Positions 1-64,000 of a DNA stretch of 64,000 bases are shown piece by piece. The notes beneath the pieces are model-generated. The model saw only the letters and a program-made list of their open reading frames with translations, was not told the DNA's origin and ran no database searches. This stretch comes from an uncultured Planctomycetota bacterium (lineage in GTDB: Bacteria > Planctomycetota > Planctomycetia > Isosphaerales > Isosphaeraceae). The DNA is taken from NCBI GenBank assembly GCA_963737655.1, contig CAVTTN010000002.1, positions 3,040,001 to 3,104,000 on the forward strand, in the 5' to 3' direction. A program made the translations under genes and the position numbers. Position 1 is the first letter of the stretch. Each line of letters opens with the position of its first letter.

Positions 1-613
1 CGGCCTCGGCGCCCTGATCCGGGAACGAGGCGCCGAGGGGCTGATCGCCGTCGGCTCCAAGGACCGCGCGTTTCATCTCGCCGCGTCGCTCCGGCCGGTC
101 CAGGAACTTCTCGCGCAAGCCGTCCACCACGAGTACCACCGCCACCAGGGCGGCCCGTCGAGCCCCTCCGGGAGCTGAGAAACCGGCCGTTCGCTTCTGG
201 GAAGACCTCGACGAGGACTATCGCGAAGCCAGTCGAGCCCAGGCGCGCGACATCGCCCGGAAGCTCGGCCTGATCGGTCTCCGCGCCGTCACGTCTCCCG
301 AGGGTTTTTTCCCCCTCCATCAGTTTCGGGAGGACGAGATCGAACGCCTCGCTCGAGATGAGCACGATCGCTGGTGCCAGGAGCGGAGGAGCCGGGGCTG
401 GACCTACGGCGAAATTCGCGACAACCGAAAGAAGCTCCACCCCAACCTGCTCCCCTGGGACGATCCCCGCATCACCGAGCCCGTGAAGGAGATCGACCGC
501 AACGCGATCCGTCGCCTCCCGGCGATCCTCGCCCGAGCGGATTACCAGATCGTGCGGATCGGCCCCGCGCCCGGCCCGACGAGCCTGGGGCGTTCGAGTC
601 TCGGGAGAAATGA
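1..613 (+). CDS. RyR (ryanodine receptor repeat) domain protein, 3' part, apparent frameshift near 150
   Basis: Manual translation: frame 2 ...LLAQAVHHEYHRHQ joins frame 3 PAVRFWEDLDEDYREASRAQARDIARKL...LARDEHDRWCQERRSRGWTYGEIRDNRKKLHPNLLPWDD, the typical EHxRW/GWxYG/HPxLxPW RyR signature. The 3' end is uncertain: frame 3 runs on antisense to the next gene and the nearest TGA (611-613) is in another frame. Confidence 0.7.
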
Positions 614-638
614 GATCGGTTTGGTGGGGTTGCATCGA

Positions 639-1910
639 TCACCCGCCTCGCGTCAGGTCGAGAAAGACGATCGAGGAAGGATTTCCGACCGGTGTATAGC
701 TCCCGGTGAATTTCAGGTGGCCGGTTGTGCGATCCACGAGAAAACTCGTGATGTTGTCTCCTCTCTGATTGCAGCAGAAGAGGAATCGTCCGGACGGATC
801 GAACGAGAAGCTCCGCGGATAATCGCCCCGGGTCCATTCCTCGCCGGCGAATGTCAACTCGCCGTCGGGGCCGATGGAGAAGAAGGAAATGCTGTCATGG
901 AGCCGATTCCCCGCGTACACGAATCGTCCGTCGGGGGAGACCAGGACCTCCGAGCAGAAGTTACTGCCCTGGAAGCCCGGGGGGAGGCTGGAGATCGTCC
1001 GCCGATGCGTGAGGCGCCCCGTCGCGGCCTCGAAATCGAAGAGGGCGATGGTCGAGGCTTCCTCCTGGATCGAATAGAACCAACGGCCGTTGGGGTGAAA
1101 GTGAAAATGTCTGGGCCCGTCGCCGGGAGGGAGGGTCACCTGGGGCGTTCCCGCCGGTTTCAGGAGGCCGGCTCGCTCGTCGAACCTCCAGACGAAGAGA
1201 CGGTCGAGCCCCAGGTCCGCATGGATCGCGAAACGGCCGGAGGGGTCGGCCTGGATCATGTGAGCGTGCGTTCGGTCGTGGCCGCTGAACGCGAAGCTGC
1301 CCGGCGGGGCCCCCGACGCTCGCGCGGGGCCGATCTCGCCGACATCGTGCTTGACGTCGGTGGGATCGCCCAGGCGGCCGTCGGGCCGGACGGGCAAAAC
1401 GGCGACGGAGCCGCCGAAATAGTTCGCCACGAGGACGAACCGACCCGAGGAGTGGACGGACACGTAAGTTGGGCCGGCGCCCCCGGAGCGAACCGAGTTG
1501 AGCGGCGTCAAGCGGCCATTCACCCGATCGATGGCGAAGGCTCCGACCGTGCCCTCCGCATCGTCGCCAACCCGATCGGTCTCATTGGCCGAATAGAGGC
1601 GCGTCCCCTCGGGATTCAGGGCGAGGCAGCTTGGGCTGGTGCCCATCTCGAGGACGCCGGAGGCCGTCATCGCCCCGGTTGAACGATCGACCCGAAAGAG
1701 ATGGATGCCGCGTCCGTTGCCGGGGGGCAGGTCCACCTGGGTCCGGGGAACGTCTCGGAGAGGCGAGCTGAAGGTTCCGACGTAGGCGACCCACGGCGGA
1801 CCGTTCTCGTCCGCTCCGGCGGGGAGCCCGGGATCGACCAGCGGGGCCGTCGCCGCCAGCGCGGTGGAGGCCCGAAGAAACGAGCGACGCGACCGGTCCG
1901 ATGAAGTCAT
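639..1910 (-). CDS. Lactonase family beta-propeller (6-phosphogluconolactonase/YbhE-like), Tat-exported
   Basis: SRRSFLR Tat motif; AYVGT, LVANYFGGSV, HAHMI, GDGPRHFHFHPNG, GDYPRSF motifs. Confidence 0.9.
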   Translation of the reverse strand: MTSSDRSRRSFLRASTALAATAPLVDPGLPAGADENGPPWVAYVGTFSSPLRDVPRTQVDLPPGNGRGIHLFRVDRSTGAMTASGVLEMGTSPSCLALNPEGTRLYSANETDRVGDDAEGTVGAFAIDRVNGRLTPLNSVRSGGAGPTYVSVHSSGRFVLVANYFGGSVAVLPVRPDGRLGDPTDVKHDVGEIGPARASGAPPGSFAFSGHDRTHAHMIQADPSGRFAIHADLGLDRLFVWRFDERAGLLKPAGTPQVTLPPGDGPRHFHFHPNGRWFYSIQEEASTIALFDFEAATGRLTHRRTISSLPPGFQGSNFCSEVLVSPDGRFVYAGNRLHDSISFFSIGPDGELTFAGEEWTRGDYPRSFSFDPSGRFLFCCNQRGDNITSFLVDRTTGHLKFTGSYTPVGNPSSIVFLDLTRGG

Positions 1911-2034
1911 GGGGATCGGTGTTCCTTGGAAGAGCGGGAATCCGACGGACCGAGCCTCATGATAATCGATCGGTTCGGGGCGTGCGTGAGGGGGTCGGCC
2001 GACCGAGGAGAGGGCGGCGATTGCTCCAACGACG

Positions 2035-2074
2035 CGGGGCCCCTCGGCAGCCGATGCGGCGCCGAGGGGCCCCG
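2035..2074. repeat. GC-rich inverted repeat (14-bp stem) downstream of the TPR gene
   Basis: cggggcccctcggc-12 nt-gccgaggggccccg; no clear U-tract. Confidence 0.6.
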
Positions 2075-2107
2075 GGAAAGAGCGATCTGGCGGAGGGACG
2101 CCCCGGC

Positions 2108-3961
2108 CTAGCGGGCGAAGTTCAGGCCCGGATCTTGCGCGGGAGAGCTGACGAGGCGGAAGTTGAAGTGGTCCGCGTCCTTCCAGGCGAGGTTGCCGGC
2201 GAGTGCGCCGTCCTGCCCGGTCTTGGCGGCGAGGGAGAGGACGCCGTCGGTGAGCGACGACGAGCCGGCGATGGTCGAGGCCGGCTTGCCCGGCCCGGCC
2301 GCGGTCCAGGTGAAGCCGCCGTCATCGCCAATCACCAGGGTGATCTTGGCTCCCGGGACCGGCTGGGCGGTCCAGGTCCCCGCCAGCTTGCCCTCGGGGC
2401 CCGGAGCGGCGGCCGAAGCCGGCGCGGAGGCGGGCTCGGGCGATCCGGCCGGGTGGTACTGCGCGACGAGCTGGGCCGAGAGGGTGTCTCCGGGCTGGAG
2501 CTTCGTGATCTCGCGGAACTGGCGGACGGCGTTCTCGTCCTGGCCCTCGCACAGGTAGATGTAACCGAGGACGAACCGGGCCGGCGCGGAGTTGCGATTG
2601 GCGCCGACATAGGCCTCCAGCTGGCGGAGCTGGGTGGTGAACGTGGCCACGTCGGGGTACATGCCGCTGAGGGTCGTCCAGTCCCAGCCGGGCCCGACCG
2701 ACAGGACCGCGTAGAGCGGGGCGGCGGCCTGCTCATACTTGCCCTGGGCGAAGAGGGTCAGCGCGAGGAACTGATGGGCGGTCGGATCGTTGGGAGACTG
2801 GGCCAGGGCCTGCTGATCGAGCGTGAGGGCCTGGTCGTAGTTGCCCGCCATGAACGCCTGGCGGGCCCCGTCGAAGGCGGAAGCGGCGGAATCGGCCGCG
2901 GCCGGTTCGGGGGGAGGCGCCGTGGTGCTGATCGGCTGCGAGTAATTCGAGGCCTGGGCCGGCGCGTCGCCTTGCTGGGGAGCGTTCGCATTGACCTGGG
3001 CGTTGCCGCCACCGCCACCGCCGCCGCCGCCGCCAGGATATCCGCCCGAATAGGGGTTGCTGTAGTTCGAGTAGCCCCAGCCGTATTGAGGAGAGCCGGT
3101 GCCCCAGGCCCCGACCCCGCCGTAACCCATCGGGTAACCGCCCATCCCCCACGCACCGGAGTTGTTGTTCCAGGAGTTGGCGCCCACGGAGGCGCCGAGG
3201 GCCGCGGCTCCGAGGTTCGAATAGTTGTTGTTGCGATTCGCGTAATTCGCCCCGGCGGCGGCCCCAACGGCCCCGGCGCCGTTGTTCGGAAGGTAGCCGT
3301 TGTTGCGATTTGAGTAGCCCGCGCCCGCCGCCGCTCCGACGGCCCCGGCGCCGTTGTTCGGCAGGGTCGAATTGTTGCGGTTGGCGTAGCCCGCGCCCGC
3401 GGCGGCGGCGCCGTTGTTCGGGAGCGTCGAGTTGTTGCGGTTGGCGTACCCGGCGCCCGCGGCGGCTGCCCCGTTGTTGGGCAAAGTGGAGCTATTCCGG
3501 TTTTCATAGCCGGCGCCGGCGGCGGCGGCCCCATTATTGGGGAGGGTCGATTTGTTGTTCTTGTTCTCGTAGCCGGCGCCGGCTGCGGCGGCCCCATTAT
3601 TGGGGAGGGTCGATTTGTTGTTCTTGTTGGATGCCCCCGCGCCGGCGGCCGCCGCCCCTGCGTTGGGATAGCTGGAGCCGTTGCGGCTGCCTCCGCTCCC
3701 GCCGGACGGGTACTGCCTCTGGCCCGAGGAGCCGCCCGCCGACGGCGGGCGGGGCTGGCTGAACGACGGCGAGTGTCCCATCGACGAGCCTCCCATCTGT
3801 CCCCCGCCGTAGCCCCCGCGCTCGCCTCCGCCGCCGCCTCGCTCGCCGCCTCCTCCGCTGTATCCGCCGCGACCGCCACCGCGACCCGCCAGGACGTCTC
3901 CGGGGTAGGCCGCCAGCGTTGCGGCGAGGACCAGGGCCGATCTCCACAGATTGCGATTCAT
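2108..3961 (-). CDS. Secreted TPR protein with Gly-rich and Asn/Ala-rich tandem-repeat N-terminus
   Basis: Signal peptide, RGG/Gly-rich region, about 8 LPNNGAAAAGAGYxNRNN repeats, TPR helices (AFDGARQAFMAGNYDQAL, HQFLALTLFAQGKYEQAA). Confidence 0.8.
   Translation of the reverse strand: MNRNLWRSALVLAATLAAYPGDVLAGRGGGRGGYSGGGGERGGGGGERGGYGGGQMGGSSMGHSPSFSQPRPPSAGGSSGQRQYPSGGSGGSRNGSSYPNAGAAAAGAGASNKNNKSTLPNNGAAAAGAGYENKNNKSTLPNNGAAAAGAGYENRNSSTLPNNGAAAAGAGYANRNNSTLPNNGAAAAGAGYANRNNSTLPNNGAGAVGAAAGAGYSNRNNGYLPNNGAGAVGAAAGANYANRNNNYSNLGAAALGASVGANSWNNNSGAWGMGGYPMGYGGVGAWGTGSPQYGWGYSNYSNPYSGGYPGGGGGGGGGGNAQVNANAPQQGDAPAQASNYSQPISTTAPPPEPAAADSAASAFDGARQAFMAGNYDQALTLDQQALAQSPNDPTAHQFLALTLFAQGKYEQAAAPLYAVLSVGPGWDWTTLSGMYPDVATFTTQLRQLEAYVGANRNSAPARFVLGYIYLCEGQDENAVRQFREITKLQPGDTLSAQLVAQYHPAGSPEPASAPASAAAPGPEGKLAGTWTAQPVPGAKITLVIGDDGGFTWTAAGPGKPASTIAGSSSLTDGVLSLAAKTGQDGALAGNLAWKDADHFNFRLVSSPAQDPGLNFAR
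3170..3672 (-). repeat. Intragenic tandem repeat, about 8 units of 60-72 bp
   Basis: Repeated units encoding STLPNNGAAAAGAGY(A/E)N(R/K)NN. Confidence 0.85.
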
Positions 3962-4012
3962 GATGCGAATCCTCGATGAGGGAAGTTCGTTGGGGAATGA
4001 CTCGGCCGGGAG

Positions 4013-4963
4013 TTACTTCCCGGCCTCGGGCGCCTTGCGGACGATCGTGAACTCGTCGATCCCCGGGATCGCGGCACCTCCCAGGGTCCGATCCAGCGAC
4101 TGCCAGCTCGCGCGATCCTTGCCCAGCTTCGTGATGATGTTGGTGGCCGAGGCGTGAAGGCCGTCCTGCCGGACCCCCTCCGCCTTGATCACCCAGCGGT
4201 CGCCGTCCCGGGTCCAGTATCCCTCGCCGAACCCGCCCTCGGAGTCGAAGATCCACATCTTGAACTGGCTGCGGACCGGGTCCCAGCCGATCCTCTGCGT
4301 TCCCGAGAGGACCGCCTCGCCCTTGGTCTTCATCGTGAACTCACGGACCAGGAAGTTTCCGTCGGCGGTCCACTTGCACGTGGTCTGCACCAGCGCGTCC
4401 TGACTCTCGTTGATCCAGTCGCCGACCATCCATTCCAACGCCTTGAGCCGGTCGTGGGCGGTGAGTTCCTTGGAGGTCTCGTCGCGGACTGCGGATTGGA
4501 GCCAATGTCCCCGAATTTTCACGTAGATGGCCGTGAATCGAGTGATCTCGGGGGCACCCTTGCCTTCCTCGGGCTTGATCGTGGCTCGGCCCTCTTCCAG
4601 GGCCGTCTCCGGGCCGAGGAAACGGAAGGATTCGACCCGGAGCTCGATCTTGTGGCCGGGATTCTCGGCGAAGCTCGCGGCGTATTGCTCCTGGATCGCG
4701 GCGCGGCCTTCGATCCGTTCACCCTCTTCGCCAACGACGATCGCGGTTTCCGTGTAGGTCGCGGCGGCGGCGGCGGCGTCTCCCGCGTTGAAGGCTCGCG
4801 TGAACTCGTCGCGAAGGGCGTGGATGGCCTTCGCGTCCTCGCTCCGGTCCTCGGCCGCGGGCTTCGATGCCGGGGTCGAGGGGGCGGGCCTGGTTTCCTG
4901 GGCGATCAGGTCGTCGCCGATCGCGAAGGTCGCGACGGCAAGCATCAAGGAGACCTTCATCAT
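4013..4963 (-). CDS. Secreted NTF2-like protein (SgcJ/EcaC/DUF4440 type)
   Basis: Signal peptide; AFNAGDAAAAAATYTETA...GRAAI SnoaL-like domain; LEWMVGDW and QRIGWDP second domain. Confidence 0.8.
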   Translation of the reverse strand: MMKVSLMLAVATFAIGDDLIAQETRPAPSTPASKPAAEDRSEDAKAIHALRDEFTRAFNAGDAAAAAATYTETAIVVGEEGERIEGRAAIQEQYAASFAENPGHKIELRVESFRFLGPETALEEGRATIKPEEGKGAPEITRFTAIYVKIRGHWLQSAVRDETSKELTAHDRLKALEWMVGDWINESQDALVQTTCKWTADGNFLVREFTMKTKGEAVLSGTQRIGWDPVRSQFKMWIFDSEGGFGEGYWTRDGDRWVIKAEGVRQDGLHASATNIITKLGKDRASWQSLDRTLGGAAIPGIDEFTIVRKAPEAGK

Positions 4964-5583
4964 CGGCGTCTTCCCTCATCCAAGAGGGACGGTCCGTCTC
5001 CGGGTCAGCCCTCGTTCGTCGCGAGGAGAGATCCTGACCTTGAGGCGGAGCGTCTGGGGATGTCAAGTAGGGCGTGGGGCGATCGGCCCGGGGTGATCGA
5101 CTCAGCGAGAACCTTGTTCAGGACGAACCGCCCCAGGGGGGTAGGGAATCGGCTTCGATGTCCCATGCAAGTAGGGCAAATTATCGTCCCGCAGCAACAT
5201 GAATGCAAGAGGGCGGCGGACCCGATTCCCGCGGAGGGTACAGTGCCGATCCCCGCTCGACTCGCCGCAAACCGGGGATGGGCCGTGGGGGGCTTTCCCG
5301 GCGCCGGCCTCCCTTCCATGAGTGGCTCCGCCCGACGAGAAAAGGAACAGTCCCCGGAGAACGAGCGGGCCGGGTCATGCAGAATCGGGCCGATCCTGAT
5401 ACAGTCGTGGAGAGAAGGGCCGAGGCTCGCCCGGCCGCGAAGGGTTCACGGATAACCCCCCGGACGAGATCCGTCGGCTCGGCCGGGCACTGCGGAGTCC
5501 TGCCGCCGTCCGCTCGGGCCGTGTCGTGTCGTCGGGAAACCGACTCGGGGAGGCCGCTGCAGATGATCGGGAATCCCAGGCCG

Positions 5584-8421
5584 ATGCGCTATGCGGTCGC
5601 CACTCTTGCCGTGGCGCTGGCGATCGGCCCGTTGTTCCTGCCGGGTCTCGGGCAGGGTATGGGGGGTGTCTTGCTGTTCGGCGTCCTGATCGCCGCCTGG
5701 TACGGTGGGCTGGGCCCGGGGATCTGGGCCAGCCTCCTGGTCCCGGCGATCCTCGTCGCGTTCTTCCGTGCGGCCGGCGTGACGATCCCGACCTGGCAGA
5801 TCTGGTCCTTCGGCATCTTCGTGGCCCTGGGCGGGCTGATCTCGGTGATTTTCGAGTCCCTCCATGCGGCCCAGAGGCGGTCCGAGGCGAACCGAAGGTG
5901 GCTCTCGGCGGTCCTGACCAGCATCGGCGACGCCGTGATCGCCACCGATCGCCGAGGGGCCGTCGTCTTCATGAACCCGGTCGCCCAGGCCCTGACCGGC
6001 TGGGACCCGGAGGAGGCGTCCGGCCGCCCTCTGCCCGAGGTCTTCCGACTCCTGTCCGAGGACACCAAGGAACCCGTCGAGGACCCGGTCGGGCGCGTCC
6101 TCCGCGACGGCGCGATCGTGGGCCTCGGCAACCATGCCCTCCTGATCGGCCGGGACGGATCGGAACATCCGGTCGCCGATCGGGCGGCGCCGATCCGAGG
6201 CGCCTCGACCGACATCTCGGGCGCCGTCCTCGTCTTCCGCGACGTGGCGGAGCAGAAGCAGGCCGAACGGCGAGTCGCCCTCCTGGCCGAGGCCGGGCGT
6301 CTCCTGGGCTCCTCCCTGGAAGAAGAGACGATCCTGCGGAGCGTGCACGATCTCGTCGTCGCGACCTTCGCGGACCGCTGCGCCCTGACGATCCAGGACG
6401 AGCGAGGTGCCCTCCGTCACCTGGCCGACACTCCAGGCGATTCCCACGAGCCGAAGTCGTGCCGCGATCTCTCCTGGCAGGCTCCCCCGGCCGAGGCCGA
6501 CGACCTGGGCTTGCGGCAAGTCCTCCTGGGCGGCGAGCCGGTCTTGCTCGCGGATTCTTCCGAGTTGGCCCCGGGCCAGTCGAGGCCGAGGATCGCGCCC
6601 GCCGGAGGTTCCGTCCTGATCCTCCCCATAAACGCCCGGGGCCGGACGATTGGGGCCATGACGCTCCTCAACAACCGCCCTTCCCGACCATTCGAGAAGG
6701 AAGACCTGCGGGTCGCCCTGGACCTGGCGTCCCGGATCGGCCTGGCCATCGAGAACGCCCGGCTTTTCTCGGAACGTGAGCAAGCGGCACGGAAGCGGGA
6801 GGAAGCCCTGTCCCTCCACCGGAGCGTGGAGGAGCAATTGACCGTGCTCGTCGAGGCCTCGGGCAGCCTGAGCGCCTCGCTCGACCCGCCCTCGGTCCTC
6901 TCCGCGGTCCTCGCCCTGTCGCGGAGGCTGATCGACTCGGACGCCCACGCGATCTGGCGACAGGATACCGCGACGGGCTCCTGGGGGATCGGCCACAGCT
7001 CGGGCCTTTCCGAGGAGTATCGCGAATCGACGATCCGCAGGCTCCGGGACGTGGCCAGGATGCCCGAAGTCCCGATCGTCGCCGATGACGTCATGGATGT
7101 TCCCCTGCTCGGGGCTCGGGAGCACGCGTACCGCAAGGAGGGGATCTGTTCCCTGCTCGCCGTCCCCTTGAGGGTCCGGGACCGGAACAGCGGGACCCTG
7201 GTGTTCTATTACCGAACGCCTCATCGCTTCACGGAGGTTGAAGTCCGGGTGGCCACGGCGCTCTCGAACATCTCGGCCGCCGCGATCGGGACGTCGGAGC
7301 TTTACGAGGAGCTGAAGGACCATGATCGCCGCAAGGACGAGTTCCTCGCGATGCTGGCCCACGAGCTCCGAAATCCTCTGGCCGCGGTGAGCAACGCGGT
7401 CTCCGTCCTCCGGAGCCCCGGCGACACCGAGGGCCGCGCCTGGGCGAGCGAGGTCATCGCCCGGCAGGTTCGGCATCTCACCCGATTGATCGACGACTTG
7501 CTGGACGTGTCGCGGATCACTCGGGGCAAGATCCGCCTCCGCCGGGGTTTCGTCGATGCCTCGTCGATCCTCGATCAGGCCGTGGAGACCGTCCGTCCCC
7601 TGATGGAGGAACGGATGCACTCGCTGCTGATCTCGATCGAGAGGGGGCGCTCCCGCTCTGGGTCGATTCGGCCAGGCTCGAACAGATCGTCGTCAACCTG
7701 CTGACCAATGCGGCGAAATACACCGATTCCGGAGGGCGAATCTGGCTGATCGCCGGACGAGAAGGCGAGCACGTGGCCATCACCGTCCGCGACACGGGCA
7801 TCGGCATCCCTCCGGAAAAGCTCCCCGAAATGTTCCAGCTTTTCGCGCAGGGGGAGCGCTCCATCGCTCGCTCGGAGGGAGGGGCTCGGGATCGGCCTGA
7901 CGGTCGTGCAGATGCTCGCCGAAATGCACGGGGGGAGCGTCTCGGCGACGAGCCGAGGACCGGGCGAGGGAAGCGAGTTTACCGTCCGGCTGCCGATCGC
8001 CCGGGAGGCGGAATCGGAGAGTTCGGAGGCCCCGAGCCCGCCGAACCGATCGGGTCGGTGTTCGCGGATCCTGGTCGTCGATGACAGCATCGACACGGCC
8101 CGGGGCATGGTCCGCCTCCTCAAGCTCCTCGGGCACGAGGTCGCGGTGGCCCACGACGGCCCCTCGGCCGTCGAGTTGGCCCGAGGGTTCGGCCCCGCGT
8201 TCATCCTTCTCGATATCGGCCTACCCGGGATGAATGGATACGAGGTGGCCGAGACGCTTCGACGCGACCCCGGCTCGAAGGACGCCATCATCATCGGAGT
8301 CTCGGGCTATGGCCGGGATGAGGACCGTCGGCGATCGGAGGCCGCCGGCTTCAATCACCACCTGGTCAAGCCGGTCGATTTCGACGCGCTCGTCTCGCTC
8401 CTGGCCGCGAGCATCGGCTAG
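5584..8421 (+). CDS. Membrane PAS/GAF/GAF hybrid histidine kinase-receiver, two compensating frameshifts (about 7645 and 7882)
   Basis: N-terminal TM segments, PAS (SIGDAVIATD, MNPVAQALTGW), two GAF domains, H-box LAHELRNPL. Frame 3 carries EQIVVNLLTNAAKYT and DTGIGIP, then frame 1 resumes with GLGIGL...MHGG and the receiver (LVVDD, LLDIGLPGMNG, KPVD). Both shifts lie in G runs. Confidence 0.9.
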
Positions 8422-8521
8422 GAGACGCCCCTTGACGTGAGCCGCATCGGCTCCCTAATCGGAGCAACCGGATCGTGTACCGAATCCCATTCCAAAGTCA
8501 GCTTCGATGGACGCAAGTCAG

Positions 8522-8594
8522 TGGAGCGGAAGGGGATCGAACCCTCAACCTCAGCATTGCGAACGCTGCGCTCTCCCAATTGAGCTACCGCCCC
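8522..8594 (-). tRNA. tRNA-Ala (anticodon CGC), CCA not encoded
   Basis: Reverse complement GGGGCGGTAGCTCAATTGGGAGAGCGCAGCGTTCGCAATGCTGAGGTTGAGGGTTCGATCCCCTTCCGCTCCA; cloverleaf, G3:U70 Ala identity pair, TTCGA T-loop. Confidence 0.97.
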
Positions 8595-8609
8595 AACGAG
8601 GGTCCATGC

Positions 8610-8638
8610 AGCATAACGGCCCGCCGAGGGCGATTCAA
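8610..8638 (-). promoter_or_regulatory. Sigma70-like promoter for tRNA-Ala
   Basis: TTGAAT-17 nt-TATGCT, 15 nt upstream of the tRNA 5' end. Confidence 0.7.
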
Positions 8639-8764
8639 GACGCACTGACCCAGATTGCTGGCCTGTCGGGCGGTGATGAACCCCGGAAGGGTCCCGCCTC
8701 GTGGCGGTTTCGAGCCGTGGTTTCGAAGATCATCCACAGCATTTAGGCTGGCCTCGCTCCCGAG

Positions 8765-9925
8765 GTGGCCGATTCCTCCTTCGATGGGCCCTCGATGACG
8801 CTGACCGTCTGCATCCTGACTCGAAACGACGAGGCCACGCTGGGCCGGGCCGTGGAATCGGTCCTCGGAGTGGCCGATCAGGTCGTGGTGGCCGATACCG
8901 GCTCGACCGACCGGACTTCGGCCGAGGCCGCCCGCGGAGGGGCCGATTTCGTCGAAATCCCCTGGGACGACGACTTCTCCGAGGGTCGGAATCGCGCCAT
9001 CGCCCGGGCCCGCGGGGACTGGATTCTGTGGCTGAACCCGGATGAGGAGTGGCTCGCGCCGGACCGGCCGACCCTGGATCGCCAGACGGCCGATCCGTCG
9101 GTCTTCGGTCGGCTCGCGACGATCCGCAACGTCTTCGAGTCGCGATCGCCGGATCAGTTCAGCGAGACTTTGGATCTTCGTCTCTTCCGCAACCGGCCAG
9201 ACCTCCGTTTCGAGGGCCGATTGTATCCCAGGCTGGCCGAGGAGGTTGTGGAGACGGTCCGGCGAGCGAGCCAGACGGTTTCCCCCGGCGAGCCGGGCCT
9301 CACGATCCGATCGTGGTCGCCCGCTCTGGAGACTTCCGAAGAAAAGCTGCGATGGACGACTCGCCTCCTGAGCAGGGAACTCCGCGACCGACCCGGCCGT
9401 CTGCCTTACTTGATCGAATATGGCCGGGCCTTGCTCTTGCTGAACGACCCGAACGGCCACCTGGTCTTCGGCGAGGCCGCCGAGCAGGTGGCCTTGAGGT
9501 CGGCCGACCCTCAACCGCCCTCGTCCAAGGTCCAGATGCTCCTGGAATACCTCATCGAGGCGCCGCCGGGCCTCGTCCGAGGTCCGATGACCCGGGAACA
9601 GGCGATTCGGATGGTCGTTCGATGGTTCCCGAATAGCCCGGGACCGCTCTGGACGCTCGCCGGTTGGCACTACCGTCGGGGGGAGTATCGCGAGGCGGGT
9701 GGCCCCCTCGAACGTCTCGTCGAACTCGGGGCCACCGGGGCGTACGACCGATCTCGGCCGTTCAACCCGGCCATCGTCGGCGGTCAGGCGGCGTTGAACC
9801 TGGCCTCCTGCTATGCCCGGCTCGGCCGTCCCGACGACGCCGAGGCCCTGTTGCGTCAGCTCCTCGTCATTCCCGAGTACTCGGCCGTCGCCGCGAAAAA
9901 TCTCGGGCTCCTCGGCCGGCCCTGA
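8765..9925 (+). CDS. Glycosyltransferase family 2 with C-terminal TPR-like helices (start may be ATG 8795)
   Basis: LTVCILTRND, VVADTGSTDRT, WDDDFSEGRN, DWILWLNPDE. Confidence 0.85.
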   Translation: MADSSFDGPSMTLTVCILTRNDEATLGRAVESVLGVADQVVVADTGSTDRTSAEAARGGADFVEIPWDDDFSEGRNRAIARARGDWILWLNPDEEWLAPDRPTLDRQTADPSVFGRLATIRNVFESRSPDQFSETLDLRLFRNRPDLRFEGRLYPRLAEEVVETVRRASQTVSPGEPGLTIRSWSPALETSEEKLRWTTRLLSRELRDRPGRLPYLIEYGRALLLLNDPNGHLVFGEAAEQVALRSADPQPPSSKVQMLLEYLIEAPPGLVRGPMTREQAIRMVVRWFPNSPGPLWTLAGWHYRRGEYREAGGPLERLVELGATGAYDRSRPFNPAIVGGQAALNLASCYARLGRPDDAEALLRQLLVIPEYSAVAAKNLGLLGRP

Positions 9926-10437
9926 TCGGACCCCGGACGAATCTCGCCGGTCGGGACCTCGGGGCGACTCGGCCGGGAAGAGGCGGACCCCGGATTTCGC
10001 CGGGCCCCCCGTCCCGTCCACGCCTGGGCGACGGGATTGCGACGGCCGATGACTCTCGGCCTCGGCGCTTGCCGTGACGGAGCAGGGCTTTTCCCGGGCC
10101 CTTTCGCGGATGGAATCGGTTTCTCGGCGGGAAGCCCGCGATCGTCATAACTCGATGCCCCACGTCGAGATCTCGACGTGGTCGTCGGCTGCCACCTGAC
10201 GCATCGAGGCGCCTCGGGCGTGCTCCGCGATCGGCACGGGAAGGTTTGCGCCGGCCCCCGGACCCGACCGTCTCTCAGGCGGACGGGGAACCCGGGGCGA
10301 ACCGGCGCGCCTACCGCGATCCAGACATTGTCAAGGGATTCGTGACCGCGAATCGGGCGCACCGTGAGGGATGATTGGGTGTCAAATTAGGTGTTTTGGA
10401 AATTCTGGGATATTTTATTGAACCATGGGGAAAAGTC

Positions 10438-10466
10438 TTGACTGAGAGGATTAGGCGGATTATACG
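10438..10466 (+). promoter_or_regulatory. Candidate sigma70 promoter in AT-rich region upstream of the adhesin
   Basis: TTGACT-17 nt-TATACG within an AT-rich patch (about 10375-10500). Confidence 0.4.
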
Positions 10467-10723
10467 TTACAGCCATCTTGTGATGAATTCACAAGAGCGG
10501 AACGAAGTGTTCGAAACCGATCGGGGAAGATCGGTGGGGCGGCGGGGCATGGTGGCCCCTGGATGGGCATCCCTCGCGATCGTCGGGGTCGGGGTGTAGG
10601 CCGTCGGTCGAGCCAGCCGGAATCAGGCGCGGGTGTCGCGCTTGGGTCGCTTGCGCGCGCTGCCAGGGCTGTTTGACCAGGCCGGGGCGAAGTCGCTGAT
10701 CTCTCTACATTGAGGTGCTACCA

Positions 10724-13700
10724 ATGTCTCGCGATTCCAAGAGCGGTCTCTTCACTCGTTCGAGCCGGGGGCGGACGACGACGCGTCGGGCATCGCCGGC
10801 GAAGCGGCTGGCCTTCGGGCTGTCGCCGAAGATCGAAGACCTGGAAGCCAGGCGGCTCCTTGCGACGCTGACCTGGACCGGTACTCTTGCCGCCGGCAAC
10901 GGCGCGATGAACATGTTCGACTCCGGCACGAACAACGTGAGCACGAACTGGGACACCAACACCTTCCCCGTGAGCGGCGACACCCTGGTCTTCCCCGACG
11001 CGGCCCAGTACAAGGGGCCGATCGTCAATGACACCGCGGCGGACACGCCGTATGTCCTGCACTTCACGGGGTCCGGCTTCACGATCAACGGCAACGAGAT
11101 CGTCCTGGCGACCTCGGCGTCGCTGAAGGATATGAGCACCACGACGCCGCTCAACACCCTGGCGACCCCGCTCCAGCTCGAGGCCAATCCGACGATCACC
11201 GTCTCGACGACCGGGCACACCCTCAGCCTGACCGGGGCCATCAGCCAGTCGGGCGGGACGTTCGGCCTGGCCAAGAACGGGACGGGGACGCTGTCCTTCG
11301 ACGGCTCGGCGGTGAACACCTACGCCGGCAACACGGCGATCCTCAACGGGATCCTCCAGGTCGATCGGACCGTGGCGGGCGCCGCGATCCCCGGTGCCAG
11401 TCCTCTGGTGATCGGGTCGGGCTCCAATGGTGTTTCCACGGCCCAGCTCGTGGTGCCCTCGACGGCGACGACGACCCAGTTCGGCTCGGGCCTGGTCGCG
11501 ACGATCCACACCGACGGCCATCTGGAGATCGATTCCGCCTCGTCGGAGACGCTGGCCAGCCTGACCGAGGACGGCCAGGCGTCGGTGAACCTCGGCAATG
11601 CCAGCAAGACTTCCGGCCTGAGTCTCGGGACCCTCAGCTCCTCGGCGACGACCTCCCAGATCAGCAGCTCCGGCGGTGTTCTCAGCCTGAACGGCAAGGT
11701 CTCGGCCCTGACCGGCGCGACGACGATCTCCGCCGACGTCGAATTGAACAACGCGGCCCGATCGATCGTCGTCAGCACCGGCGCGAGCCTGACGATCTCC
11801 GGGGTGATCTCCGATGGGACGGTCACCCCGAGCGGCTTCGCCCTGACCGGGGGCGGGACGCTCACGCTGACCGGGGCGAATACCTTCACCGGCACGGCCA
11901 ACGATAGCGCGAGCACGCTCGCCCTGGCCCAGGCCGGCGGCTTCCCGTCGCTCCTGGGACCGCTGGTCGTCGGCGGTGCCTCGGGCCTGGTCACTGCGAC
12001 CGGGGGCCAACTGAGCAGCGGGCAGCCGCTGACGGTCAACACCGGGGGCACGTTCCGGCTCCTGGGAGCGGCGACCGAGGACGCCACGCCGATTTCGGTG
12101 ACGGGCACCCTGGATACCGGGACCGATCCCACGGCCTCGATCGGCGCCACGGGGCTGATGCTCAACGGCGGAGCGAAGGTGATCGGGTCGGGCACCCTCA
12201 GCCTCCTCGGCGATCTGACCGTCACCGGGGGCACCGCGGCGATCTCCTCGCTGGTCCAACTGAACGACCCGGCTCGCCTCTTTTCTATCGCGACCGGCGC
12301 CACATTGAACGCGTCCGGCGTGATTTCCGACGGATCCACCTCCCCCTCGGGCATCCTCCAGAGCGGCGGGGGTAAGCTGGTCCTCTCCGGGGCCAACACC
12401 TACACCGGCACGACCGAGGTCCTGACCGGGACCCTGAGCCTGGCCAATCCGACCGGGACGTCGATCCTCGGCCCCCTGGTCGTGGGCGATCCCACGACGA
12501 CGACGTCGGCCCTGGCCACCTCCAGCGGCGGCCAGATCGCCGTGGGGGAGCCTCTGACGGTCAACAGTGGCGCCACGTTCCGGCTGAAGAATGGTTCGGA
12601 GTCGCTGGGAGCGACCACGGTCACGGCCGGGACGATCACGATCAACGGGACCTCGCTGGCCCTGACCCCCGGTTCCCTCCTGACCGTCAACGGCGGGACG
12701 ATCGGCGGGACGGGCGCCCTGCTCCTCGCCGAGAACGTCACGTCCGACGGCACGTACGGCCCCTCGACGATCAGCGCCGCCTCGGTCGTCCTCGCCTCGC
12801 CCTCGACCACCTTCACCGTCTTGCCCGGCGCGGCGACGAGCACGGGCGACCTGATCATCAGCAGCCCGATTTCCGACGGCACGCCTCCGTTTTCCTCGCT
12901 CATCAAGGCCGGCACAGGCCGGTTGGTCCTCACCGGGGCGAGCACCTACTCCGACGTGACCAGGCCCGACGGCACGAGCGTGACGGGCGGCGTCCTGGAG
13001 GTCGATGGCTCGATCACCTCGAACGTCCTGCTCGACGGAGGGACGCTCGCGGGGACCGGGACCGTCGGCAACGTCACGTTCGCGACCCCGACGATCATCG
13101 ATCCCGGCACGACTCCCGGGAGCAACGGGACCCTCACGGTCAACAACCTCCACCTCGATTCGACGGACACCTACCACGTCGATATCAACGCGGGCGGCAA
13201 TGACGAGATCATCGTCAAAGGGACGGTCATCCTCGACCCGCCCGTCCTGGACATCGCCCTGAACTTCGATCCGGCGCTCGGCCAGGTCTTCACCCTGATC
13301 GATAACCTCGGGACCGACCCGATCGACGGGACCTTCCTCGTCAAGACGACGAACACGAGCAACGTGTCCGTGGACGTGCCGTTCAAGCAGATCGACGCGA
13401 ACCGGTACCTGCTCAATCCGTCGGCCGATCCGACGATCCTCCGGGGCACGCAGTTCATCCTGAACTACGCCGGAGGGACCGGGAACGACCTGACGCTCAT
13501 GGTCGTGGCGCCCCCGGTGGCGGTGGACGACTCCTACGCTCTGCCGGAGAACGCGGGCCAGCCCGGCAACTCGCCGAGCTCCCCGCCGGTGTTCACCGTC
13601 CCTGCGTTCGCGGGTGTCCTGGCCAACGATGTCGACACGAACCACCTCGGCCTCCAGGCCCAGCTGGTTTCGCCGCCTTATCAGCCCCCGGGCTCGAATC

Positions 13701-16700
13701 CGGCCGCTCCGCCGGCCACGGACTTGCCGTTCGTCGGTCCGAAGCACGGCACGCTGGTCCTGAACGGCGACGGCTCGTTCACCTACATCCCCGCGGCGAA
13801 TTACGTCGGCGAGGACAGCTTCGTCTACTTCGCGTCCGACGGCGTCTACAGCGCGACCGATCCGAGCTCCCCGGCCGGTGCGGCCTCGGCTTACGGAGTG
13901 GTCCATCTGTTCGTCAACGCGACGTCCGAGAACCCGGTGGCGAGCGACGACTTCGTCACCACCCTGCAGAATACGGCCCTGACGTCGATCAACGTCCTGG
14001 GCAACGATTTCAGCCCCGACGGCCTTGCCCTGACGGCCGAGCTCGTGGCCGGCGCGACCCACGGGACCGCGACCCTCAACGGCGACGGCAAGACCTTCAC
14101 CTACACCCCGGACCCGGCCTTCCACGGCACCGACACCTTCACCTATCGCGCCGTGGACAGCAACGGCTACGCCAGCCCCATCACCACCGTGAGCATCGAC
14201 GTGCTCCAGGTGGACCAGAAGCCGGTGGCCAACAACGATTTCTACTCGACGAACGAGGAATCCACGCTCTTCGTGGACGCGCCGGGCGTGCTGGCCAACG
14301 ACACCGACCCCGACAACACGCCGGCCGACCCGACCGCGCAGACCCTCCGAGCGGTCCTGCTCCAGGGGCCGACGCACGGCATGCTGACCCTGTTCAACGA
14401 CGGCTCGTTCTCCTACACGCCGGACCCGCTGTTCAACAGCTCCGCCGCCAACGGCGGGGTGAAGGACAGCTTCATGTACGAGGTCTCCGACGGCCTGCTC
14501 TTCAGCGACCCGGCGACCGTCACGATCACCGTCAACGCGGTCGATCACGCCCCGATCGCCCGGGACGACGCCTATGCCTCGGCCGAGGGAGCCACGCTGA
14601 CCGTCCCCGTCACCGACGGCAAGGGAGTCGCCGTGGGCGTCCTGGCCAACGACACCGACCCGGACAACACCTCGACCAACACGGCCCCTCAGACCCTGAC
14701 CGCCGTGATCCTCAGCCAGCCTCTGCACGGGACCCTGGCCCTCGCCGCCAACGGCTCGTTCGTCTACACGCCGACCGATACCTCCTTCAGCGGCACGGAC
14801 TCGTTCACGTACCGGGCCTTCGACGGGACCCTGTACAGCGATCCGGCCACGGTCAACCTCTTCATCAGCTCCGTGAACCACGCCCCGGTGGCCGTCGCCG
14901 ACGCCTTCATCACGAACGAGGACGTCCCCCTGGTCGTCGCGGCCCCGGGCGTCCTCGGCAACGATTCGGACCCGGATAACACCCCGGCCGACCCGACCGC
15001 GCAGACCCTCAGCGCGATCCTGATCCAGGGCCCGGAGCACGGCACGATCGCCCTGGCGGCCGACGGTTCGTTCACCTACACCCCGGACCCGAACTACAAC
15101 AACGACGGCAAGAACACCGACTTCTTCACCTATCAGGTCTCCGACGGCCAGCTCCTCAGCGGGGTGGTTCGGGTCGACCTGACCGTCAACCCCGTCGCCG
15201 ACGCTCCGACGGCCGTGCCAAGCAGCTATACCGGGATCGAGGACACGAACCTGGTCGTCCCGGCCCCGGGTATCCTTCTGGGCTCGACCAACGTGGACGG
15301 CGGGACCCCGACGATCGTCCTCGACAACGGCCCGCAGCACGGGGCGTTCCTGGGCGGGGCGATCAACGCCAACGGCTCGTTCACCTACATCCCGAATCCG
15401 AACTACAACGGCACCGACAGCTTCACCTACCACCTGCTCAACCCGACCTCGGGCCTGACCAGCGATCCGGTGACCGTCACGCTGACTCTCCTGGCCACCC
15501 CCGACGCCCCGGTGGGGGTGCCCGACCCGATCGGGCCGGCGGGGTCGGCGTACACGACCCTCGAGAACGTGCCGCTGGTCGTCAACGACGGCGGCGTCCT
15601 GGCCAACGACATCAACGTCGACGGCGACGCGCTCCACGCCCAGCTCGTCACCGGGCCGGCGCACGGCAGCGTGGTCCTCAACAGCGACGGGACGTTCACC
15701 TACACGCCCGCCCCGTACTACAACGGGCCGGACAGCTTCACCTACGTCCCGGTCAACACCTCGCTGGCGGGGATGCCGACGCTGGTGAACCTCTCGGTGG
15801 TCGCGGTGCCGACGACGCCGACGGCCGTCGGCGACAGCTACTCGACCCTGGAGGACACGGCGCTGACGCCGGCCGCGCCGGGCGTCCTGGTCAACGACAC
15901 GTTCCCCGACGGTGCGCCGACGATCACGGTGGACAACCTCCCTCAGCACGGGACGCTGACCGGCGGGATCATCAACGCCAACGGCACGTTCACCTACACC
16001 CCGGCGGCCAACTATCACGGGCCGGACAGCTTCACCTATCACCTGACCAACGCCTCGGGAGAGACGAGCGCGTCGGTCACGGTCTCCCTGACGGTGATCT
16101 CGGTCCCCGACGCCCCGGTGGGGGTGCCCGACCCGATCGGGCCGGCGGGGTCGGCGTACACGACCCTCGAGAACGTGCCGCTGGTCGTCAACGACGGCGG
16201 CGTCCTGGCCAACGACATCAACGTCGACGGCGACGCGCTCCACGCCCAGCTCGTCACCGGGCCGGCGCACGGCAGCGTGGTCCTCAACAGCGACGGGACG
16301 TTCACCTACACGCCCGCCCCGTACTACAACGGGCCGGACAGCTTCACCTACGTCCCGGTCAACACCTCGCTGGCGGGGATGCCGACGCTGGTGAACCTCT
16401 CGGTGGTCGCGGTGCCGACGACGCCGACGGCCGTCGGCGACAGCTACTCGACCCTGGAGGACACGGCGCTGACGCCGGCCGCGCCGGGCGTCCTGGTCAA
16501 CGACACGTTCCCCGACGGTGCGCCGACGATCACGGTGGACAACCTCCCCCAGCACGGGACGCTGACCGGCGGGATCGTCAACGCCAACGGCACGTTCACC
16601 TACACCCCGGCGGCCAACTACTTCGGCCCGGACAGCTTCACCTATCACCTGACCAACGCCGCGGGCCAGACCAGCCCGTCGGTCACGGTCTCCCTGACGG

Positions 16701-18835
16701 TGATCGCCGTGGCCGACGCCCCGGTGGCCATGGACGACTCCTTCCAGACCCTGGAAGACACCCCGCTGGCGGTCAACGACTCCGGGGTCCTGGCCAACGA
16801 CACCAACGTGGACAAGGACACGCTCCACGCCAAGCTGGCCAAGGGGCCGCTGCACGGCAGCGTGGTCCTGAACAGCGACGGGACGTTCACCTACACGCCG
16901 TCGCTGAACTACAACGGGTCGGACTCGTTCACCTATTACGCGGTGAACACGTCCCTCTCCAGCGCCACCCCGGCGACCGTCACGATCGACGTGGTGGCCG
17001 TCCCCGACGCCCCCACGGCGGCCAACGACAGCTACTCGCTGCTGGAGGACACGACCCTGACCGTGCCCGCGCCGGGCATCCTCCTGAACGACACGAACGT
17101 GGACGGCGGGCTGCCGACCATCAGCATCGATAACGGGACGCTCCACGGCGGCCTGAACGTCGGCACCGACGGCAAGGTCACCTACGTCCCGATGCCGAAC
17201 TATTTCGGCACCGACAGCTTCACCTACCACCTGACCAACGCGGCCTCCGGGCTCACCAGCGGCACGGCGACGGTCACCCTGACGATCCTCCCGGTGCCCG
17301 ACGCCCCGGTGGCCATCAATGATGCCTATCAGACCAACGAGGACGTCCCGCTGGTCGTCAACGACTCGGGCGTCCTGGCCAACGACATCAACGTCGACAA
17401 GGACACGCTCCACGCCCAGCTCATCAACGGGCCGGTCCACGGCAGCGTGGTCCTGAACACCGACGGGACGTTCACCTACACCCCCGACCCGAACTACAAC
17501 GGGACGGACACGTTCACGTACCTCGCCGTGAACACCTCGCTGCCCAGCGCCTCGACGGCCACGGTGACGATCACCGTCCTGCCCGTCAACGATGCCCCGG
17601 TGGCGAACCCGGACACCTACAACACCGAGGAAAACCAGACGCTGACGATCCCGGCCCCCGGGGTCCTCGGCAACGATTCCGACGTGGAAGGGCCGGACAT
17701 CACGGCGGTCCTCGTCAACACGACCCAGCACGGGACGCTGTCTCTCAAGGCCGACGGCTCATTCGTCTACGTGCCCAACCCCGAGTTTACCGGAGTCGAT
17801 ACGTTCACCTACCGGGCGTTCGACGGCCAGCTCTACAGCCCGGTGACCACCGTCACGATCAACGTGGCGATGATCCCCGTGACCACGGTCATGCTCGACC
17901 CGGCCAGCGACACCGGGGTCTCGAACACCGACCGGATCACCAACGACACCACCCCGACGTTCTACGGGACGACCCGTCCCGACCTGACCGTCAAGCTCTA
18001 CGCCCAGCCGCTCGGCTCGTCCTCCGCCCCGATGCTCGTCGGGACGACCACGGCCGACGCCTTCGGCAACTACCGGGTGACCTCGAGCGCCCTGCCCGAC
18101 GGCCAGTATGCGTTCTCCGTGAACGTGTTCCGGCCCGACGGACTCCAGACCGGCGTGGCGATCAGCGGCGGAGACCTCCTGATCGACACCGTGGCCCCGC
18201 GGGTCCAGGGCGTCCAACTCGACCCGAAGACCGGCCAGGTCTACGTCGTCTACATCGACCAGGGTGGGGCGGGCATGGGCCAGGCGTCGATCACCGACGT
18301 CGCCAACTACGCCTTCGATAAGCTCTACACCCACGCCCCCCGCGCCTTCGCCGTCAGCAGCGTGACGGGCCTCAACAACAACATCGGATCGCCGACGGCC
18401 CCGCAGACCGTGGTGGTCAACGTGTTCAAGGGCAAGGGCCTGAAGCACGGTCGCTACCTCTTCGGGATCGTCTCCGGCGGCGTGACCGACGTGGCGGGCA
18501 ACCCGCTCGACGGCGAGTTCGTCAACGGCTTCCCCTCGGGCGACGGCGTCCCGGGCGGGAACTTCCAGTCCGAGTTCCTCAACAACGGCCACGACATCGT
18601 CAACGCGACGAATAGCGGTCAGTTCGTGCCCATCTTCTCGGCCTCGGCCGGCAAGGCGCCGAACATCGGCTACACCATCGGCAAGACGCCCACGGCCGTC
18701 CCGTCCGGGCCGGTGACGGCGGCGAGCGCTAAGAAGGGCCCCACGGCCAAGGCGGCCCGGGTCGTCAAGCAGGCGTCGGTCTCGCCGAGCGTCCACAAGC
18801 TGTCGGTCGCCCATCGGGCCCGCAAGGGCCGCTGA
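10724..18835 (+). CDS. Giant surface adhesin: autotransporter-associated beta-strand repeats, tandem-95/cadherin-like Ig repeats, C-terminal Ig-like domains
   Basis: GAGGT RBS before ATG 10724; IEDLEARRLLA planctomycete export motif; KxGxGTLxLxGxNTYxG repeats; about 14 units of PVAxxDxY...GVLAND...P.HG...DGSFTYTP...GxDSFTY; DTGVSNTDRITNDTTPTF Ig-like domain. Confidence 0.9.
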   Translation: MSRDSKSGLFTRSSRGRTTTRRASPAKRLAFGLSPKIEDLEARRLLATLTWTGTLAAGNGAMNMFDSGTNNVSTNWDTNTFPVSGDTLVFPDAAQYKGPIVNDTAADTPYVLHFTGSGFTINGNEIVLATSASLKDMSTTTPLNTLATPLQLEANPTITVSTTGHTLSLTGAISQSGGTFGLAKNGTGTLSFDGSAVNTYAGNTAILNGILQVDRTVAGAAIPGASPLVIGSGSNGVSTAQLVVPSTATTTQFGSGLVATIHTDGHLEIDSASSETLASLTEDGQASVNLGNASKTSGLSLGTLSSSATTSQISSSGGVLSLNGKVSALTGATTISADVELNNAARSIVVSTGASLTISGVISDGTVTPSGFALTGGGTLTLTGANTFTGTANDSASTLALAQAGGFPSLLGPLVVGGASGLVTATGGQLSSGQPLTVNTGGTFRLLGAATEDATPISVTGTLDTGTDPTASIGATGLMLNGGAKVIGSGTLSLLGDLTVTGGTAAISSLVQLNDPARLFSIATGATLNASGVISDGSTSPSGILQSGGGKLVLSGANTYTGTTEVLTGTLSLANPTGTSILGPLVVGDPTTTTSALATSSGGQIAVGEPLTVNSGATFRLKNGSESLGATTVTAGTITINGTSLALTPGSLLTVNGGTIGGTGALLLAENVTSDGTYGPSTISAASVVLASPSTTFTVLPGAATSTGDLIISSPISDGTPPFSSLIKAGTGRLVLTGASTYSDVTRPDGTSVTGGVLEVDGSITSNVLLDGGTLAGTGTVGNVTFATPTIIDPGTTPGSNGTLTVNNLHLDSTDTYHVDINAGGNDEIIVKGTVILDPPVLDIALNFDPALGQVFTLIDNLGTDPIDGTFLVKTTNTSNVSVDVPFKQIDANRYLLNPSADPTILRGTQFILNYAGGTGNDLTLMVVAPPVAVDDSYALPENAGQPGNSPSSPPVFTVPAFAGVLANDVDTNHLGLQAQLVSPPYQPPGSNPAAPPATDLPFVGPKHGTLVLNGDGSFTYIPAANYVGEDSFVYFASDGVYSATDPSSPAGAASAYGVVHLFVNATSENPVASDDFVTTLQNTALTSINVLGNDFSPDGLALTAELVAGATHGTATLNGDGKTFTYTPDPAFHGTDTFTYRAVDSNGYASPITTVSIDVLQVDQKPVANNDFYSTNEESTLFVDAPGVLANDTDPDNTPADPTAQTLRAVLLQGPTHGMLTLFNDGSFSYTPDPLFNSSAANGGVKDSFMYEVSDGLLFSDPATVTITVNAVDHAPIARDDAYASAEGATLTVPVTDGKGVAVGVLANDTDPDNTSTNTAPQTLTAVILSQPLHGTLALAANGSFVYTPTDTSFSGTDSFTYRAFDGTLYSDPATVNLFISSVNHAPVAVADAFITNEDVPLVVAAPGVLGNDSDPDNTPADPTAQTLSAILIQGPEHGTIALAADGSFTYTPDPNYNNDGKNTDFFTYQVSDGQLLSGVVRVDLTVNPVADAPTAVPSSYTGIEDTNLVVPAPGILLGSTNVDGGTPTIVLDNGPQHGAFLGGAINANGSFTYIPNPNYNGTDSFTYHLLNPTSGLTSDPVTVTLTLLATPDAPVGVPDPIGPAGSAYTTLENVPLVVNDGGVLANDINVDGDALHAQLVTGPAHGSVVLNSDGTFTYTPAPYYNGPDSFTYVPVNTSLAGMPTLVNLSVVAVPTTPTAVGDSYSTLEDTALTPAAPGVLVNDTFPDGAPTITVDNLPQHGTLTGGIINANGTFTYTPAANYHGPDSFTYHLTNASGETSASVTVSLTVISVPDAPVGVPDPIGPAGSAYTTLENVPLVVNDGGVLANDINVDGDALHAQLVTGPAHGSVVLNSDGTFTYTPAPYYNGPDSFTYVPVNTSLAGMPTLVNLSVVAVPTTPTAVGDSYSTLEDTALTPAAPGVLVNDTFPDGAPTITVDNLPQHGTLTGGIVNANGTFTYTPAANYFGPDSFTYHLTNAAGQTSPSVTVSLTVIAVADAPVAMDDSFQTLEDTPLAVNDSGVLANDTNVDKDTLHAKLAKGPLHGSVVLNSDGTFTYTPSLNYNGSDSFTYYAVNTSLSSATPATVTIDVVAVPDAPTAANDSYSLLEDTTLTVPAPGILLNDTNVDGGLPTISIDNGTLHGGLNVGTDGKVTYVPMPNYFGTDSFTYHLTNAASGLTSGTATVTLTILPVPDAPVAINDAYQTNEDVPLVVNDSGVLANDINVDKDTLHAQLINGPVHGSVVLNTDGTFTYTPDPNYNGTDTFTYLAVNTSLPSASTATVTITVLPVNDAPVANPDTYNTEENQTLTIPAPGVLGNDSDVEGPDITAVLVNTTQHGTLSLKADGSFVYVPNPEFTGVDTFTYRAFDGQLYSPVTTVTINVAMIPVTTVMLDPASDTGVSNTDRITNDTTPTFYGTTRPDLTVKLYAQPLGSSSAPMLVGTTTADAFGNYRVTSSALPDGQYAFSVNVFRPDGLQTGVAISGGDLLIDTVAPRVQGVQLDPKTGQVYVVYIDQGGAGMGQASITDVANYAFDKLYTHAPRAFAVSSVTGLNNNIGSPTAPQTVVVNVFKGKGLKHGRYLFGIVSGGVTDVAGNPLDGEFVNGFPSGDGVPGGNFQSEFLNNGHDIVNATNSGQFVPIFSASAGKAPNIGYTIGKTPTAVPSGPVTAASAKKGPTAKAARVVKQASVSPSVHKLSVAHRARKGR
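15499..16710 (+). repeat. Near-identical 606-bp tandem duplication (two Ig repeats per unit)
   Basis: ccgacgccccggtgggggtgcccgacccgatc starts at 15501 and 16107; copies nearly identical for more than 500 bp. Confidence 0.95.
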
Positions 18836-18864
18836 TCCGGGCGAATCGTCCGCGACAACCCCTC

Positions 18865-18913
18865 CCGAGGCCCCGCACCGCCCCACCGGCGGGGCGGGGC
18901 CTCGGCTTTTTTT
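18865..18913 (+). terminator. Rho-independent terminator after the adhesin
   Basis: 18-bp stem with 1 mismatch, 5-nt loop, then C-T7. Confidence 0.9.
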
Positions 18914-19145
18914 GCCATCCCGTTGGACGGGGAGTTCGTTTGCGATCCATGAGGCTTGACGCCCCTTCGATCGTCAGGATCGGTCCGCCCGTCAAATTGG
19001 ACAAGCCAGCGGTTACCCGTGCCGATAAGTATGCCTGGAGACTCTCCCCCCCTCGATCTCCATTCGTCGATCAGCCAGGCCCCTGCTCGCGGGGGGCGGT
19101 CGGCGAGGTTCCTGGATCGGTGCCCAGGGCGAGCGGATGGCTTGA

Positions 19146-20849
19146 ATGTATGCTCATGTTTTATGGAAACGGGTCGCGGGATCGTGGATCGCCTCGGGCT
19201 TGATCCTTGGGGCTTCGGCCGGAACAGCCCGATCGGACGACGAGAACGGGACTCAGACGCCGCCGCCGGACGTCCCCGCGCAGGCGCCTGCTCTGGAAGA
19301 ACGACTCCGTCGGCTCGAAGAGGTCAACCGCAAGCTCCTCGACCAGTTCGAGAAGGTCTCTTCGCAGAACGAGGCCCTCTCCAAGAAGGTCCAGGACCTG
19401 TCGAAAAAGCTCTCCGACGAGGAAAAAAAGGACAAGGAGAAGGCCGAGAAAGACAAGCAGGCCAAGGACGGCAAGGACAAGGAGAAAGACGACAAAGAGG
19501 AGAAAGAGAAGTCCGAAGGGGGCTCGGGCGGGAGCGGCGGCTCCGGCGGAGGGTCGTCGAGCGGATCGGGCGGGGCCAAGAAGCGAGAGGCCCAGGACGT
19601 CGGCAACCGTCACCTCGGCAAGGCCAAGCTGAAATCGTATTACGACTACGACCGCACCGGATACGAATTCGCCACCGAGGACGACGAGTTGCGTCTCCGC
19701 TTCCGAGGCATGGTCCAGGCCGATGCCCGGATCTATCAGCAGGCGAATCAGGACCCCGTCAACGGCGGCTTCTTCCTTCCTCGGACCCGGTTCTATTTCG
19801 ATGGCCGGATCACCAAGCCCATCGAGTATCAGCTCTCGATCCAGAGGGGCTACACCAGCCTGGACGTCCTGAATGCCTATCTCGATTTCAAGTACGACGA
19901 ACGATTCCAGCTCCGCGCCGGCCGTTTCAAGACTCCGTATACTTACGAATACTATAAAATCAATGTCTACAACCTCCTGGCCCCGGAACGCTCGCTCTTC
20001 AACGTGAATTTCCAGGGGAATCGCCAGGTCGGCCTGATGGCCCACGGCCAGGTCTTCAACAAGAAATTGGAGTACGCGGTCGGGGCGTTCGACGGCCCCC
20101 GAAAGTCGTACGCGGACACGAACAACTCGCCCGATGTGATCGCGTTCCTGAACTTTCGGCCGTTCGACGGGTCGGGGTCGTTCCTCGAGAACCTGAACGT
20201 CGGCGGCTCGGTCGATTTCGGCAACGAGAACAACCCGACGAACCCGGCCGTCCTGCGGACCTCGGTCCAGGAGTCGTCCGGCAATGCGTCGAGCGCCAAC
20301 GCGGGAGTGCCCATCCTGGCGTTCAACCAGGGGGTCCGCGAGAGGGGGGATCGTGCGCTCTGGGACCTCCACGCGGTCTATTATTACAAGGGCCTGAGCC
20401 TCCTGGGATCGTGGGATGGCGGGTTCGCCGATTATGCCGTCTCGGGGACCGGCCGGAGTCCCGTCCACCTGCCGGTCGGCGGCTATTATGTGCAGGCCGG
20501 CTACATCCTCACCGGCGAGACGATCAATGAACGGACCATGATCGACCCGCTCCACCCCTTCGACCTTCGACCCGGCAAGTTCGGCCTCGGGGCGTTCGAG
20601 GCGACGGCCCGGTTCAGCGAGCTCTCGCTCGGCAAGTAGGTTTTCACCCAGGGACTGGCCGACCCGAACCTCTGGACCAACCAGGCGTCGATGGTCGATG
20701 TCGGCATGAACTGGTATCTGAACCGGTTCGTGAAACTCTACTTCGACTGGGAACACGTGATGTTCGACCAGCCGGTCTATTACCGTCCTGGTCCGGCCCT
20801 CCAGAAGACCAGCGACCTGTTCTGGCTGAGGCTCCAGCTTTACTTCTAG
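19146..20849 (+). CDS. OprO/OprP phosphate-selective porin family, interrupted by in-frame TAG at 20637-20639
   Basis: Signal peptide, coiled coil, QADARIY, RAGRFKTP, PERS motifs. The same frame continues after the TAG: VFTQGLADPNLWTN...GMNWYLNRFVKLYFDW...DLFWLRLQLYF-stop, ending in the C-terminal Phe typical of beta-barrels. Confidence 0.85.
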
Positions 20850-20903
20850 GCCCGGGTCCAGGGATCGGGCCGGAACCGTCCCACTTCGCGGGGAGGAGGT
20901 CCG

Positions 20904-22292
20904 ATGGGTCGGTCGCAATCGAGGGGGGCGCCGCCGGCTCGGCCGTTCGCCGAGGCCGTCGAGGGGCGACGGCTCCCCAGCTCGGGGCCCCTCCCCGCGG
21001 GTCTGACCCATGTGGAGAGGCCCAACGTGCCGGTGGCCCCGTATTCGGCATCGTCCGATGGCGCCAGCTTCATCGACCCGTCCGCGAACGTCGCCAATGG
21101 GAATCGCGTGGTGATCGGCCGGGATTCGCTGGTCGCTCCCTTCGCCGTGCTGGATGGCCGTCGGGGCGTGGTCGGGATCGGCAGCTATTCGGCCGTCCTC
21201 GACAATGCCCACCTCCTGACCGGCCCCGGCGACGGCGTCCCCTCCGGCCGGATCAACGTCGGGGACTCGGTCGAGGTCGGTTCCGGGGCCACGATCCGGG
21301 GCGGGTCGGTCCTGGGCGCGTTCGCGTCCCAGAACGGGGACCAGGCGGTCTCGCCGGTCGGGATCGGTTCCAATGCCCTGGTCGATGGCGCCACGATCCA
21401 GCCCGGCGCGATCGTGTCGAGTCTGGCGAGGGTCGGTCCCGGCGTGACGGTCCCCTCCGGGATGGTCGTCCTCCCGGGCGCGGACGTGACCACCGAAGCC
21501 CAGGCGACCGACCCGGCCCTCGGCCAGGTCCGCAAGGCCACCGCCGCGGATCTCTCCGACCTCGGCCTGAACCTGGCGCACGACAACGCCCTGGCCCTGG
21601 GCTATGCGAAGCTCTACCGGGGCAATTCCTCGACGGGCTCGTCGCCCGGCGCGAGATCGGGTGTCAGCGGGGTGGATAGCGGCGACCTCACGACCGTCGA
21701 GGGGACCAGTCCCGAACCGGGATCGACCAACGGCGTCACGTTCGAGCCGTCCAAACCGACCGGCCCGACCTTCCCCGACCGCGCGGGCCAGGCCGTCCAG
21801 GGACTCTTCGCCGCGTTTCCCGGCCGGGCTACGGGCAAGGCGACCTTCAAGGTCGCGGCCCGCAAGGTCGCGAAGGGACAGGGCGGCTCGGACTCGATCC
21901 GGGCCGACGACGGCCAGCCGATCCAGTTCGCCTCGGCGCCTCAACTCGGGCGAGGGGTGACGATCCGTTCCCCGGCGGCGATCGAAGGGAATGGATCTTC
22001 CGCAGGGTCCGGCAAGATCTCCATCGGCAAGGGATTTCAGGCGGGCGACGGATCGGTCCTGCTCGGCGGTGATCCCTCGGCCACCGCCTCGCGTTCGTGG
22101 AGCGTGACCCTGGGCGACTCGGTGACGATCGGGGCCGGGGCGGTCGTCGAGGGCTCCTCCCTCGGCTCGGGAGCGACGATCGGGCCGAGGGCTCTCGTGC
22201 TCGATTCGGAGGTCCCTGCCGGCGCGACCATCCCCCCCGGCGAGATCCTGATCGATGGCAAGGCCCAGGGGACCGTCGGATGGTCTCCCTGA
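20904..22292 (+). CDS. Left-handed beta-helix (hexapeptide repeat, gamma-carbonic-anhydrase-like) protein with planctomycete export motif
   Basis: AEAVEGRRLPS motif; SFIDPSA, VIGRDSLVAPFA, IGSNALVDGATIQPGAIV, LGDSVTIGAGAVV hexapeptides. Confidence 0.7.
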   Translation: MGRSQSRGAPPARPFAEAVEGRRLPSSGPLPAGLTHVERPNVPVAPYSASSDGASFIDPSANVANGNRVVIGRDSLVAPFAVLDGRRGVVGIGSYSAVLDNAHLLTGPGDGVPSGRINVGDSVEVGSGATIRGGSVLGAFASQNGDQAVSPVGIGSNALVDGATIQPGAIVSSLARVGPGVTVPSGMVVLPGADVTTEAQATDPALGQVRKATAADLSDLGLNLAHDNALALGYAKLYRGNSSTGSSPGARSGVSGVDSGDLTTVEGTSPEPGSTNGVTFEPSKPTGPTFPDRAGQAVQGLFAAFPGRATGKATFKVAARKVAKGQGGSDSIRADDGQPIQFASAPQLGRGVTIRSPAAIEGNGSSAGSGKISIGKGFQAGDGSVLLGGDPSATASRSWSVTLGDSVTIGAGAVVEGSSLGSGATIGPRALVLDSEVPAGATIPPGEILIDGKAQGTVGWSP

Positions 22293-22349
22293 GGCGACCC
22301 CAGAACTCCTCCAATTCCGGGAAGAGAGCCATGAGCCGATCGCGGACCG

Positions 22350-22903
22350 ACCGTCGACCCGCCTTCGACACGACCGACCCAGTGCTTGGCGCAGGCAACC
22401 ACGCGATCGGGCCGGCCCAGGTCTTCCCATCGCGGGTCGCGACCGATCCCGACCATCGGCGCGAACGTCTAGCGAACGCCTCGCGACGAGGCCTCCTCGG
22501 CGGCGATCCGCGACGCCGTCTCGAGGCTCGCCGGGTCCCAGGATGAGGCCATCTCGAGCGGGACCGGGAAAATCGTCCGATAGCCGTGGGTCACGTCGAA
22601 TCCAAACAAGAGCGGCACTCGCGACGGCGACTCCTCGACGGCCACCTTCTGTGCCCGATTGGCGTGTTCGACCCCCCGGACGTTGAGGAATGACCCGATT
22701 TTCCCCCGGCGGACAAGGTCGAGCTGCCCCTCCATCGAGGCGCCGGTCTCTCCCTTGCCGCTCACCTGTTCGAGCTGGCCGACCCTCTCCTCGAGGGTCA
22801 TCCGGCGCAGGAGGGCGTCCATCCTCTCGTCGATCTCGTCCCCGCGAGCCGGGGCGAAAGACCCAAGCCCGGCGAGGATCGCCATCAGGAACGGGACTCG
22901 CAT
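22350..22903 (-). pseudogene. bglX: Decayed GH3 beta-glucosidase (BglX-like) N-terminal remnant
   Basis: MTLEERVGQL, PLLFGFDVTHGYRTIFPVPL, ASSWDP; GVR-TAG-TFAPMVGIGRDPRW (Trp to stop); then jumps to ACAKHW; rest of gene absent. Confidence 0.85.
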
Positions 22904-23083
22904 CGGGAACTCCGTCCGGGGCCCTTCACGTCGAACCCGCCGAGGGAACGTTCCCCGACGACCCATCGGCCTGGCTCCGGAGCAAGCGACGGGCCGTTCT
23001 CCCGCGGGCGAGGCCGTGATAACATGGTCAGAGAGACATTTCGAGTTGGCCCATCGTTTCGCCCAGCTCCCGGGAACCTACCG

Positions 23084-24190
23084 ATGCCCCCGAGCGACTT
23101 CCCCCTGAAGCGGATCGACCACGTCCGGTTCGTCGTCGGCAACGCCCGGCAATCGGCCTATTTTTATCGGAATGCGTTCGGGTTCGACGTCGTCGCCTAT
23201 TCCGGGCTCGAGACCGGGGTGCGCGACCGGGCCAGCTACGTTTTGCGACAGGGAGAGATCACGTTCGTCCTCTCCTCGCCGCTCAGCCCGGATAACCCCG
23301 ACAATGACCGGTTGATGTCTCACGGCGACGGCGTGGAATCGATCGCCCTGGAGGTCGAGGACGTGCCGGCGGCCTACGAGGCCGCCGTTTCGCGGGGCGC
23401 GGTCGGCCTGACCCCTCCGAAGCTCCTGGAAGACGATCACGGCGTCCTGGTCGTCGCCGAGATCGCCGCCTACGGCGACACCCGCCATGCCTTCATCGAC
23501 CGATCCCGATATGGCGGCGTCTTCGCGCCCGGGTACAAGCCCATCGACCCCGACCGATACAGCCCCCGGAGCTTCCGCGCCTGCGGCCTCCACGCGATCG
23601 ACCACGTCGTGGCGAACGTCGAGGAGGGGAAGATGGACGAGTGGGTCCACTTCTACGCCAAGGTCATGGGCTTCTCCCTGCTCGCGTCGTTCGACGACAC
23701 CGACATCAGCACCGAGTACTCGGCGCTGATGTCCAAGGTCGTCTCCGACGGCCAGGGCCGGATCAAGTTCCCGATCAACGAGCCGGCGAAGGGCCGCCGT
23801 CGGTCCCAGATCGAGGAATACCTCAAGTTCCACAACGGGCCGGGCGTCCAGCACATCGCGATGGCCACGGAGGACATCGTCGAGACCGTCCGCGCCATGC
23901 AGGCCAACGACGTCTCGTTCCTCCGGGTCCCGGCCGCCTACTACGAGATGCTGCCCGACCGCGTCGGCGAGATCCAGGAGGCGATCTCGGACCTCGCCGA
24001 GCTCGGCATCCTCGTCGATCGCGACGACGAAGGTTACCTCCTCCAAATCTTCACCAAGCCCGTTTCCGACCGCCCCACCGTCTTCTTCGAAATCATCGAA
24101 CGACGGGGCGCCCGCAGCTTCGGCAAGGGCAACTTCAAGGCCCTCTTCGAGTCGATCGAGCGTGAGCAAGAGAAACGCGGGACCCTGTAG
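23084..24190 (+). CDS. hppD: 4-hydroxyphenylpyruvate dioxygenase
   Basis: IDHVVANV, SALMSKVV, KFPINEP, SQIEEYL, GVQHIA, YLLQIFTKP, FGKGNFKALFESIEREQ. Confidence 0.97.
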   Translation: MPPSDFPLKRIDHVRFVVGNARQSAYFYRNAFGFDVVAYSGLETGVRDRASYVLRQGEITFVLSSPLSPDNPDNDRLMSHGDGVESIALEVEDVPAAYEAAVSRGAVGLTPPKLLEDDHGVLVVAEIAAYGDTRHAFIDRSRYGGVFAPGYKPIDPDRYSPRSFRACGLHAIDHVVANVEEGKMDEWVHFYAKVMGFSLLASFDDTDISTEYSALMSKVVSDGQGRIKFPINEPAKGRRRSQIEEYLKFHNGPGVQHIAMATEDIVETVRAMQANDVSFLRVPAAYYEMLPDRVGEIQEAISDLAELGILVDRDDEGYLLQIFTKPVSDRPTVFFEIIERRGARSFGKGNFKALFESIEREQEKRGTL

Positions 24191-24240
24191 CATCCGGAAA
24201 AGCACCCATTTCGGGATGGTGCATTTCATGCACCCTACCT

Positions 24241-24966
24241 ATGCGCGGTCCACTCCCGGAAATCCGTTCCCTCCGCGACTTCTACGCCTTCGAGCAGCAC
24301 GTCAAGACGTGCCGGGGCCATCGCGGACTCGACATGGTCCCCGAATGGTATCGAATCCCGGCGTTCTACTTCGGCAACCCCGCCGGCATCCTCGGACACG
24401 ACGCCCCGGTCTTCGCCCCGATCGGCTCGAACGCGCTGGACTTCGAGCTGGAAATCGCCTGCGTGATCGGCTCTCCGGCACGCGATCTGCCCGAAGATGA
24501 TCGCGCGCTCGACTGCGTCGCCGGGTTTACGATCATGAATGACTGGAGCGCCCGGGACCTCCAGGCGATCGAGATGAAGGTCGGCCTCGGCCCGAGCAAG
24601 GGGAAGGATTTCGCCACCTCGCTCGGCCCCGAGCTGGTCTCCTTCGACGAGCTGGCCGTCGCCTACCGAGACGGCCGGCTCCACCTGGCGATGACGGCCT
24701 CGGTCAACGGCCGAATCCTCTCCCGAGGCGACTCCGGCACGATGCACTGGACCTGGCCGCAGGTCCTGGCGCACGCCAGCCGTGACGTGGACCTCCGCCC
24801 CGGCGACGCGATCGGCTCGGGGACCGTCGGCACCGGCTGCATCCTGGAGCTGACCCCGGAGGCGGTCGGGGGTTGGCTCAAGCCGGGCGACGTGGTGGAA
24901 TTGACCGTCGAACGGCTCGGGACTCTCCGCAACCGAATCGTCTCAAACCCCCGAACGGCCTCCTGA
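24241..24966 (+). CDS. fahA: Fumarylacetoacetate hydrolase family protein
   Basis: RDFYAFEQH, LDFELEIA, NDWSARDLQ, KGKDFATSLGP, GSGTVGTGC; lies between hppD and hmgA. Confidence 0.85.
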   Translation: MRGPLPEIRSLRDFYAFEQHVKTCRGHRGLDMVPEWYRIPAFYFGNPAGILGHDAPVFAPIGSNALDFELEIACVIGSPARDLPEDDRALDCVAGFTIMNDWSARDLQAIEMKVGLGPSKGKDFATSLGPELVSFDELAVAYRDGRLHLAMTASVNGRILSRGDSGTMHWTWPQVLAHASRDVDLRPGDAIGSGTVGTGCILELTPEAVGGWLKPGDVVELTVERLGTLRNRIVSNPRTAS

Positions 24967-24980
24967 CGAGGGCCCCTCCC

Positions 24981-26149
24981 ATGCCCCCGTATCTCCGGCT
25001 CGGATCGATCCCCCGGAAGCGCCACATCGCCCACCCGGCCTCGCCGGGGTATCGGGGCGAGGGGATCTATTATGAGGAAGTTATCACGATTGGAGGGTTC
25101 GGACGGGCTTATAGCATCGTCTATCACCTCCGGCCGCCGACCCGCGTCGTGAGGATCGAGCCCGCCGGGACGGTCCCCCTCGAATTCTCCGAGGAAACCG
25201 CCCTCCGCCACCACCACTTCAAGACGGGCCGGCTCGAACCCGGCGGCGACCCCGTCTCCGGCCGCATTCCGATCCTTGGAAATGACGATGTGTGCATGTT
25301 TCGGTGCCGCCCTGACCGCCCCCAGGCCGAACTCTTCCGCAACGCCGGGGCCGACGAGGTGATCTTCGTCCAGTCCGGCCGAGGGACGCTCCACACCCAG
25401 TTCGGCCCCCTGCCGTTCCGACCGTTCGATTATGTGGTGATCCCGCAATGCACCACGTATCGCCTCGAATTCGCCGCGGAAAGCCGCCCGGACTTGCTGA
25501 TCCTCGAATCGACGGGGACGGTCGCCGTCCCGCCGCGATATCTGAACCCGGACGGCCAGATCAAGCTGGGGGCCCCTATTCCGAACGGGATTTGCACGGC
25601 CCAGGCCGCCCCGAGCCGATCGACGAGGAGCGAGAGACGCCCGTCGTCATCAAGGACGGCCTCCGCCTGACCCGTTACGTGATGGCGAGCCATCCCTTCG
25701 ATGTCGTCGGCTGGGACGGCATGGCGTACCCCTTCACCTTCAACGCCGACGACTTCGAGCCGATCACGGGCACGGTCCACCAGCCCCCGCCCATCCAGCA
25801 GACCTTCGAAGCCCCCGGGTTCGTCGTCTGCACGTTCGCGCCCAGGATGCTGGACACCCATCCCGAGGCGATCAAGGTGCCGTATGCCCATTCGAACGTC
25901 CAGGCCGATGAGGTCCTGTATTACGTCCGGGGCCGATTCGGCAGTCGTCGAGGGGTCGAGGAGGCGTCGATCACGCTCCATCCCCGAGGCATCCCGCACG
26001 GCCCTCATCCCGGGACGATCGTCGCCAGCCGCGACATGACCCGGACCGACGAGCTCGCGGTGATGGTCGACACGTCTCGACCGCTGCGGATCGCCCGAGC
26101 CGCCCTGCCGATGGATGATCCTGCTTACCCGTTGAGCTGGATCGATTAG
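24981..26149 (+). CDS. hmgA: Homogentisate 1,2-dioxygenase, frameshift near 25575
   Basis: GSIPRKRH, FRNAGADE, HPFDVVGWDG, FEPITGTVHQPPP, PYAHSNV, TLHPRGIPHGPHPG, ELAVMVDT; one C missing in a C run. Confidence 0.9.
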
Positions 26150-26170
26150 GGATCGCGAAACCAGCTCGGC

Positions 26171-27499
26171 CTATGAGCGGATGAGTTCGTGCACCGGCGA
26201 GGCCGTCCCCGGCAGGATCGTCACGGGGCGTCCCGTCGGGTCGCTGACGAAGCCGTGAGGGTCGATGCCGAGGTTGTGGTAGACCGTCGCGAGGACGTCG
26301 TGATAGTGGACAGGCCTCGACGCGGCGTAGGCGCCGAGGCGGTCGGTCGAGCCGATGTACTGGCCGACGTTCATGCCCCCTCCGGCGAGGATCGCGCTGT
26401 TGACCGGGGCCCAGTGGTCCCGGCCGGCTTGCTTGTTGATCTTCGGAGTCCGGCCGAACTCGCCCCAGACGAGGACCGTGACGTCCCGGTCGAGCCCCCG
26501 GGCGTGGATGTCCTCGACGAGGGCCGAGACGCCCTGATCGAACAGCGGCAGATGGCGGCGGAGGTGGTTGAAGTTGTCGCCGTGGGTGTCCCAGAACCCA
26601 TAGGCCACCGTCACGACCCGGGCCCCGGCCTCGACGAGTCGCCTCGCCGCCAGCAGCTGGTCATTCCACATCGGGGCGCCGTCGCCCAGGTGCTTCGCGG
26701 AGCCTCGCCCATAGCGGTCCCGCAACCTGGGGTCTTCTCGCTCGACGTCCAGCGCCTTCGCGACCTTGTCCGAGGCCAGAACGTCGAAGGCGCGGCGGTA
26801 CGTGCCGTCCATCGCTTCGAGGCTCTGCGAGTCGATCCGCCGCCTTAGCGAGTCGAACCGTTCGAGGAGGCCCTTGCGGCCCGAGAAGCGCTCGGCCGAG
26901 ACGGCGGTTTGCTCCATCAGGCGCTGGTCCTCGCCGTCCATCCTCGCTCCGGCGGCCGTGGGGCCGAGGAAGCCGGGGCCGGGGGCGTTGTAGGGCTTGT
27001 GCTGCATCGTGGGGAACAGGTCGATGAACGGCGGGACGACCGGGTCTCTCGGCCCTTGCACCCGCGACACGACCGAGCCGAAATGCGGCTTCCCCTCGCG
27101 CTGGCTGATCGATTGGTTGAAGCCGGTGAGGCTCTGGAAGCTCGAATGCTCGTCCCTCTGGCCGACGACCGAGCGAATCACGGCGATCTTGTCCATCGCC
27201 AGGGCCGTCATCGGCAGGAGCTCGCAGACCTGTAAGCCCGGGACGCGGCTGGCGATCGGCTTGAACTCGCCGCGGACCTCCTTGGGCGAATCCGGCTTCA
27301 AATCAAACGTATCCTGATGCGAAATCCCGCCCGATAGGTAGACCATGATGACCGACTTGCCCGACGACCCGCCCGAGGCCGCCTCGGCCCGGAGCAAATC
27401 CGGCAACGCCAGGCCGCCGAGGGCCAATCCGCCCAGGCGGAGGAACGACCGGCGGGTCACCCCGTCGCAGAAGGTCCGGCCCTCGGTGCCCTGGCTCAT
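26171..27499 (-). CDS. DUF1501 family protein (Tat signal)
   Basis: FCDGVTRRSFL, YLSGGISHQDTFDLKP, ARRLVEAG, WDTH, WGEFGRTP, GRDHW. Confidence 0.93.
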   Translation of the reverse strand: MSQGTEGRTFCDGVTRRSFLRLGGLALGGLALPDLLRAEAASGGSSGKSVIMVYLSGGISHQDTFDLKPDSPKEVRGEFKPIASRVPGLQVCELLPMTALAMDKIAVIRSVVGQRDEHSSFQSLTGFNQSISQREGKPHFGSVVSRVQGPRDPVVPPFIDLFPTMQHKPYNAPGPGFLGPTAAGARMDGEDQRLMEQTAVSAERFSGRKGLLERFDSLRRRIDSQSLEAMDGTYRRAFDVLASDKVAKALDVEREDPRLRDRYGRGSAKHLGDGAPMWNDQLLAARRLVEAGARVVTVAYGFWDTHGDNFNHLRRHLPLFDQGVSALVEDIHARGLDRDVTVLVWGEFGRTPKINKQAGRDHWAPVNSAILAGGGMNVGQYIGSTDRLGAYAASRPVHYHDVLATVYHNLGIDPHGFVSDPTGRPVTILPGTASPVHELIRS

Positions 27500-27693
27500 C
27501 GTCGCCTCCCCCTCCCGATTCCTCGGATCACCGTCGAAGTTTAACATTCGCTGGAGCCTTCGGGAAGCGAGTCCTGGGCCGGTCGATGGTCGGGGGGGAA
27601 TTCTTTTGCAATCGCGCGTCGGCGGCCCGAGAATGCGGAGGCCCTTCGAGGGGCGACGTAACCCGTGCCGAGGTCAGGCTCTCCAGGAATTCG

Positions 27694-30345
27694 ATGATGA
27701 ACCGAAATGTGCGTTCGATGGCCCTCGCGGTCGCCCTGGCGGTCGCGTGGGGTTCGGGTGTCTTATCGCCGCGGGTTGCGTATGCCCAGATCAACCCCGA
27801 GGCCCTGAGGGCGGGCAAGGACGCCACGGCGTTGGTCGAGTCGGAGGACGAGGAAGGGGTCGCGGCCTCGGCGTTCTGCATCGATCCCGGGGGCCTCTTC
27901 GTGACCAGCGCCCACGCGGCCGAGGCCGGCTCCCGGTTCCGCCTGATCCTCCATGCGGGGCGGCCCACGCAGGTCACGGTGAAGGCCCGGGTCGTCCGGT
28001 CCGACAAGAAATCGGACCTCGCCCTGCTCCAGGCCGAGGGGGCCGGGCCGTTCCGGCCCCTGGAGCTGGGCCGGGACGACGAGCTGATCGAGACCATGGA
28101 CGTGGTCGCCTTCGGCTACCCGTTCGGCAAGGCCAAGGGCAGGCTGAAGGGGGAGGACGTCCCGAGCGTGAGCGTGAACACGGGGCGGATCACCTCGCTG
28201 CCGTCGCCCGGCGGGAAGCTCTCGGCGATCCAGCTCGACGTGGTGCTCAACCCGGGGAACTCGGGCGGGCCGGTCCTGGACCGGGCGGGGAAGGTGATCG
28301 GGGTGGTCCAGGGGGGCATCCGGGGCTCGGGGGTGAATTTCGCCGTCCCGGTCGGGAGGCTGGCCGAGATGCTCGAATCCCCCGTGGTCCTCCTGGAGGC
28401 CCCGGGCCTGAGCTTCGCCACGAGGCAAGCGCCGGCGGACTGGACCGTCCGCGTGATCCCCAAGGCCAGGGCCGAGGGGGCGACGGTGGGGATCGCCCTG
28501 TCGGTCGATGGCGGGGAGGCCCGGACGGTGGAGGCGAAGCCCTCGGGGCGAGGCGACGGCACGTTCGTGGCCCGGGTCGCCCCGGTGCCGGGCGGCGCCC
28601 CCGCGGCGGCGACCCTGGCGATCCGGGCCGAGTTCCCGGCCGGGCAGGTCGAGGGACGGATCGCCGACCGCGCCGTGACGGCCGGGGGCCGCACCCTCCG
28701 CCTCTCCGAGGTCGCCACGATCCGGACCGGGCCGCCCCCGACCCTGGTCCTCCACGAAGGGGCCGAGGTCCCCGCCGGACCGGCCGGGATCGGGGCCTCG
28801 ACGATCGACCTGGGCGGGCCCTCCGTGACGGTGGACCTGGCGAAGGCGTCCCGGGTCGAGCTGGAGAGGCCGAGGGCGGCGTCGGCCTCGTTGCGGTGTA
28901 CCGTGACCGTCCGCAAGGGGGGGACGCCGGTGGCGACCCTCGAACGGGGCTTCGAGCTGACCGAGGCGGGCGGCTCGACGGGCGCCCCGGGCGAGTCCGG
29001 CCCTCTCGCCGCGATCAAGTCGCCGGCGCTCGACTCCGACCGGGTCGAGATCAAGCTGCCCGGGGCCGTCACCGACGTCGTCCAGGCCGCCGGGGGCCGC
29101 CTCCTCCTCCTGGTCATGAGGGACCTGAAGAAGCTCGCCGTCTTCGACGTGAACGCCGGCAAGGTCGTCCGCCTCCTCGGCCTGCCGGCGGACGACGCCC
29201 TGGTGGTCGCCGGGTCGAGGAAGTTCCTGGTCCTCTCCACGTCCCAGGGGATCATCCAGCGCTGGGACCTCGCGACCCTGGAGCGGGAGCGGGTCTCTCC
29301 GATCCCCATCGAGGGCTCGGTCTGGGCCCTGGCGATGGGATCGGCGTCGAACGGGCCGGTCATGTACTTCGCCACGGCCGAGGGCCGGAACGGCTTCGGG
29401 GCCGCCTGGTTCGGGTTCCTCGACCTGGAGGGCCTGAGGCCGATCCGGGGCTTCACCCAGCTCAACGTCTGGATGGGCAATCGTCAGAACGTCCAGGGCG
29501 AGGCCCAGCAGGCCGGGAGGCTCACGTCGCCCCACTTCTCCCAGCCGAACGAGCGGGTCCAGCTCCGCGCGTCGCCCGGCGGTGAGGTGTTCGCGGCGTG
29601 GTCGATGACCCACTCGCCCGAGGGGATGCTCGACTTCATCTGGAAGGACAGGAAGACGCTGGAGACCGGCTACGAGCATTCCGGGGTGGGGTACCTCGTG
29701 CCGGGCCCCGACGCCCGGACCCTGTTCACCCGGAACGGCCTCTTCGGCCTGGACCTGAAGCCGGCCCGCGGCGACTCGCCGAAGATGGGGGCCCTGGTCC
29801 CGTCCACCTCGCCCGGATTCTTCGTCGGGCTCCAGGGCAAGAAGGCCTCGCTCTTCCTGCCCGGGAACACCTCCCCTCTGGTCGCGATCGGGGACCTCGC
29901 CGAGCTCGAACCCGCGGGGTCGCCGCCGCAACAGTACGGCCACCAGAACGCCGACCCGATCGCCGACAAGAGGGTCGTCTTCATCGTCGCGGCCGACCTC
30001 CTGGTGACGATCCCCAGGGGCCAGAACCTGATCGTCCTCCGCCGGGCGAGGCCCCTGGACCTCCTCCGCGCCTCCCGGATCGACTACCTCTTCGTCCAGT
30101 CGGTCCCGATCGCCGAGGCCGAGCGCGGCAAGGCCTATGAGTACGCCCTGAAGGTCCAGTCGCGGAAGGGCGGGGTGAAGTACGAGCTGAACAGCGGCCC
30201 GGACGGCATGGCGATCTCCCCGGAAGGCAAGCTCTCCTGGAACGTCCCCGGGGACTTCGCCGAGGACGAGGCCACCCCGGTCGTCCTGGTCAAGGACGCC
30301 GGAGGGCAGGAGGTCTTCCACACCTTCACGATCCGGGTGCGGTAG
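27694..30345 (+). CDS. Secreted trypsin-like (S1C) serine protease with long C-terminal region and putative Ig domain
   Basis: Signal peptide; triad motifs TSAHA, DLALL, NPGNSGGP; C-terminal SGPDGMAISPEGKLSW Ig-like domain. Confidence 0.85.
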   Translation: MMNRNVRSMALAVALAVAWGSGVLSPRVAYAQINPEALRAGKDATALVESEDEEGVAASAFCIDPGGLFVTSAHAAEAGSRFRLILHAGRPTQVTVKARVVRSDKKSDLALLQAEGAGPFRPLELGRDDELIETMDVVAFGYPFGKAKGRLKGEDVPSVSVNTGRITSLPSPGGKLSAIQLDVVLNPGNSGGPVLDRAGKVIGVVQGGIRGSGVNFAVPVGRLAEMLESPVVLLEAPGLSFATRQAPADWTVRVIPKARAEGATVGIALSVDGGEARTVEAKPSGRGDGTFVARVAPVPGGAPAAATLAIRAEFPAGQVEGRIADRAVTAGGRTLRLSEVATIRTGPPPTLVLHEGAEVPAGPAGIGASTIDLGGPSVTVDLAKASRVELERPRAASASLRCTVTVRKGGTPVATLERGFELTEAGGSTGAPGESGPLAAIKSPALDSDRVEIKLPGAVTDVVQAAGGRLLLLVMRDLKKLAVFDVNAGKVVRLLGLPADDALVVAGSRKFLVLSTSQGIIQRWDLATLERERVSPIPIEGSVWALAMGSASNGPVMYFATAEGRNGFGAAWFGFLDLEGLRPIRGFTQLNVWMGNRQNVQGEAQQAGRLTSPHFSQPNERVQLRASPGGEVFAAWSMTHSPEGMLDFIWKDRKTLETGYEHSGVGYLVPGPDARTLFTRNGLFGLDLKPARGDSPKMGALVPSTSPGFFVGLQGKKASLFLPGNTSPLVAIGDLAELEPAGSPPQQYGHQNADPIADKRVVFIVAADLLVTIPRGQNLIVLRRARPLDLLRASRIDYLFVQSVPIAEAERGKAYEYALKVQSRKGGVKYELNSGPDGMAISPEGKLSWNVPGDFAEDEATPVVLVKDAGGQEVFHTFTIRVR

Positions 30346-30357
30346 CTCGGCCCGTCG

Positions 30358-30392
30358 CCCTCGGGGTCGCGATCGGCGCGTGACCCCGAGGG
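30358..30392. terminator. Hairpin between convergent protease and FtsK genes
   Basis: ccctcggggtcgcg / cgtgaccccgaggg stem with one G-U pair; no long U tract. Confidence 0.5.
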
Positions 30393-30400
30393 AAACCGCC

Positions 30401-33400
30401 TCAGCCGGGAGTCGCCCATCGCTCGCGAAGGCCTGCCAGCCACTCGGAGGAGGGCAGGCCGTAGGGGCGGAACTTCTCCATCCGGGCCTGCTCCTCGCTG
30501 GCGAACAGGGCGCGGCTGGCCCGAGCTTGCTGGCCAGGGGGGAGTCGATCAGGTTGCTGGAGTCGCCGGGGCTCGATCTGGAAGAGAACGCGGAGCTCGA
30601 ACTCGCGGAGGGCCTGGCGGTCGAAGGCGCGATTGGCGTTGTTCAGCGAGTCGCACCAGATCAGGACGTGGACGCCGACCGGCGGGCCGTCTCGGAGGAG
30701 GGTGCCGAGGAGCTTGCCGGGGTTCGCCGGCTTGTCCTCGCCCCTCCGGGAGAAGCTGAAGTCGTCGTCCGACTTCCTCAGGTCGCGGAACCTCGGCATG
30801 TCGTGGATCAGGACGAAGCTCGGGGCCGATTCGGCGCCTCCTCCCTGGCGATCGGCCACCTCGGCCGAGGCTTCGGTGAGGATTCGGGCCGCGTCGCGGA
30901 TCCCGCCGACGGAGACCGAGTGCGGGAGGACCTCGGCGAGCTTCGCCAGGGTGCCGAAGAACGGCGAATCTTCGGGCGTCCCATCAAGGATGTAGAACTT
31001 CGAGGCGAGCGGCACCTGCGCCCCCAGGCCGAGGATGGCGGCGAACATCAGGCCGATGGCCATCTCGTCGTTCTGGCCGATGATCAGGAGGTTCGCGCCC
31101 CCTGGGCCCGGAACGTGGCGGCGGTGGGGTCCTTGATCGCCACGGCCTCGCCGAGCCAGGCGTGGGCGACACGCCCTCCGGCCGTGGCGAGCTCGCCCCT
31201 CGTCGCGAGGAAGGCCGGATGGCGGGCGAGGTCCGACGGCTTATTGCCTTCGAAGACGATCTGGTCCTTGCGGTCGAAGCCTTGCTGGCGGGCCATCTCG
31301 GCGAGCGTCTTGAGGTAGGCCTCGCGGCGGGCGTCGGGCAGCCAGACGACCTGGAAGATGTGGTTGCCCTCGCTCGATCCGTTGGAGTCGTTGTAGATCG
31401 CCTCGCCGGGCCTCGACAGGTTCCTCGCGGCGGCGTTGTCCTCGTTCAGGATCAGCTGGGCGTCGGCTTCCGAGCACTGGAGGGCCACCCGGATGGCCAT
31501 CTGCCCGAGCGTGCTCCTCGCGAGCGAATAGGCCCCGCTGAGGGTCTGTGAACCGAGGATCACGTGGACGCCGAAGGCCCGGCCTTGCCGGACCAGGCGG
31601 TCAAGGAGCAGGCTGGATTCCTGGGCGAGCTTGTCGTCCTCGACGAAAAATTCCTGGAACTCGTCCACGATGAACAGGATGCGAGGCATCGGCTTGCCGG
31701 TGGCCTGGCGATATCCGGCCACGTCCTGGACGCCGAGGTCCCGGTAGATGTCGCCCCGGGTCTTCAGCTCGACGTCCAGCCTCTGCAACACGCTGAGGCC
31801 GAACTCGCGCTCGCTCTCGACGGCGATCACCCGGGCGTGGGGCAGGCGGTGGGTGGCGTAGGTCTTGAACTCGACGCCCTTCTTGAAGTCGAGGAGGTAC
31901 AGCTCGATGTCGTCCGGGCTGTAGATCAGGGCCGCGTTGGTGATCAGGGCGTGCATCAGCGTCGATTTACCGGAACCGGTCCGGCCGGCGATCAGGACGT
32001 GCTGCGAGGTCCCCTTGCCCAGCTCCATCGGCTGCAACTTGGTGGCGCCGGCGCGGCCGAGGGGGACGCTCACCAGCGATCGGCTGTCTCCCTTCCAGTA
32101 GTCTTCTCGCTTCGGCGCGATGACCTCGAACGGCACCTCGACGCGGTTGGCCTCCCTCGCCGCGGTGCCGACGGCGTGGAGGAGCTTCGTGAATCCGTCT
32201 CCCGGCGGAGGCGAGTCCAGCGAGAGCGGAAAGGCCTGATAATTCGGGTCGCGGAGGACGAACTTGCCGTTGTGCCAGACGAGCTTCGCGGAGTGCATCT
32301 CCAGGTCGCGGCGATCGGTATTCACCGGGAAGGGCTGGGCCGTGTCGATCCCCAGGACGAGGTAGACGCCGCACCGGGGGCCGCTCTTGGCGATCGCCGC
32401 CAGCCTCTTGGACGACGATTCGGCGAACCCGGTGGGGAAGTCGGCGATCACGAGGACCCGGTACGGCTCGGCGACCTCGCCGGCCTGGGTGTTGTACTGC
32501 TCGATCGTGGCGAACTCGTTGCGGAGGTACCGCTGGATCACGGTCTCGATGTGGCTGTTGATCTCGGCGAGCCGGGCGTCGATGTCCTGAGGGTCGGTCC
32601 AGATGTGGCCGTTGACCAGCGCCTCGGAATAATCGGCCAGGTGCATGAAGGCGGCGAACGAACGGCCGAGGCCGACCGGGTCGATGATCGTGAAGCGGAC
32701 CTTGCCCGGCGGCAGCCCGGTCAGGAACCGGAGCATCACGGCCTGCATCGCGTCGATGGCCTTCTTGCGGCCCTCGTCGCCGGAGAACTCGACGATCACC
32801 GACGAGGTGTCGGGGAAGTCGAGAAGGGCGGGCAGGAGGAACTCGTCGGGGGCCATCGCGCGGAGCCGATCGTCCTTCGAGGGGCCTCCGGGGAAGCTCT
32901 CCAGCTTCAGGAGGACCTCGCCGATCCTCAGCGCCGGAGGCAGGCCGGGCACGGGCTTCCACGGCGTCCCGTTGGCCCGGGCCCAGTCCGGGAACCGGGG
33001 ATCGACGGCCGATCGCACCCGGGCGATCTCGGCCGAGAGGGCGTCGATGCCGGCCTTCCAGACGTTGGCCAGCGCGTCCCAATCCGCCTTGCGACGGGCC
33101 TCCGCCTCGGCGATCGCGGAGCGGTAATCGGCGAGGGCCTTCTCGGTGGCCGAGGTGTGTTCGGCGGCGATCTCGGCGGATCGGCGCGTCTCGGTCTCGG
33201 CGGCCTGGCGGAGGAGCTTATCCCGGGCCTCGACGATCTCGGCCCTCTGGCCCGTGGCCTTTTCGTCCGCCTCGCGGACCTTCTCCAGCTTCGTCCGATC
33301 GGCGTTTTCGCGGATTCGGTCGCGATCGGCGGTGGCCTTGTCCATCTCGGCGACGCGGCGGGCCGTGGCCTCGGCGACCCGTCGGTCGTGGACCTCGGCG

Positions 33401-34344
33401 ATGAAGGGTTTGGCGGCGGTCGCCAGCGCCTCGGCGTCGGCGAGGGCCTGGAGCAAGGGGAGCCGCTCCCGGGCGATGCCGGTCCTGGCGCCTCGGACGA
33501 TCAGGGTCCGTACCCCCCAGCCGATGGCCCCGGAGACGATCACGCCCAGGATCGAGCCGACGATCGGGCCGAGGAAGAAGACGGCCGGGGCGATCAGCAG
33601 GAGGGCGGGCAGCACGAACGCCCAGGCGATCCTCGGCCCCCGGAACGACTGGGCGACCGACAGCCCTTCGAGCTTCAAAAGGGCCGCGTCGGCCGCCACG
33701 ATGGCCGCATGGAGGGGCGGAAAGGGGTCCTCGGCCGGGTCGATCGTGATCGGGGTAATTTCGGCCGCCTGCGGGACGCGATACCCCTTGTAGAGGCCCA
33801 GGATGATCCCGGTGGCGTCCTGGAGGACCTTGAGCGTCTCGCGCTCGGCGGCCAGGAGCTTTAGGTGCTCGGCCCGCCACTCCTGGGCGCCTTTCTCGGC
33901 GGTCTCGAAGACGGCCGACGCCTCCCATCGGGCGGACTCGAACCGCGATTCGGCCCCCTCGACGTCCCGGCGATGGCGGGCGAGGGCCGTCTTCCGGCTC
34001 TTCTGATGCTCGGCCTCGACGGTTGCGGTCCTGGCCTGGAACTGCGAGTTGGCGCCCGACCGGATCTTGGCGACCAGGGCCCGGAACTCGGCGGTCTCGG
34101 CGTCCCGTCGGGCGTCGGCGGCCTGGATCGCGGCGGATCGGGCCTCCTCGGCCCGGCGGATTCGGGCCTCGAAGACGGCCGCCGTTTTGGTCTCGGCCTC
34201 GGCCCGGGCGGAGGTCAGCCGGGCGAGCTCGCCGGGGATCTTCGACCATCGGGCGTGGATGGACGGGCCGGCGGGGTGGCCTTCCCCGTGATGGGGTTCC
34301 GTCCGGGGCGTGGCCCCGGCGTGGGCGAGTTCAGGAGCGGCCAT
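30401..34344 (-). CDS. FtsK/SpoIIIE-domain ATPase, EssC/EccC-like (about 1314 aa after indel correction)
   Basis: Coiled coil-2TM-coiled coil, degenerate P-loop domain, intact Walker A GRTGSGKS, LDFKKGVEF, Walker B ILFIVDEFQE, RQGRAFGVH, RPGEAIYN. A frameshift in a G5 run (about 31100) joins ORF 30401-31063, a second degenerate ATPase domain (LLRDGPPVGVHVLIW). Confidence 0.88.
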
Positions 34345-34347
34345 GGG

Positions 34348-34560
34348 TCAGGAGCATTCCCGGTAGATCCGTGAGAGGACGTCGCAGAGCGCCTGCATCG
34401 CCCGGAGGGTGGCCGTGGCCTGGGATTCCATCGGAATGATCCGCCTCTCCTCGAAGTCCTGGCGGACCACGTCCCGCCAGCCGTCGCCGGTCTCGTCCCA
34501 GCGGGCCAGCAGGGTCTTGGTCGCGTTGCGAAGCTGGGCGGTGCCGGAGCCGACATACAT
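34348..34560 (-). CDS. Small WXG100-like helical hairpin protein (70 aa)
   Basis: Helix-GWRD-helix; 1-bp and 3-bp gaps to its neighbours. Confidence 0.75.
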   Translation of the reverse strand: MYVGSGTAQLRNATKTLLARWDETGDGWRDVVRQDFEERRIIPMESQATATLRAMQALCDVLSRIYRECS

Positions 34561-34561
34561 C

Positions 34562-35209
34562 TCAGCGTCCCTCCTCGACCGGAGCGGGCCCGGCCTCCTC
34601 GGCCTGTTGCGTCGCGGGTTCGGCCTCGGCCTTGGACGCCGGAGGGGCCGCGATCGTTCCCGTCGTCGAGACGGCCGCCGGGGCGGACGACGCGCCGACC
34701 GCGGGCCGGGCCGGCTGGGTCTCGGGCGGGGCGATCCGCGAGTATTCTTCGATGGCCACGATCATCCGATCGACCATCGCGATCGATTGCTGGAGTTCGT
34801 ATTCCAGCATGTCCGCCAGGGGCCGGGCCCGGCCGTCGTACTCGCCCACGGCCTGTTCCAGCTGGGGAATCCAGCGGCGGACGGTCTCCAGCTTCTCCTC
34901 GGCCTCCTCCAGGTGGACCTTCGCCTTGCGGACCGCCTCGCGCTGCTCGGAGTCGTGGGCGTTCGAGCCGTCCTTCGCGCCCAACTGCTTGCGGAAGAGC
35001 TCGGCCTTGGCGTTGGAGAGGTCTTCCTTCCTCCTCTTGATCTCGGTCTGCCAGTGGATGCGCTGGTCGTGGGTCAGCCAGTCGATGCACCGGCGGATCT
35101 CCATCTCCATCGCGCCGAGCGCATGCTTGGCGTCGTCGCCGAAGAGGGCGAGCGACTCTCGGACGGCCTCCAGGACGTCGACCGACGAGACATCGACGGG
35201 CAGTGCCAT
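34562..35209 (-). CDS. Coiled-coil protein, WXG100-like N-terminus, Pro/Ala-rich tail (215 aa)
   Basis: All-helical (VDVSSVDVLEAVRESLALF...), GGGAGG RBS, in operon with WXG100 and FtsK. Confidence 0.75.
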   Translation of the reverse strand: MALPVDVSSVDVLEAVRESLALFGDDAKHALGAMEMEIRRCIDWLTHDQRIHWQTEIKRRKEDLSNAKAELFRKQLGAKDGSNAHDSEQREAVRKAKVHLEEAEEKLETVRRWIPQLEQAVGEYDGRARPLADMLEYELQQSIAMVDRMIVAIEEYSRIAPPETQPARPAVGASSAPAAVSTTGTIAAPPASKAEAEPATQQAEEAGPAPVEEGR

Positions 35210-35234
35210 CGGGATCGGGCCTCCCCTGGGCTAG

Positions 35235-35507
35235 CTAGCGTTGCCTGAGGTATTCCTCGGCACGGTCGGCCTTCCGGACGAGGAACGGGATGTGCTCATC
35301 GGTGACCTCGATGAATCGCGTGATCACCTGCATGGTCTGCTCGAATTCCTCGGTGAACTTCTCGTGCTCGCGGTCCCGCCAGCTCTGCGAGAGGTTCATG
35401 AGCTGGCCGTGGAGCGCCGTGAGGCTCTCGGAAAGCTCCATGTTGAACTGCTTGAGGTTGTTGGCGAACCGGCGGAGCTCCTCCGGATCGACATTGGCCT
35501 GGGGCAT
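35235..35507 (-). CDS. WXG100/ESAT-6 family protein (90 aa, WRD variant)
   Basis: MPQANVDPEELRRFANNLKQF...LSQSWRDREHEKFTEEF...; EsxA-like VDPEEL start, central Trp, size; GGAGGG RBS. Confidence 0.9.
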   Translation of the reverse strand: MPQANVDPEELRRFANNLKQFNMELSESLTALHGQLMNLSQSWRDREHEKFTEEFEQTMQVITRFIEVTDEHIPFLVRKADRAEEYLRQR

Positions 35508-35617
35508 GGGAGGTCCCTCCGACCGGCCTGGGCTCGCGATGGGGCACGACCCTTCCCAGGCTATCCGTCGCGGAGGCCGATGTAAAGCGACCGCCGTTGG
35601 ATGCATGGCCCGCATCC

Positions 35618-37578
35618 TCATGTCGAGTGCATTCTTCCAATCCCCATCGCCTTGCGGATCGCTTCGAGGGCCCTCGGGTCCTCCAGCCCCGTGAGGTCGC
35701 CGGCCGGCTCGCCCAGTGCGGAAGCCCGGATCGCCCTCCTCACCACCTTGCCGCTCCGAGTCTTCGGCAATTCGTCGAGGAAGACCACGCGAGACGGCGC
35801 GAACGACTTGCCGAGGGCCTCGGCGACGACGCCTCTCAGCTCCTCCATGAGCCGGCTCGCTTCGAACATCGGGACCTTCACCACGACGAACGCCCAGACG
35901 GCCTCCCCCTTGATCGCGTCGGGCACGCCCACGGCGGCGGCCTCGGCCACCCAGGGATGGCCGGTCAGGGCCGATTCGATCTCCGCCGGGCCGACCCTCT
36001 TGCCCGAGACCTTGATCGTGTCGTCGCTCCGGCCGTGGAGGAACCACTGGCCGAACTCGTCCACCGAGGCCCAGTCGCCGTGCGCCCAGACGCCCGGCCA
36101 TCGCGACCAGTACGCGGCGCGATACCGCTCGGCGCGTTCCAGAACCCCCGGGTCATCCCCGGCCAGGGCTTCCGACACACCAGCTCCCCGACCTGCCCTC
36201 GGACCGATTTCCCTTCGGGATCGACCACGTCCACGGCCATCCCCAGGCTCGGGCCGCCGAGCGAGCCGGGCTCCAGGCGATCGGTCGGGAACGGCGACAG
36301 GAAGCATGCCCCGACCTCGGTGCCCCCGGAGAAATTCATCACCGGGCATCGGCGTCGGCCGACCGTCTCGAAGTACCAACGCCACGGGCCCGGGTTCCAC
36401 GTCTCGCCCGTCGAGCCGAGGATTCGCAGGGAGGCGAGGTCGTGCGAGAGGACCGGCCCGTCCCCGTGCTTCATCAGGGATCGGACCAGAGTGGGAGAGA
36501 CGCCCAGGATCGTCACGCGATGCCTGGCGACGATCGACCACAACCGATCGACGTCCGGGAAATCCGGCACGCCTTCATACAAGACGATCGTCCCGCCCAT
36601 CGCGAGCCCGCCGACGACCTCCCACGGGCCCATGATCCAGCCCATGTCCGTGAACCAGAAAAGTCGGTCCTCCGGCGTCAGATCGACCTGGTGGGCGACC
36701 TCCTGGGCGATCTTCGCGAGGAACCCGCCGTGGACGTGGACGGCGCCCTTCGGCCGTCCGGTGGTCCCGGAGGTGTACGCGATCAAGAATGGATCTTCCG
36801 AACTCATCGATTCGTTCGGCGCGTCGTCCGGGGCGGCCTCCGCGAGTTCTTCGAGCCAGGAATCCCGGCCCGAGCGCATGGAAACCGGGACGTTCGCACG
36901 GCGGACGACCAGGACATGGCGGACCGTCGGGCTGGAATCGGCGGCGAGGTCCGCCACGTCCTTCAAACGAATGATCGCGCCCTTGCGGAAGAATCCATCG
37001 GCCGTGACGAGCACGCAACTGCCCGAGTCGCGGAGCCTCTCGGCCACGGCCTCGTGACCGAATCCCGAGAAGATCGGCAACGCGATGGCGCCGATCCGGG
37101 AGACGGCGAGGAAGGCGGTGACGACCTCGGGGATCATGGGCAGCATCAAGGCCACGCGGTCCCCCCGGCCGACTCCGAGAGACTTCAATACCGAGGCGAC
37201 CCGGCATGTCTCGGCCCGGAGTTCTCGATAGGAGAACGTGCGAACCGGGCCGTCCTCGCCTTCCCAGATCAGGGCCGACCGGTCGCCTCCGGGCGAGTCG
37301 GCATGGCGATCGAGGCAGTTGTGAGCGACGTTCAACCGCCCCCCGACGAACCATCGGGCCCATTCCGGGCCGTCCGATGCGTCGAGCACGCGCTCATAGG
37401 GCTCGAAGAAGTCGATCGGCAGTTCCTTGACCACGGCATCCCAGAACCATTCGATGTCTTCAACCGACCGGAGCCGCAACTCGTCCACCGTCGCCAGGCC
37501 GAGCCGGCGGGCGAACCGCGAGACGTTGCAGCCTTCAACCATTTCGGGGGGAGGCGTCCAGGCAAACGGGGCGTCCAT
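35618..37578 (-). CDS. AMP-forming acyl-CoA synthetase (acetate/acetoacetate-CoA ligase family), frameshift near 36135
   Basis: WFVGGRLNVAHNCLDRH, YTSGTTGRPKG, TDMGWIMGPW, SGGTE, HGDW, GRSDDTIKVSGKR, LPKTRSGK. Confidence 0.9.
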
Positions 37579-37590
37579 CGCTCGTCCTCG

Positions 37591-38199
37591 TCAAGAGGGC
37601 CGGCGGAGATCGAAGAGGTCGGAGGTCCGGCAATAGAAATCCCCCCCGAGACGGCCGATCGTCCGCAGCTTCCTCGGGTCGATCCGGCCGTTCTCGTCGA
37701 AGAGCGCGTCCTCGACGTGAATCGCGAGGACTTCTCCGATGACGAGGTTCGCCGCCATGGGACCGTCGCCGATCGAGACGATTTGCAGGACCCGGCATTC
37801 CATGTGGGCCGGCGACTCGGCCACCCGGGGCGGCTTGACCTTGAACGAGGGCACCAGCGTCAAGCCGGCCAGGTCGGCCTCGCTCTCGCCCCGGGGAAGT
37901 TCGGCCGACGACAAATTCATGGCTTCGGCGACCGACTCCGCCACGGCGTTCAGGACGAACTCGCTGCCCGCCTCGACGTTCAGGAGCGTATCTTTCCGAC
38001 CGCCATCGCGGCGGACGGTGGGCGAGAACACGACCACGGGCGGGTTCGACCCGAACACATTGAAGAAGCTGTACGGGGCGAGGTTCACCCGGCCGGATTC
38101 GTCGAGCGTCGTGACCCAGGCGATCGGCCTCGGCGTGACGATCCCGACGAGCAGGTGGTACACATCCACGGGCGACACGGTTCCAACGTCAATTTGCAT
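37591..38199 (-). CDS. Flavin reductase family protein (DIM6/NTAB)
   Basis: PRPIAWVTT, NLAPYSFFN, KDTLLN, PPRVAESP, GRLGG. Confidence 0.92.
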   Translation of the reverse strand: MQIDVGTVSPVDVYHLLVGIVTPRPIAWVTTLDESGRVNLAPYSFFNVFGSNPPVVVFSPTVRRDGGRKDTLLNVEAGSEFVLNAVAESVAEAMNLSSAELPRGESEADLAGLTLVPSFKVKPPRVAESPAHMECRVLQIVSIGDGPMAANLVIGEVLAIHVEDALFDENGRIDPRKLRTIGRLGGDFYCRTSDLFDLRRPS

Positions 38200-38310
38200 G
38201 AATGCCTCTCGGGGACATCGCCTCGATCGGAAGAGAGCCCTGGTTCCGGCGGGATTCGAGCCCTTCGCCGAGACGGACCCGACGAAGGACCCGGCGATCC
38301 TACCCGAAAC

Positions 38311-41300
38311 TCATTTCGTGGCCGACTTGCTCTCCAGATCGAGCTGGATCTTGCGGAACCGGACCTCGGTCGGCCCCCCCGAGTGGAGCTGGAAGCCGAA
38401 GATGCCTCGCCTCGCCCCGGCGGGATCGTTGAGATCGACGCACGTCTTCCCGTTGATCCTGGTCACGATCTTCGGTCCGATCGCGACGACCTCATACGTG
38501 TTCCAGTCGCCGGGCTTGACGAACGCCTCGCCCGACTTGTCCCACAGGAGGCCGCGGCCGTTCTCCTCGTAGAGCTTGCCCCACCAGCCGGCGCCGATGT
38601 CGGCCTGATCCCCCTTCATCTCGCCGTCGGCGAGGCTCTGGCTGCGGAACTGGAGGCCGCTGTTCCCCTCATTCTTGACGAGCTTGACCTCGAACGAGAG
38701 GCGGAAGTCCTCGGCGGCCAGCTCGGAGCGGAGGAACTCGTTCCGCTTCAGGCCGGTCGTTCGGCCCACGATCTCGCCGTCCTCGACGCTCCAAAGCTTC
38801 GGGTCGCCTTGCCACCCGGAGAGGTCCTTGCCGTTGAAGAACGCCTTCGCCGTCTCGGGCGTGGCGAGGAGCGGCACCTGATTGGGGCTGGCGAGATAGG
38901 CCACGAGCGACCGGACCTCGAAATCGGTGAGGGGCGTCCAGAGGTCATCGGGCATCATCGACTTGTCGCTCAACTTCCGCTCGTCGATCTCCCCTTTGGG
39001 GACGATCACGGTCTCATTGGCGGTCACGAGAGTGATCGCGTCCTTGTCCTCGGCCCGGACGATCCCGGTCAGGGTCCGGCCGTCCTTGGTGGCGATCACG
39101 TGGGCGAGATAGTCCTTGCCGATCAGGGCGTTCGGGTCCAGGACGTTCGAGAGGACGTATTCGAGGTCCGCCCGATTCGAGCCGGTGAGCTCCGGCCCGA
39201 CCTTCCCGCCCGTCCCGAACAACGTATGACATTGCGAACAGGTCTTCGCGTACATCGCACGGCCGAGCATGACGTCGGGCGCGCCGGTGTAACCCGCCCG
39301 GACGATCCCCCGGTACTTCGTGATCAGCCTGGACTTGTCCGGATCGGTGTCGCGGACCGCGCCCCAGACCTCGGCGATCCGCGAGTTCACGGAGTCGTCC
39401 TTGAGGTTGCGGAGCTGGCGGATCAGGTCGGCCGAGAGCTCCGAGGGGGCGATCGTCTTGACGGCCACGGCATCCAGCATGGCCCGGGCCGAGCGAGGAC
39501 GCGCCGCCAGGGTGTTCAGGGCGTCACGCTTGTCGGCCGTCGTGAGGTCGGGATAGGCTTTCAGGAGGAGTGCGGGCGTCTCGGCGTCGTCGTAGGCGGC
39601 GAGTCCTCGGATGGCCGGGCCTCGCAAGGCCGGGTCCGTTTCGGCCTTGGCGACCAGGTCCCTCAAGGTCGCCGAAAGCTCCGGATCGTGGACCTTGAGC
39701 AGGGTCGTCAAGGCCGCCAGGCGTCGCGAGGTCTCGGCCCGGCCGTCTTCGAGCGACTTGCGGACCTGGGCCAGCGCCGACGGGTCGCCGAACGTGACCC
39801 CGAGCAGAACGGCTCGCGAGCGCAGGCCCTCGTCCGATTCCTTCGCGAGTGCCCGAGACACCGCCGGCCATCCCTTCGGCATCGCGGCCTGGCGGCGCCC
39901 CTTCAGCGCCTCGTCGATCCCGCCCAGGAGGGCCGCCTTCTGATCTCCGCTCGTCGCCTTGCCGAGCACGTCGACGAGGAGCGCGATGGCCTCGTCGGTC
40001 CCGAGAGACGCCACTCGTCGCGTCATGAACGGCAACGTGTTGGGCAGCTTGCTCGAAAGGGCGAGCGCCATCGCCCGGGACGCGTCCGCCGCGGCGAGCG
40101 GCTCGGCCGCGTACCAGGTCATCAGGGGCAGATTCGGGTCGTTCGCATCCTCGGCGTGACCGAGGAGGCCGGCGAGCACGTCCCATCGCTTCCCCAGGGG
40201 CAGCCTCTGGAGGGCCGAGGCCAGCGAGAGCCGGACCACCGGCGACGCATCCGCCTTCGCCATCTCGACGAACCTCGCGAGGATCGCGGCCGACGGCTCG
40301 CCGTCCTCGACCGCCAGCCTCACGGCCCACGATCGGTAGTGCGGCTCCGGATTCGCCAGGGCCGTCGCGATCTCGGAGTCCTCACGCATGCCGCCGACGG
40401 CTCGGGCCGTCAGGAGAGCACGGATCTGGACCTGCGCATCTTCGGCCGCTTCGGAGGAGAGCGTCTTGAGCAGGGCTCGGGCCTCGGGATCGTTCCCACG
40501 CTCCTGGAGAATCCTCCGGGCGTGCCGGGCCTTCCACTCGTTGTCGGATTTCTGGAGCGTCACGAGTTCGGCCGTGCTCATTTTTCTCAGATCCACCGGC
40601 CTGACCTTCGCGTCTCCGTAAACGACCTTGAAGATCCGCCCGTTGGTGCGGTCGTGGGCGCCGTCCTCGACCCGGTGGCACTGGTTCTTGTCGTACCAGT
40701 CGATCATGTACGCATTGCCGTCCGGCCCGTACTTCAGGCTGACGATCTGCGACCAGCTATCGTTGGCGAAGAGGAAATCCGGGGCGTGCGAGCCGACGAA
40801 CCCCGAACCCTTGGGGGCGAGGATGTCGCGGTTGAGCCTGGCCCCGTGGATGTTGTTCATGAAGAGCGAGCCGCGATATTCCTTCGGCCACGCCCCGCCG
40901 AGGTAGATCATCGCGCCGGAGTGGGCGTGGCCGCCGCCCATCGAGTCGGACCGGCCGTTGCCCGCATGGGGGTTGCCGCCGACGTAATGGCGGTGATCGG
41001 CGATGGTCTTGATGTCGTCATAGGTAAACGGATTGAAGTGCGGGCCGGCCTGCCGTTCGTAGCGCCCCCCCGGGATCATCTCGTAGAGGTGGGGGATCAC
41101 GCAGGAGGTGATGAATGCATCTCCATTTTCATCCCAGTCGATGCCCCAGGGGTTGCTCGTGCCGTGGGCGAAGACCTCGAACTTGTCCTTCGTCGGGTGG
41201 TACCGCCAGATCCCGGCGTTGATGCCGACCCGGTTCGCCTCGGGAGTGCCGGGCTTGCCGACGAGCGAGTGGGTGAACACGCCGTGGCAGCCGTAGAGCC

Positions 41301-42342
41301 AGCCGTCGGGTCCCCAGGCGAACGAATTGAGCGTCTCGTGGGTGTCGTGCTGGCCCCAGCCGTCGAGGATCACCTGAGGGGGGCCGTCGGGCCTGTCGTC
41401 GCCGTCCTTGTCGGGAATGAACAGGAATTCGGGGGCCGCGCCGACCCAGACCCCGCCGAAACCGACCTCCAGCCCGCTCACCAAATTCAACTTGTCGGCG
41501 AAGACCTTCCGCTCGTCGAAGCGGCCGTCGCCGTCGGTGTCCTCGAAGATCAGGATGCGGTCCCGGGCCTGGTCGGGTGCCACGCGATGCGGGTAGGAAT
41601 ACGCCTCGGCGACCCAGAGACGGCCGCGATCGTCGATGGCGAAGGCGATCGGCTGGACCACGTCGGGCTCTCCGGCGAACAGCTCGACCCGGAAGCCAGC
41701 CGGCACGGTCATGGCCTTCGCGGCGTCGAGGGGCGAGAGGCCGTTGTTCGCGTGGACGTCGGCCGCGACGTATTTCGCCCGTTCCGGAACGTTCGGCCGT
41801 GCGTCGTGGAGCCGGAAGTTGTCGAAATTGACGTGGCCCCAGCCCGAGGAGTCCTGATCGACCAGGCGGACGAAGATCGTCTGGCCCCGATTCTTGGACA
41901 GGTCGGCGGCCACCGGCTTGAGGTTCTCCGTCTCGTCGCCCCGGGCCTCGAAGATCACCTGGCCGTCGTCGCTTCGGACGAGTTCGACCCGGGTCCCCTT
42001 GTGGCTCCCCCCGCCCACCAGGAACGAGGCCCAGGGCTTCGTCACGACGAACGGGGCCGAGGTCAGGGTGCCATGCGGGTCGTCTCCGTCCGCCTCATAC
42101 GAGCCGACCCAGAACTTGCCCTGATGCTCGCTCTTCATGTCGCCCCGACGGCGGGCGACGGCGTCCCCCTCGACGAGCGACCGGGCGAACGCCTCCCCTT
42201 CGGCCTTCCAGTCGCGGAGCGAGCCGGCCTCGAAATCCAGGTTCAGAGGCTTCCCGCTCTTCGGGTCGGTGGGCAACGCGCCTTCCTGGGCGAGGAGGGG
42301 CGTCGGCAGGGCGAGGCAGATCAGGACGAAAAATGTTCGCAT
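38311..42342 (-). CDS. PVC-type heme-binding CxxCH protein (dehydrogenase-like propeller, HEAT repeats, cytochrome c, DUF1080)
   Basis: Signal peptide; FAGEPDVVQP, GRLWVAE, WGPDGWLYG, NPWG; CSQCH...VGPELTG...SMMP; FNGKDLSGW, NSGLQFR, FQLH. Confidence 0.92.
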   Translation of the reverse strand: MRTFFVLICLALPTPLLAQEGALPTDPKSGKPLNLDFEAGSLRDWKAEGEAFARSLVEGDAVARRRGDMKSEHQGKFWVGSYEADGDDPHGTLTSAPFVVTKPWASFLVGGGSHKGTRVELVRSDDGQVIFEARGDETENLKPVAADLSKNRGQTIFVRLVDQDSSGWGHVNFDNFRLHDARPNVPERAKYVAADVHANNGLSPLDAAKAMTVPAGFRVELFAGEPDVVQPIAFAIDDRGRLWVAEAYSYPHRVAPDQARDRILIFEDTDGDGRFDERKVFADKLNLVSGLEVGFGGVWVGAAPEFLFIPDKDGDDRPDGPPQVILDGWGQHDTHETLNSFAWGPDGWLYGCHGVFTHSLVGKPGTPEANRVGINAGIWRYHPTKDKFEVFAHGTSNPWGIDWDENGDAFITSCVIPHLYEMIPGGRYERQAGPHFNPFTYDDIKTIADHRHYVGGNPHAGNGRSDSMGGGHAHSGAMIYLGGAWPKEYRGSLFMNNIHGARLNRDILAPKGSGFVGSHAPDFLFANDSWSQIVSLKYGPDGNAYMIDWYDKNQCHRVEDGAHDRTNGRIFKVVYGDAKVRPVDLRKMSTAELVTLQKSDNEWKARHARRILQERGNDPEARALLKTLSSEAAEDAQVQIRALLTARAVGGMREDSEIATALANPEPHYRSWAVRLAVEDGEPSAAILARFVEMAKADASPVVRLSLASALQRLPLGKRWDVLAGLLGHAEDANDPNLPLMTWYAAEPLAAADASRAMALALSSKLPNTLPFMTRRVASLGTDEAIALLVDVLGKATSGDQKAALLGGIDEALKGRRQAAMPKGWPAVSRALAKESDEGLRSRAVLLGVTFGDPSALAQVRKSLEDGRAETSRRLAALTTLLKVHDPELSATLRDLVAKAETDPALRGPAIRGLAAYDDAETPALLLKAYPDLTTADKRDALNTLAARPRSARAMLDAVAVKTIAPSELSADLIRQLRNLKDDSVNSRIAEVWGAVRDTDPDKSRLITKYRGIVRAGYTGAPDVMLGRAMYAKTCSQCHTLFGTGGKVGPELTGSNRADLEYVLSNVLDPNALIGKDYLAHVIATKDGRTLTGIVRAEDKDAITLVTANETVIVPKGEIDERKLSDKSMMPDDLWTPLTDFEVRSLVAYLASPNQVPLLATPETAKAFFNGKDLSGWQGDPKLWSVEDGEIVGRTTGLKRNEFLRSELAAEDFRLSFEVKLVKNEGNSGLQFRSQSLADGEMKGDQADIGAGWWGKLYEENGRGLLWDKSGEAFVKPGDWNTYEVVAIGPKIVTRINGKTCVDLNDPAGARRGIFGFQLHSGGPTEVRFRKIQLDLESKSATK

Positions 42343-42540
42343 GATGGCGCAACCCGGGATGAGGGACGGACGGGGAGGGCGGGCCTCGCGTCCGATCTTG
42401 ACCGATCCGGCCCGGAGAAGGAAGGCCCCTGCGAGCCTCCTCGCGACGAGGGGGAACCGGACGGCTGAACTCGGCCTCTCCATCGGTTACAGTATCGAAG
42501 ATGTCCCGACCGCGACCCGAAGAAAGCGCTCGCGAGGCCC

Positions 42541-45500
42541 ATGACGACCGAACCGCTCGCGGCCCCCACGATCGAGGACCTCCAGGAGGCATTACGGCGG
42601 GTTGATCCCCGGGCGAGGCTCCTGCCGTCACGGCTGCTCCGCCGGATCATCCGCCGGGAGCAGAGGCTCGCGTTCCACGGGCTGCACCTCGCCCATCGAA
42701 GGTCGCTCACCATTCGATCGGCCCGCGCCCTGGCGGCCGCGACGGCCGAGGAGCTGGGCTTCCCGGGGGGGCAGGAGGTTCCCGACGTCCTCTTCCTGAT
42801 CGAGGAGCCGGACGCCGACGATCTCGCCGGACTTCGCCGTCCGGAGGCCCTCCGCTGGGCCTGGCGGATGTTGTTTCATGCCCGGATCCACGGCGAATTC
42901 CTCGACCGAGGGCCCGTGCCCGGGGTCGCCTCCCAACGAATCGCGGCGATCGGGACCGTCCCGTTCGAGGAGGCCGCCGCCGTCCTGGAGGGGGAGGGCT
43001 GGCTCCTCGCCCCGAAGGAGGAAGCCGTCGTTTACGAGGAGTTCGTCGCCGTCTACCTCGCCACGAAGTCCTTCGCCGAGATCCTCCTGCCGACGGTCTT
43101 CCCGGCCATCGACGACTTGGAGGCCGTGGATCGCACGATCGCCCAGGACATCGACGGCAACGCCCTCTTCCTGGCGACCCGGCCCGAGGGGGCCGCCGAT
43201 CCCGGCCCCGCGCCCGAGTTGGCCGAGCTGCCATCGCTCGAGGATTCCTCGGCGAGCGTCGAGGAATCCATCGGCCGTTCCGAGCGGAGGTATCGCCGGC
43301 TCCTGGCGAGGGCCGACCGGGCGAGGTCTCGCGGCAATCTCGTCCGCTCGGCCATCCTGAGGACGAGGGCGGCCCGGCTCGTCTCGCCGTCGCGAGCCGG
43401 CCAGGCGAGGGGGGCCGCCGAAGACGACCTCGACCGCCTGGCCGGTCGGCTCAAGGCCGCCCTCGGGCCGGACGTCGGCGAGATCCGCGCGTGGAGGCCC
43501 GCCCTGTCGGACCTGCGGTCGTGGGCCGACCTGGGCATCTGGCCGGTCGAGGCCAAGCTCCTGTTCGACCTGCAAAAGGTCTGCATCGACCACGAGCGAG
43601 AGGTCTCGGCCGTGGACCTCCTCGGCTGGCTCGTGTCATTGGGCAAGAGGGCGATTCGTCGGCCCTTGCCGAATCAGAAGCTGATCCGCACCGCCCGGCA
43701 CCTCCGCGCGGCGACGGCCCGCCTGATGAAGGCCCGGCTCGGTCGAGACGATCGGACCGCGCTCGGCGCGATGCTGGACGCGGCCTCACAGGCGACCGAA
43801 ACGGGCCTCCGCCGGCGCATCGGGCCCCTGATCGCCCGCGCCCTGGATCGCGCCGGACTCCGGCCCGCGAACCTCCCCGAACGGGTCTCGCTGCAGAAGA
43901 TGACCGGCGAGATCGAGGACCTGATCGTGTCTCGGGGGTTCCTGACGATGGGGGACGTCCGCGACGCGATCTCCCGGAGCGCCCTCCGCGACCCGGACCT
44001 CTCGAGCCTCGGCCATTTGTTCCAGGGGGACCGCGTCCTCCGGGCCAACCGGCGGCTGAGGGTCTCTCTCGACGGGATCTATCGACCGGGCGAGGTTTAC
44101 TTGCGGGCCCTCCAGAGGATGAGCCTCGTGGCGTTCGGGACCCGGGTCGGCCGATGGATCACGCGATTCGTGGCCCTGCCCTTCGGCGTCGCGTTCGGCA
44201 CGCTCGTCACGATCCATGAGCTGCTTTCGCTCGTCCGGTTGCACGTCCATCTCGTGGACGTCCCCAACGTCCTGATCCTGGGGACGTTCCTGCTCGGGGT
44301 GTTCTACGTCCGAGGCTTCCGGTCGGCGGTGCTCGCCGGCCTCCGGAGCTTCGGTCGCGTCCTTCGCTGGCTCCTGATCGACGGGCCCGCCTGGTTGCTC
44401 GACCGCCCGGCCATGAGGCGAGTCCTCCACAGCGACACCTTCGACCTCTTCCGCCGCATGGCTTTGGAGCCGGTCGCCTTCGCCGCAGGGACGGCGATCA
44501 TCGTTCGCTGCTTCGAGACCGACCTGCGGATCGTCTTCGGCCTGGCCCTGGTGGCCTATTTCGTGGTCGCCGCAATCCTCAACACCCGGGCCGGGCTGGA
44601 GGCCGAGGAACGGACCGCCGATGCGGTCGTCCGGGGCTGGAGGCGGTTTCGCTCCGACTTCCTCCCGGGCGTCCTCCGGTTCATCAACGACGTCTTCGGC
44701 GTCTTCCTCGACGGCGTCGATCGCGTCCTGTACACCGTCGATGAATGGCTGAGGTTCCGCTCCGGCCAGGGGCGCCTGACCTTCTGGGCGAAGGCCGTCC
44801 TGGGCGTCTTCTGGTTCCTGGTGACGTATCTTGTTCGGATTTATGTCAATCTGCTCATCGAGCCGCAGATCAACCCCGTGAAGCACTTCCCGACGGTCAC
44901 CGTCGCTGCGAAGATGATCATCCCGATCCTGAAGCCCCTGGTGAAGACGATCGCGGCCCCGCTCGCGTTCCTCGGGACTTACCTCTCCTACGGGTTCGCG
45001 GCGTTCACCGTGTTCTTCCTGCCGGGTGCGGCGGGGTTCATCGTCTGGGAGCTGAAGGAAAACTGGAGGCTCTTCGAGGCGAATCGGCCGAAGACGCTGC
45101 GGCCCGTGCCGATCGGCCACCACGGCGAGACGCTCGGCCGTCTCCTCCGGCCCGGATTCCACTCGGGGACGATCCCCCGCGTCTTCGCCCGGCTCCGCAA
45201 GGCGAGCCGCAAGACCTACCAAACCGGCGACGCCCGCCCGTGGCGAGCCGCCCGCGAGGCGCTGCATCACGTCGAAGAGCCCCTGCGTCATTTCGGAGAG
45301 CGGGAATTGATCGCGCTGGTCGAGGACGCGAGAGGGCCGGGCATGCCTCCGGTGGAGATCTCCGAGGTCCATCTCGCCACGAACCGCGTCCGCTTTTCCC
45401 TGAAGTCGGCCGAATCCGAGGGATCGGACCTCGTCGTGGCATTCTCCCTCGAAGGCGGCCGATTGATCTTCGACCGCGAGGCCGATGGCTGGCTCTCCGG

Positions 45501-45717
45501 CCTCCCCGAGGACGACCGAGCCACCTGGATCGCCGCGCTCGACGGTTTCTCGGCCCTCGCCGGCGCCGAGTTCTCGCGATCCCGGGACGGCGCCAGCCCG
45601 GTCCTCGTCCCGGTCCGGCCCATCTCCTGGTCCGAATGGGTCGCGAGGTGGTCACCGGCCGAGGCGCGACCGGCCCCCCCTCCCCTCCTGATCGATTCGA
45701 GGATTTCCGATGTTTAG
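42541..45717 (+). CDS. Large hypothetical membrane protein (1058 aa)
   Basis: Long ORF with host-like codon usage, several hydrophobic segments at about aa 540-840, motif LLIEPQINPVKHFPTVTVAAK; overlaps next gene by 8 bp. Confidence 0.8.
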   Translation: MTTEPLAAPTIEDLQEALRRVDPRARLLPSRLLRRIIRREQRLAFHGLHLAHRRSLTIRSARALAAATAEELGFPGGQEVPDVLFLIEEPDADDLAGLRRPEALRWAWRMLFHARIHGEFLDRGPVPGVASQRIAAIGTVPFEEAAAVLEGEGWLLAPKEEAVVYEEFVAVYLATKSFAEILLPTVFPAIDDLEAVDRTIAQDIDGNALFLATRPEGAADPGPAPELAELPSLEDSSASVEESIGRSERRYRRLLARADRARSRGNLVRSAILRTRAARLVSPSRAGQARGAAEDDLDRLAGRLKAALGPDVGEIRAWRPALSDLRSWADLGIWPVEAKLLFDLQKVCIDHEREVSAVDLLGWLVSLGKRAIRRPLPNQKLIRTARHLRAATARLMKARLGRDDRTALGAMLDAASQATETGLRRRIGPLIARALDRAGLRPANLPERVSLQKMTGEIEDLIVSRGFLTMGDVRDAISRSALRDPDLSSLGHLFQGDRVLRANRRLRVSLDGIYRPGEVYLRALQRMSLVAFGTRVGRWITRFVALPFGVAFGTLVTIHELLSLVRLHVHLVDVPNVLILGTFLLGVFYVRGFRSAVLAGLRSFGRVLRWLLIDGPAWLLDRPAMRRVLHSDTFDLFRRMALEPVAFAAGTAIIVRCFETDLRIVFGLALVAYFVVAAILNTRAGLEAEERTADAVVRGWRRFRSDFLPGVLRFINDVFGVFLDGVDRVLYTVDEWLRFRSGQGRLTFWAKAVLGVFWFLVTYLVRIYVNLLIEPQINPVKHFPTVTVAAKMIIPILKPLVKTIAAPLAFLGTYLSYGFAAFTVFFLPGAAGFIVWELKENWRLFEANRPKTLRPVPIGHHGETLGRLLRPGFHSGTIPRVFARLRKASRKTYQTGDARPWRAAREALHHVEEPLRHFGERELIALVEDARGPGMPPVEISEVHLATNRVRFSLKSAESEGSDLVVAFSLEGGRLIFDREADGWLSGLPEDDRATWIAALDGFSALAGAEFSRSRDGASPVLVPVRPISWSEWVARWSPAEARPAPPPLLIDSRISDV

Positions 45718-46896
45718 TCTCCCCGAATACCAGGCCGCCCTCCGCGAGTTCGGCATCGACGGCTGGCTACTCGGCGATTTCCGGGGCAGCAACGTCCCGG
45801 CGCGCCGGGTCCTCGACCTCGACGGCAAGAAGACGACCTCCCGACGCTGGTTCTACTTCCTCCCCGCCGAGGGGGAGCCGACCCGCCTGGTCCACGCGAT
45901 CGAAACGGGCGCCCTCGATCACCTGCCCGGCACGAAGCATGTTTACCTGCGCTGGCAGGAGCTGGAATCCGAGCTCGCCGGCCTCGTCTCGGGCCACCGG
46001 CGGATCGCGATGGAATACTCGCCCCGCAACGGCAACCCCTACGTGAGCAAGAGCGACGCCGGGACGGTCGAGCTCGTGAGGTCGAGCGGCGTCGAGGTCG
46101 TCTCTTCCGGAGACCTGATCCAGCGGTTCGAGGCGACCTGGGACGACGAGCAATGGTCCATGCACCTCGAAGCCGACAGGCACACGCGGTCGGCCTACGA
46201 CCTGGCCTGGAACTTCATCGCCGACCGCGTGCGATCGGGCGGCCAGACCTCCGAGTTCGAGGTCCAGCAGCTGGTCATGGATCACTTCGAACGAAACGAG
46301 ATGACGACCTACAGCCCGCCGATCGTCGGCGTCGGGCCGCATTCCGCCGACCCTCATTTCGAGACGTCGAAGGAGCATGACACCCCGATCCGGGCAGGCG
46401 ATTACCTCCTCCTGGACCTCTGGGCGAAGATGAAGAAGGAACGATCCGTTTACAGCGACCTGACCCGCGTGGCGTTCGTGGGCCCGACCGTTCCCGCCCG
46501 CTATCAGGAGGTCTTCTCGATCGTCGCCCGGGCCCGAGACGCCGCCATCGCCCTCGTTCGCGACGCCTTCGCCGCAGGCCGGGAACTCCGGGGCGGGGAA
46601 GTCGACGACGCCGCCCGGAGCGTGATCGAGGCCTCCGGTTTCGGCCGATTCTTCTGCCACAGGACCGGGCACAACATCGGCCAGGAGACCCACGGCAACG
46701 GCGCGAACATGGACAACCTCGAAACGCGCGAGGATCGCCTCGTGATGAGGCGAACCTGCTTCTCGATCGAGCCGGGCATCTACCTCGAAGGGGAGTTCGG
46801 GGCCAGGAGTGAAGTCAACGTATTCATCGACGCCGCCGGCCAGGTTCACGTGACCGGGGGCCCCCCCAGGACGAGGTGGTCCCCCTCCTCGCGTGA
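45710..46896 (+). CDS. M24 family (Xaa-Pro) aminopeptidase, frameshift in G5C7 run near 46860
   Basis: HSADPH, LLDLWAK, SDLT, HRTGHNIG, FSIEPGIY, GARSEVN; corrected end GGPPQDEVVPLLA-TGA (46894-46896). Confidence 0.88.
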
Positions 46897-46979
46897 GCCG
46901 GGAAGTCCCGTCGATCGGCCCGATCGCCGGCCTTCGGAGATTATCTCAACAAGATTGATCGGGATTGTCGATAATGCTC

Positions 46980-47008
46980 TTGACCGGCCGGCGGAGGCGG
47001 GGAATAAT
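46980..47008 (+). promoter_or_regulatory. Sigma70-like promoter upstream of the YezD-like gene
   Basis: TTGACC-17 nt-AATAAT. Confidence 0.65.
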
Positions 47009-47064
47009 GCCCGCACCGCTCCGGGACCGGGGTGGTTCGGAGTTCGAGATCGAGCGAGGTCGTC

Positions 47065-47250
47065 ATGGCGAACGGTGCGATTTCGAGGAGGGGCGAGGCC
47101 GGGGCTCCCGGGGAGGCCCGCGCCCGTGAGCTCGACCTGGAGCCGATCCGGGCGGCCGTCGAGGGGCTGCGATTCGGCGAGGTGCGCGTGATCGTCCAGG
47201 ACGGGGTCATCGTCCAGATCGAGCGAGTCGAGAAGCAGAGGCTCCGCTGA
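47065..47250 (+). CDS. YezD/DUF2292 family small protein
   Basis: IRAAVEGLRFGEVRVIVQDGVIVQIERVEKQRLR; GAGGT RBS. Confidence 0.88.
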   Translation: MANGAISRRGEAGAPGEARARELDLEPIRAAVEGLRFGEVRVIVQDGVIVQIERVEKQRLR

Positions 47251-47398
47251 AGCCCCTCCGTCCTTTCCCGGCCACGCGGTGCCGGAACGGCCCCACCCGC
47301 CGACTCGTCCTCGAGAGGCGTTTCTGACAATCACGGAACATTCGCAGGGCTGACCGGTCGTCCGGAGGCGCTCGCGGGCTCTCACGAAGGAGTCGCGC

Positions 47399-48535
47399 AT
47401 GGAGTCGCCCCGGAACGTCGTCGGAAGGCCCGGCCGTCGCGCCTTCACCTTGATCGAGCTGCTGGTCGTCATCGCGATCATCGGCGTCCTGATCGCCCTC
47501 CTGCTCCCGGCCGTCCAGGCGGCGAGGGAGGCGGCCCGGCGGATGCAGTGCACGAACAACCTGAAGCAGATCGGCCTGGCGATCCACAACTACGAGGGCG
47601 CCAATGGGTCGCTGCCGCCGGGGGCCCTGGCCTACTTCCCCAACGGGAACATCAACTCCACCACGATCTACAACAACCACGGCCCGAGCGCCGTGGCGAG
47701 GATGCTCAACTTCCTCGAACAGGCGCCCCTGTTCAATGCCCTGAACTTCGACGTGAGCATCTTCAATGACCCGGTCGGCGACCAGATCAACAGCACGGTC
47801 ACGACCTCGGTCATCTCCACGTTCCTCTGCCCGTCCTCCTCGCCGCCTGGGTGGGCCATCGAGGGCACGGACGCCGTTCTGAATGGCCGGAAGGCGGTGG
47901 GCAACAACTACTTCGCCTCGCTCGGAGCGACCCTGGAGTTCGCCGCCCAGCAGACCGGCGGGCCGCCCAACGGGCCGTTCTACTACGTGGGGACGCGAGG
48001 CCAGGTCGCCCGCCTGGCCGACATCACCGACGGCCTGAGCAACTCGATCGCCTTCGGCGAGTGGAAGGCGGGCACCGGCTCCCCGAACGTCCAGGCCGTG
48101 CAGGACGTGGTGTTCGTGGGCTCGTACCCGGCGGGGACGGCGCGGAACAACGGCACGCTGAACATGCCCCACCCGCTCCTGGTCCAGAACTTCCCGGCCT
48201 GGCTGAACCAGTGCGGCCAGACCTGGCAGGGCGGCGGAGGGCGCCAGGGGAAGACCCCCACACTCGGCGAGTCCTGGGCCCTGGGCCTGACCGGCTACAC
48301 CCTCGGGAACGTCCTGACCCCGCCGAACCCCAAGACGCCCAATTGCAACACCGACGGTACCGGCACGATCATGAGCCCCGGCGTCTTCGGCCTGAGCAGC
48401 CACCACCCGGGCGGGGCGAACGTCCTCCTGCTCGACGGCTCGGTGAAATTCCTCAAGGACTCGATCACCGCCCCGACGGTCTGGTCGCTCGGATCGATCC
48501 GTCAGGGCGAGATCGTCCCGGGCGACGCCTTCTAG
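47399..48535 (+). CDS. DUF1559 protein (prepilin-type N-terminus, H-X9-DG)
   Basis: AFTLIELLVVIAIIGVLIALLLPAVQAAREAARRMQCTNNLKQIGLA, ITDGLSNS, SHHPGGANVLLLDGSV. Confidence 0.96.
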   Translation: MESPRNVVGRPGRRAFTLIELLVVIAIIGVLIALLLPAVQAAREAARRMQCTNNLKQIGLAIHNYEGANGSLPPGALAYFPNGNINSTTIYNNHGPSAVARMLNFLEQAPLFNALNFDVSIFNDPVGDQINSTVTTSVISTFLCPSSSPPGWAIEGTDAVLNGRKAVGNNYFASLGATLEFAAQQTGGPPNGPFYYVGTRGQVARLADITDGLSNSIAFGEWKAGTGSPNVQAVQDVVFVGSYPAGTARNNGTLNMPHPLLVQNFPAWLNQCGQTWQGGGGRQGKTPTLGESWALGLTGYTLGNVLTPPNPKTPNCNTDGTGTIMSPGVFGLSSHHPGGANVLLLDGSVKFLKDSITAPTVWSLGSIRQGEIVPGDAF

Positions 48536-48662
48536 AGCGGTCTCCCGGGGGCGTCCCCGTCCGCCTCTCGGACGAAGCCTCTCGAGAGCCGATGCAATTG
48601 CGAATCATCCCGAGGCCCGTCCCGGCCCGGATTCCCGACCCATTTCGAGGACCTGGAAACCC

Positions 48663-51284
48663 ATGATCTCTCCCTGGCTCCTGGTCGGCCTGGCGTTCGC
48701 CCCGGCCGACCCACCCGCGCCGCCCCCGGCCGAAGACCCCGCGAAGGTCGAGTTCTTCGAGAAGACGATCCGGCCCCTCCTGGTCGCCAACTGCGCGACC
48801 TGCCACTCGGCCGAGACCAACGCCAAGGGCGGCCTCCGAGTGGACGACCGCAACGGCCTGATCGCCGGAGGCAATACCGGCCCGGCCGTCGTCCCGGGCC
48901 AGCCCGACGAGAGCCTCCTCCTCCAGGCGGTGAAACAGGAGGAAGGCGCCCCGAAGATGCCCCCGAAGAAGAGGCTGGGCGCGGACGAGATCGCCGCCCT
49001 GACGAAGTGGATCGAGGACGGCGCGACCTGGCCCTCGGCCGGGAAGGTCGAGCCCACCCCTCCCTCCAAGACTTCCGAGAAATACGCGAGGCTCCGCAAG
49101 GAGCACTGGGCCTGGCAGCCGCGGAAGGACTCGCCCTTGCCCGAGGTCCGCAACGTCGGCTGGCCCCGGGCCGACCTCGACCGCTTCCTCCTCGCGAAGC
49201 TGGAGGCGAAGGGCCTCGCTCCCGCGAAGGACGCCGATCGCCTCGCCTTGATCCGCCGAGTGACCTTCGACCTCACCGGCCTCCCGCCCTCGATCGCGGA
49301 GATCGACGCCTTCCTCAACGACGGATCGCCGACGGCCTTCGAGGCCGTGGTCGACCGCCTCCTCGCCTCGCCCGACTTCGGGGAGCGCTGGGGCCGCCAC
49401 TGGCTCGACGTCGCCCGGTTCGGCGAGTCGACCGGGTCGAGCCGGAACCTCCCCTACCCCCACGCCTGGCGATACCGCGATTACGTGATCGACGCCTTCC
49501 GCCAGGACAAGCCGTTCGATCGCTTCCTCCGCGAGCAGATCGCCGGGGACCTCTTGCCGGCGTCGAATCCGGCCGAGGCGGACGCGAACCGGGTCGCCAC
49601 CGGGTTCCTGGCGATCGGCCAGAAGGACGTGAACCAGCGGTTCAAGGTCCGCTTCGTGATGGACAACGTGGACGAGCAGATCGACGCCGTGAGCCGGGCG
49701 ACCCTGGCCCTCACGGCGAGCTGCGCCCGGTGCCACGACCACAAGTTCGACCCGATCCCCCAGGCGGATTACTACGCCCTGGCCGGGATCTTCACCAGCA
49801 CCGACCTCTGCTCGGGCCTCCGCAACAAGATGGGCGGAGGCGGGCTGGACTACTACGACCCGGCCCTTCTGATCGCCCTCGGCGAGACGAAGACCTCGGC
49901 CGACGCCGCCGAGAAGATCGCCGGGGCCGAGAAGGCGCTGGCCGAGGCGAAAGCGGCCTTCGAGAAGCTCCGCGACAATCCCGAAGGGGACGAGAAGGCC
50001 CCCGACGGCCGCCCCAAGAGGGCCGTGGCCCGCCAGAAGATGAACCGGGCCCAGAACGAGCTCCTCCTGCTCCGGGACCCCGCCTCCCGGGGCGAGCCCA
50101 CCGCGATGGGCGTCCGCGACGCGAAGGCCCCCACCGACACGCCGATCCGGCTCCGGGGCGAGGCCGAGAAGCACGGGCCGATCGTCCCCCGAGGGTTCCT
50201 CTCGGTCCTCGACGTGCCCGGGGCCCGGGGCGTCGATCGCTCCGCGAGCGGCCGGAGGGAGCTCGCCGATTGGATCGCGTCGGAGGACAATCCGCTGACC
50301 CCTCGGGTCTACGTCAACCGCGTGTGGGCCCACCTGTTCGGCAAGGGGATCGTCCGCTCGGTGGACAACTTCGGGACCACAGGCGACGTCCCCTCGCATC
50401 CCGAGCTCCTCGACCACCTGGTCTCGCGATTCGTCCGCGACGGCTGGTCCACGAAGCGGCTGATCCGCACGATCGTGCTCTCCCGGGCCTATGGACTGGG
50501 CGCCGAGGCGAGCGAGGCCGGGCTCGCGATCGACCCGGAGGACCGGCTGGTCTGGAGGCACGCGCCGAGGAGGCTGGAGGCCGAGGAGATCCGCGACGCC
50601 ATGCTCGCCGCCTCGGGCCTCCTCGATCGCTCGCGGCCCCACGGCTCGCCCACGAAGGGCCTGAAAGTCATCGAGCTGCGGAACAATGGCCCCGAGGCCG
50701 CGAGGTTCGCCGAGGACGCCCGCGACAGCCGGCATCGCAGCGTCTACCTCCCGCTGCTCCGGGGGATGGTCCCGACGTCCCTGGAAGTCTTCGACTTCGC
50801 CGAGCAGGGCATGGTTACCGGCCGTCGCGACGCCACCACGGTCGCCCCCCAGGCCCTGTACCTCCTGAACGACCCATTCGTGAGGAAGGCGGCGCTCTCC
50901 CTGGCCGAATCGCTCCTGGCCGGGGTGGAGACGACCGACTCCGAGAGGATCCAGAGGGCGTATCGCCTGGCCCTGGGCCGTCCGCCTTCGGCCGAGGAGC
51001 TCCGCCGCGCCTCGGCCTTCCTCGCCGAATACGAATCGGCCGCCCGCGAGACCCCGGCCGAATCCGAGGAGAAGCCCCCCGAGCCCGTCGCCGTGGCCCC
51101 CGCCGATGACGCCCCGAAGCCCGGCGAGAAGAAACCGATGCCCCCGGTGAACCCGGATGAGGTCGTGGCCCCGGAGATCGTCCCGAACGAAGAGACGATC
51201 CGGCCGACCGATGCCCGGACCGCCGCCTGGGCGGGATTCGCTCAGGCCCTCTTCGGCGGCGCCGAGTTCCGCTATTTGAAATGA
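48663..51284 (+). CDS. PSD1 and planctomycete cytochrome c protein (DUF1549/DUF1553)
   Basis: FFEKTIRP, CATCH, RRVTFDLTGLPP, GERWGRHWLD, CARCHDHKFDP, NPLTPRVYVNRVW, PSHPELLD. Confidence 0.95.
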   Translation: MISPWLLVGLAFAPADPPAPPPAEDPAKVEFFEKTIRPLLVANCATCHSAETNAKGGLRVDDRNGLIAGGNTGPAVVPGQPDESLLLQAVKQEEGAPKMPPKKRLGADEIAALTKWIEDGATWPSAGKVEPTPPSKTSEKYARLRKEHWAWQPRKDSPLPEVRNVGWPRADLDRFLLAKLEAKGLAPAKDADRLALIRRVTFDLTGLPPSIAEIDAFLNDGSPTAFEAVVDRLLASPDFGERWGRHWLDVARFGESTGSSRNLPYPHAWRYRDYVIDAFRQDKPFDRFLREQIAGDLLPASNPAEADANRVATGFLAIGQKDVNQRFKVRFVMDNVDEQIDAVSRATLALTASCARCHDHKFDPIPQADYYALAGIFTSTDLCSGLRNKMGGGGLDYYDPALLIALGETKTSADAAEKIAGAEKALAEAKAAFEKLRDNPEGDEKAPDGRPKRAVARQKMNRAQNELLLLRDPASRGEPTAMGVRDAKAPTDTPIRLRGEAEKHGPIVPRGFLSVLDVPGARGVDRSASGRRELADWIASEDNPLTPRVYVNRVWAHLFGKGIVRSVDNFGTTGDVPSHPELLDHLVSRFVRDGWSTKRLIRTIVLSRAYGLGAEASEAGLAIDPEDRLVWRHAPRRLEAEEIRDAMLAASGLLDRSRPHGSPTKGLKVIELRNNGPEAARFAEDARDSRHRSVYLPLLRGMVPTSLEVFDFAEQGMVTGRRDATTVAPQALYLLNDPFVRKAALSLAESLLAGVETTDSERIQRAYRLALGRPPSAEELRRASAFLAEYESAARETPAESEEKPPEPVAVAPADDAPKPGEKKPMPPVNPDEVVAPEIVPNEETIRPTDARTAAWAGFAQALFGGAEFRYLK

Positions 51285-51295
51285 CCGAATCCCGG

Positions 51296-51334
51296 CCGAC
51301 CTGGGTCCCTCGGCCGCCGCGGGACCCAGGTCGG
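51296..51334. repeat. Intercistronic perfect 14-bp hairpin
   Basis: ccgacctgggtccc-11 nt-gggacccaggtcgg. Confidence 0.7.
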
Positions 51335-51444
51335 GATACTCCGGGCCGAACCCAACCCGAACCCCCAACGTCCACCGCCCCCCGCCCCGAATCGCGAGCC
51401 GGAAGGCCGGATGCCGGCCGATCCCCAACCTCCCGAGGCCCACG

Positions 51445-52808
51445 ATGAAGACGTCGCCGCTCTCCACCCGCCGCCAGGCCCTGAAGGCAGCCTCCGCCGG
51501 GTTCGGTTACCTCGCCCTGGCCGGGCTCCTCTCGCAGGAAAAGGCCCGCGCCACCGAGCGCCAGGCCGGCCCCCTCGCCCCGAAAGTACCGCATTTCCCG
51601 GCGAAGGCCAAGCGGATCATCTTCCTGTTCATGCAGGGGGCGATCTCGCCGATGGACACCTGGGAGTACAAGCCGCAACTCCAGAAAGACGACGGCAAGG
51701 TCGGCCCCGGGGGGGGACGCTCGTCGGCTCCAGGTTCCGGTTCGCCCAGCACGGGCAGACCGGCACATGGGTCTCGGATCTCTACCCGAACACGGCAAAA
51801 CACGTTGACAAGTTGTGCTATCTCCGAGGCCTGTTCACCGACACCCCGGCCCATCCCGAGGCGGTGATCCAGGTTCACACCGGGGCGGCGCTGGCCCAGC
51901 AGACCCGGCCGTCGATGGGGTCCTGGCTCCTCTACGGCCTCGGGACCGAGAACCAGGACCTCCCCGGCTACATCACCATCAACCCGCCTCCCAATTTCGG
52001 AGGGGCCACGAACTTCGGCAGCGCCTTCCTCCCCGCCCACTTCCAGGGGACCCGCGTGAGCGACACCGGGCGGATCGCCAACCTCAAGGCGCGGACGCCC
52101 GCGCCGCTCCAGCGGAAGCAGATCGACCTGATCCAGGCGATGAACCGCGACCTGGGCTCGGCCCCTGAGTCGCCCGAGGGGCTGGAGGGTGTGATCGCCT
52201 CGTATGAGCTGGCCTTCACCATGCAGGGGAAGGTGCCCGAAGTCCTGGACCTCTCGAAGGAGTCGCCGAGGACCCTGGAGGAGTATGGCGTGAAGGACGG
52301 TCCCGCCGGGGGCTTCGCCCGCCAGTGCCTCATGGCCCGGCGGCTGAGCGAAGCCGGTGTGAGGTTCGTCGAGGTCTGCCATCCCGGGTGGGACCAGCAC
52401 ACTAACCTCCACCAGGGACTGATCCGCAACACGGCCGCGACCGATCGGCCCGTCGCCGCCCTCCTGGCCGACCTGGAGCGGCGAGGACTCCTGGATGAGA
52501 CCCTCGTCCTCTTCGGCAGCGAGTTCGGCCGCCAGCCCACCGCTCAGGGCCCCGACGGCCGCGACCACAACATCACCGGCTACCCGATGTGGCTGGCCGG
52601 CGCGGGGGTGAAGCCCGGCTTCTCCTTCGGAGCGACCGACGAATACGGCATCCACGCCGTCGAAGGTCGGATGCACACGAACGACCTCCACGCCACCCTG
52701 CTCGCGCTGATGGGCCTGGACCACGAGAAGCTGACGTACCGCTACGCCGGCCGGGACTTCCGCCTGACCGACGTCGCCGGCTCGGTGGCGAGGGAGATCT
52801 TCGCCTGA
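51445..52808 (+). CDS. DUF1501 family protein, frameshift in C4G8 run near 51710
   Basis: TRRQALK Tat motif, KAKRIIFLFMQG, RPSMGSW, WDQH, SEFGR, GRDH, RDFRLTDVAG. Confidence 0.92.
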
Positions 52809-52880
52809 TCCGGGAGGAATGCGAAGGACGAAGGGCGCCGATCCTCGCCAGGAGACCGGCGCCCTCCGCCCCGCGACCTG

Positions 52881-54493
52881 TCAACGAAGCCCCACCGCCT
52901 GCTCGGTGGGCTTGACCTCGGGCAGGGAGACGGCCGCCTCCGCGGCCTCTCGCGAGGCGTGGATTAACGGTGCCGTCACGAGGCCGAAGACCAGGGAGAG
53001 CGACGCGCAGGCGCCGACCGCCACCACCGCCGGCCACGAGGGCCGAGGGGTCAACGGGTGCTCGGGCGCGGGCGAGAGGGTCATCCTCATCAGGATTCGC
53101 AGATAGTAATACGCGCCGATCGCCGCGTTCAGGACGCCGATGATGGCGAGCGTCTGGAAGGACCGGGCGTCCGGACCTCGGCCCGCGGAGATCGCCGCGC
53201 CGAAGACCCAGAGCTTGCCGTAGAACCCCGCCATGGGCGGCACTCCCGCCAGGCTGAACAGGCAGAGGCCCATCGCCAGGGCTGCCGCGGGATGCGTCCA
53301 CGCCAGGCCGGCGAGGTCATCGACCCGTTCGACCGGCCGTTCCGGGGTGCTCAGGGCCATGATCACCCCGAAGGCGCCGAGCGTCATCAAGGCGTAAGTC
53401 GCCAGATACAGGTAAACACCTTCCACGCCGAGATACGCCGGGGGATCGGCCGAGCCGCCGGCGTTGCGGAACGCCGCGGCCACGCCCACCATCAGGTAGC
53501 CGGCGTGGGCGATCGACGAATACGCGAGCAGCCTCTTGAGGTTGTTCTGGCGGAGGGCCACGGTGTTGCCCAGGGTCATCGTCGCCACGGCGATCAGAGC
53601 CGAGAGGAACGCCCCGTTGTCCGAGGCGGTCTTCAGCGACGAGAGCGTCAGGTCGCCCCCGGGGCCCGGGTCGTAGGCGAAGACGACGCTCAGGACTCGC
53701 AGGATCGCCAGGAAGCCCACGCCCTTGGGGATCCACGCCAGGAGAGCGGCCATGAAGGTCGGCGAACCCTCGTAGACGTCCGGCGCGTACCAGTGGAAGG
53801 GGACGGCCGCCACGCGGAAACCCAGGCCCGCCATCACGAAGACGATCGCGATCAGGGCGAGCTTGGGCGTGGGATACGGCAGCTCGTTGTGGTTCCAGTG
53901 GATCAGGTACGACAGCGCCTTCAAGTTGCTCACGCCCGTGAGGCCATAGAGATACGCCAGGCCGAACAGGAGGAGCGCCGAGGAGAAGATGCTCAGGAAG
54001 AAATACTTCGTCGCCGCTTCCTGCGTGCTGGCGTTCCGCCTCGACAGGTACAGGAGCAAGTACGTCGGCACGCTCACCAGTTCCAGGCCGACGAACAGGA
54101 ACACCAGTTCATTGGCCGAGGCGACGAGCATCGCCCCGGCATGGATGAAGAGCAGGGCGCCGAAGAACTCGGGGCGCGGGCGTCGTCCACCTGGTCGTGC
54201 GCCAGGGCCAGGATGACCAGGCCGGTCAGCAGGAACCCGAGCCGTGCGTAGCCGGCGAAGGCGTCGTTCAGGGCGACGGCCGAATAGGGGTCGGTGGTCG
54301 TGTGCCGTAGCGCGATCAAGGCGATGAGGGCCGCGCCGATCGCCCCGGCGGCGATTAGCCCCCAGAGCCGCCTCGGTGCCTTCACGAACGGCCCGGCCGT
54401 CATGATCGCCGTGGCGGCGAGCAGGAGGAGGAGCTCGGGCAGGAGCACCAGCAAGGTCTGCTTGGCGACGAAAAGGGCGTCGGGCGGGGTCAT
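52881..54493 (-). CDS. nuoN: NADH-quinone oxidoreductase subunit N, frameshift near 54172
   Basis: LLPELLL, FVGLELVS, EAATKYF, AVPFHWYAPDVYEGSPT, KRLLAYSSIAHAGY, SLAGVPP. Confidence 0.93.
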
Positions 54494-56211
54494 CGGGCGC
54501 GATCCTGGGGCAGGGTGGCGAGGCTCGGGGCCGCCGGGCCGGCGGCCTTCCCATCGGTCTTCGTCAGCATCGGAGCGGCCTTCGCTCCGGGCACGCTCGG
54601 GTAGCGCGAGGCGATCGCGTCGACCGTCGGCCGAATCCTCCGAAAGATCGGCCCGGGATACAGGCCGAGGAGGACGATCAGGACCATCAGGGGGGCCAGC
54701 CCCGCGATCTCGTGCCAGCCGATCGGCCGGATCGGCCCATGGCCGTGTTCGCTCGGGCCGTGGCCGTCGTGGCCGGGCTCCTTCAGGGGCCCGAAGACGA
54801 CCTTCTGGAGCATCAGCAGGAGATAATACGCGCCGAGGACCATCCCGACGGCCGCGAACACCCCGACCCAGGCATTCCGGGTGAACGTCCCCAGCAGGAT
54901 CGGGAATTCGCCGACGAACCCGTTCAGGCCGGGCACGGCGGCCGACCCGAGCGACGCGAGGATCAGGAAGAAGGCGAAGAGCGGCATCTTCTCCCACATC
55001 CCGCCGATCTGGTCCATCTCCCGGGTGTGATAGCGTTCATAAAGCACGCCCACGCAGGCGAACAGGGCCCCGGTGGTGATCCCGTGATTGATCATCTGGA
55101 TCACCGCCCCGTCGGTGCCGGTCTTCGTCATCGAGAAGATGCCCAGGGCGATGAAGCCCATGTGGCTCACGGAGCTGTACGCGACCAGGCGTTTCACGTC
55201 GGTCTGGGCCAGGGCCGCGAGCGCCCCGTAGAGGATGCCGATCACGCACAGGAGCGCCAGGACCGGGAACAGGGCCTCGGCCCCCTGGGGGACCATCGCC
55301 ATGTTGAACCGGAGGAACCCGTAACCGCCCACTTTCAACAGGACGCCCGCCAGCAAAATCGAGCCGGCCGTGGGCGCCTCCACGTGGGCCAGGGGCAGCC
55401 ACGTGTGGAACGGGAACAGCGGGACCTTGATCGCGAAGCCGGCGAACAGGAGCGTGAAGACGAGGACCTGAGGCGAGAACCAGAAGTCCGCCAGCGAATG
55501 CCAGTAGGCGGACGACAGCACCCCCGACCGGCCCCACTCGCCCCAGGTATGCGGCGTGTTCCAGTCGGCCCATTCGAGCCGGGACAGGCCCGCCGTCAGC
55601 TCGGGGATCGAGAATGTGAGGACGTGACCCGGCGTCCACTGCTGATGGATGGCCACCAGCGACACCACGCCCAGGAGCGTCAGCAGGCTCCCGGCGAGCG
55701 TGTAGAGGAAGAACGTGATCGACGCCCTCCGCCGCTCCGGGCCGCCGTACAGGCCGATCAGGAAGAACAGCGGGATCAGGGTGAACTCGAAGAAGACGTA
55801 GAACAGGACCACGTCGAGGCTGGCGAACAGCCCGAGCAGGCCGGTCTCCAGGGCGAGCATCAACGCATAATGCATCGGCGCCCGTTCCTTCACGGACTCC
55901 CACGACGCGAAGACGGCCGGGACCATCAGCAAGGTCGAGAGCACGAAGAGCCAGAGGCTCACGCCGTCCAGGCCCAGGGCGAACCGGATCGACGACCGGC
56001 CGACCGGCAGCCACGGGACGTCCACGAGGAACTGCGGGGCCGCCTCGCCCGACCGGAAGCCGAGGAGCAGGATCAGGCTGAAGGCCAGGGACGCCAGGAC
56101 GGTCCCCAGCGCCACCTGCCTCGCCGCGACGTGCGACATCCGGGGCGAGGCCAGGAGCGCCAGCGCCCCGGCCAGGGGCAGGAAGACCGTGATGGTCAAC
56201 AGGATCGACAT
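54490..56211 (-). CDS. nuoM: NADH-quinone oxidoreductase subunit M
   Basis: LGLDGVSL, FAIKVPLFPFHTWLPLAHVEAPTAGS, KRLVAYSSVSHMG. Confidence 0.96.
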   Translation of the reverse strand: MSILLTITVFLPLAGALALLASPRMSHVAARQVALGTVLASLAFSLILLLGFRSGEAAPQFLVDVPWLPVGRSSIRFALGLDGVSLWLFVLSTLLMVPAVFASWESVKERAPMHYALMLALETGLLGLFASLDVVLFYVFFEFTLIPLFFLIGLYGGPERRRASITFFLYTLAGSLLTLLGVVSLVAIHQQWTPGHVLTFSIPELTAGLSRLEWADWNTPHTWGEWGRSGVLSSAYWHSLADFWFSPQVLVFTLLFAGFAIKVPLFPFHTWLPLAHVEAPTAGSILLAGVLLKVGGYGFLRFNMAMVPQGAEALFPVLALLCVIGILYGALAALAQTDVKRLVAYSSVSHMGFIALGIFSMTKTGTDGAVIQMINHGITTGALFACVGVLYERYHTREMDQIGGMWEKMPLFAFFLILASLGSAAVPGLNGFVGEFPILLGTFTRNAWVGVFAAVGMVLGAYYLLLMLQKVVFGPLKEPGHDGHGPSEHGHGPIRPIGWHEIAGLAPLMVLIVLLGLYPGPIFRRIRPTVDAIASRYPSVPGAKAAPMLTKTDGKAAGPAAPSLATLPQDRAR

Positions 56212-56221
56212 CGCGAGGTCC

Positions 56222-58393
56222 TCAGCCCGGGATCGTCAGCAACAGGAGGATCAGCAGGCCCACCACGCCCAGCGCCGTGGCCGCCGCGTACGACTGCGTG
56301 AGGCCGTTCTGGAACGGCCCGAGGAGGTCCCGCCCGACGAATCGCGGTATCCACGCCACCAGACGCACCAGCCCATCGACGATGTACACATCGACGAACT
56401 TGCAGATGATGGCCAGGACACGGACCGGGCGGACCACCGTGACCTCGTAGAATTCATCCACATAGAACTTGGCGAGCGAGGCCCGATAGGCCGCCCCCAT
56501 CGCCTTCGCCAACCGGCCCGGGATCGGGCTGGGCGAGGCGTACATCAGCCAGCTGATCCCCAGGCCGATCACGGCCGCGAGCGTCCCGGCGAGGATGGGG
56601 CCCCAGCCGGCGACGTGCTCGACGTGGGGCAGCGTATCCTCGAAGCCGGGCGTCCGCATCAGGTGACGCTCGAAGATATGAGTCGGCCCGAACAGGATGC
56701 CAACCAGCACGGTGCAGGCGGCCAGGACCATCAGGGGCACCCACATGATCGGCGGCGACTCGTGGCCGAAATGGCCGTCGTGGCCCCCGTGGTGGGGGGC
56801 GCCGTGGTCGTGGCCCGAGCCGGCCGGGACCGGCTCGTTCGTCTCGCCGTGGACCGCCTCCGCATCGGCCGAGCCGAGGGTCGGCACGCTCACCGGCGCG
56901 TGGCCGTGGGAGTGGCCATGGGCGGCTTCCTCGGGCTCGGCCTCGGGGTCGTCGGGGCTCGGCAGCTTCTCGGGGCCGAAGAAGGTGAGGAAGAACGCCC
57001 GCCCCGTGTAGAACGCGGTCATCCCCGCGGTGATCACCGCGGTCCAGTAGATCAGCGAATAGAGGGAGCCCGGGAGGTCCGTCCCCTCGGCCTCATGCGA
57101 CGCCATCTGCAACGCTGCGAGGATCTCGTCCTTCGACCAGAACCCGGCCAGGGGGAAGATGCCCGCCAGCGACAACCCGCCGACGGCGAACGTCTTGAAC
57201 GTGTAGGGCAAGCGATGCCGAAGCCCCCGGAACCGCCTCATGTCGATCACCCCGCCCATCGCGTGCATCACGCTGCCGGAGGCGAGGAACAGGAGGGCCT
57301 TGAAGAACGCGTGGGTGAACAGGTGAAACATCGCCGCCGTGACCGCCAGCCTCGCCGCCCCGCCGATCCCCGCGCCCAGGCCCATGAACATGTAGCCGAG
57401 CTGGCTGACGGTCGAGTACGCCATCACCCGCTTGAGGTCCGTCTGCGTGAGGGCGATCAACGCGGCGAGCAGGGCGGTGATGCACCCGATGCAGCAGATC
57501 GTCACCTGGACGGACGGCACCTGGACGATCAGGAGGCTCGACCGGGCGATCAGGTAGACGCCGGCCGTGACCATGGTGGCGGCGTGGATCAGGGCCGAGA
57601 CGGGCGTGGGGCCTTCCATCGCGTCGGGCAGCCACACATAGAGCGGCACCTGGGCACTCTTCGCCGTGGCCGCCCAGAAAAGGAGGAGGGCGATCCCCAG
57701 CTTCGTCCCGTGAGGAATCAGCCCCAGGGTCGTGGGGTTCAACAGGACGTCATACGAGAGGACGCCCGATCGCTTCGCGGCCTCGGCCAGCTCGGGGTAG
57801 GCCGAGAGGTCCAGCCCCGTCACGGCCGAGTACATCCAGAAGATCGCCACGGCGAACCCGAAGTCGCCCACGCGATTGACCAGGAACGCCTTCTTCGCCG
57901 CGGCGGCGGCGGACGGCTTCGCGTGCCAGAAGCCGATCAGCATGTAGGAGCACACGCCCACGCCTTCCCAGAAGGCATAGGTCAGCACGTAATTGTTCGA
58001 GAGGACCAGCCCGGTCATCGAGAACACGAACAGGCCGACCAGGGCGAAGAATCGCGGATATCCCGGGTCTCCGGCCATGTACCCGGCGGCGAAGATGGCC
58101 ACGAGAGTGGCGACGAAGGTCACCATCGTCAGCATCATCGTCGTCAGGCCATCCACGCGGAACTCCACCGGGACGTGGAGGTCGCCCGCGTCGATCCAGT
58201 GGTACGCCAGGACGTGGCCATCGTGAGTGCCCGCGTCCACGGCCACGTAGAGCATGAACGAGACGACGAACGCCGCGGCGATGCCCGCCACGATCGGCCA
58301 GTGCGAGAGGCCCTTGAGCCGATTCCCGCCGAAGGCGACCACGGCCGCGCCGAGGAGGGGGAAGAGCGGGACCAGGATGGCGAGGTTAATCAC
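56222..58393 (-). CDS. nuoL: NADH-quinone oxidoreductase subunit L
   Basis: WEGVGVCSY, KSAQVPLYVWLPDAMEGPTPVSALIHAATMV, HAFFKALLFL. Confidence 0.97.
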   Translation of the reverse strand: MINLAILVPLFPLLGAAVVAFGGNRLKGLSHWPIVAGIAAAFVVSFMLYVAVDAGTHDGHVLAYHWIDAGDLHVPVEFRVDGLTTMMLTMVTFVATLVAIFAAGYMAGDPGYPRFFALVGLFVFSMTGLVLSNNYVLTYAFWEGVGVCSYMLIGFWHAKPSAAAAAKKAFLVNRVGDFGFAVAIFWMYSAVTGLDLSAYPELAEAAKRSGVLSYDVLLNPTTLGLIPHGTKLGIALLLFWAATAKSAQVPLYVWLPDAMEGPTPVSALIHAATMVTAGVYLIARSSLLIVQVPSVQVTICCIGCITALLAALIALTQTDLKRVMAYSTVSQLGYMFMGLGAGIGGAARLAVTAAMFHLFTHAFFKALLFLASGSVMHAMGGVIDMRRFRGLRHRLPYTFKTFAVGGLSLAGIFPLAGFWSKDEILAALQMASHEAEGTDLPGSLYSLIYWTAVITAGMTAFYTGRAFFLTFFGPEKLPSPDDPEAEPEEAAHGHSHGHAPVSVPTLGSADAEAVHGETNEPVPAGSGHDHGAPHHGGHDGHFGHESPPIMWVPLMVLAACTVLVGILFGPTHIFERHLMRTPGFEDTLPHVEHVAGWGPILAGTLAAVIGLGISWLMYASPSPIPGRLAKAMGAAYRASLAKFYVDEFYEVTVVRPVRVLAIICKFVDVYIVDGLVRLVAWIPRFVGRDLLGPFQNGLTQSYAAATALGVVGLLILLLLTIPG

Positions 58394-58838
58394 GACGGCG
58401 CTCCCAGGCGTTCAGCGGGTGGGGCGGCTCGACGCCGGCGGGGGTCAGGTGCGGGTAGGACTCGGGGCCGGGCGCCGGATCGGCCGGCTCGGCGTCGTCG
58501 ATCGGCTCCTCGGCGAGCGGCAGGCCGGGCTCGCGGAGCTCGTTCCAGAGGGTCACGTCGAGCGAGCTCCGCCTCTTGAACAGGACGAGGACCAGGGCGA
58601 GCGAGATCGCCGCCTCGCTCGCCGCCACGGTCAGGATGATGATCGTGAAGACCTGGCCGGTCCAGTTGCCGTGGAACCGGGAGAACCCCACGAGGGTCAG
58701 GGCCACGCCCTGGAGCATCATCTCGGCCGAGAGGAACATCACGATCAGGTTCCTCCGGGCGAGGAAGCCGATCATCCCCAGCGCCATCAGGGCGGCGCCG
58801 ATCGTCAGATAATTCGTCAGGAGGTCATAAGTGAACAT
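58386..58838 (-). CDS. nuoK: NADH-quinone oxidoreductase subunit K
   Basis: RRNLIVMFLSAEMML, GQVF, VAASEAAISLA. Confidence 0.93.
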   Translation of the reverse strand: MFTYDLLTNYLTIGAALMALGMIGFLARRNLIVMFLSAEMMLQGVALTLVGFSRFHGNWTGQVFTIIILTVAASEAAISLALVLVLFKRRSSLDVTLWNELREPGLPLAEEPIDDAEPADPAPGPESYPHLTPAGVEPPHPLNAWERRRD

Positions 58839-58902
58839 GGGCGGCCTTCGGGTCGTCCTCTCGGGACGGGACGGCGGGTCACCCCGCCCCTCGGACATCG
58901 AG

Positions 58903-59844
58903 TCACGTCGGGATATTTTCGAGGTTCCGGCCCTGCCGGGGGTCGCCGGCGGCGTCGGCCAGGGGGTCGGCGATCCGGCGGATCAGGGGCCGGGGCGTGG
59001 CGATGGCGATCGCGCCGACCAGGGCGATGAACAGGATGCCGCCGGCCAGCTCGACCGAGAGCAGGTGATCGGTGAACAGGGTGCCGCCGAGGCCGGCGAC
59101 GTGGGGTGGTGGCGCCCCCGGCGGCAGGCTGGCGGCGTCGGCCTCCGCCTCGTGGAGGAGGGAGGTCTCGCGATTGGCTCGGGCCAGGACCAGGGCGGGG
59201 CCGGAGTCGGCCATCACCCTGCGTCTGACCGTCTTGCCGTCGGGGCCGGGCCCGGAAACCAGTCTTGAGGCGGCGATCGGCTGGCGATCCCGGGCGGTCG
59301 CCGCGGTCTCGGTGGCGAAGTCGCCCGACCTCACGAGGACCAGGGCATAGAACAGGGCCCACATCAGGCCGAAGCCGCTGAGCGTGGCCGCGCCCGGGGC
59401 GCGGGCCATCCGGTCGTACACGGCCCGCCCCTCGGCCTGCGCGAGCATGATCACGAACAGGAACGTGACGATGATCGCCCCGGCGTAGACGATCACGGTC
59501 CCCGCCGCGAGGAACTGCGCCCCGGCCAGCAGGAACAGCCCCGACGACGCGAGGATCACCGACGCGAACCACAGGGCGCTGTACACGGGGTTGCGGCTGG
59601 TGATCGTCAGGATCGCCCCGGCCACCGCCCAGAGGGCGAATCCATAGAAGAAGACCGCCATCAGGAAGGCGTCCGGCTTCTTGTAGAGGAACACGGTCAG
59701 CAGGACGGCCAGCGCGGCCAGGCCGCCGCCCGCAATCTGGGTGTTCCTGGGCTTCAATCGCCCGTGCCGGTGGGGCAGCAGGAGCCACGTCCCCACTCCG
59801 CCGAGCAGGACGACCAGGGTCGGCAAGATCAGCCCGGAATTCAT
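58903..59844 (-). CDS. nuoJ: NADH-quinone oxidoreductase subunit J
   Basis: RNPVYSALWF, AQFLAA, VYAGAIIVTFLFVIML, LFTDHLLSVEL. Confidence 0.92.
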   Translation of the reverse strand: MNSGLILPTLVVLLGGVGTWLLLPHRHGRLKPRNTQIAGGGLAALAVLLTVFLYKKPDAFLMAVFFYGFALWAVAGAILTITSRNPVYSALWFASVILASSGLFLLAGAQFLAAGTVIVYAGAIIVTFLFVIMLAQAEGRAVYDRMARAPGAATLSGFGLMWALFYALVLVRSGDFATETAATARDRQPIAASRLVSGPGPDGKTVRRRVMADSGPALVLARANRETSLLHEAEADAASLPPGAPPPHVAGLGGTLFTDHLLSVELAGGILFIALVGAIAIATPRPLIRRIADPLADAAGDPRQGRNLENIPT

Positions 59845-60458
59845 GAGGTTCGCCCCTTCAGAGGGCCGTCGGTGACCTTCGACGGGAGTTCCTTCGAGGG
59901 GCCGGTCTGCCCCGCCGGGTAGGCCGGTTTCTGCGTCTTCATCGGCTCGGCGTCCTTCGTCAGGTCGTAGACCGACAGGAGCTTGGTCTTGTCGAAGATC
60001 ATCTGTTCTCGCGAGAGGCCCGTCAGGTCGTAGAGGCCGGTCAGCTCGATGGCATCGACGGGGCAGGCTTCCTCGCACATCCCGCAATAGATGCAGCGGA
60101 GCTCGTCGATCACGAAGCTCTCGGGATACTTCTCGCGGTCGTCCCAGGAGTCCGGCGCGGTGGCGCCGACGATGTCGATGCAGTGGGCCGGGCAGGCGGT
60201 GGCGCAGAGCATGCAGGCCACGCACTTGACCTTGCCGTCCTCCTGCTTGTTCAGCCGGTGGACTCCGCGGTAGTTCGCCGGGGGGATGTGCTGCTCCTCG
60301 GGATACTGCTGGGTGATCGCGCCGCTGCCCAGGGCCGCCGAGAGGATGTGGCGGCCGGTCACGAACAGCCCGCCGGCGATCTGCGGCAAATACGTCTTCT
60401 CGAAGAAGTTCAGCCGAGGGGGCTGGACTCGCCTCAGGCTGGGGTCGTCGGCTTTCAC
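59841..60458 (-). CDS. nuoI: NADH-quinone oxidoreductase subunit I
   Basis: YPEE, CVACMLCATACP, CIYCGMCEEACP. Confidence 0.96.
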   Translation of the reverse strand: MKADDPSLRRVQPPRLNFFEKTYLPQIAGGLFVTGRHILSAALGSGAITQQYPEEQHIPPANYRGVHRLNKQEDGKVKCVACMLCATACPAHCIDIVGATAPDSWDDREKYPESFVIDELRCIYCGMCEEACPVDAIELTGLYDLTGLSREQMIFDKTKLLSVYDLTKDAEPMKTQKPAYPAGQTGPSKELPSKVTDGPLKGRTS

Positions 60459-60491
60459 GGGAGGCGCTCTCCGAAAAAAACGGGGCTGAGC

Positions 60492-61529
60492 TCAGCCGCG
60501 GATGGCCTGGACGATCGCGGCGGTGGCGATCAGGTTGAGGATCGACAGCGGGATCAGCCGCTTCCACGCCAGGTCCATCAGCGTGTCGTAGCGGAACCGG
60601 GGGAGCGTCCACCGGACCCACATGATGACCACGATCATGAAACCGACCTTGCCCAGCATCACCGCCAGCTTCAACAGGGACCAGAACCAGCCGACCTGGT
60701 CATATCTCGTCAGGAAAGGGATGTCCCAGCCGCCGAGGAACAGGATCACGACCAGGAAGCTGACGGTGATCACGTGCATGTATTCGCCGAGGAAGAACAT
60801 GCCGAACTTCATCGCGGAGTATTCGGTGTGGAACCCGCCCACGAGCTCCTGCTCCGATTCGGGGAGGTCGAACGGCAGGCGGTTGGTCTCGGCGAAGGCG
60901 CTGATGAGGAACAGGAGGAAGCCCACCGGCTGGACGACGATCCCCCAGACGTGCGTGTCCTGCCAGTTGATGATCGAGTTGAGGTCCAGCGAGCGGGAGA
61001 TCAGGACCATCCCGAGGATCGACATCCCCAGGGGGACCTCGTAACTGATCAACTGGGCGCTCGACCGCAAGCCGCCGAGGAACGAGTATTTGTTGTTGGA
61101 CGACCACCCCGCCAGGATCACGCCGTACACCGCGAGGCTGCCGATCGCGAAGATGTAGAGGATGCCGATGTCGATCCCCGGGGCGATCTGGAACTGGATG
61201 TCGCCGGTGCCGAGGCCCACGCCCGTCTGGCCCACCGGCCCGAAGGGGACCACGGCGAAGCCGATCGTCGCGGCGATGATCGCGATGCACGGCGCCAGGA
61301 TGTACAGGGGTTTGGAGACGTAAGACGGGACCACGTCTTCCTTCAGGAGCATCTTGGCGCCGTCGGCCAATGGCTGCAACAACCCGAACGGGCCGGCGCG
61401 GTTCGGCCCGATGCGGTCCTGGGCCCAGGCGGCGATCTTGCGCTCGACGAGGATCAGGTACGCGACGGTCCCCTGGGTGATCCCGACGACGATGAAGATC
61501 TTGAGCAGGATTCCGATCGCATCCCCCAT
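60492..61529 (-). CDS. nuoH: NADH-quinone oxidoreductase subunit H
   Basis: ERK...QDRIGPNRAGPFGLLQPLADGAK, AETNRLPFDLPE, RWTLPRFRYD. Confidence 0.97.
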   Translation of the reverse strand: MGDAIGILLKIFIVVGITQGTVAYLILVERKIAAWAQDRIGPNRAGPFGLLQPLADGAKMLLKEDVVPSYVSKPLYILAPCIAIIAATIGFAVVPFGPVGQTGVGLGTGDIQFQIAPGIDIGILYIFAIGSLAVYGVILAGWSSNNKYSFLGGLRSSAQLISYEVPLGMSILGMVLISRSLDLNSIINWQDTHVWGIVVQPVGFLLFLISAFAETNRLPFDLPESEQELVGGFHTEYSAMKFGMFFLGEYMHVITVSFLVVILFLGGWDIPFLTRYDQVGWFWSLLKLAVMLGKVGFMIVVIMWVRWTLPRFRYDTLMDLAWKRLIPLSILNLIATAAIVQAIRG

Positions 61530-61584
61530 GACGGCTATCCACCTCGCTCGCTAAGAATCGAACTTTGCCCGGTTTGACGTCCGA

Positions 61585-63366
61585 TCAGGCGTTGACGGCC
61601 CCCTTCGGGCTGGCCTCGCCGGGTCGGTCCCCCTTGTCCCCTCGGGGGGTCAGCCAGGGGTCGGAATACGGGAACGGCGCGTGGCCGTTGCGGGAGGCGT
61701 CCGCCGCGATCGGCACGCCGAACTCGGGCACCTTGCCCCCTTCGGCGACGCCGAACGCCGGGATCGCCGCGGCCAGCTCGGCCAGGACCGCCCGCGAGCT
61801 GACCGGCCCCTGCCCCTTGCCCGAGAGGATCGCGATCAGGTCCAGGTCGGGCAGGCTGCCGTCTCGGGGAGGCAGGGCCGCCTCCGCGTATTGCAAACGC
61901 CCGTTCGCGTTGACATACGAGCCGGCCTTCTCGGCGAACGTCGCCCCGGCCAGGACCACGTCGGCGGCCTGGGCCAGGGGCGTCACCATCGTGTCGATCA
62001 CGAGCAGGAACGCCGCCTTGCGGAAGGTCGTGGCCTCGGGGTCGCCGAAGGCGGGATCAATCGCGTCGGAGGCCACGACCACGGCCCGGAACTCGCCGCG
62101 ATCGGCCCGGGAGAGGATGGCGGCGAACCCGATCACCTCGCCCTGGAGGCCCTGGAGGACGGCCTCGACCCCCTTGCGGTTCGGGCACTTCTCCGCGTGG
62201 ATCGTGAACGGTCGGGGGACGACGAAGCTGGTGTCGCCGGTCCGTCCTCGGTGCTGGTCGGGCGTGAAGGTCACGTCGTCGCCGAAGACCGGCACGGGGC
62301 CGAGGGCCAGGGTCACGCTCGGGCCGAGCGTCTTGAGGTAGGAGCCGAGGGCGAACGCCTCCTCGACCGTGAGGAACGGCGAGAGCACCCCGCAGATCGC
62401 CCCGCCCTCGTCGGCCGCGCGCTTCAGGCCGTCGCGAGCGAGGCTCACGGCTTGATCGATGGGCGTCGGCCGGAGCTCGACCCCGGCCGCGGGCCGGGCG
62501 TACATCGCCGAGAGCAAGCCGGGGTTGTTCGCCGCCTTGTAGCTGGCCCGGCCCTCGTCGCAGATCCAGTAGTCGTTCACCTCGGGGTTGAACCGGGCCC
62601 GGAACCGCCAGAGCTGGCCGCGATTCTCCTCGGAGGCGATGTTGCAGCCCGTGGAGCAGCGGGTGCAGATGGCGTCGTGCTTGGAGAGGAACCAGAATCG
62701 CTGCTTGTGGAGGAAGTCCTTGTCCAGGAGGGCGCCGACCGGGCAGAGATCGACGACGTTGCCGGCGAGCGGGTTGTCGATCGGGTGGCCGGGGAAGACG
62801 TCGATCTCGGCGTGGTTGCCCCGCCTCATGACCTGGAGCTCGGCCGTCCCGGTGATCTCCCGGGTGAACCGGACGCACCGGGTGCACATGATGCAGCGGT
62901 CTTGATTGAGCTGGATCGCGTCGGAGACGTCCTTGCGGGGGTTGACGGTCCGTTCCTCGACGAAGCGGTGGGCCGCCTGCCCATATTCATAGCTGTAGTC
63001 TTGCAGGCCGCACTGGCCGGCCTGGTCGCAGACGGGGCAATCGAGCGGGTGGTTGATCAGGAGGTACTCCATGATCATCCGCTGATGTTCCTTGACCTTG
63101 GGGCTGTCGGTGACGAGGACGGTCCCGTCCTTGGCCGGGGTCTGGCAGCCCGGGACCATCTTGGGGACCATCTTGACCTCGCCGGTCTTGGGGTCCTTGC
63201 TGCCGACCTCGATCTCGCACATCCGGCAGTTGGCGACGACCGAGAGCGCCGGGTGCCAGCAGTAGTAGGGGATGTCGTGGCCGAACCGCTGGGCCGCCTG
63301 GATGGCGTTCAGCTTCTCCCCCTCGGGGAGGGTGTATTCGGTTCCGTTGATGAGGATCGTCGCCAT
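61585..63366 (-). CDS. nuoG: NADH-quinone oxidoreductase subunit G
   Basis: IPYYCWHP, CRMCEIE, NHPLDCPVCDQAGQC, CIMCTRCVRF, DLCPVGAL; GGAGG RBS before ATG 63366. Confidence 0.95.
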   Translation of the reverse strand: MATILINGTEYTLPEGEKLNAIQAAQRFGHDIPYYCWHPALSVVANCRMCEIEVGSKDPKTGEVKMVPKMVPGCQTPAKDGTVLVTDSPKVKEHQRMIMEYLLINHPLDCPVCDQAGQCGLQDYSYEYGQAAHRFVEERTVNPRKDVSDAIQLNQDRCIMCTRCVRFTREITGTAELQVMRRGNHAEIDVFPGHPIDNPLAGNVVDLCPVGALLDKDFLHKQRFWFLSKHDAICTRCSTGCNIASEENRGQLWRFRARFNPEVNDYWICDEGRASYKAANNPGLLSAMYARPAAGVELRPTPIDQAVSLARDGLKRAADEGGAICGVLSPFLTVEEAFALGSYLKTLGPSVTLALGPVPVFGDDVTFTPDQHRGRTGDTSFVVPRPFTIHAEKCPNRKGVEAVLQGLQGEVIGFAAILSRADRGEFRAVVVASDAIDPAFGDPEATTFRKAAFLLVIDTMVTPLAQAADVVLAGATFAEKAGSYVNANGRLQYAEAALPPRDGSLPDLDLIAILSGKGQGPVSSRAVLAELAAAIPAFGVAEGGKVPEFGVPIAADASRNGHAPFPYSDPWLTPRGDKGDRPGEASPKGAVNA

Positions 63367-63404
63367 CGGGACCTCGGAGGAGGAGACGGTATCCGCGGGG
63401 AATG

Positions 63405-64000
63405 TCAGGCGTGGGCCGTGGCCCGGGTGGACAGGTCGGGGCCGGGCAGGCCGCGGGTGGGCTCGGGCAACGGGGTCCCCATCAGGTCGGCCCTCTGGCC
63501 GTGGGCGATCGCTTCCTGGAGCGGGGTTACGGCCCTTGCCGGAGACCGGTTGGTCCTGATGAAGTCCTCGAGCTCGCCCCGGAATTTGGCCACCGCGTTG
63601 CGGATCGGCCAGCCGGCCCCGTCGGCCAGGCCGCAGATGGTCGTGCCGGGCATGATGCCCATGTTCTTGGCGAGGTTGTCCATCAGGTCGAGGTCCTCGA
63701 GCCGGCCGCCCCCGCCCTTGATCCGCTTCATCATCTTGTAGAGCCAGCCCGTCCCCTCCCGGCAGGGGGTGCACTGGCCGCAGCTCTCGTGGGCGAAGAA
63801 CCGGCAGGTGTTGTAGAGGTAATCGACGATGCTCGTCGTCTCGTCCATGACCGTGACGGCGGCCGTGCCCAGGCCCAGGCAGCCGGTCTTGCGGATGTCC
63901 TCGAAGTCGAGCTTCACGTCGAATTCCTCGGCCGAGAGCAGCCCCATGCTGATCCCTCCGGGCACCGCCATCTTCCCCTTGCGGTTCTTCCAGATCCCGC
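63405..64000 (-). CDS. nuoF: NADH-quinone oxidoreductase subunit F, 3' part
   Basis: FFAHESCGQCTPCREG, TICGLADGA; runs off the window end. Confidence 0.95.
   Translation of the reverse strand, partial: GIWKNRKGKMAVPGGISMGLLSAEEFDVKLDFEDIRKTGCLGLGTAAVTVMDETTSIVDYLYNTCRFFAHESCGQCTPCREGTGWLYKMMKRIKGGGGRLEDLDLMDNLAKNMGIMPGTTICGLADGAGWPIRNAVAKFRGELEDFIRTNRSPARAVTPLQEAIAHGQRADLMGTPLPEPTRGLPGPDLSTRATAHA

Follow-up and report, generated by a model that had tools for sequence, protein, structure and literature searches.

We report a conserved operon of the solo WXG100 plus three-module FtsK-like ATPase type in a planctomycete genome, which likely encodes a minimal type VII-like translocase of the cytoplasmic membrane; we put the probability of this reading at about 0.5. 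The operon lies within a stretch of 64,000 nucleotides, hereafter the window, and consists of four minus-strand genes separated by 25, 1, and 3 bp, as read from the open reading frames (Table 1). It encodes a WXG100-family protein (wxg90), a long hairpin protein (cc215), a small protein (hp70), and a membrane ATPase, the last in two reading frames as assembled.

Operon structure and conservation

The operon is flanked by a convergent gene for a trypsin-like protease and, upstream on the same strand, by a gene for an AMP-binding acyl-CoA ligase, and its G+C content equals that of its flanks. The window contained planctomycete-specific families and a Porin_O_P gene, and its nearest relatives were Isosphaeraceae. 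An earlier note, made from the letters of the DNA, had described the tight packing of the four genes, the two flanking genes, and a diderm planctomycete host, and all three descriptions held. The genome comprises 7.63 Mb in 3 contigs with a marker completeness of 87.7% and contains a single PF06013 match.

Table 1. Features of the operon and its downstream flank, in window coordinates
Feature	Position	Strand	Description
wxg90	35235..35507	-	90-aa WXG100-family protein; W-R-D turn; C-terminal tail PFLxRKA...EEYLxQR
Shine-Dalgarno-like GGAGGG	35515..35520	-	8 nt 5' of the wxg90 ATG at 35507; direct sequence reading
cc215	34562..35209	-	215 aa; predicted long helical hairpin plus disordered tail
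hp70	34348..34560	-	70 aa; weakly WXG-like
ATPase N-terminal part	31084..34344	-	1086 aa, ending with the start of D2; gene start 34344, stop 31084
ATPase frame break	31098..31102	-	Five-G run; located from frames and orthologue consensus
ATPase C-terminal part	30401..31063	-	220 aa, other frame; most of D2
Trypsin-like protease, convergent	27586-30345	+	Flank of operon

We examined 80 loci, 66 of which held all four genes, and gene order and strand were identical in every one of these 66. Within 8 kb on either side, the four module genes alone were conserved across the 80 loci, and no conserved conflict-type neighbours were found there in planctomycetes. The earlier note had regarded the operon as self-contained and had suggested comparing gene order across genomes; the synteny agrees with that view. 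The four-gene arrangement is far beyond chance. A strong ATPase orthologue was present in 53 of 61 related genomes, and the module was near-universal in the family of the window (35 of 36 genomes), while 51 of 401 genomes sampled evenly over the phylum carried an ATPase orthologue. In contigs representing one genome per species, at least 585 stretches encoded relatives of wxg90, in Isosphaeraceae, Gemmataceae, Pirellulales, and other groups. Cultured carriers include Aquisphaera insulae, Paludisphaera soli, Singulisphaera sp., and Gemmata sp.

A frame break in the ATPase gene

The earlier note had described a single membrane FtsK/SpoIIIE ATPase gene and had missed that the gene is read in two frames, with the shift at the five-G run at 31098-31102. 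A gene broken as assembled weighs against a translocase. One extra G, or a -1 slip, rejoins the frames as ...FRAQGGANLLIIGQ..., as in the orthologues, whose consensus over the break is ...FRxQxGSNLLIxGQN.... In relatives, the ATPase is encoded by a single intact open reading frame of ~1300-1400 aa, and tblastn placed the C-terminal part contiguous with the N-terminal part.

From the sequence of the region, an assembly indel is the most probable cause of the break. Two other genes in the same 64 kb contain at least three further frame breaks, which point to assembly indel errors: the adjoining acyl-CoA ligase gene is split in the same way as the ATPase gene, and a hybrid histidine kinase gene at 5203-8421 spans three frames. 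When the ATPase and ligase breaks were read at the base level, one added G or C at a short G/C run restored the frame in each. If the break is an assembly indel, the organism would make the full-length ATPase. The alternative is that the break is real and that the gene is a pseudogene lacking most of the third domain, the module decaying in this organism. The assembly as given, with its stop at 31084 and the change of frame, is consistent with decay, but we consider it quite unlikely in view of the other frame breaks and the single-base repairs described above. Both ATPase halves are also well conserved without further stops, and this gene shows the same fragmentation in related few-contig genomes, which are 58-74% complete (87.7% for the 3-contig genome studied here).

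Domain architecture of the ATPase

The ATPase begins with a coiled coil (approximately aa 1-230), followed by a predicted two-helix membrane hairpin (approximately aa 237-283, with a hydropathy peak at aa 237-265) and a second coiled coil that runs to approximately aa 460. The two adjacent hydrophobic helices were conserved in position among the aligned orthologues. The hairpin has almost no periplasmic loop and nothing accounts for outer-membrane crossing, both of which weigh against a translocase.

The remainder of the protein comprises three domains: a degenerate, P-loop-like D0 (approximately aa 463-749), a predicted active FtsK/SpoIIIE domain, D1 (approximately aa 750-1037; Walker A GRTGSGKST), and a degenerate FtsK-like D2 without the Walker A lysine. 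D1 matched PF01580 over aa 758-936 (E 5.3e-30). The Walker A motif (G..GSGKS) was invariant and confined to the middle domain, the first and last domains being without it. Profile comparison with hhalign related D2 to D1 (probability 95%, E 3e-8) and, weakly, D0 to D2 (E 0.0012).

The best PDB sequence matches of the ATPase were T. curvata EccC (3.7e-32), EccC5, and YukB, with FtsK at ~1e-10. A fold model of the cytoplasmic part of an orthologue's ATPase (pLDDT 81) matched EccC 4nh0 over all three domains (E 5.8e-30, ~960 columns), and its next matches were EccC/EssC D2-D3 structures, ahead of FtsK motors. The model showed an EccC/EssC-like three-domain fold in which the middle P-loop alone is intact. 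The matches to PF06013, PF01580, and the EccC fold bear out the earlier note's pairing of an EccC/EssC-like membrane ATPase with a WXG100 protein in a tight operon. The resemblance to EccC/EssC did not extend to the equivalog level: scores against the EccC/EssC models TIGR03924, TIGR03925, and TIGR03928 were 102.6, 81.7, and 96.5, far under the respective cut-offs of 509, 346.6, and 778, and the partial EccCa/EssC matches covered the single active domain alone. The shortfall against all NCBIfam T7SS ATPase models weighs against a translocase, as does a catalytic layout unlike that of EccC/EssC, with the first domain dead and the middle one live.

The active domain is of the FtsK/SpoIIIE family and FtsK/TcpA motors were matched at E ~1e-10, as expected if the ATPase were a DNA translocase (FtsK, TraB, or TcpA-like) acting in segregation or DNA transfer with the small proteins as accessories. 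We consider this explanation highly improbable, however. EccC/EssC proteins matched 15-20 orders of magnitude better than DNA motors, secretion ATPases have this tandem three-domain layout, and the ATPase yielded no match to an FtsK alpha or gamma domain. Elsewhere in the genome are genes for a canonical FtsK and for a second paralogue that bears FtsK_alpha.

The three small proteins

The earlier note had counted three WXG100-like genes, and one of them stood. Over aa 5-81, wxg90 matched PF06013 with 40.6 bits (E 3.1e-10; cut-off 27.3 bits), and its score against the narrower TIGR03930 was 35.7, under the cut-off of 44.85. In a profile search, its best PDB match was H. pylori HP0062 (3fx7; E 1.2e-9, full length), followed by B. 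anthracis EsxB. It aligned end to end with HP0062, B. anthracis EsxB, and S. aureus EsxA, and S. agalactiae EsxA was also matched. On the basis of full-length alignment to 3fx7 and 4j42, both solved hairpins, we assign it a putative hairpin fold of the ~100-aa type. The protein has no signal peptide and is linked to an FtsK/SpoIIIE gene, as the operon carries the ATPase gene 1.2 kb downstream of wxg90.

An alignment of 18 wxg90 orthologues contained 30 invariant columns. The turn was W43-R44-D45 in all 18, in place of the canonical W-x-G motif, and the orthologues share its M-x-Q-A start. The last 17 residues were almost invariant, as expected of a recognition signal.

In hp70, L10, W21, W28, and D30 were invariant among 25 aligned orthologues. 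Its hhalign match to wxg90 was weak (E 0.0044, probability 7.8%), with the W-x-D and an F in register, and searches yielded no Pfam or PDB sequence match. The nearest Atlas clusters were unnamed 70-aa proteins of Planctomycetota and Verrucomicrobiota. We describe hp70 as weakly WXG-like.

For cc215, hhalign gave no match to wxg90 (E 0.06), profile searches found no Pfam or NCBIfam family and no toxin domain, and a Foldseek search of its model against the PDB returned nothing better than E 0.06. The AlphaFold2 model (16-row alignment; mean pLDDT 79.4; 129 residues at 90 or above) predicted helices at 8-80 and 84-159 forming one long hairpin, followed by a disordered tail rich in Pro, Ala, and acidic residues (approximately 166-215). 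The modelled fold, a 150-residue two-helix hairpin as opposed to the 100-residue WXG type, speaks for a different kind of long hairpin protein. By these sequence comparisons, wxg90 is the sole demonstrable WXG100 member among the three small proteins.

The cc215 family comprised 2,940 representative clusters at E<=0.001. An Imm33-like (immunity-type) domain formed the end of 10 of the 14 long relatives tested, these being the longest picked from 150 listed. With such ends, a cytoplasmic adaptor fits better than an exported substrate, which weighs against a translocase.

Comparison with known systems

T7SSa (ESX) of Actinomycetota combines EsxA/EsxB and EccC with EccB, EccD, EccE, and MycP, and T7SSb (Ess/Yuk) of Bacillota combines EsxA and EssC with EsaA, EssA, EssB, and EsaB, together with LXG toxins and Lap helper hairpins. 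EssC carries N-terminal FHA domains, and D1 is catalytic in EccC/EssC. A long helical hairpin with small hairpin partners recalls the LXG-Lap pre-secretion complexes of T7SSb.

The earlier note had recognised none of the further membrane parts of these systems. In the whole genome, EccB, EccD, EssB, and the EsaA N-terminus had no match at E<=0.01 (TIGR03919, TIGR03920, TIGR03926, TIGR03929), a search that covered these four parts in an 87.7% complete genome. That it turned up no other known type VII membrane part weighs against a translocase. A single YukD-like match lay in a ubiquitin-like/E2 operon 3.8 Mb from the module.

The planctomycete module shares with T7SSa the WXG100 substrate type and a predicted two-TM ATPase with tandem FtsK-like P-loop domains, EccC being the best match. 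It differs in having no EccB/EccD match and one WXG100 gene instead of an EsxAB pair. The ATPase has three P-loop-like domains, whereas EccC has a DUF plus three, and the predicted active domain is second here but first in EccC. Neither a catalytic first domain after a DUF nor an FHA N-terminus was found: long coiled coils lie on either side of the TM hairpin, in place of the FHA or short N-terminus of EccC/EssC, and a profile search detected no FHA domain in the ATPase. With T7SSb the module shares a monocistronic, homodimer-type WXG100, like the sagEsxA-type subfamily (PMC3935865), and it differs in an ATPase without FHA, in having no EssB/EsaA match, and in cc215, for which no similarity to a known family was detected.

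The resemblance to H. pylori HP0062 extends beyond its being the best solved match of wxg90, as both have the W-R-D turn variant, an acidic E-[ED]-Y-L C-terminus, and linkage to an FtsK/SpoIIIE gene. HP0062 comes from another phylum, and on the H. pylori side the comparison covers HP0062 itself.

The earlier note had implied that the locus was new, but its class is already in print. Footnote 6 to Table 1 of Zhang et al. 2012 (Biol Direct 7:18, PMC3482391) places planctomycetes among solo-WXG lineages with a distinct three-domain YueA-like ATPase in which the middle domain alone is active. The locus belongs to this class, having one WXG100 gene, a three-module YueA-like ATPase with the middle P-loop alone intact, and a planctomycete carrier, as in the footnote's description. 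In contrast to the footnote's label, 'mobile versions of T7SS', the planctomycete module is near-universal in its family and has native G+C, and cc215 and hp70 are absent from that passage. In its treatment of such Gram-negative WXG-ATPase pairs, a 2023 review calls them functionally unconfirmed (PMC10765036). In agreement with the earlier note, no functional study was found in the literature searched.

Relatives of the WXG-ATPase pair on the Caballeronia plasmid pSBC2-5 lie in an island with a TerY-P triad, CARF, and AAA, where the neighbours are VWA/TerY, PP2C, a Ser/Thr kinase, a CARF protein, and an AAA protein. The H. pylori relatives are placed in an island with nucleases in the relevant passage of another study (PMC4978471). 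Such cytoplasmic conflict/signalling islands weigh against a translocase and favour a cytoplasmic machine for conflict or stress, tethered to the membrane, whose ATPase would act on a helical bundle of the three small proteins, or on some nucleic-acid or protein target, by remodelling or sensing it. The Imm33-like ends of the long cc215 relatives point the same way, as do the predicted cytoplasmic location of nearly the whole ATPase, with its roughly 400 aa of coiled coil, and the finding of no channel or outer-membrane partner among conserved neighbours (8 kb each side) or genome matches. We nevertheless regard a conflict machine as rather unlikely. Conserved conflict-type neighbours are absent in planctomycetes, presence in nearly every genome of the family and G+C like that of the flanks are unlike a typical defence island, and the characterised proteins most closely related to wxg90 and to the ATPase are secretion substrates and secretion ATPases, respectively. 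In the plasmid version, the small genes lying in between resembled neither cc215 nor hp70 (E 0.1 to 0.66), so the plasmid context may not transfer.

Proposed mechanism

Under the preferred translocase reading, the likeliest mechanism would be export of small proteins across the inner membrane. The ATPase would form a membrane-anchored hexamer, and its degenerate D2 would recognise the near-invariant C-terminal tail of wxg90, just as the EsxB signal is bound by D3 of EccC. Export into the periplasm would then be powered by ATP hydrolysis in D1. What is exported would be a dimer of the WXG100 protein, with cc215 and hp70 probably serving as co-substrates or adaptors; no dedicated step at the outer membrane is evident.

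A more specific version, which we hold tentatively as possible rather than probable, is that the translocon consists of nothing but the EccC-like ATPase. Its Gly/Ala-rich membrane hairpins, assembled as a hexamer, would form the pore, and a bundle of wxg90, cc215, and hp70 would be exported to the large planctomycete periplasm. The module would then be a self-sufficient, possibly ancestral type VII system in a diderm without EccB/D/E or EssA/B/EsaA, and cc215 would be a modular carrier with a variable C-terminus, either a disordered tail or, at the other extreme, an Imm33-like domain.

Implications

The locus itself adds little beyond the published class. To our knowledge, the understanding of type VII secretion is confined to monoderm Bacillota and mycolate Actinomycetota, in which the ATPase is surrounded by several membrane proteins. 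A module kept vertically in hundreds of diderm planctomycete species raises the questions of whether an EccC-like ATPase can translocate proteins alone and what role WXG100 proteins have in a periplasm. Because cultured carriers exist, the question of function is testable.

Organization and conservation of the operon

The operon lies on the minus strand between positions 30401 and 35507, and its three small genes, encoding proteins of 90, 215 and 70 aa (wxg90, cc215 and hp70), stand upstream of an FtsK-domain ATPase gene. The intergenic gaps of 25, 1 and 3 bp agreed with those read in the earlier note, and both boundaries described there, a convergent protease and an acyl-CoA ligase, were found. 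The start codon assigned to wxg90 is the one used in 17/17 extracted orthologues, and G+C content was even over the locus and its flanks.

Features of the operon, its flanks and other genes of the window
Feature	Position	Family or domains	Remark
wxg90	start ATG at 35507		90 aa if that ATG is used
GGAGGG	8 nt upstream of the wxg90 ATG		read in the sequence
cc215	34562-35209		215-aa ORF
hp70	34348-34560		70-aa ORF
ATPase, FtsK-domain gene	starts at 34344		spans two frames
Trypsin-like protease	27586-30345	PF13365	flank, convergent
AMP-binding (acyl-CoA) ligase	35965-37578		flank, other side
Hybrid histidine kinase	5203-8421 (+)	DUF4118-PAS-GAF-HisKA, then HATPase_c and receiver motifs	elsewhere in the window
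Repeat protein, 2706 aa	10715-18835 (+)	14 Big_9/cadherin-like repeats and PATR repeats	elsewhere in the window
Outer-membrane porin gene	19146-20639	Porin_O_P type	after the repeat protein

Of 61 genomes from the window's family and class, its own included, 53 encode an ATPase orthologue with a strong match (best E <= 7e-83), five gave FtsK-level matches only and three gave none. Several genomes carried two copies (G003, G004, G017, G024, G033 and G036). An even sample of the phylum contained the ATPase in 51 of 401 genomes, some of them outside the window's class, and scanning one genome per species for the pattern returned at least 599 stretches, at least 585 of which encode wxg90 relatives. 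The 80 loci retained derive from Isosphaeraceae, Gemmataceae, Pirellulales, Thermoguttaceae, Planctomycetaceae, one member of Phycisphaerales and one MAG labelled Alcaligenaceae. The locus in this MAG (L072, contig CAZFGM010000009.1) encodes a wxg90 relative at 67% identity amid planctomycete matches, and is probably a mis-binned contig.

Within the 80 loci, cc215 was detected in 76, and hp70 and the ATPase in 70 each, with many of the misses falling at contig ends. Conservation of the four-gene order, which the earlier note had named as a test, was borne out: all four genes occur in 66 of the 80 loci, and order and strand are identical in 66/66. Among 29 loci from the genome search, three of which have less than 300 bp of upstream sequence, all three small genes were located upstream of the ATPase in 18. 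At two loci (L021 and L033) the small genes were undetectable in the 1.5 kb upstream of the ATPase; these loci and the second ATPase copies may represent diverged paralogous modules.

The genes flanking the operon in the window recurred in 1-3 of the 80 loci. Because the protease and the ligase each adjoin the module in only one of the 80, we excluded both from the system. When ORFs of at least 90 aa within 8 kb on each side were clustered de novo, no additional family exceeded 12 loci, except for clusters resembling alternative-frame ORFs that overlap the four genes themselves (79 and 27 loci).

A frame break in the ATPase gene

The ATPase had been taken as a single open frame, which does not hold, as the assembled gene spans two frames: the first, of 1086 codons, ends with a stop at 31084, and the continuation occupies 30401-31063 in another frame. 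We located the frame change at a run of five G residues (31098-31102, minus strand), where an extra G, or a -1 slip, yields ...FRAQGGANLLIIGQ..., in agreement with the orthologue consensus ...FRxQxGSNLLIxGQN.... In most orthologues of related genomes, the ATPase is a single ORF of about 1300-1400 aa. The neighbouring ligase gene (35618-37578, minus strand) also changes frame near 36130, which places its AMP-binding and AMP-binding_C portions in different frames; one C added at a CC restores the frame. At both breaks examined at base level, a single G or C inserted at a short G/C run rejoins the frames. The histidine kinase gene spans three frames and therefore contains at least two more breaks, further support for indel errors in the assembly. 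The genome consists of 3 contigs, yet its marker completeness is only 87.7%, and in related few-contig genomes of 58-74% completeness the ATPase gene is likewise in pieces. Since most orthologues are intact, other genes of the window are broken, completeness is low and related few-contig genomes are fragmented, the ATPase break is very probably an assembly indel. A programmed -1 frameshift at this run of G residues was considered and dismissed, because the orthologues are uninterrupted and other genes of the window are broken too.

Architecture of the ATPase

The PF01580 match was confined to aa 758-936 of the ATPase, and for the whole protein we turned to an uninterrupted orthologue (L006, 1318 aa) and an alignment of 22 rows. 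These resolved three consecutive FtsK-like domains, D0, D1 and D2, of which the middle one is active. D2 is homologous to D1 (hhalign probability 95%, E 3e-8) and reads GQNxEAALG at the position of the GKTGSGKST of D1. D0, which precedes D1, is weakly similar to D2 (E 0.0012; E 0.11 against D1, hhalign) and lacks a P-loop. The D0-D1-D2 orthologue model (853 aa, pLDDT 81) matched the three-domain cytoplasmic part of Thermomonospora curvata EccC (4nh0) over about 960 columns with an E value of 5.8e-30, followed by EccC and EssC D2-D3 structures and then, at about 1e-9, by FtsK and TcpA motors; a PDB sequence search ranked the relatives in the same order. Against the NCBIfam EccC and EssC equivalog models, the protein scored far under the cut-offs.

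The N-terminus consists of a coiled coil of about 230 aa followed by two adjoining hydrophobic helices (aa 237-283), nearly loopless and conserved in position among orthologues. A second coiled coil of about 175 aa follows and is similar to the first (E 3.7e-6, with the caveat usual for coiled-coil similarity). The ATPase accordingly combines an EccC-like three-domain fold, a single live P-loop and a membrane hairpin.

The three small proteins

The small genes had been described as three WXG100-like genes, a claim that is proven for wxg90, which passes the Pfam WXG100 model, and supported neither for hp70, with a weak match, nor for cc215, with no family. wxg90 scored 40.6 bits against a Pfam cut-off of 27.3 and fell under the cut-off of the narrower TIGR03930. 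The top match of an 18-orthologue profile was Helicobacter pylori HP0062 (3fx7; E 1.2e-9, full length), followed by Bacillus anthracis EsxB, Staphylococcus aureus EsxA and Streptococcus agalactiae EsxA. The hairpin turn reads W-R-D instead of W-x-G in all 18 orthologues, a variant common to HP0062 in the profile alignment and also described for that protein in PMC3397514. In the same 18 orthologues the C-terminal tail, ...PFLxRKAxRxEEYLxQR, is almost invariant.

Residues L10, W21, W28 and D30 of hp70 are invariant among orthologues. Its alignment with wxg90 is weak (hhalign E 0.0044, probability 7.8%), with W-x-D and an F in register. Searches of hp70 against Pfam, NCBIfam and PDB gave no match, its profile returned only designed helical proteins from PDB sequences, and its closest Atlas clusters are unnamed 70-aa proteins from Planctomycetota and Verrucomicrobiota.

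For cc215, neither Pfam nor NCBIfam returned a family. Its AlphaFold2 model (pLDDT 79.4) is a single long hairpin with helices at 8-80 and 84-159, and in the window its C-terminus is a disordered tail only. Foldseek matched the model to generic long coiled-coil hairpins in PDB (E>=0.06), including HlyD, a chemoreceptor, SMC arms and YscO. An exhaustive profile search placed 2,940 representative clusters in the family at E<=0.001. A word-index search, weak evidence on this point, returned no longer fused forms; the exhaustive search did recover forms of 338-371 aa, which made up 11 of the best 150 representatives. Pfam scanning of the 14 longest relatives among those 150 detected a C-terminal Imm33-like domain (PF24719) in 10, all of 338-371 aa (P0074, P0077, P0096, P0100, P0112, P0113, P0127, P0130, P0142 and P0146). 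Some members of the family terminate in a domain of the immunity type, as found in polymorphic toxin systems. In a complex prediction of wxg90, hp70 and cc215 (1-168), with cc215 as the partner, the partner-keeping control scored no lower than the real set, and the result was given no weight in either direction.

Other type VII and FtsK genes in the genome

The window's genome contains one PF06013 match and three FtsK-domain loci, those besides the module being canonical FtsK and an FtsK_alpha-bearing paralogue. The paralogue (L003, G000:C2:1364836-1368351) is a 1029-aa open frame with FtsK_alpha and FtsK_SpoIIIE domains, matched by ORFs of similar length in related genomes. Among the further membrane parts that the earlier note did not recognise at the locus, EccB, EccD, EssB and the EsaA N-terminus gave no match anywhere in this 87.7%-complete assembly either. 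One YukD-like ubiquitin-fold gene (103 aa; L115 8434-9544, G000:C2:6876433-6877543) was found 3.8 Mb away, and was discarded as a type VII part because a ubiquitin-conjugating-enzyme-like gene (UQ_con, E 3.5e-12) directly follows it; the two genes form a bacterial operon for ubiquitin-like conjugation, with no relation to the module.

Mobile relatives and proposed function

In the part of Zhang et al. (PMC3482391) that tabulates them, sets of a solo WXG protein and a three-domain ATPase are termed 'mobile versions of T7SS', and their architecture is exactly that of the present module. The locus belongs to this class already in print, whose function is still a prediction. A 2023 review (PMC10765036) treats Gram-negative WXG100 and FtsK/SpoIIIE pairs as unconfirmed secretion systems, and PMC6471051 names Cyanobacteria, Lentisphaerae, Proteobacteria and Verrucomicrobia in citing Sutcliffe 2011. 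The portions retrieved of the WXG100 and type VII literature on Planctomycetes, Verrucomicrobia and HP0062 contained no functional work on the planctomycete module. In Uchiyama et al. 2016 (PMC4978471), the pair of WxG and FtsK counts as a minimal type VII set, with copies in a TerY-P island and HP0062 and HP0066 as the conserved paralogues.

ATPase relatives at 29-34% identity were detected on 6 of 72,556 plasmids, from Rhodococcus (two), Caballeronia, Deinococcus, Embleya and Helicobacter. On the mobilizable Caballeronia sp. SBC2 plasmid pSBC2-5 (L116, 26055-33983), the distant WXG100 and FtsK-like pair lies inside a TerY-like VWA island, in the order VWA, WXG100, three hypothetical genes (436, 113 and 76 aa), FtsK-like ATPase, CARF, VWA, PP2C, Ser/Thr kinase and AAA. 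The three intervening genes showed no similarity to cc215 or hp70, which, judged from this single sequence comparison, appear not to be shared with the proteobacterial version.

Such genomic contexts of relatives, the Imm33-like cc215 variants and the lack of a channel or outer-membrane part favour a non-secretory cytoplasmic machine for conflict or signalling, the main alternative, which we consider less likely than export. The minimal type VII-like core proposed in the earlier note is reasonable and agrees with published work, although that note had missed the frame break and counted three WXG100 genes where one is proven. We give minimal type VII-like export a probability of roughly 0.5. 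The ATPase would form a hexamer anchored in the membrane, and D2 may recognize the invariant tail of wxg90, much as D3 of EccC does the EsxB signal (4n1a). ATP would then drive export into the periplasm; cc215 and hp70 are putative co-substrates or adaptors in this process.
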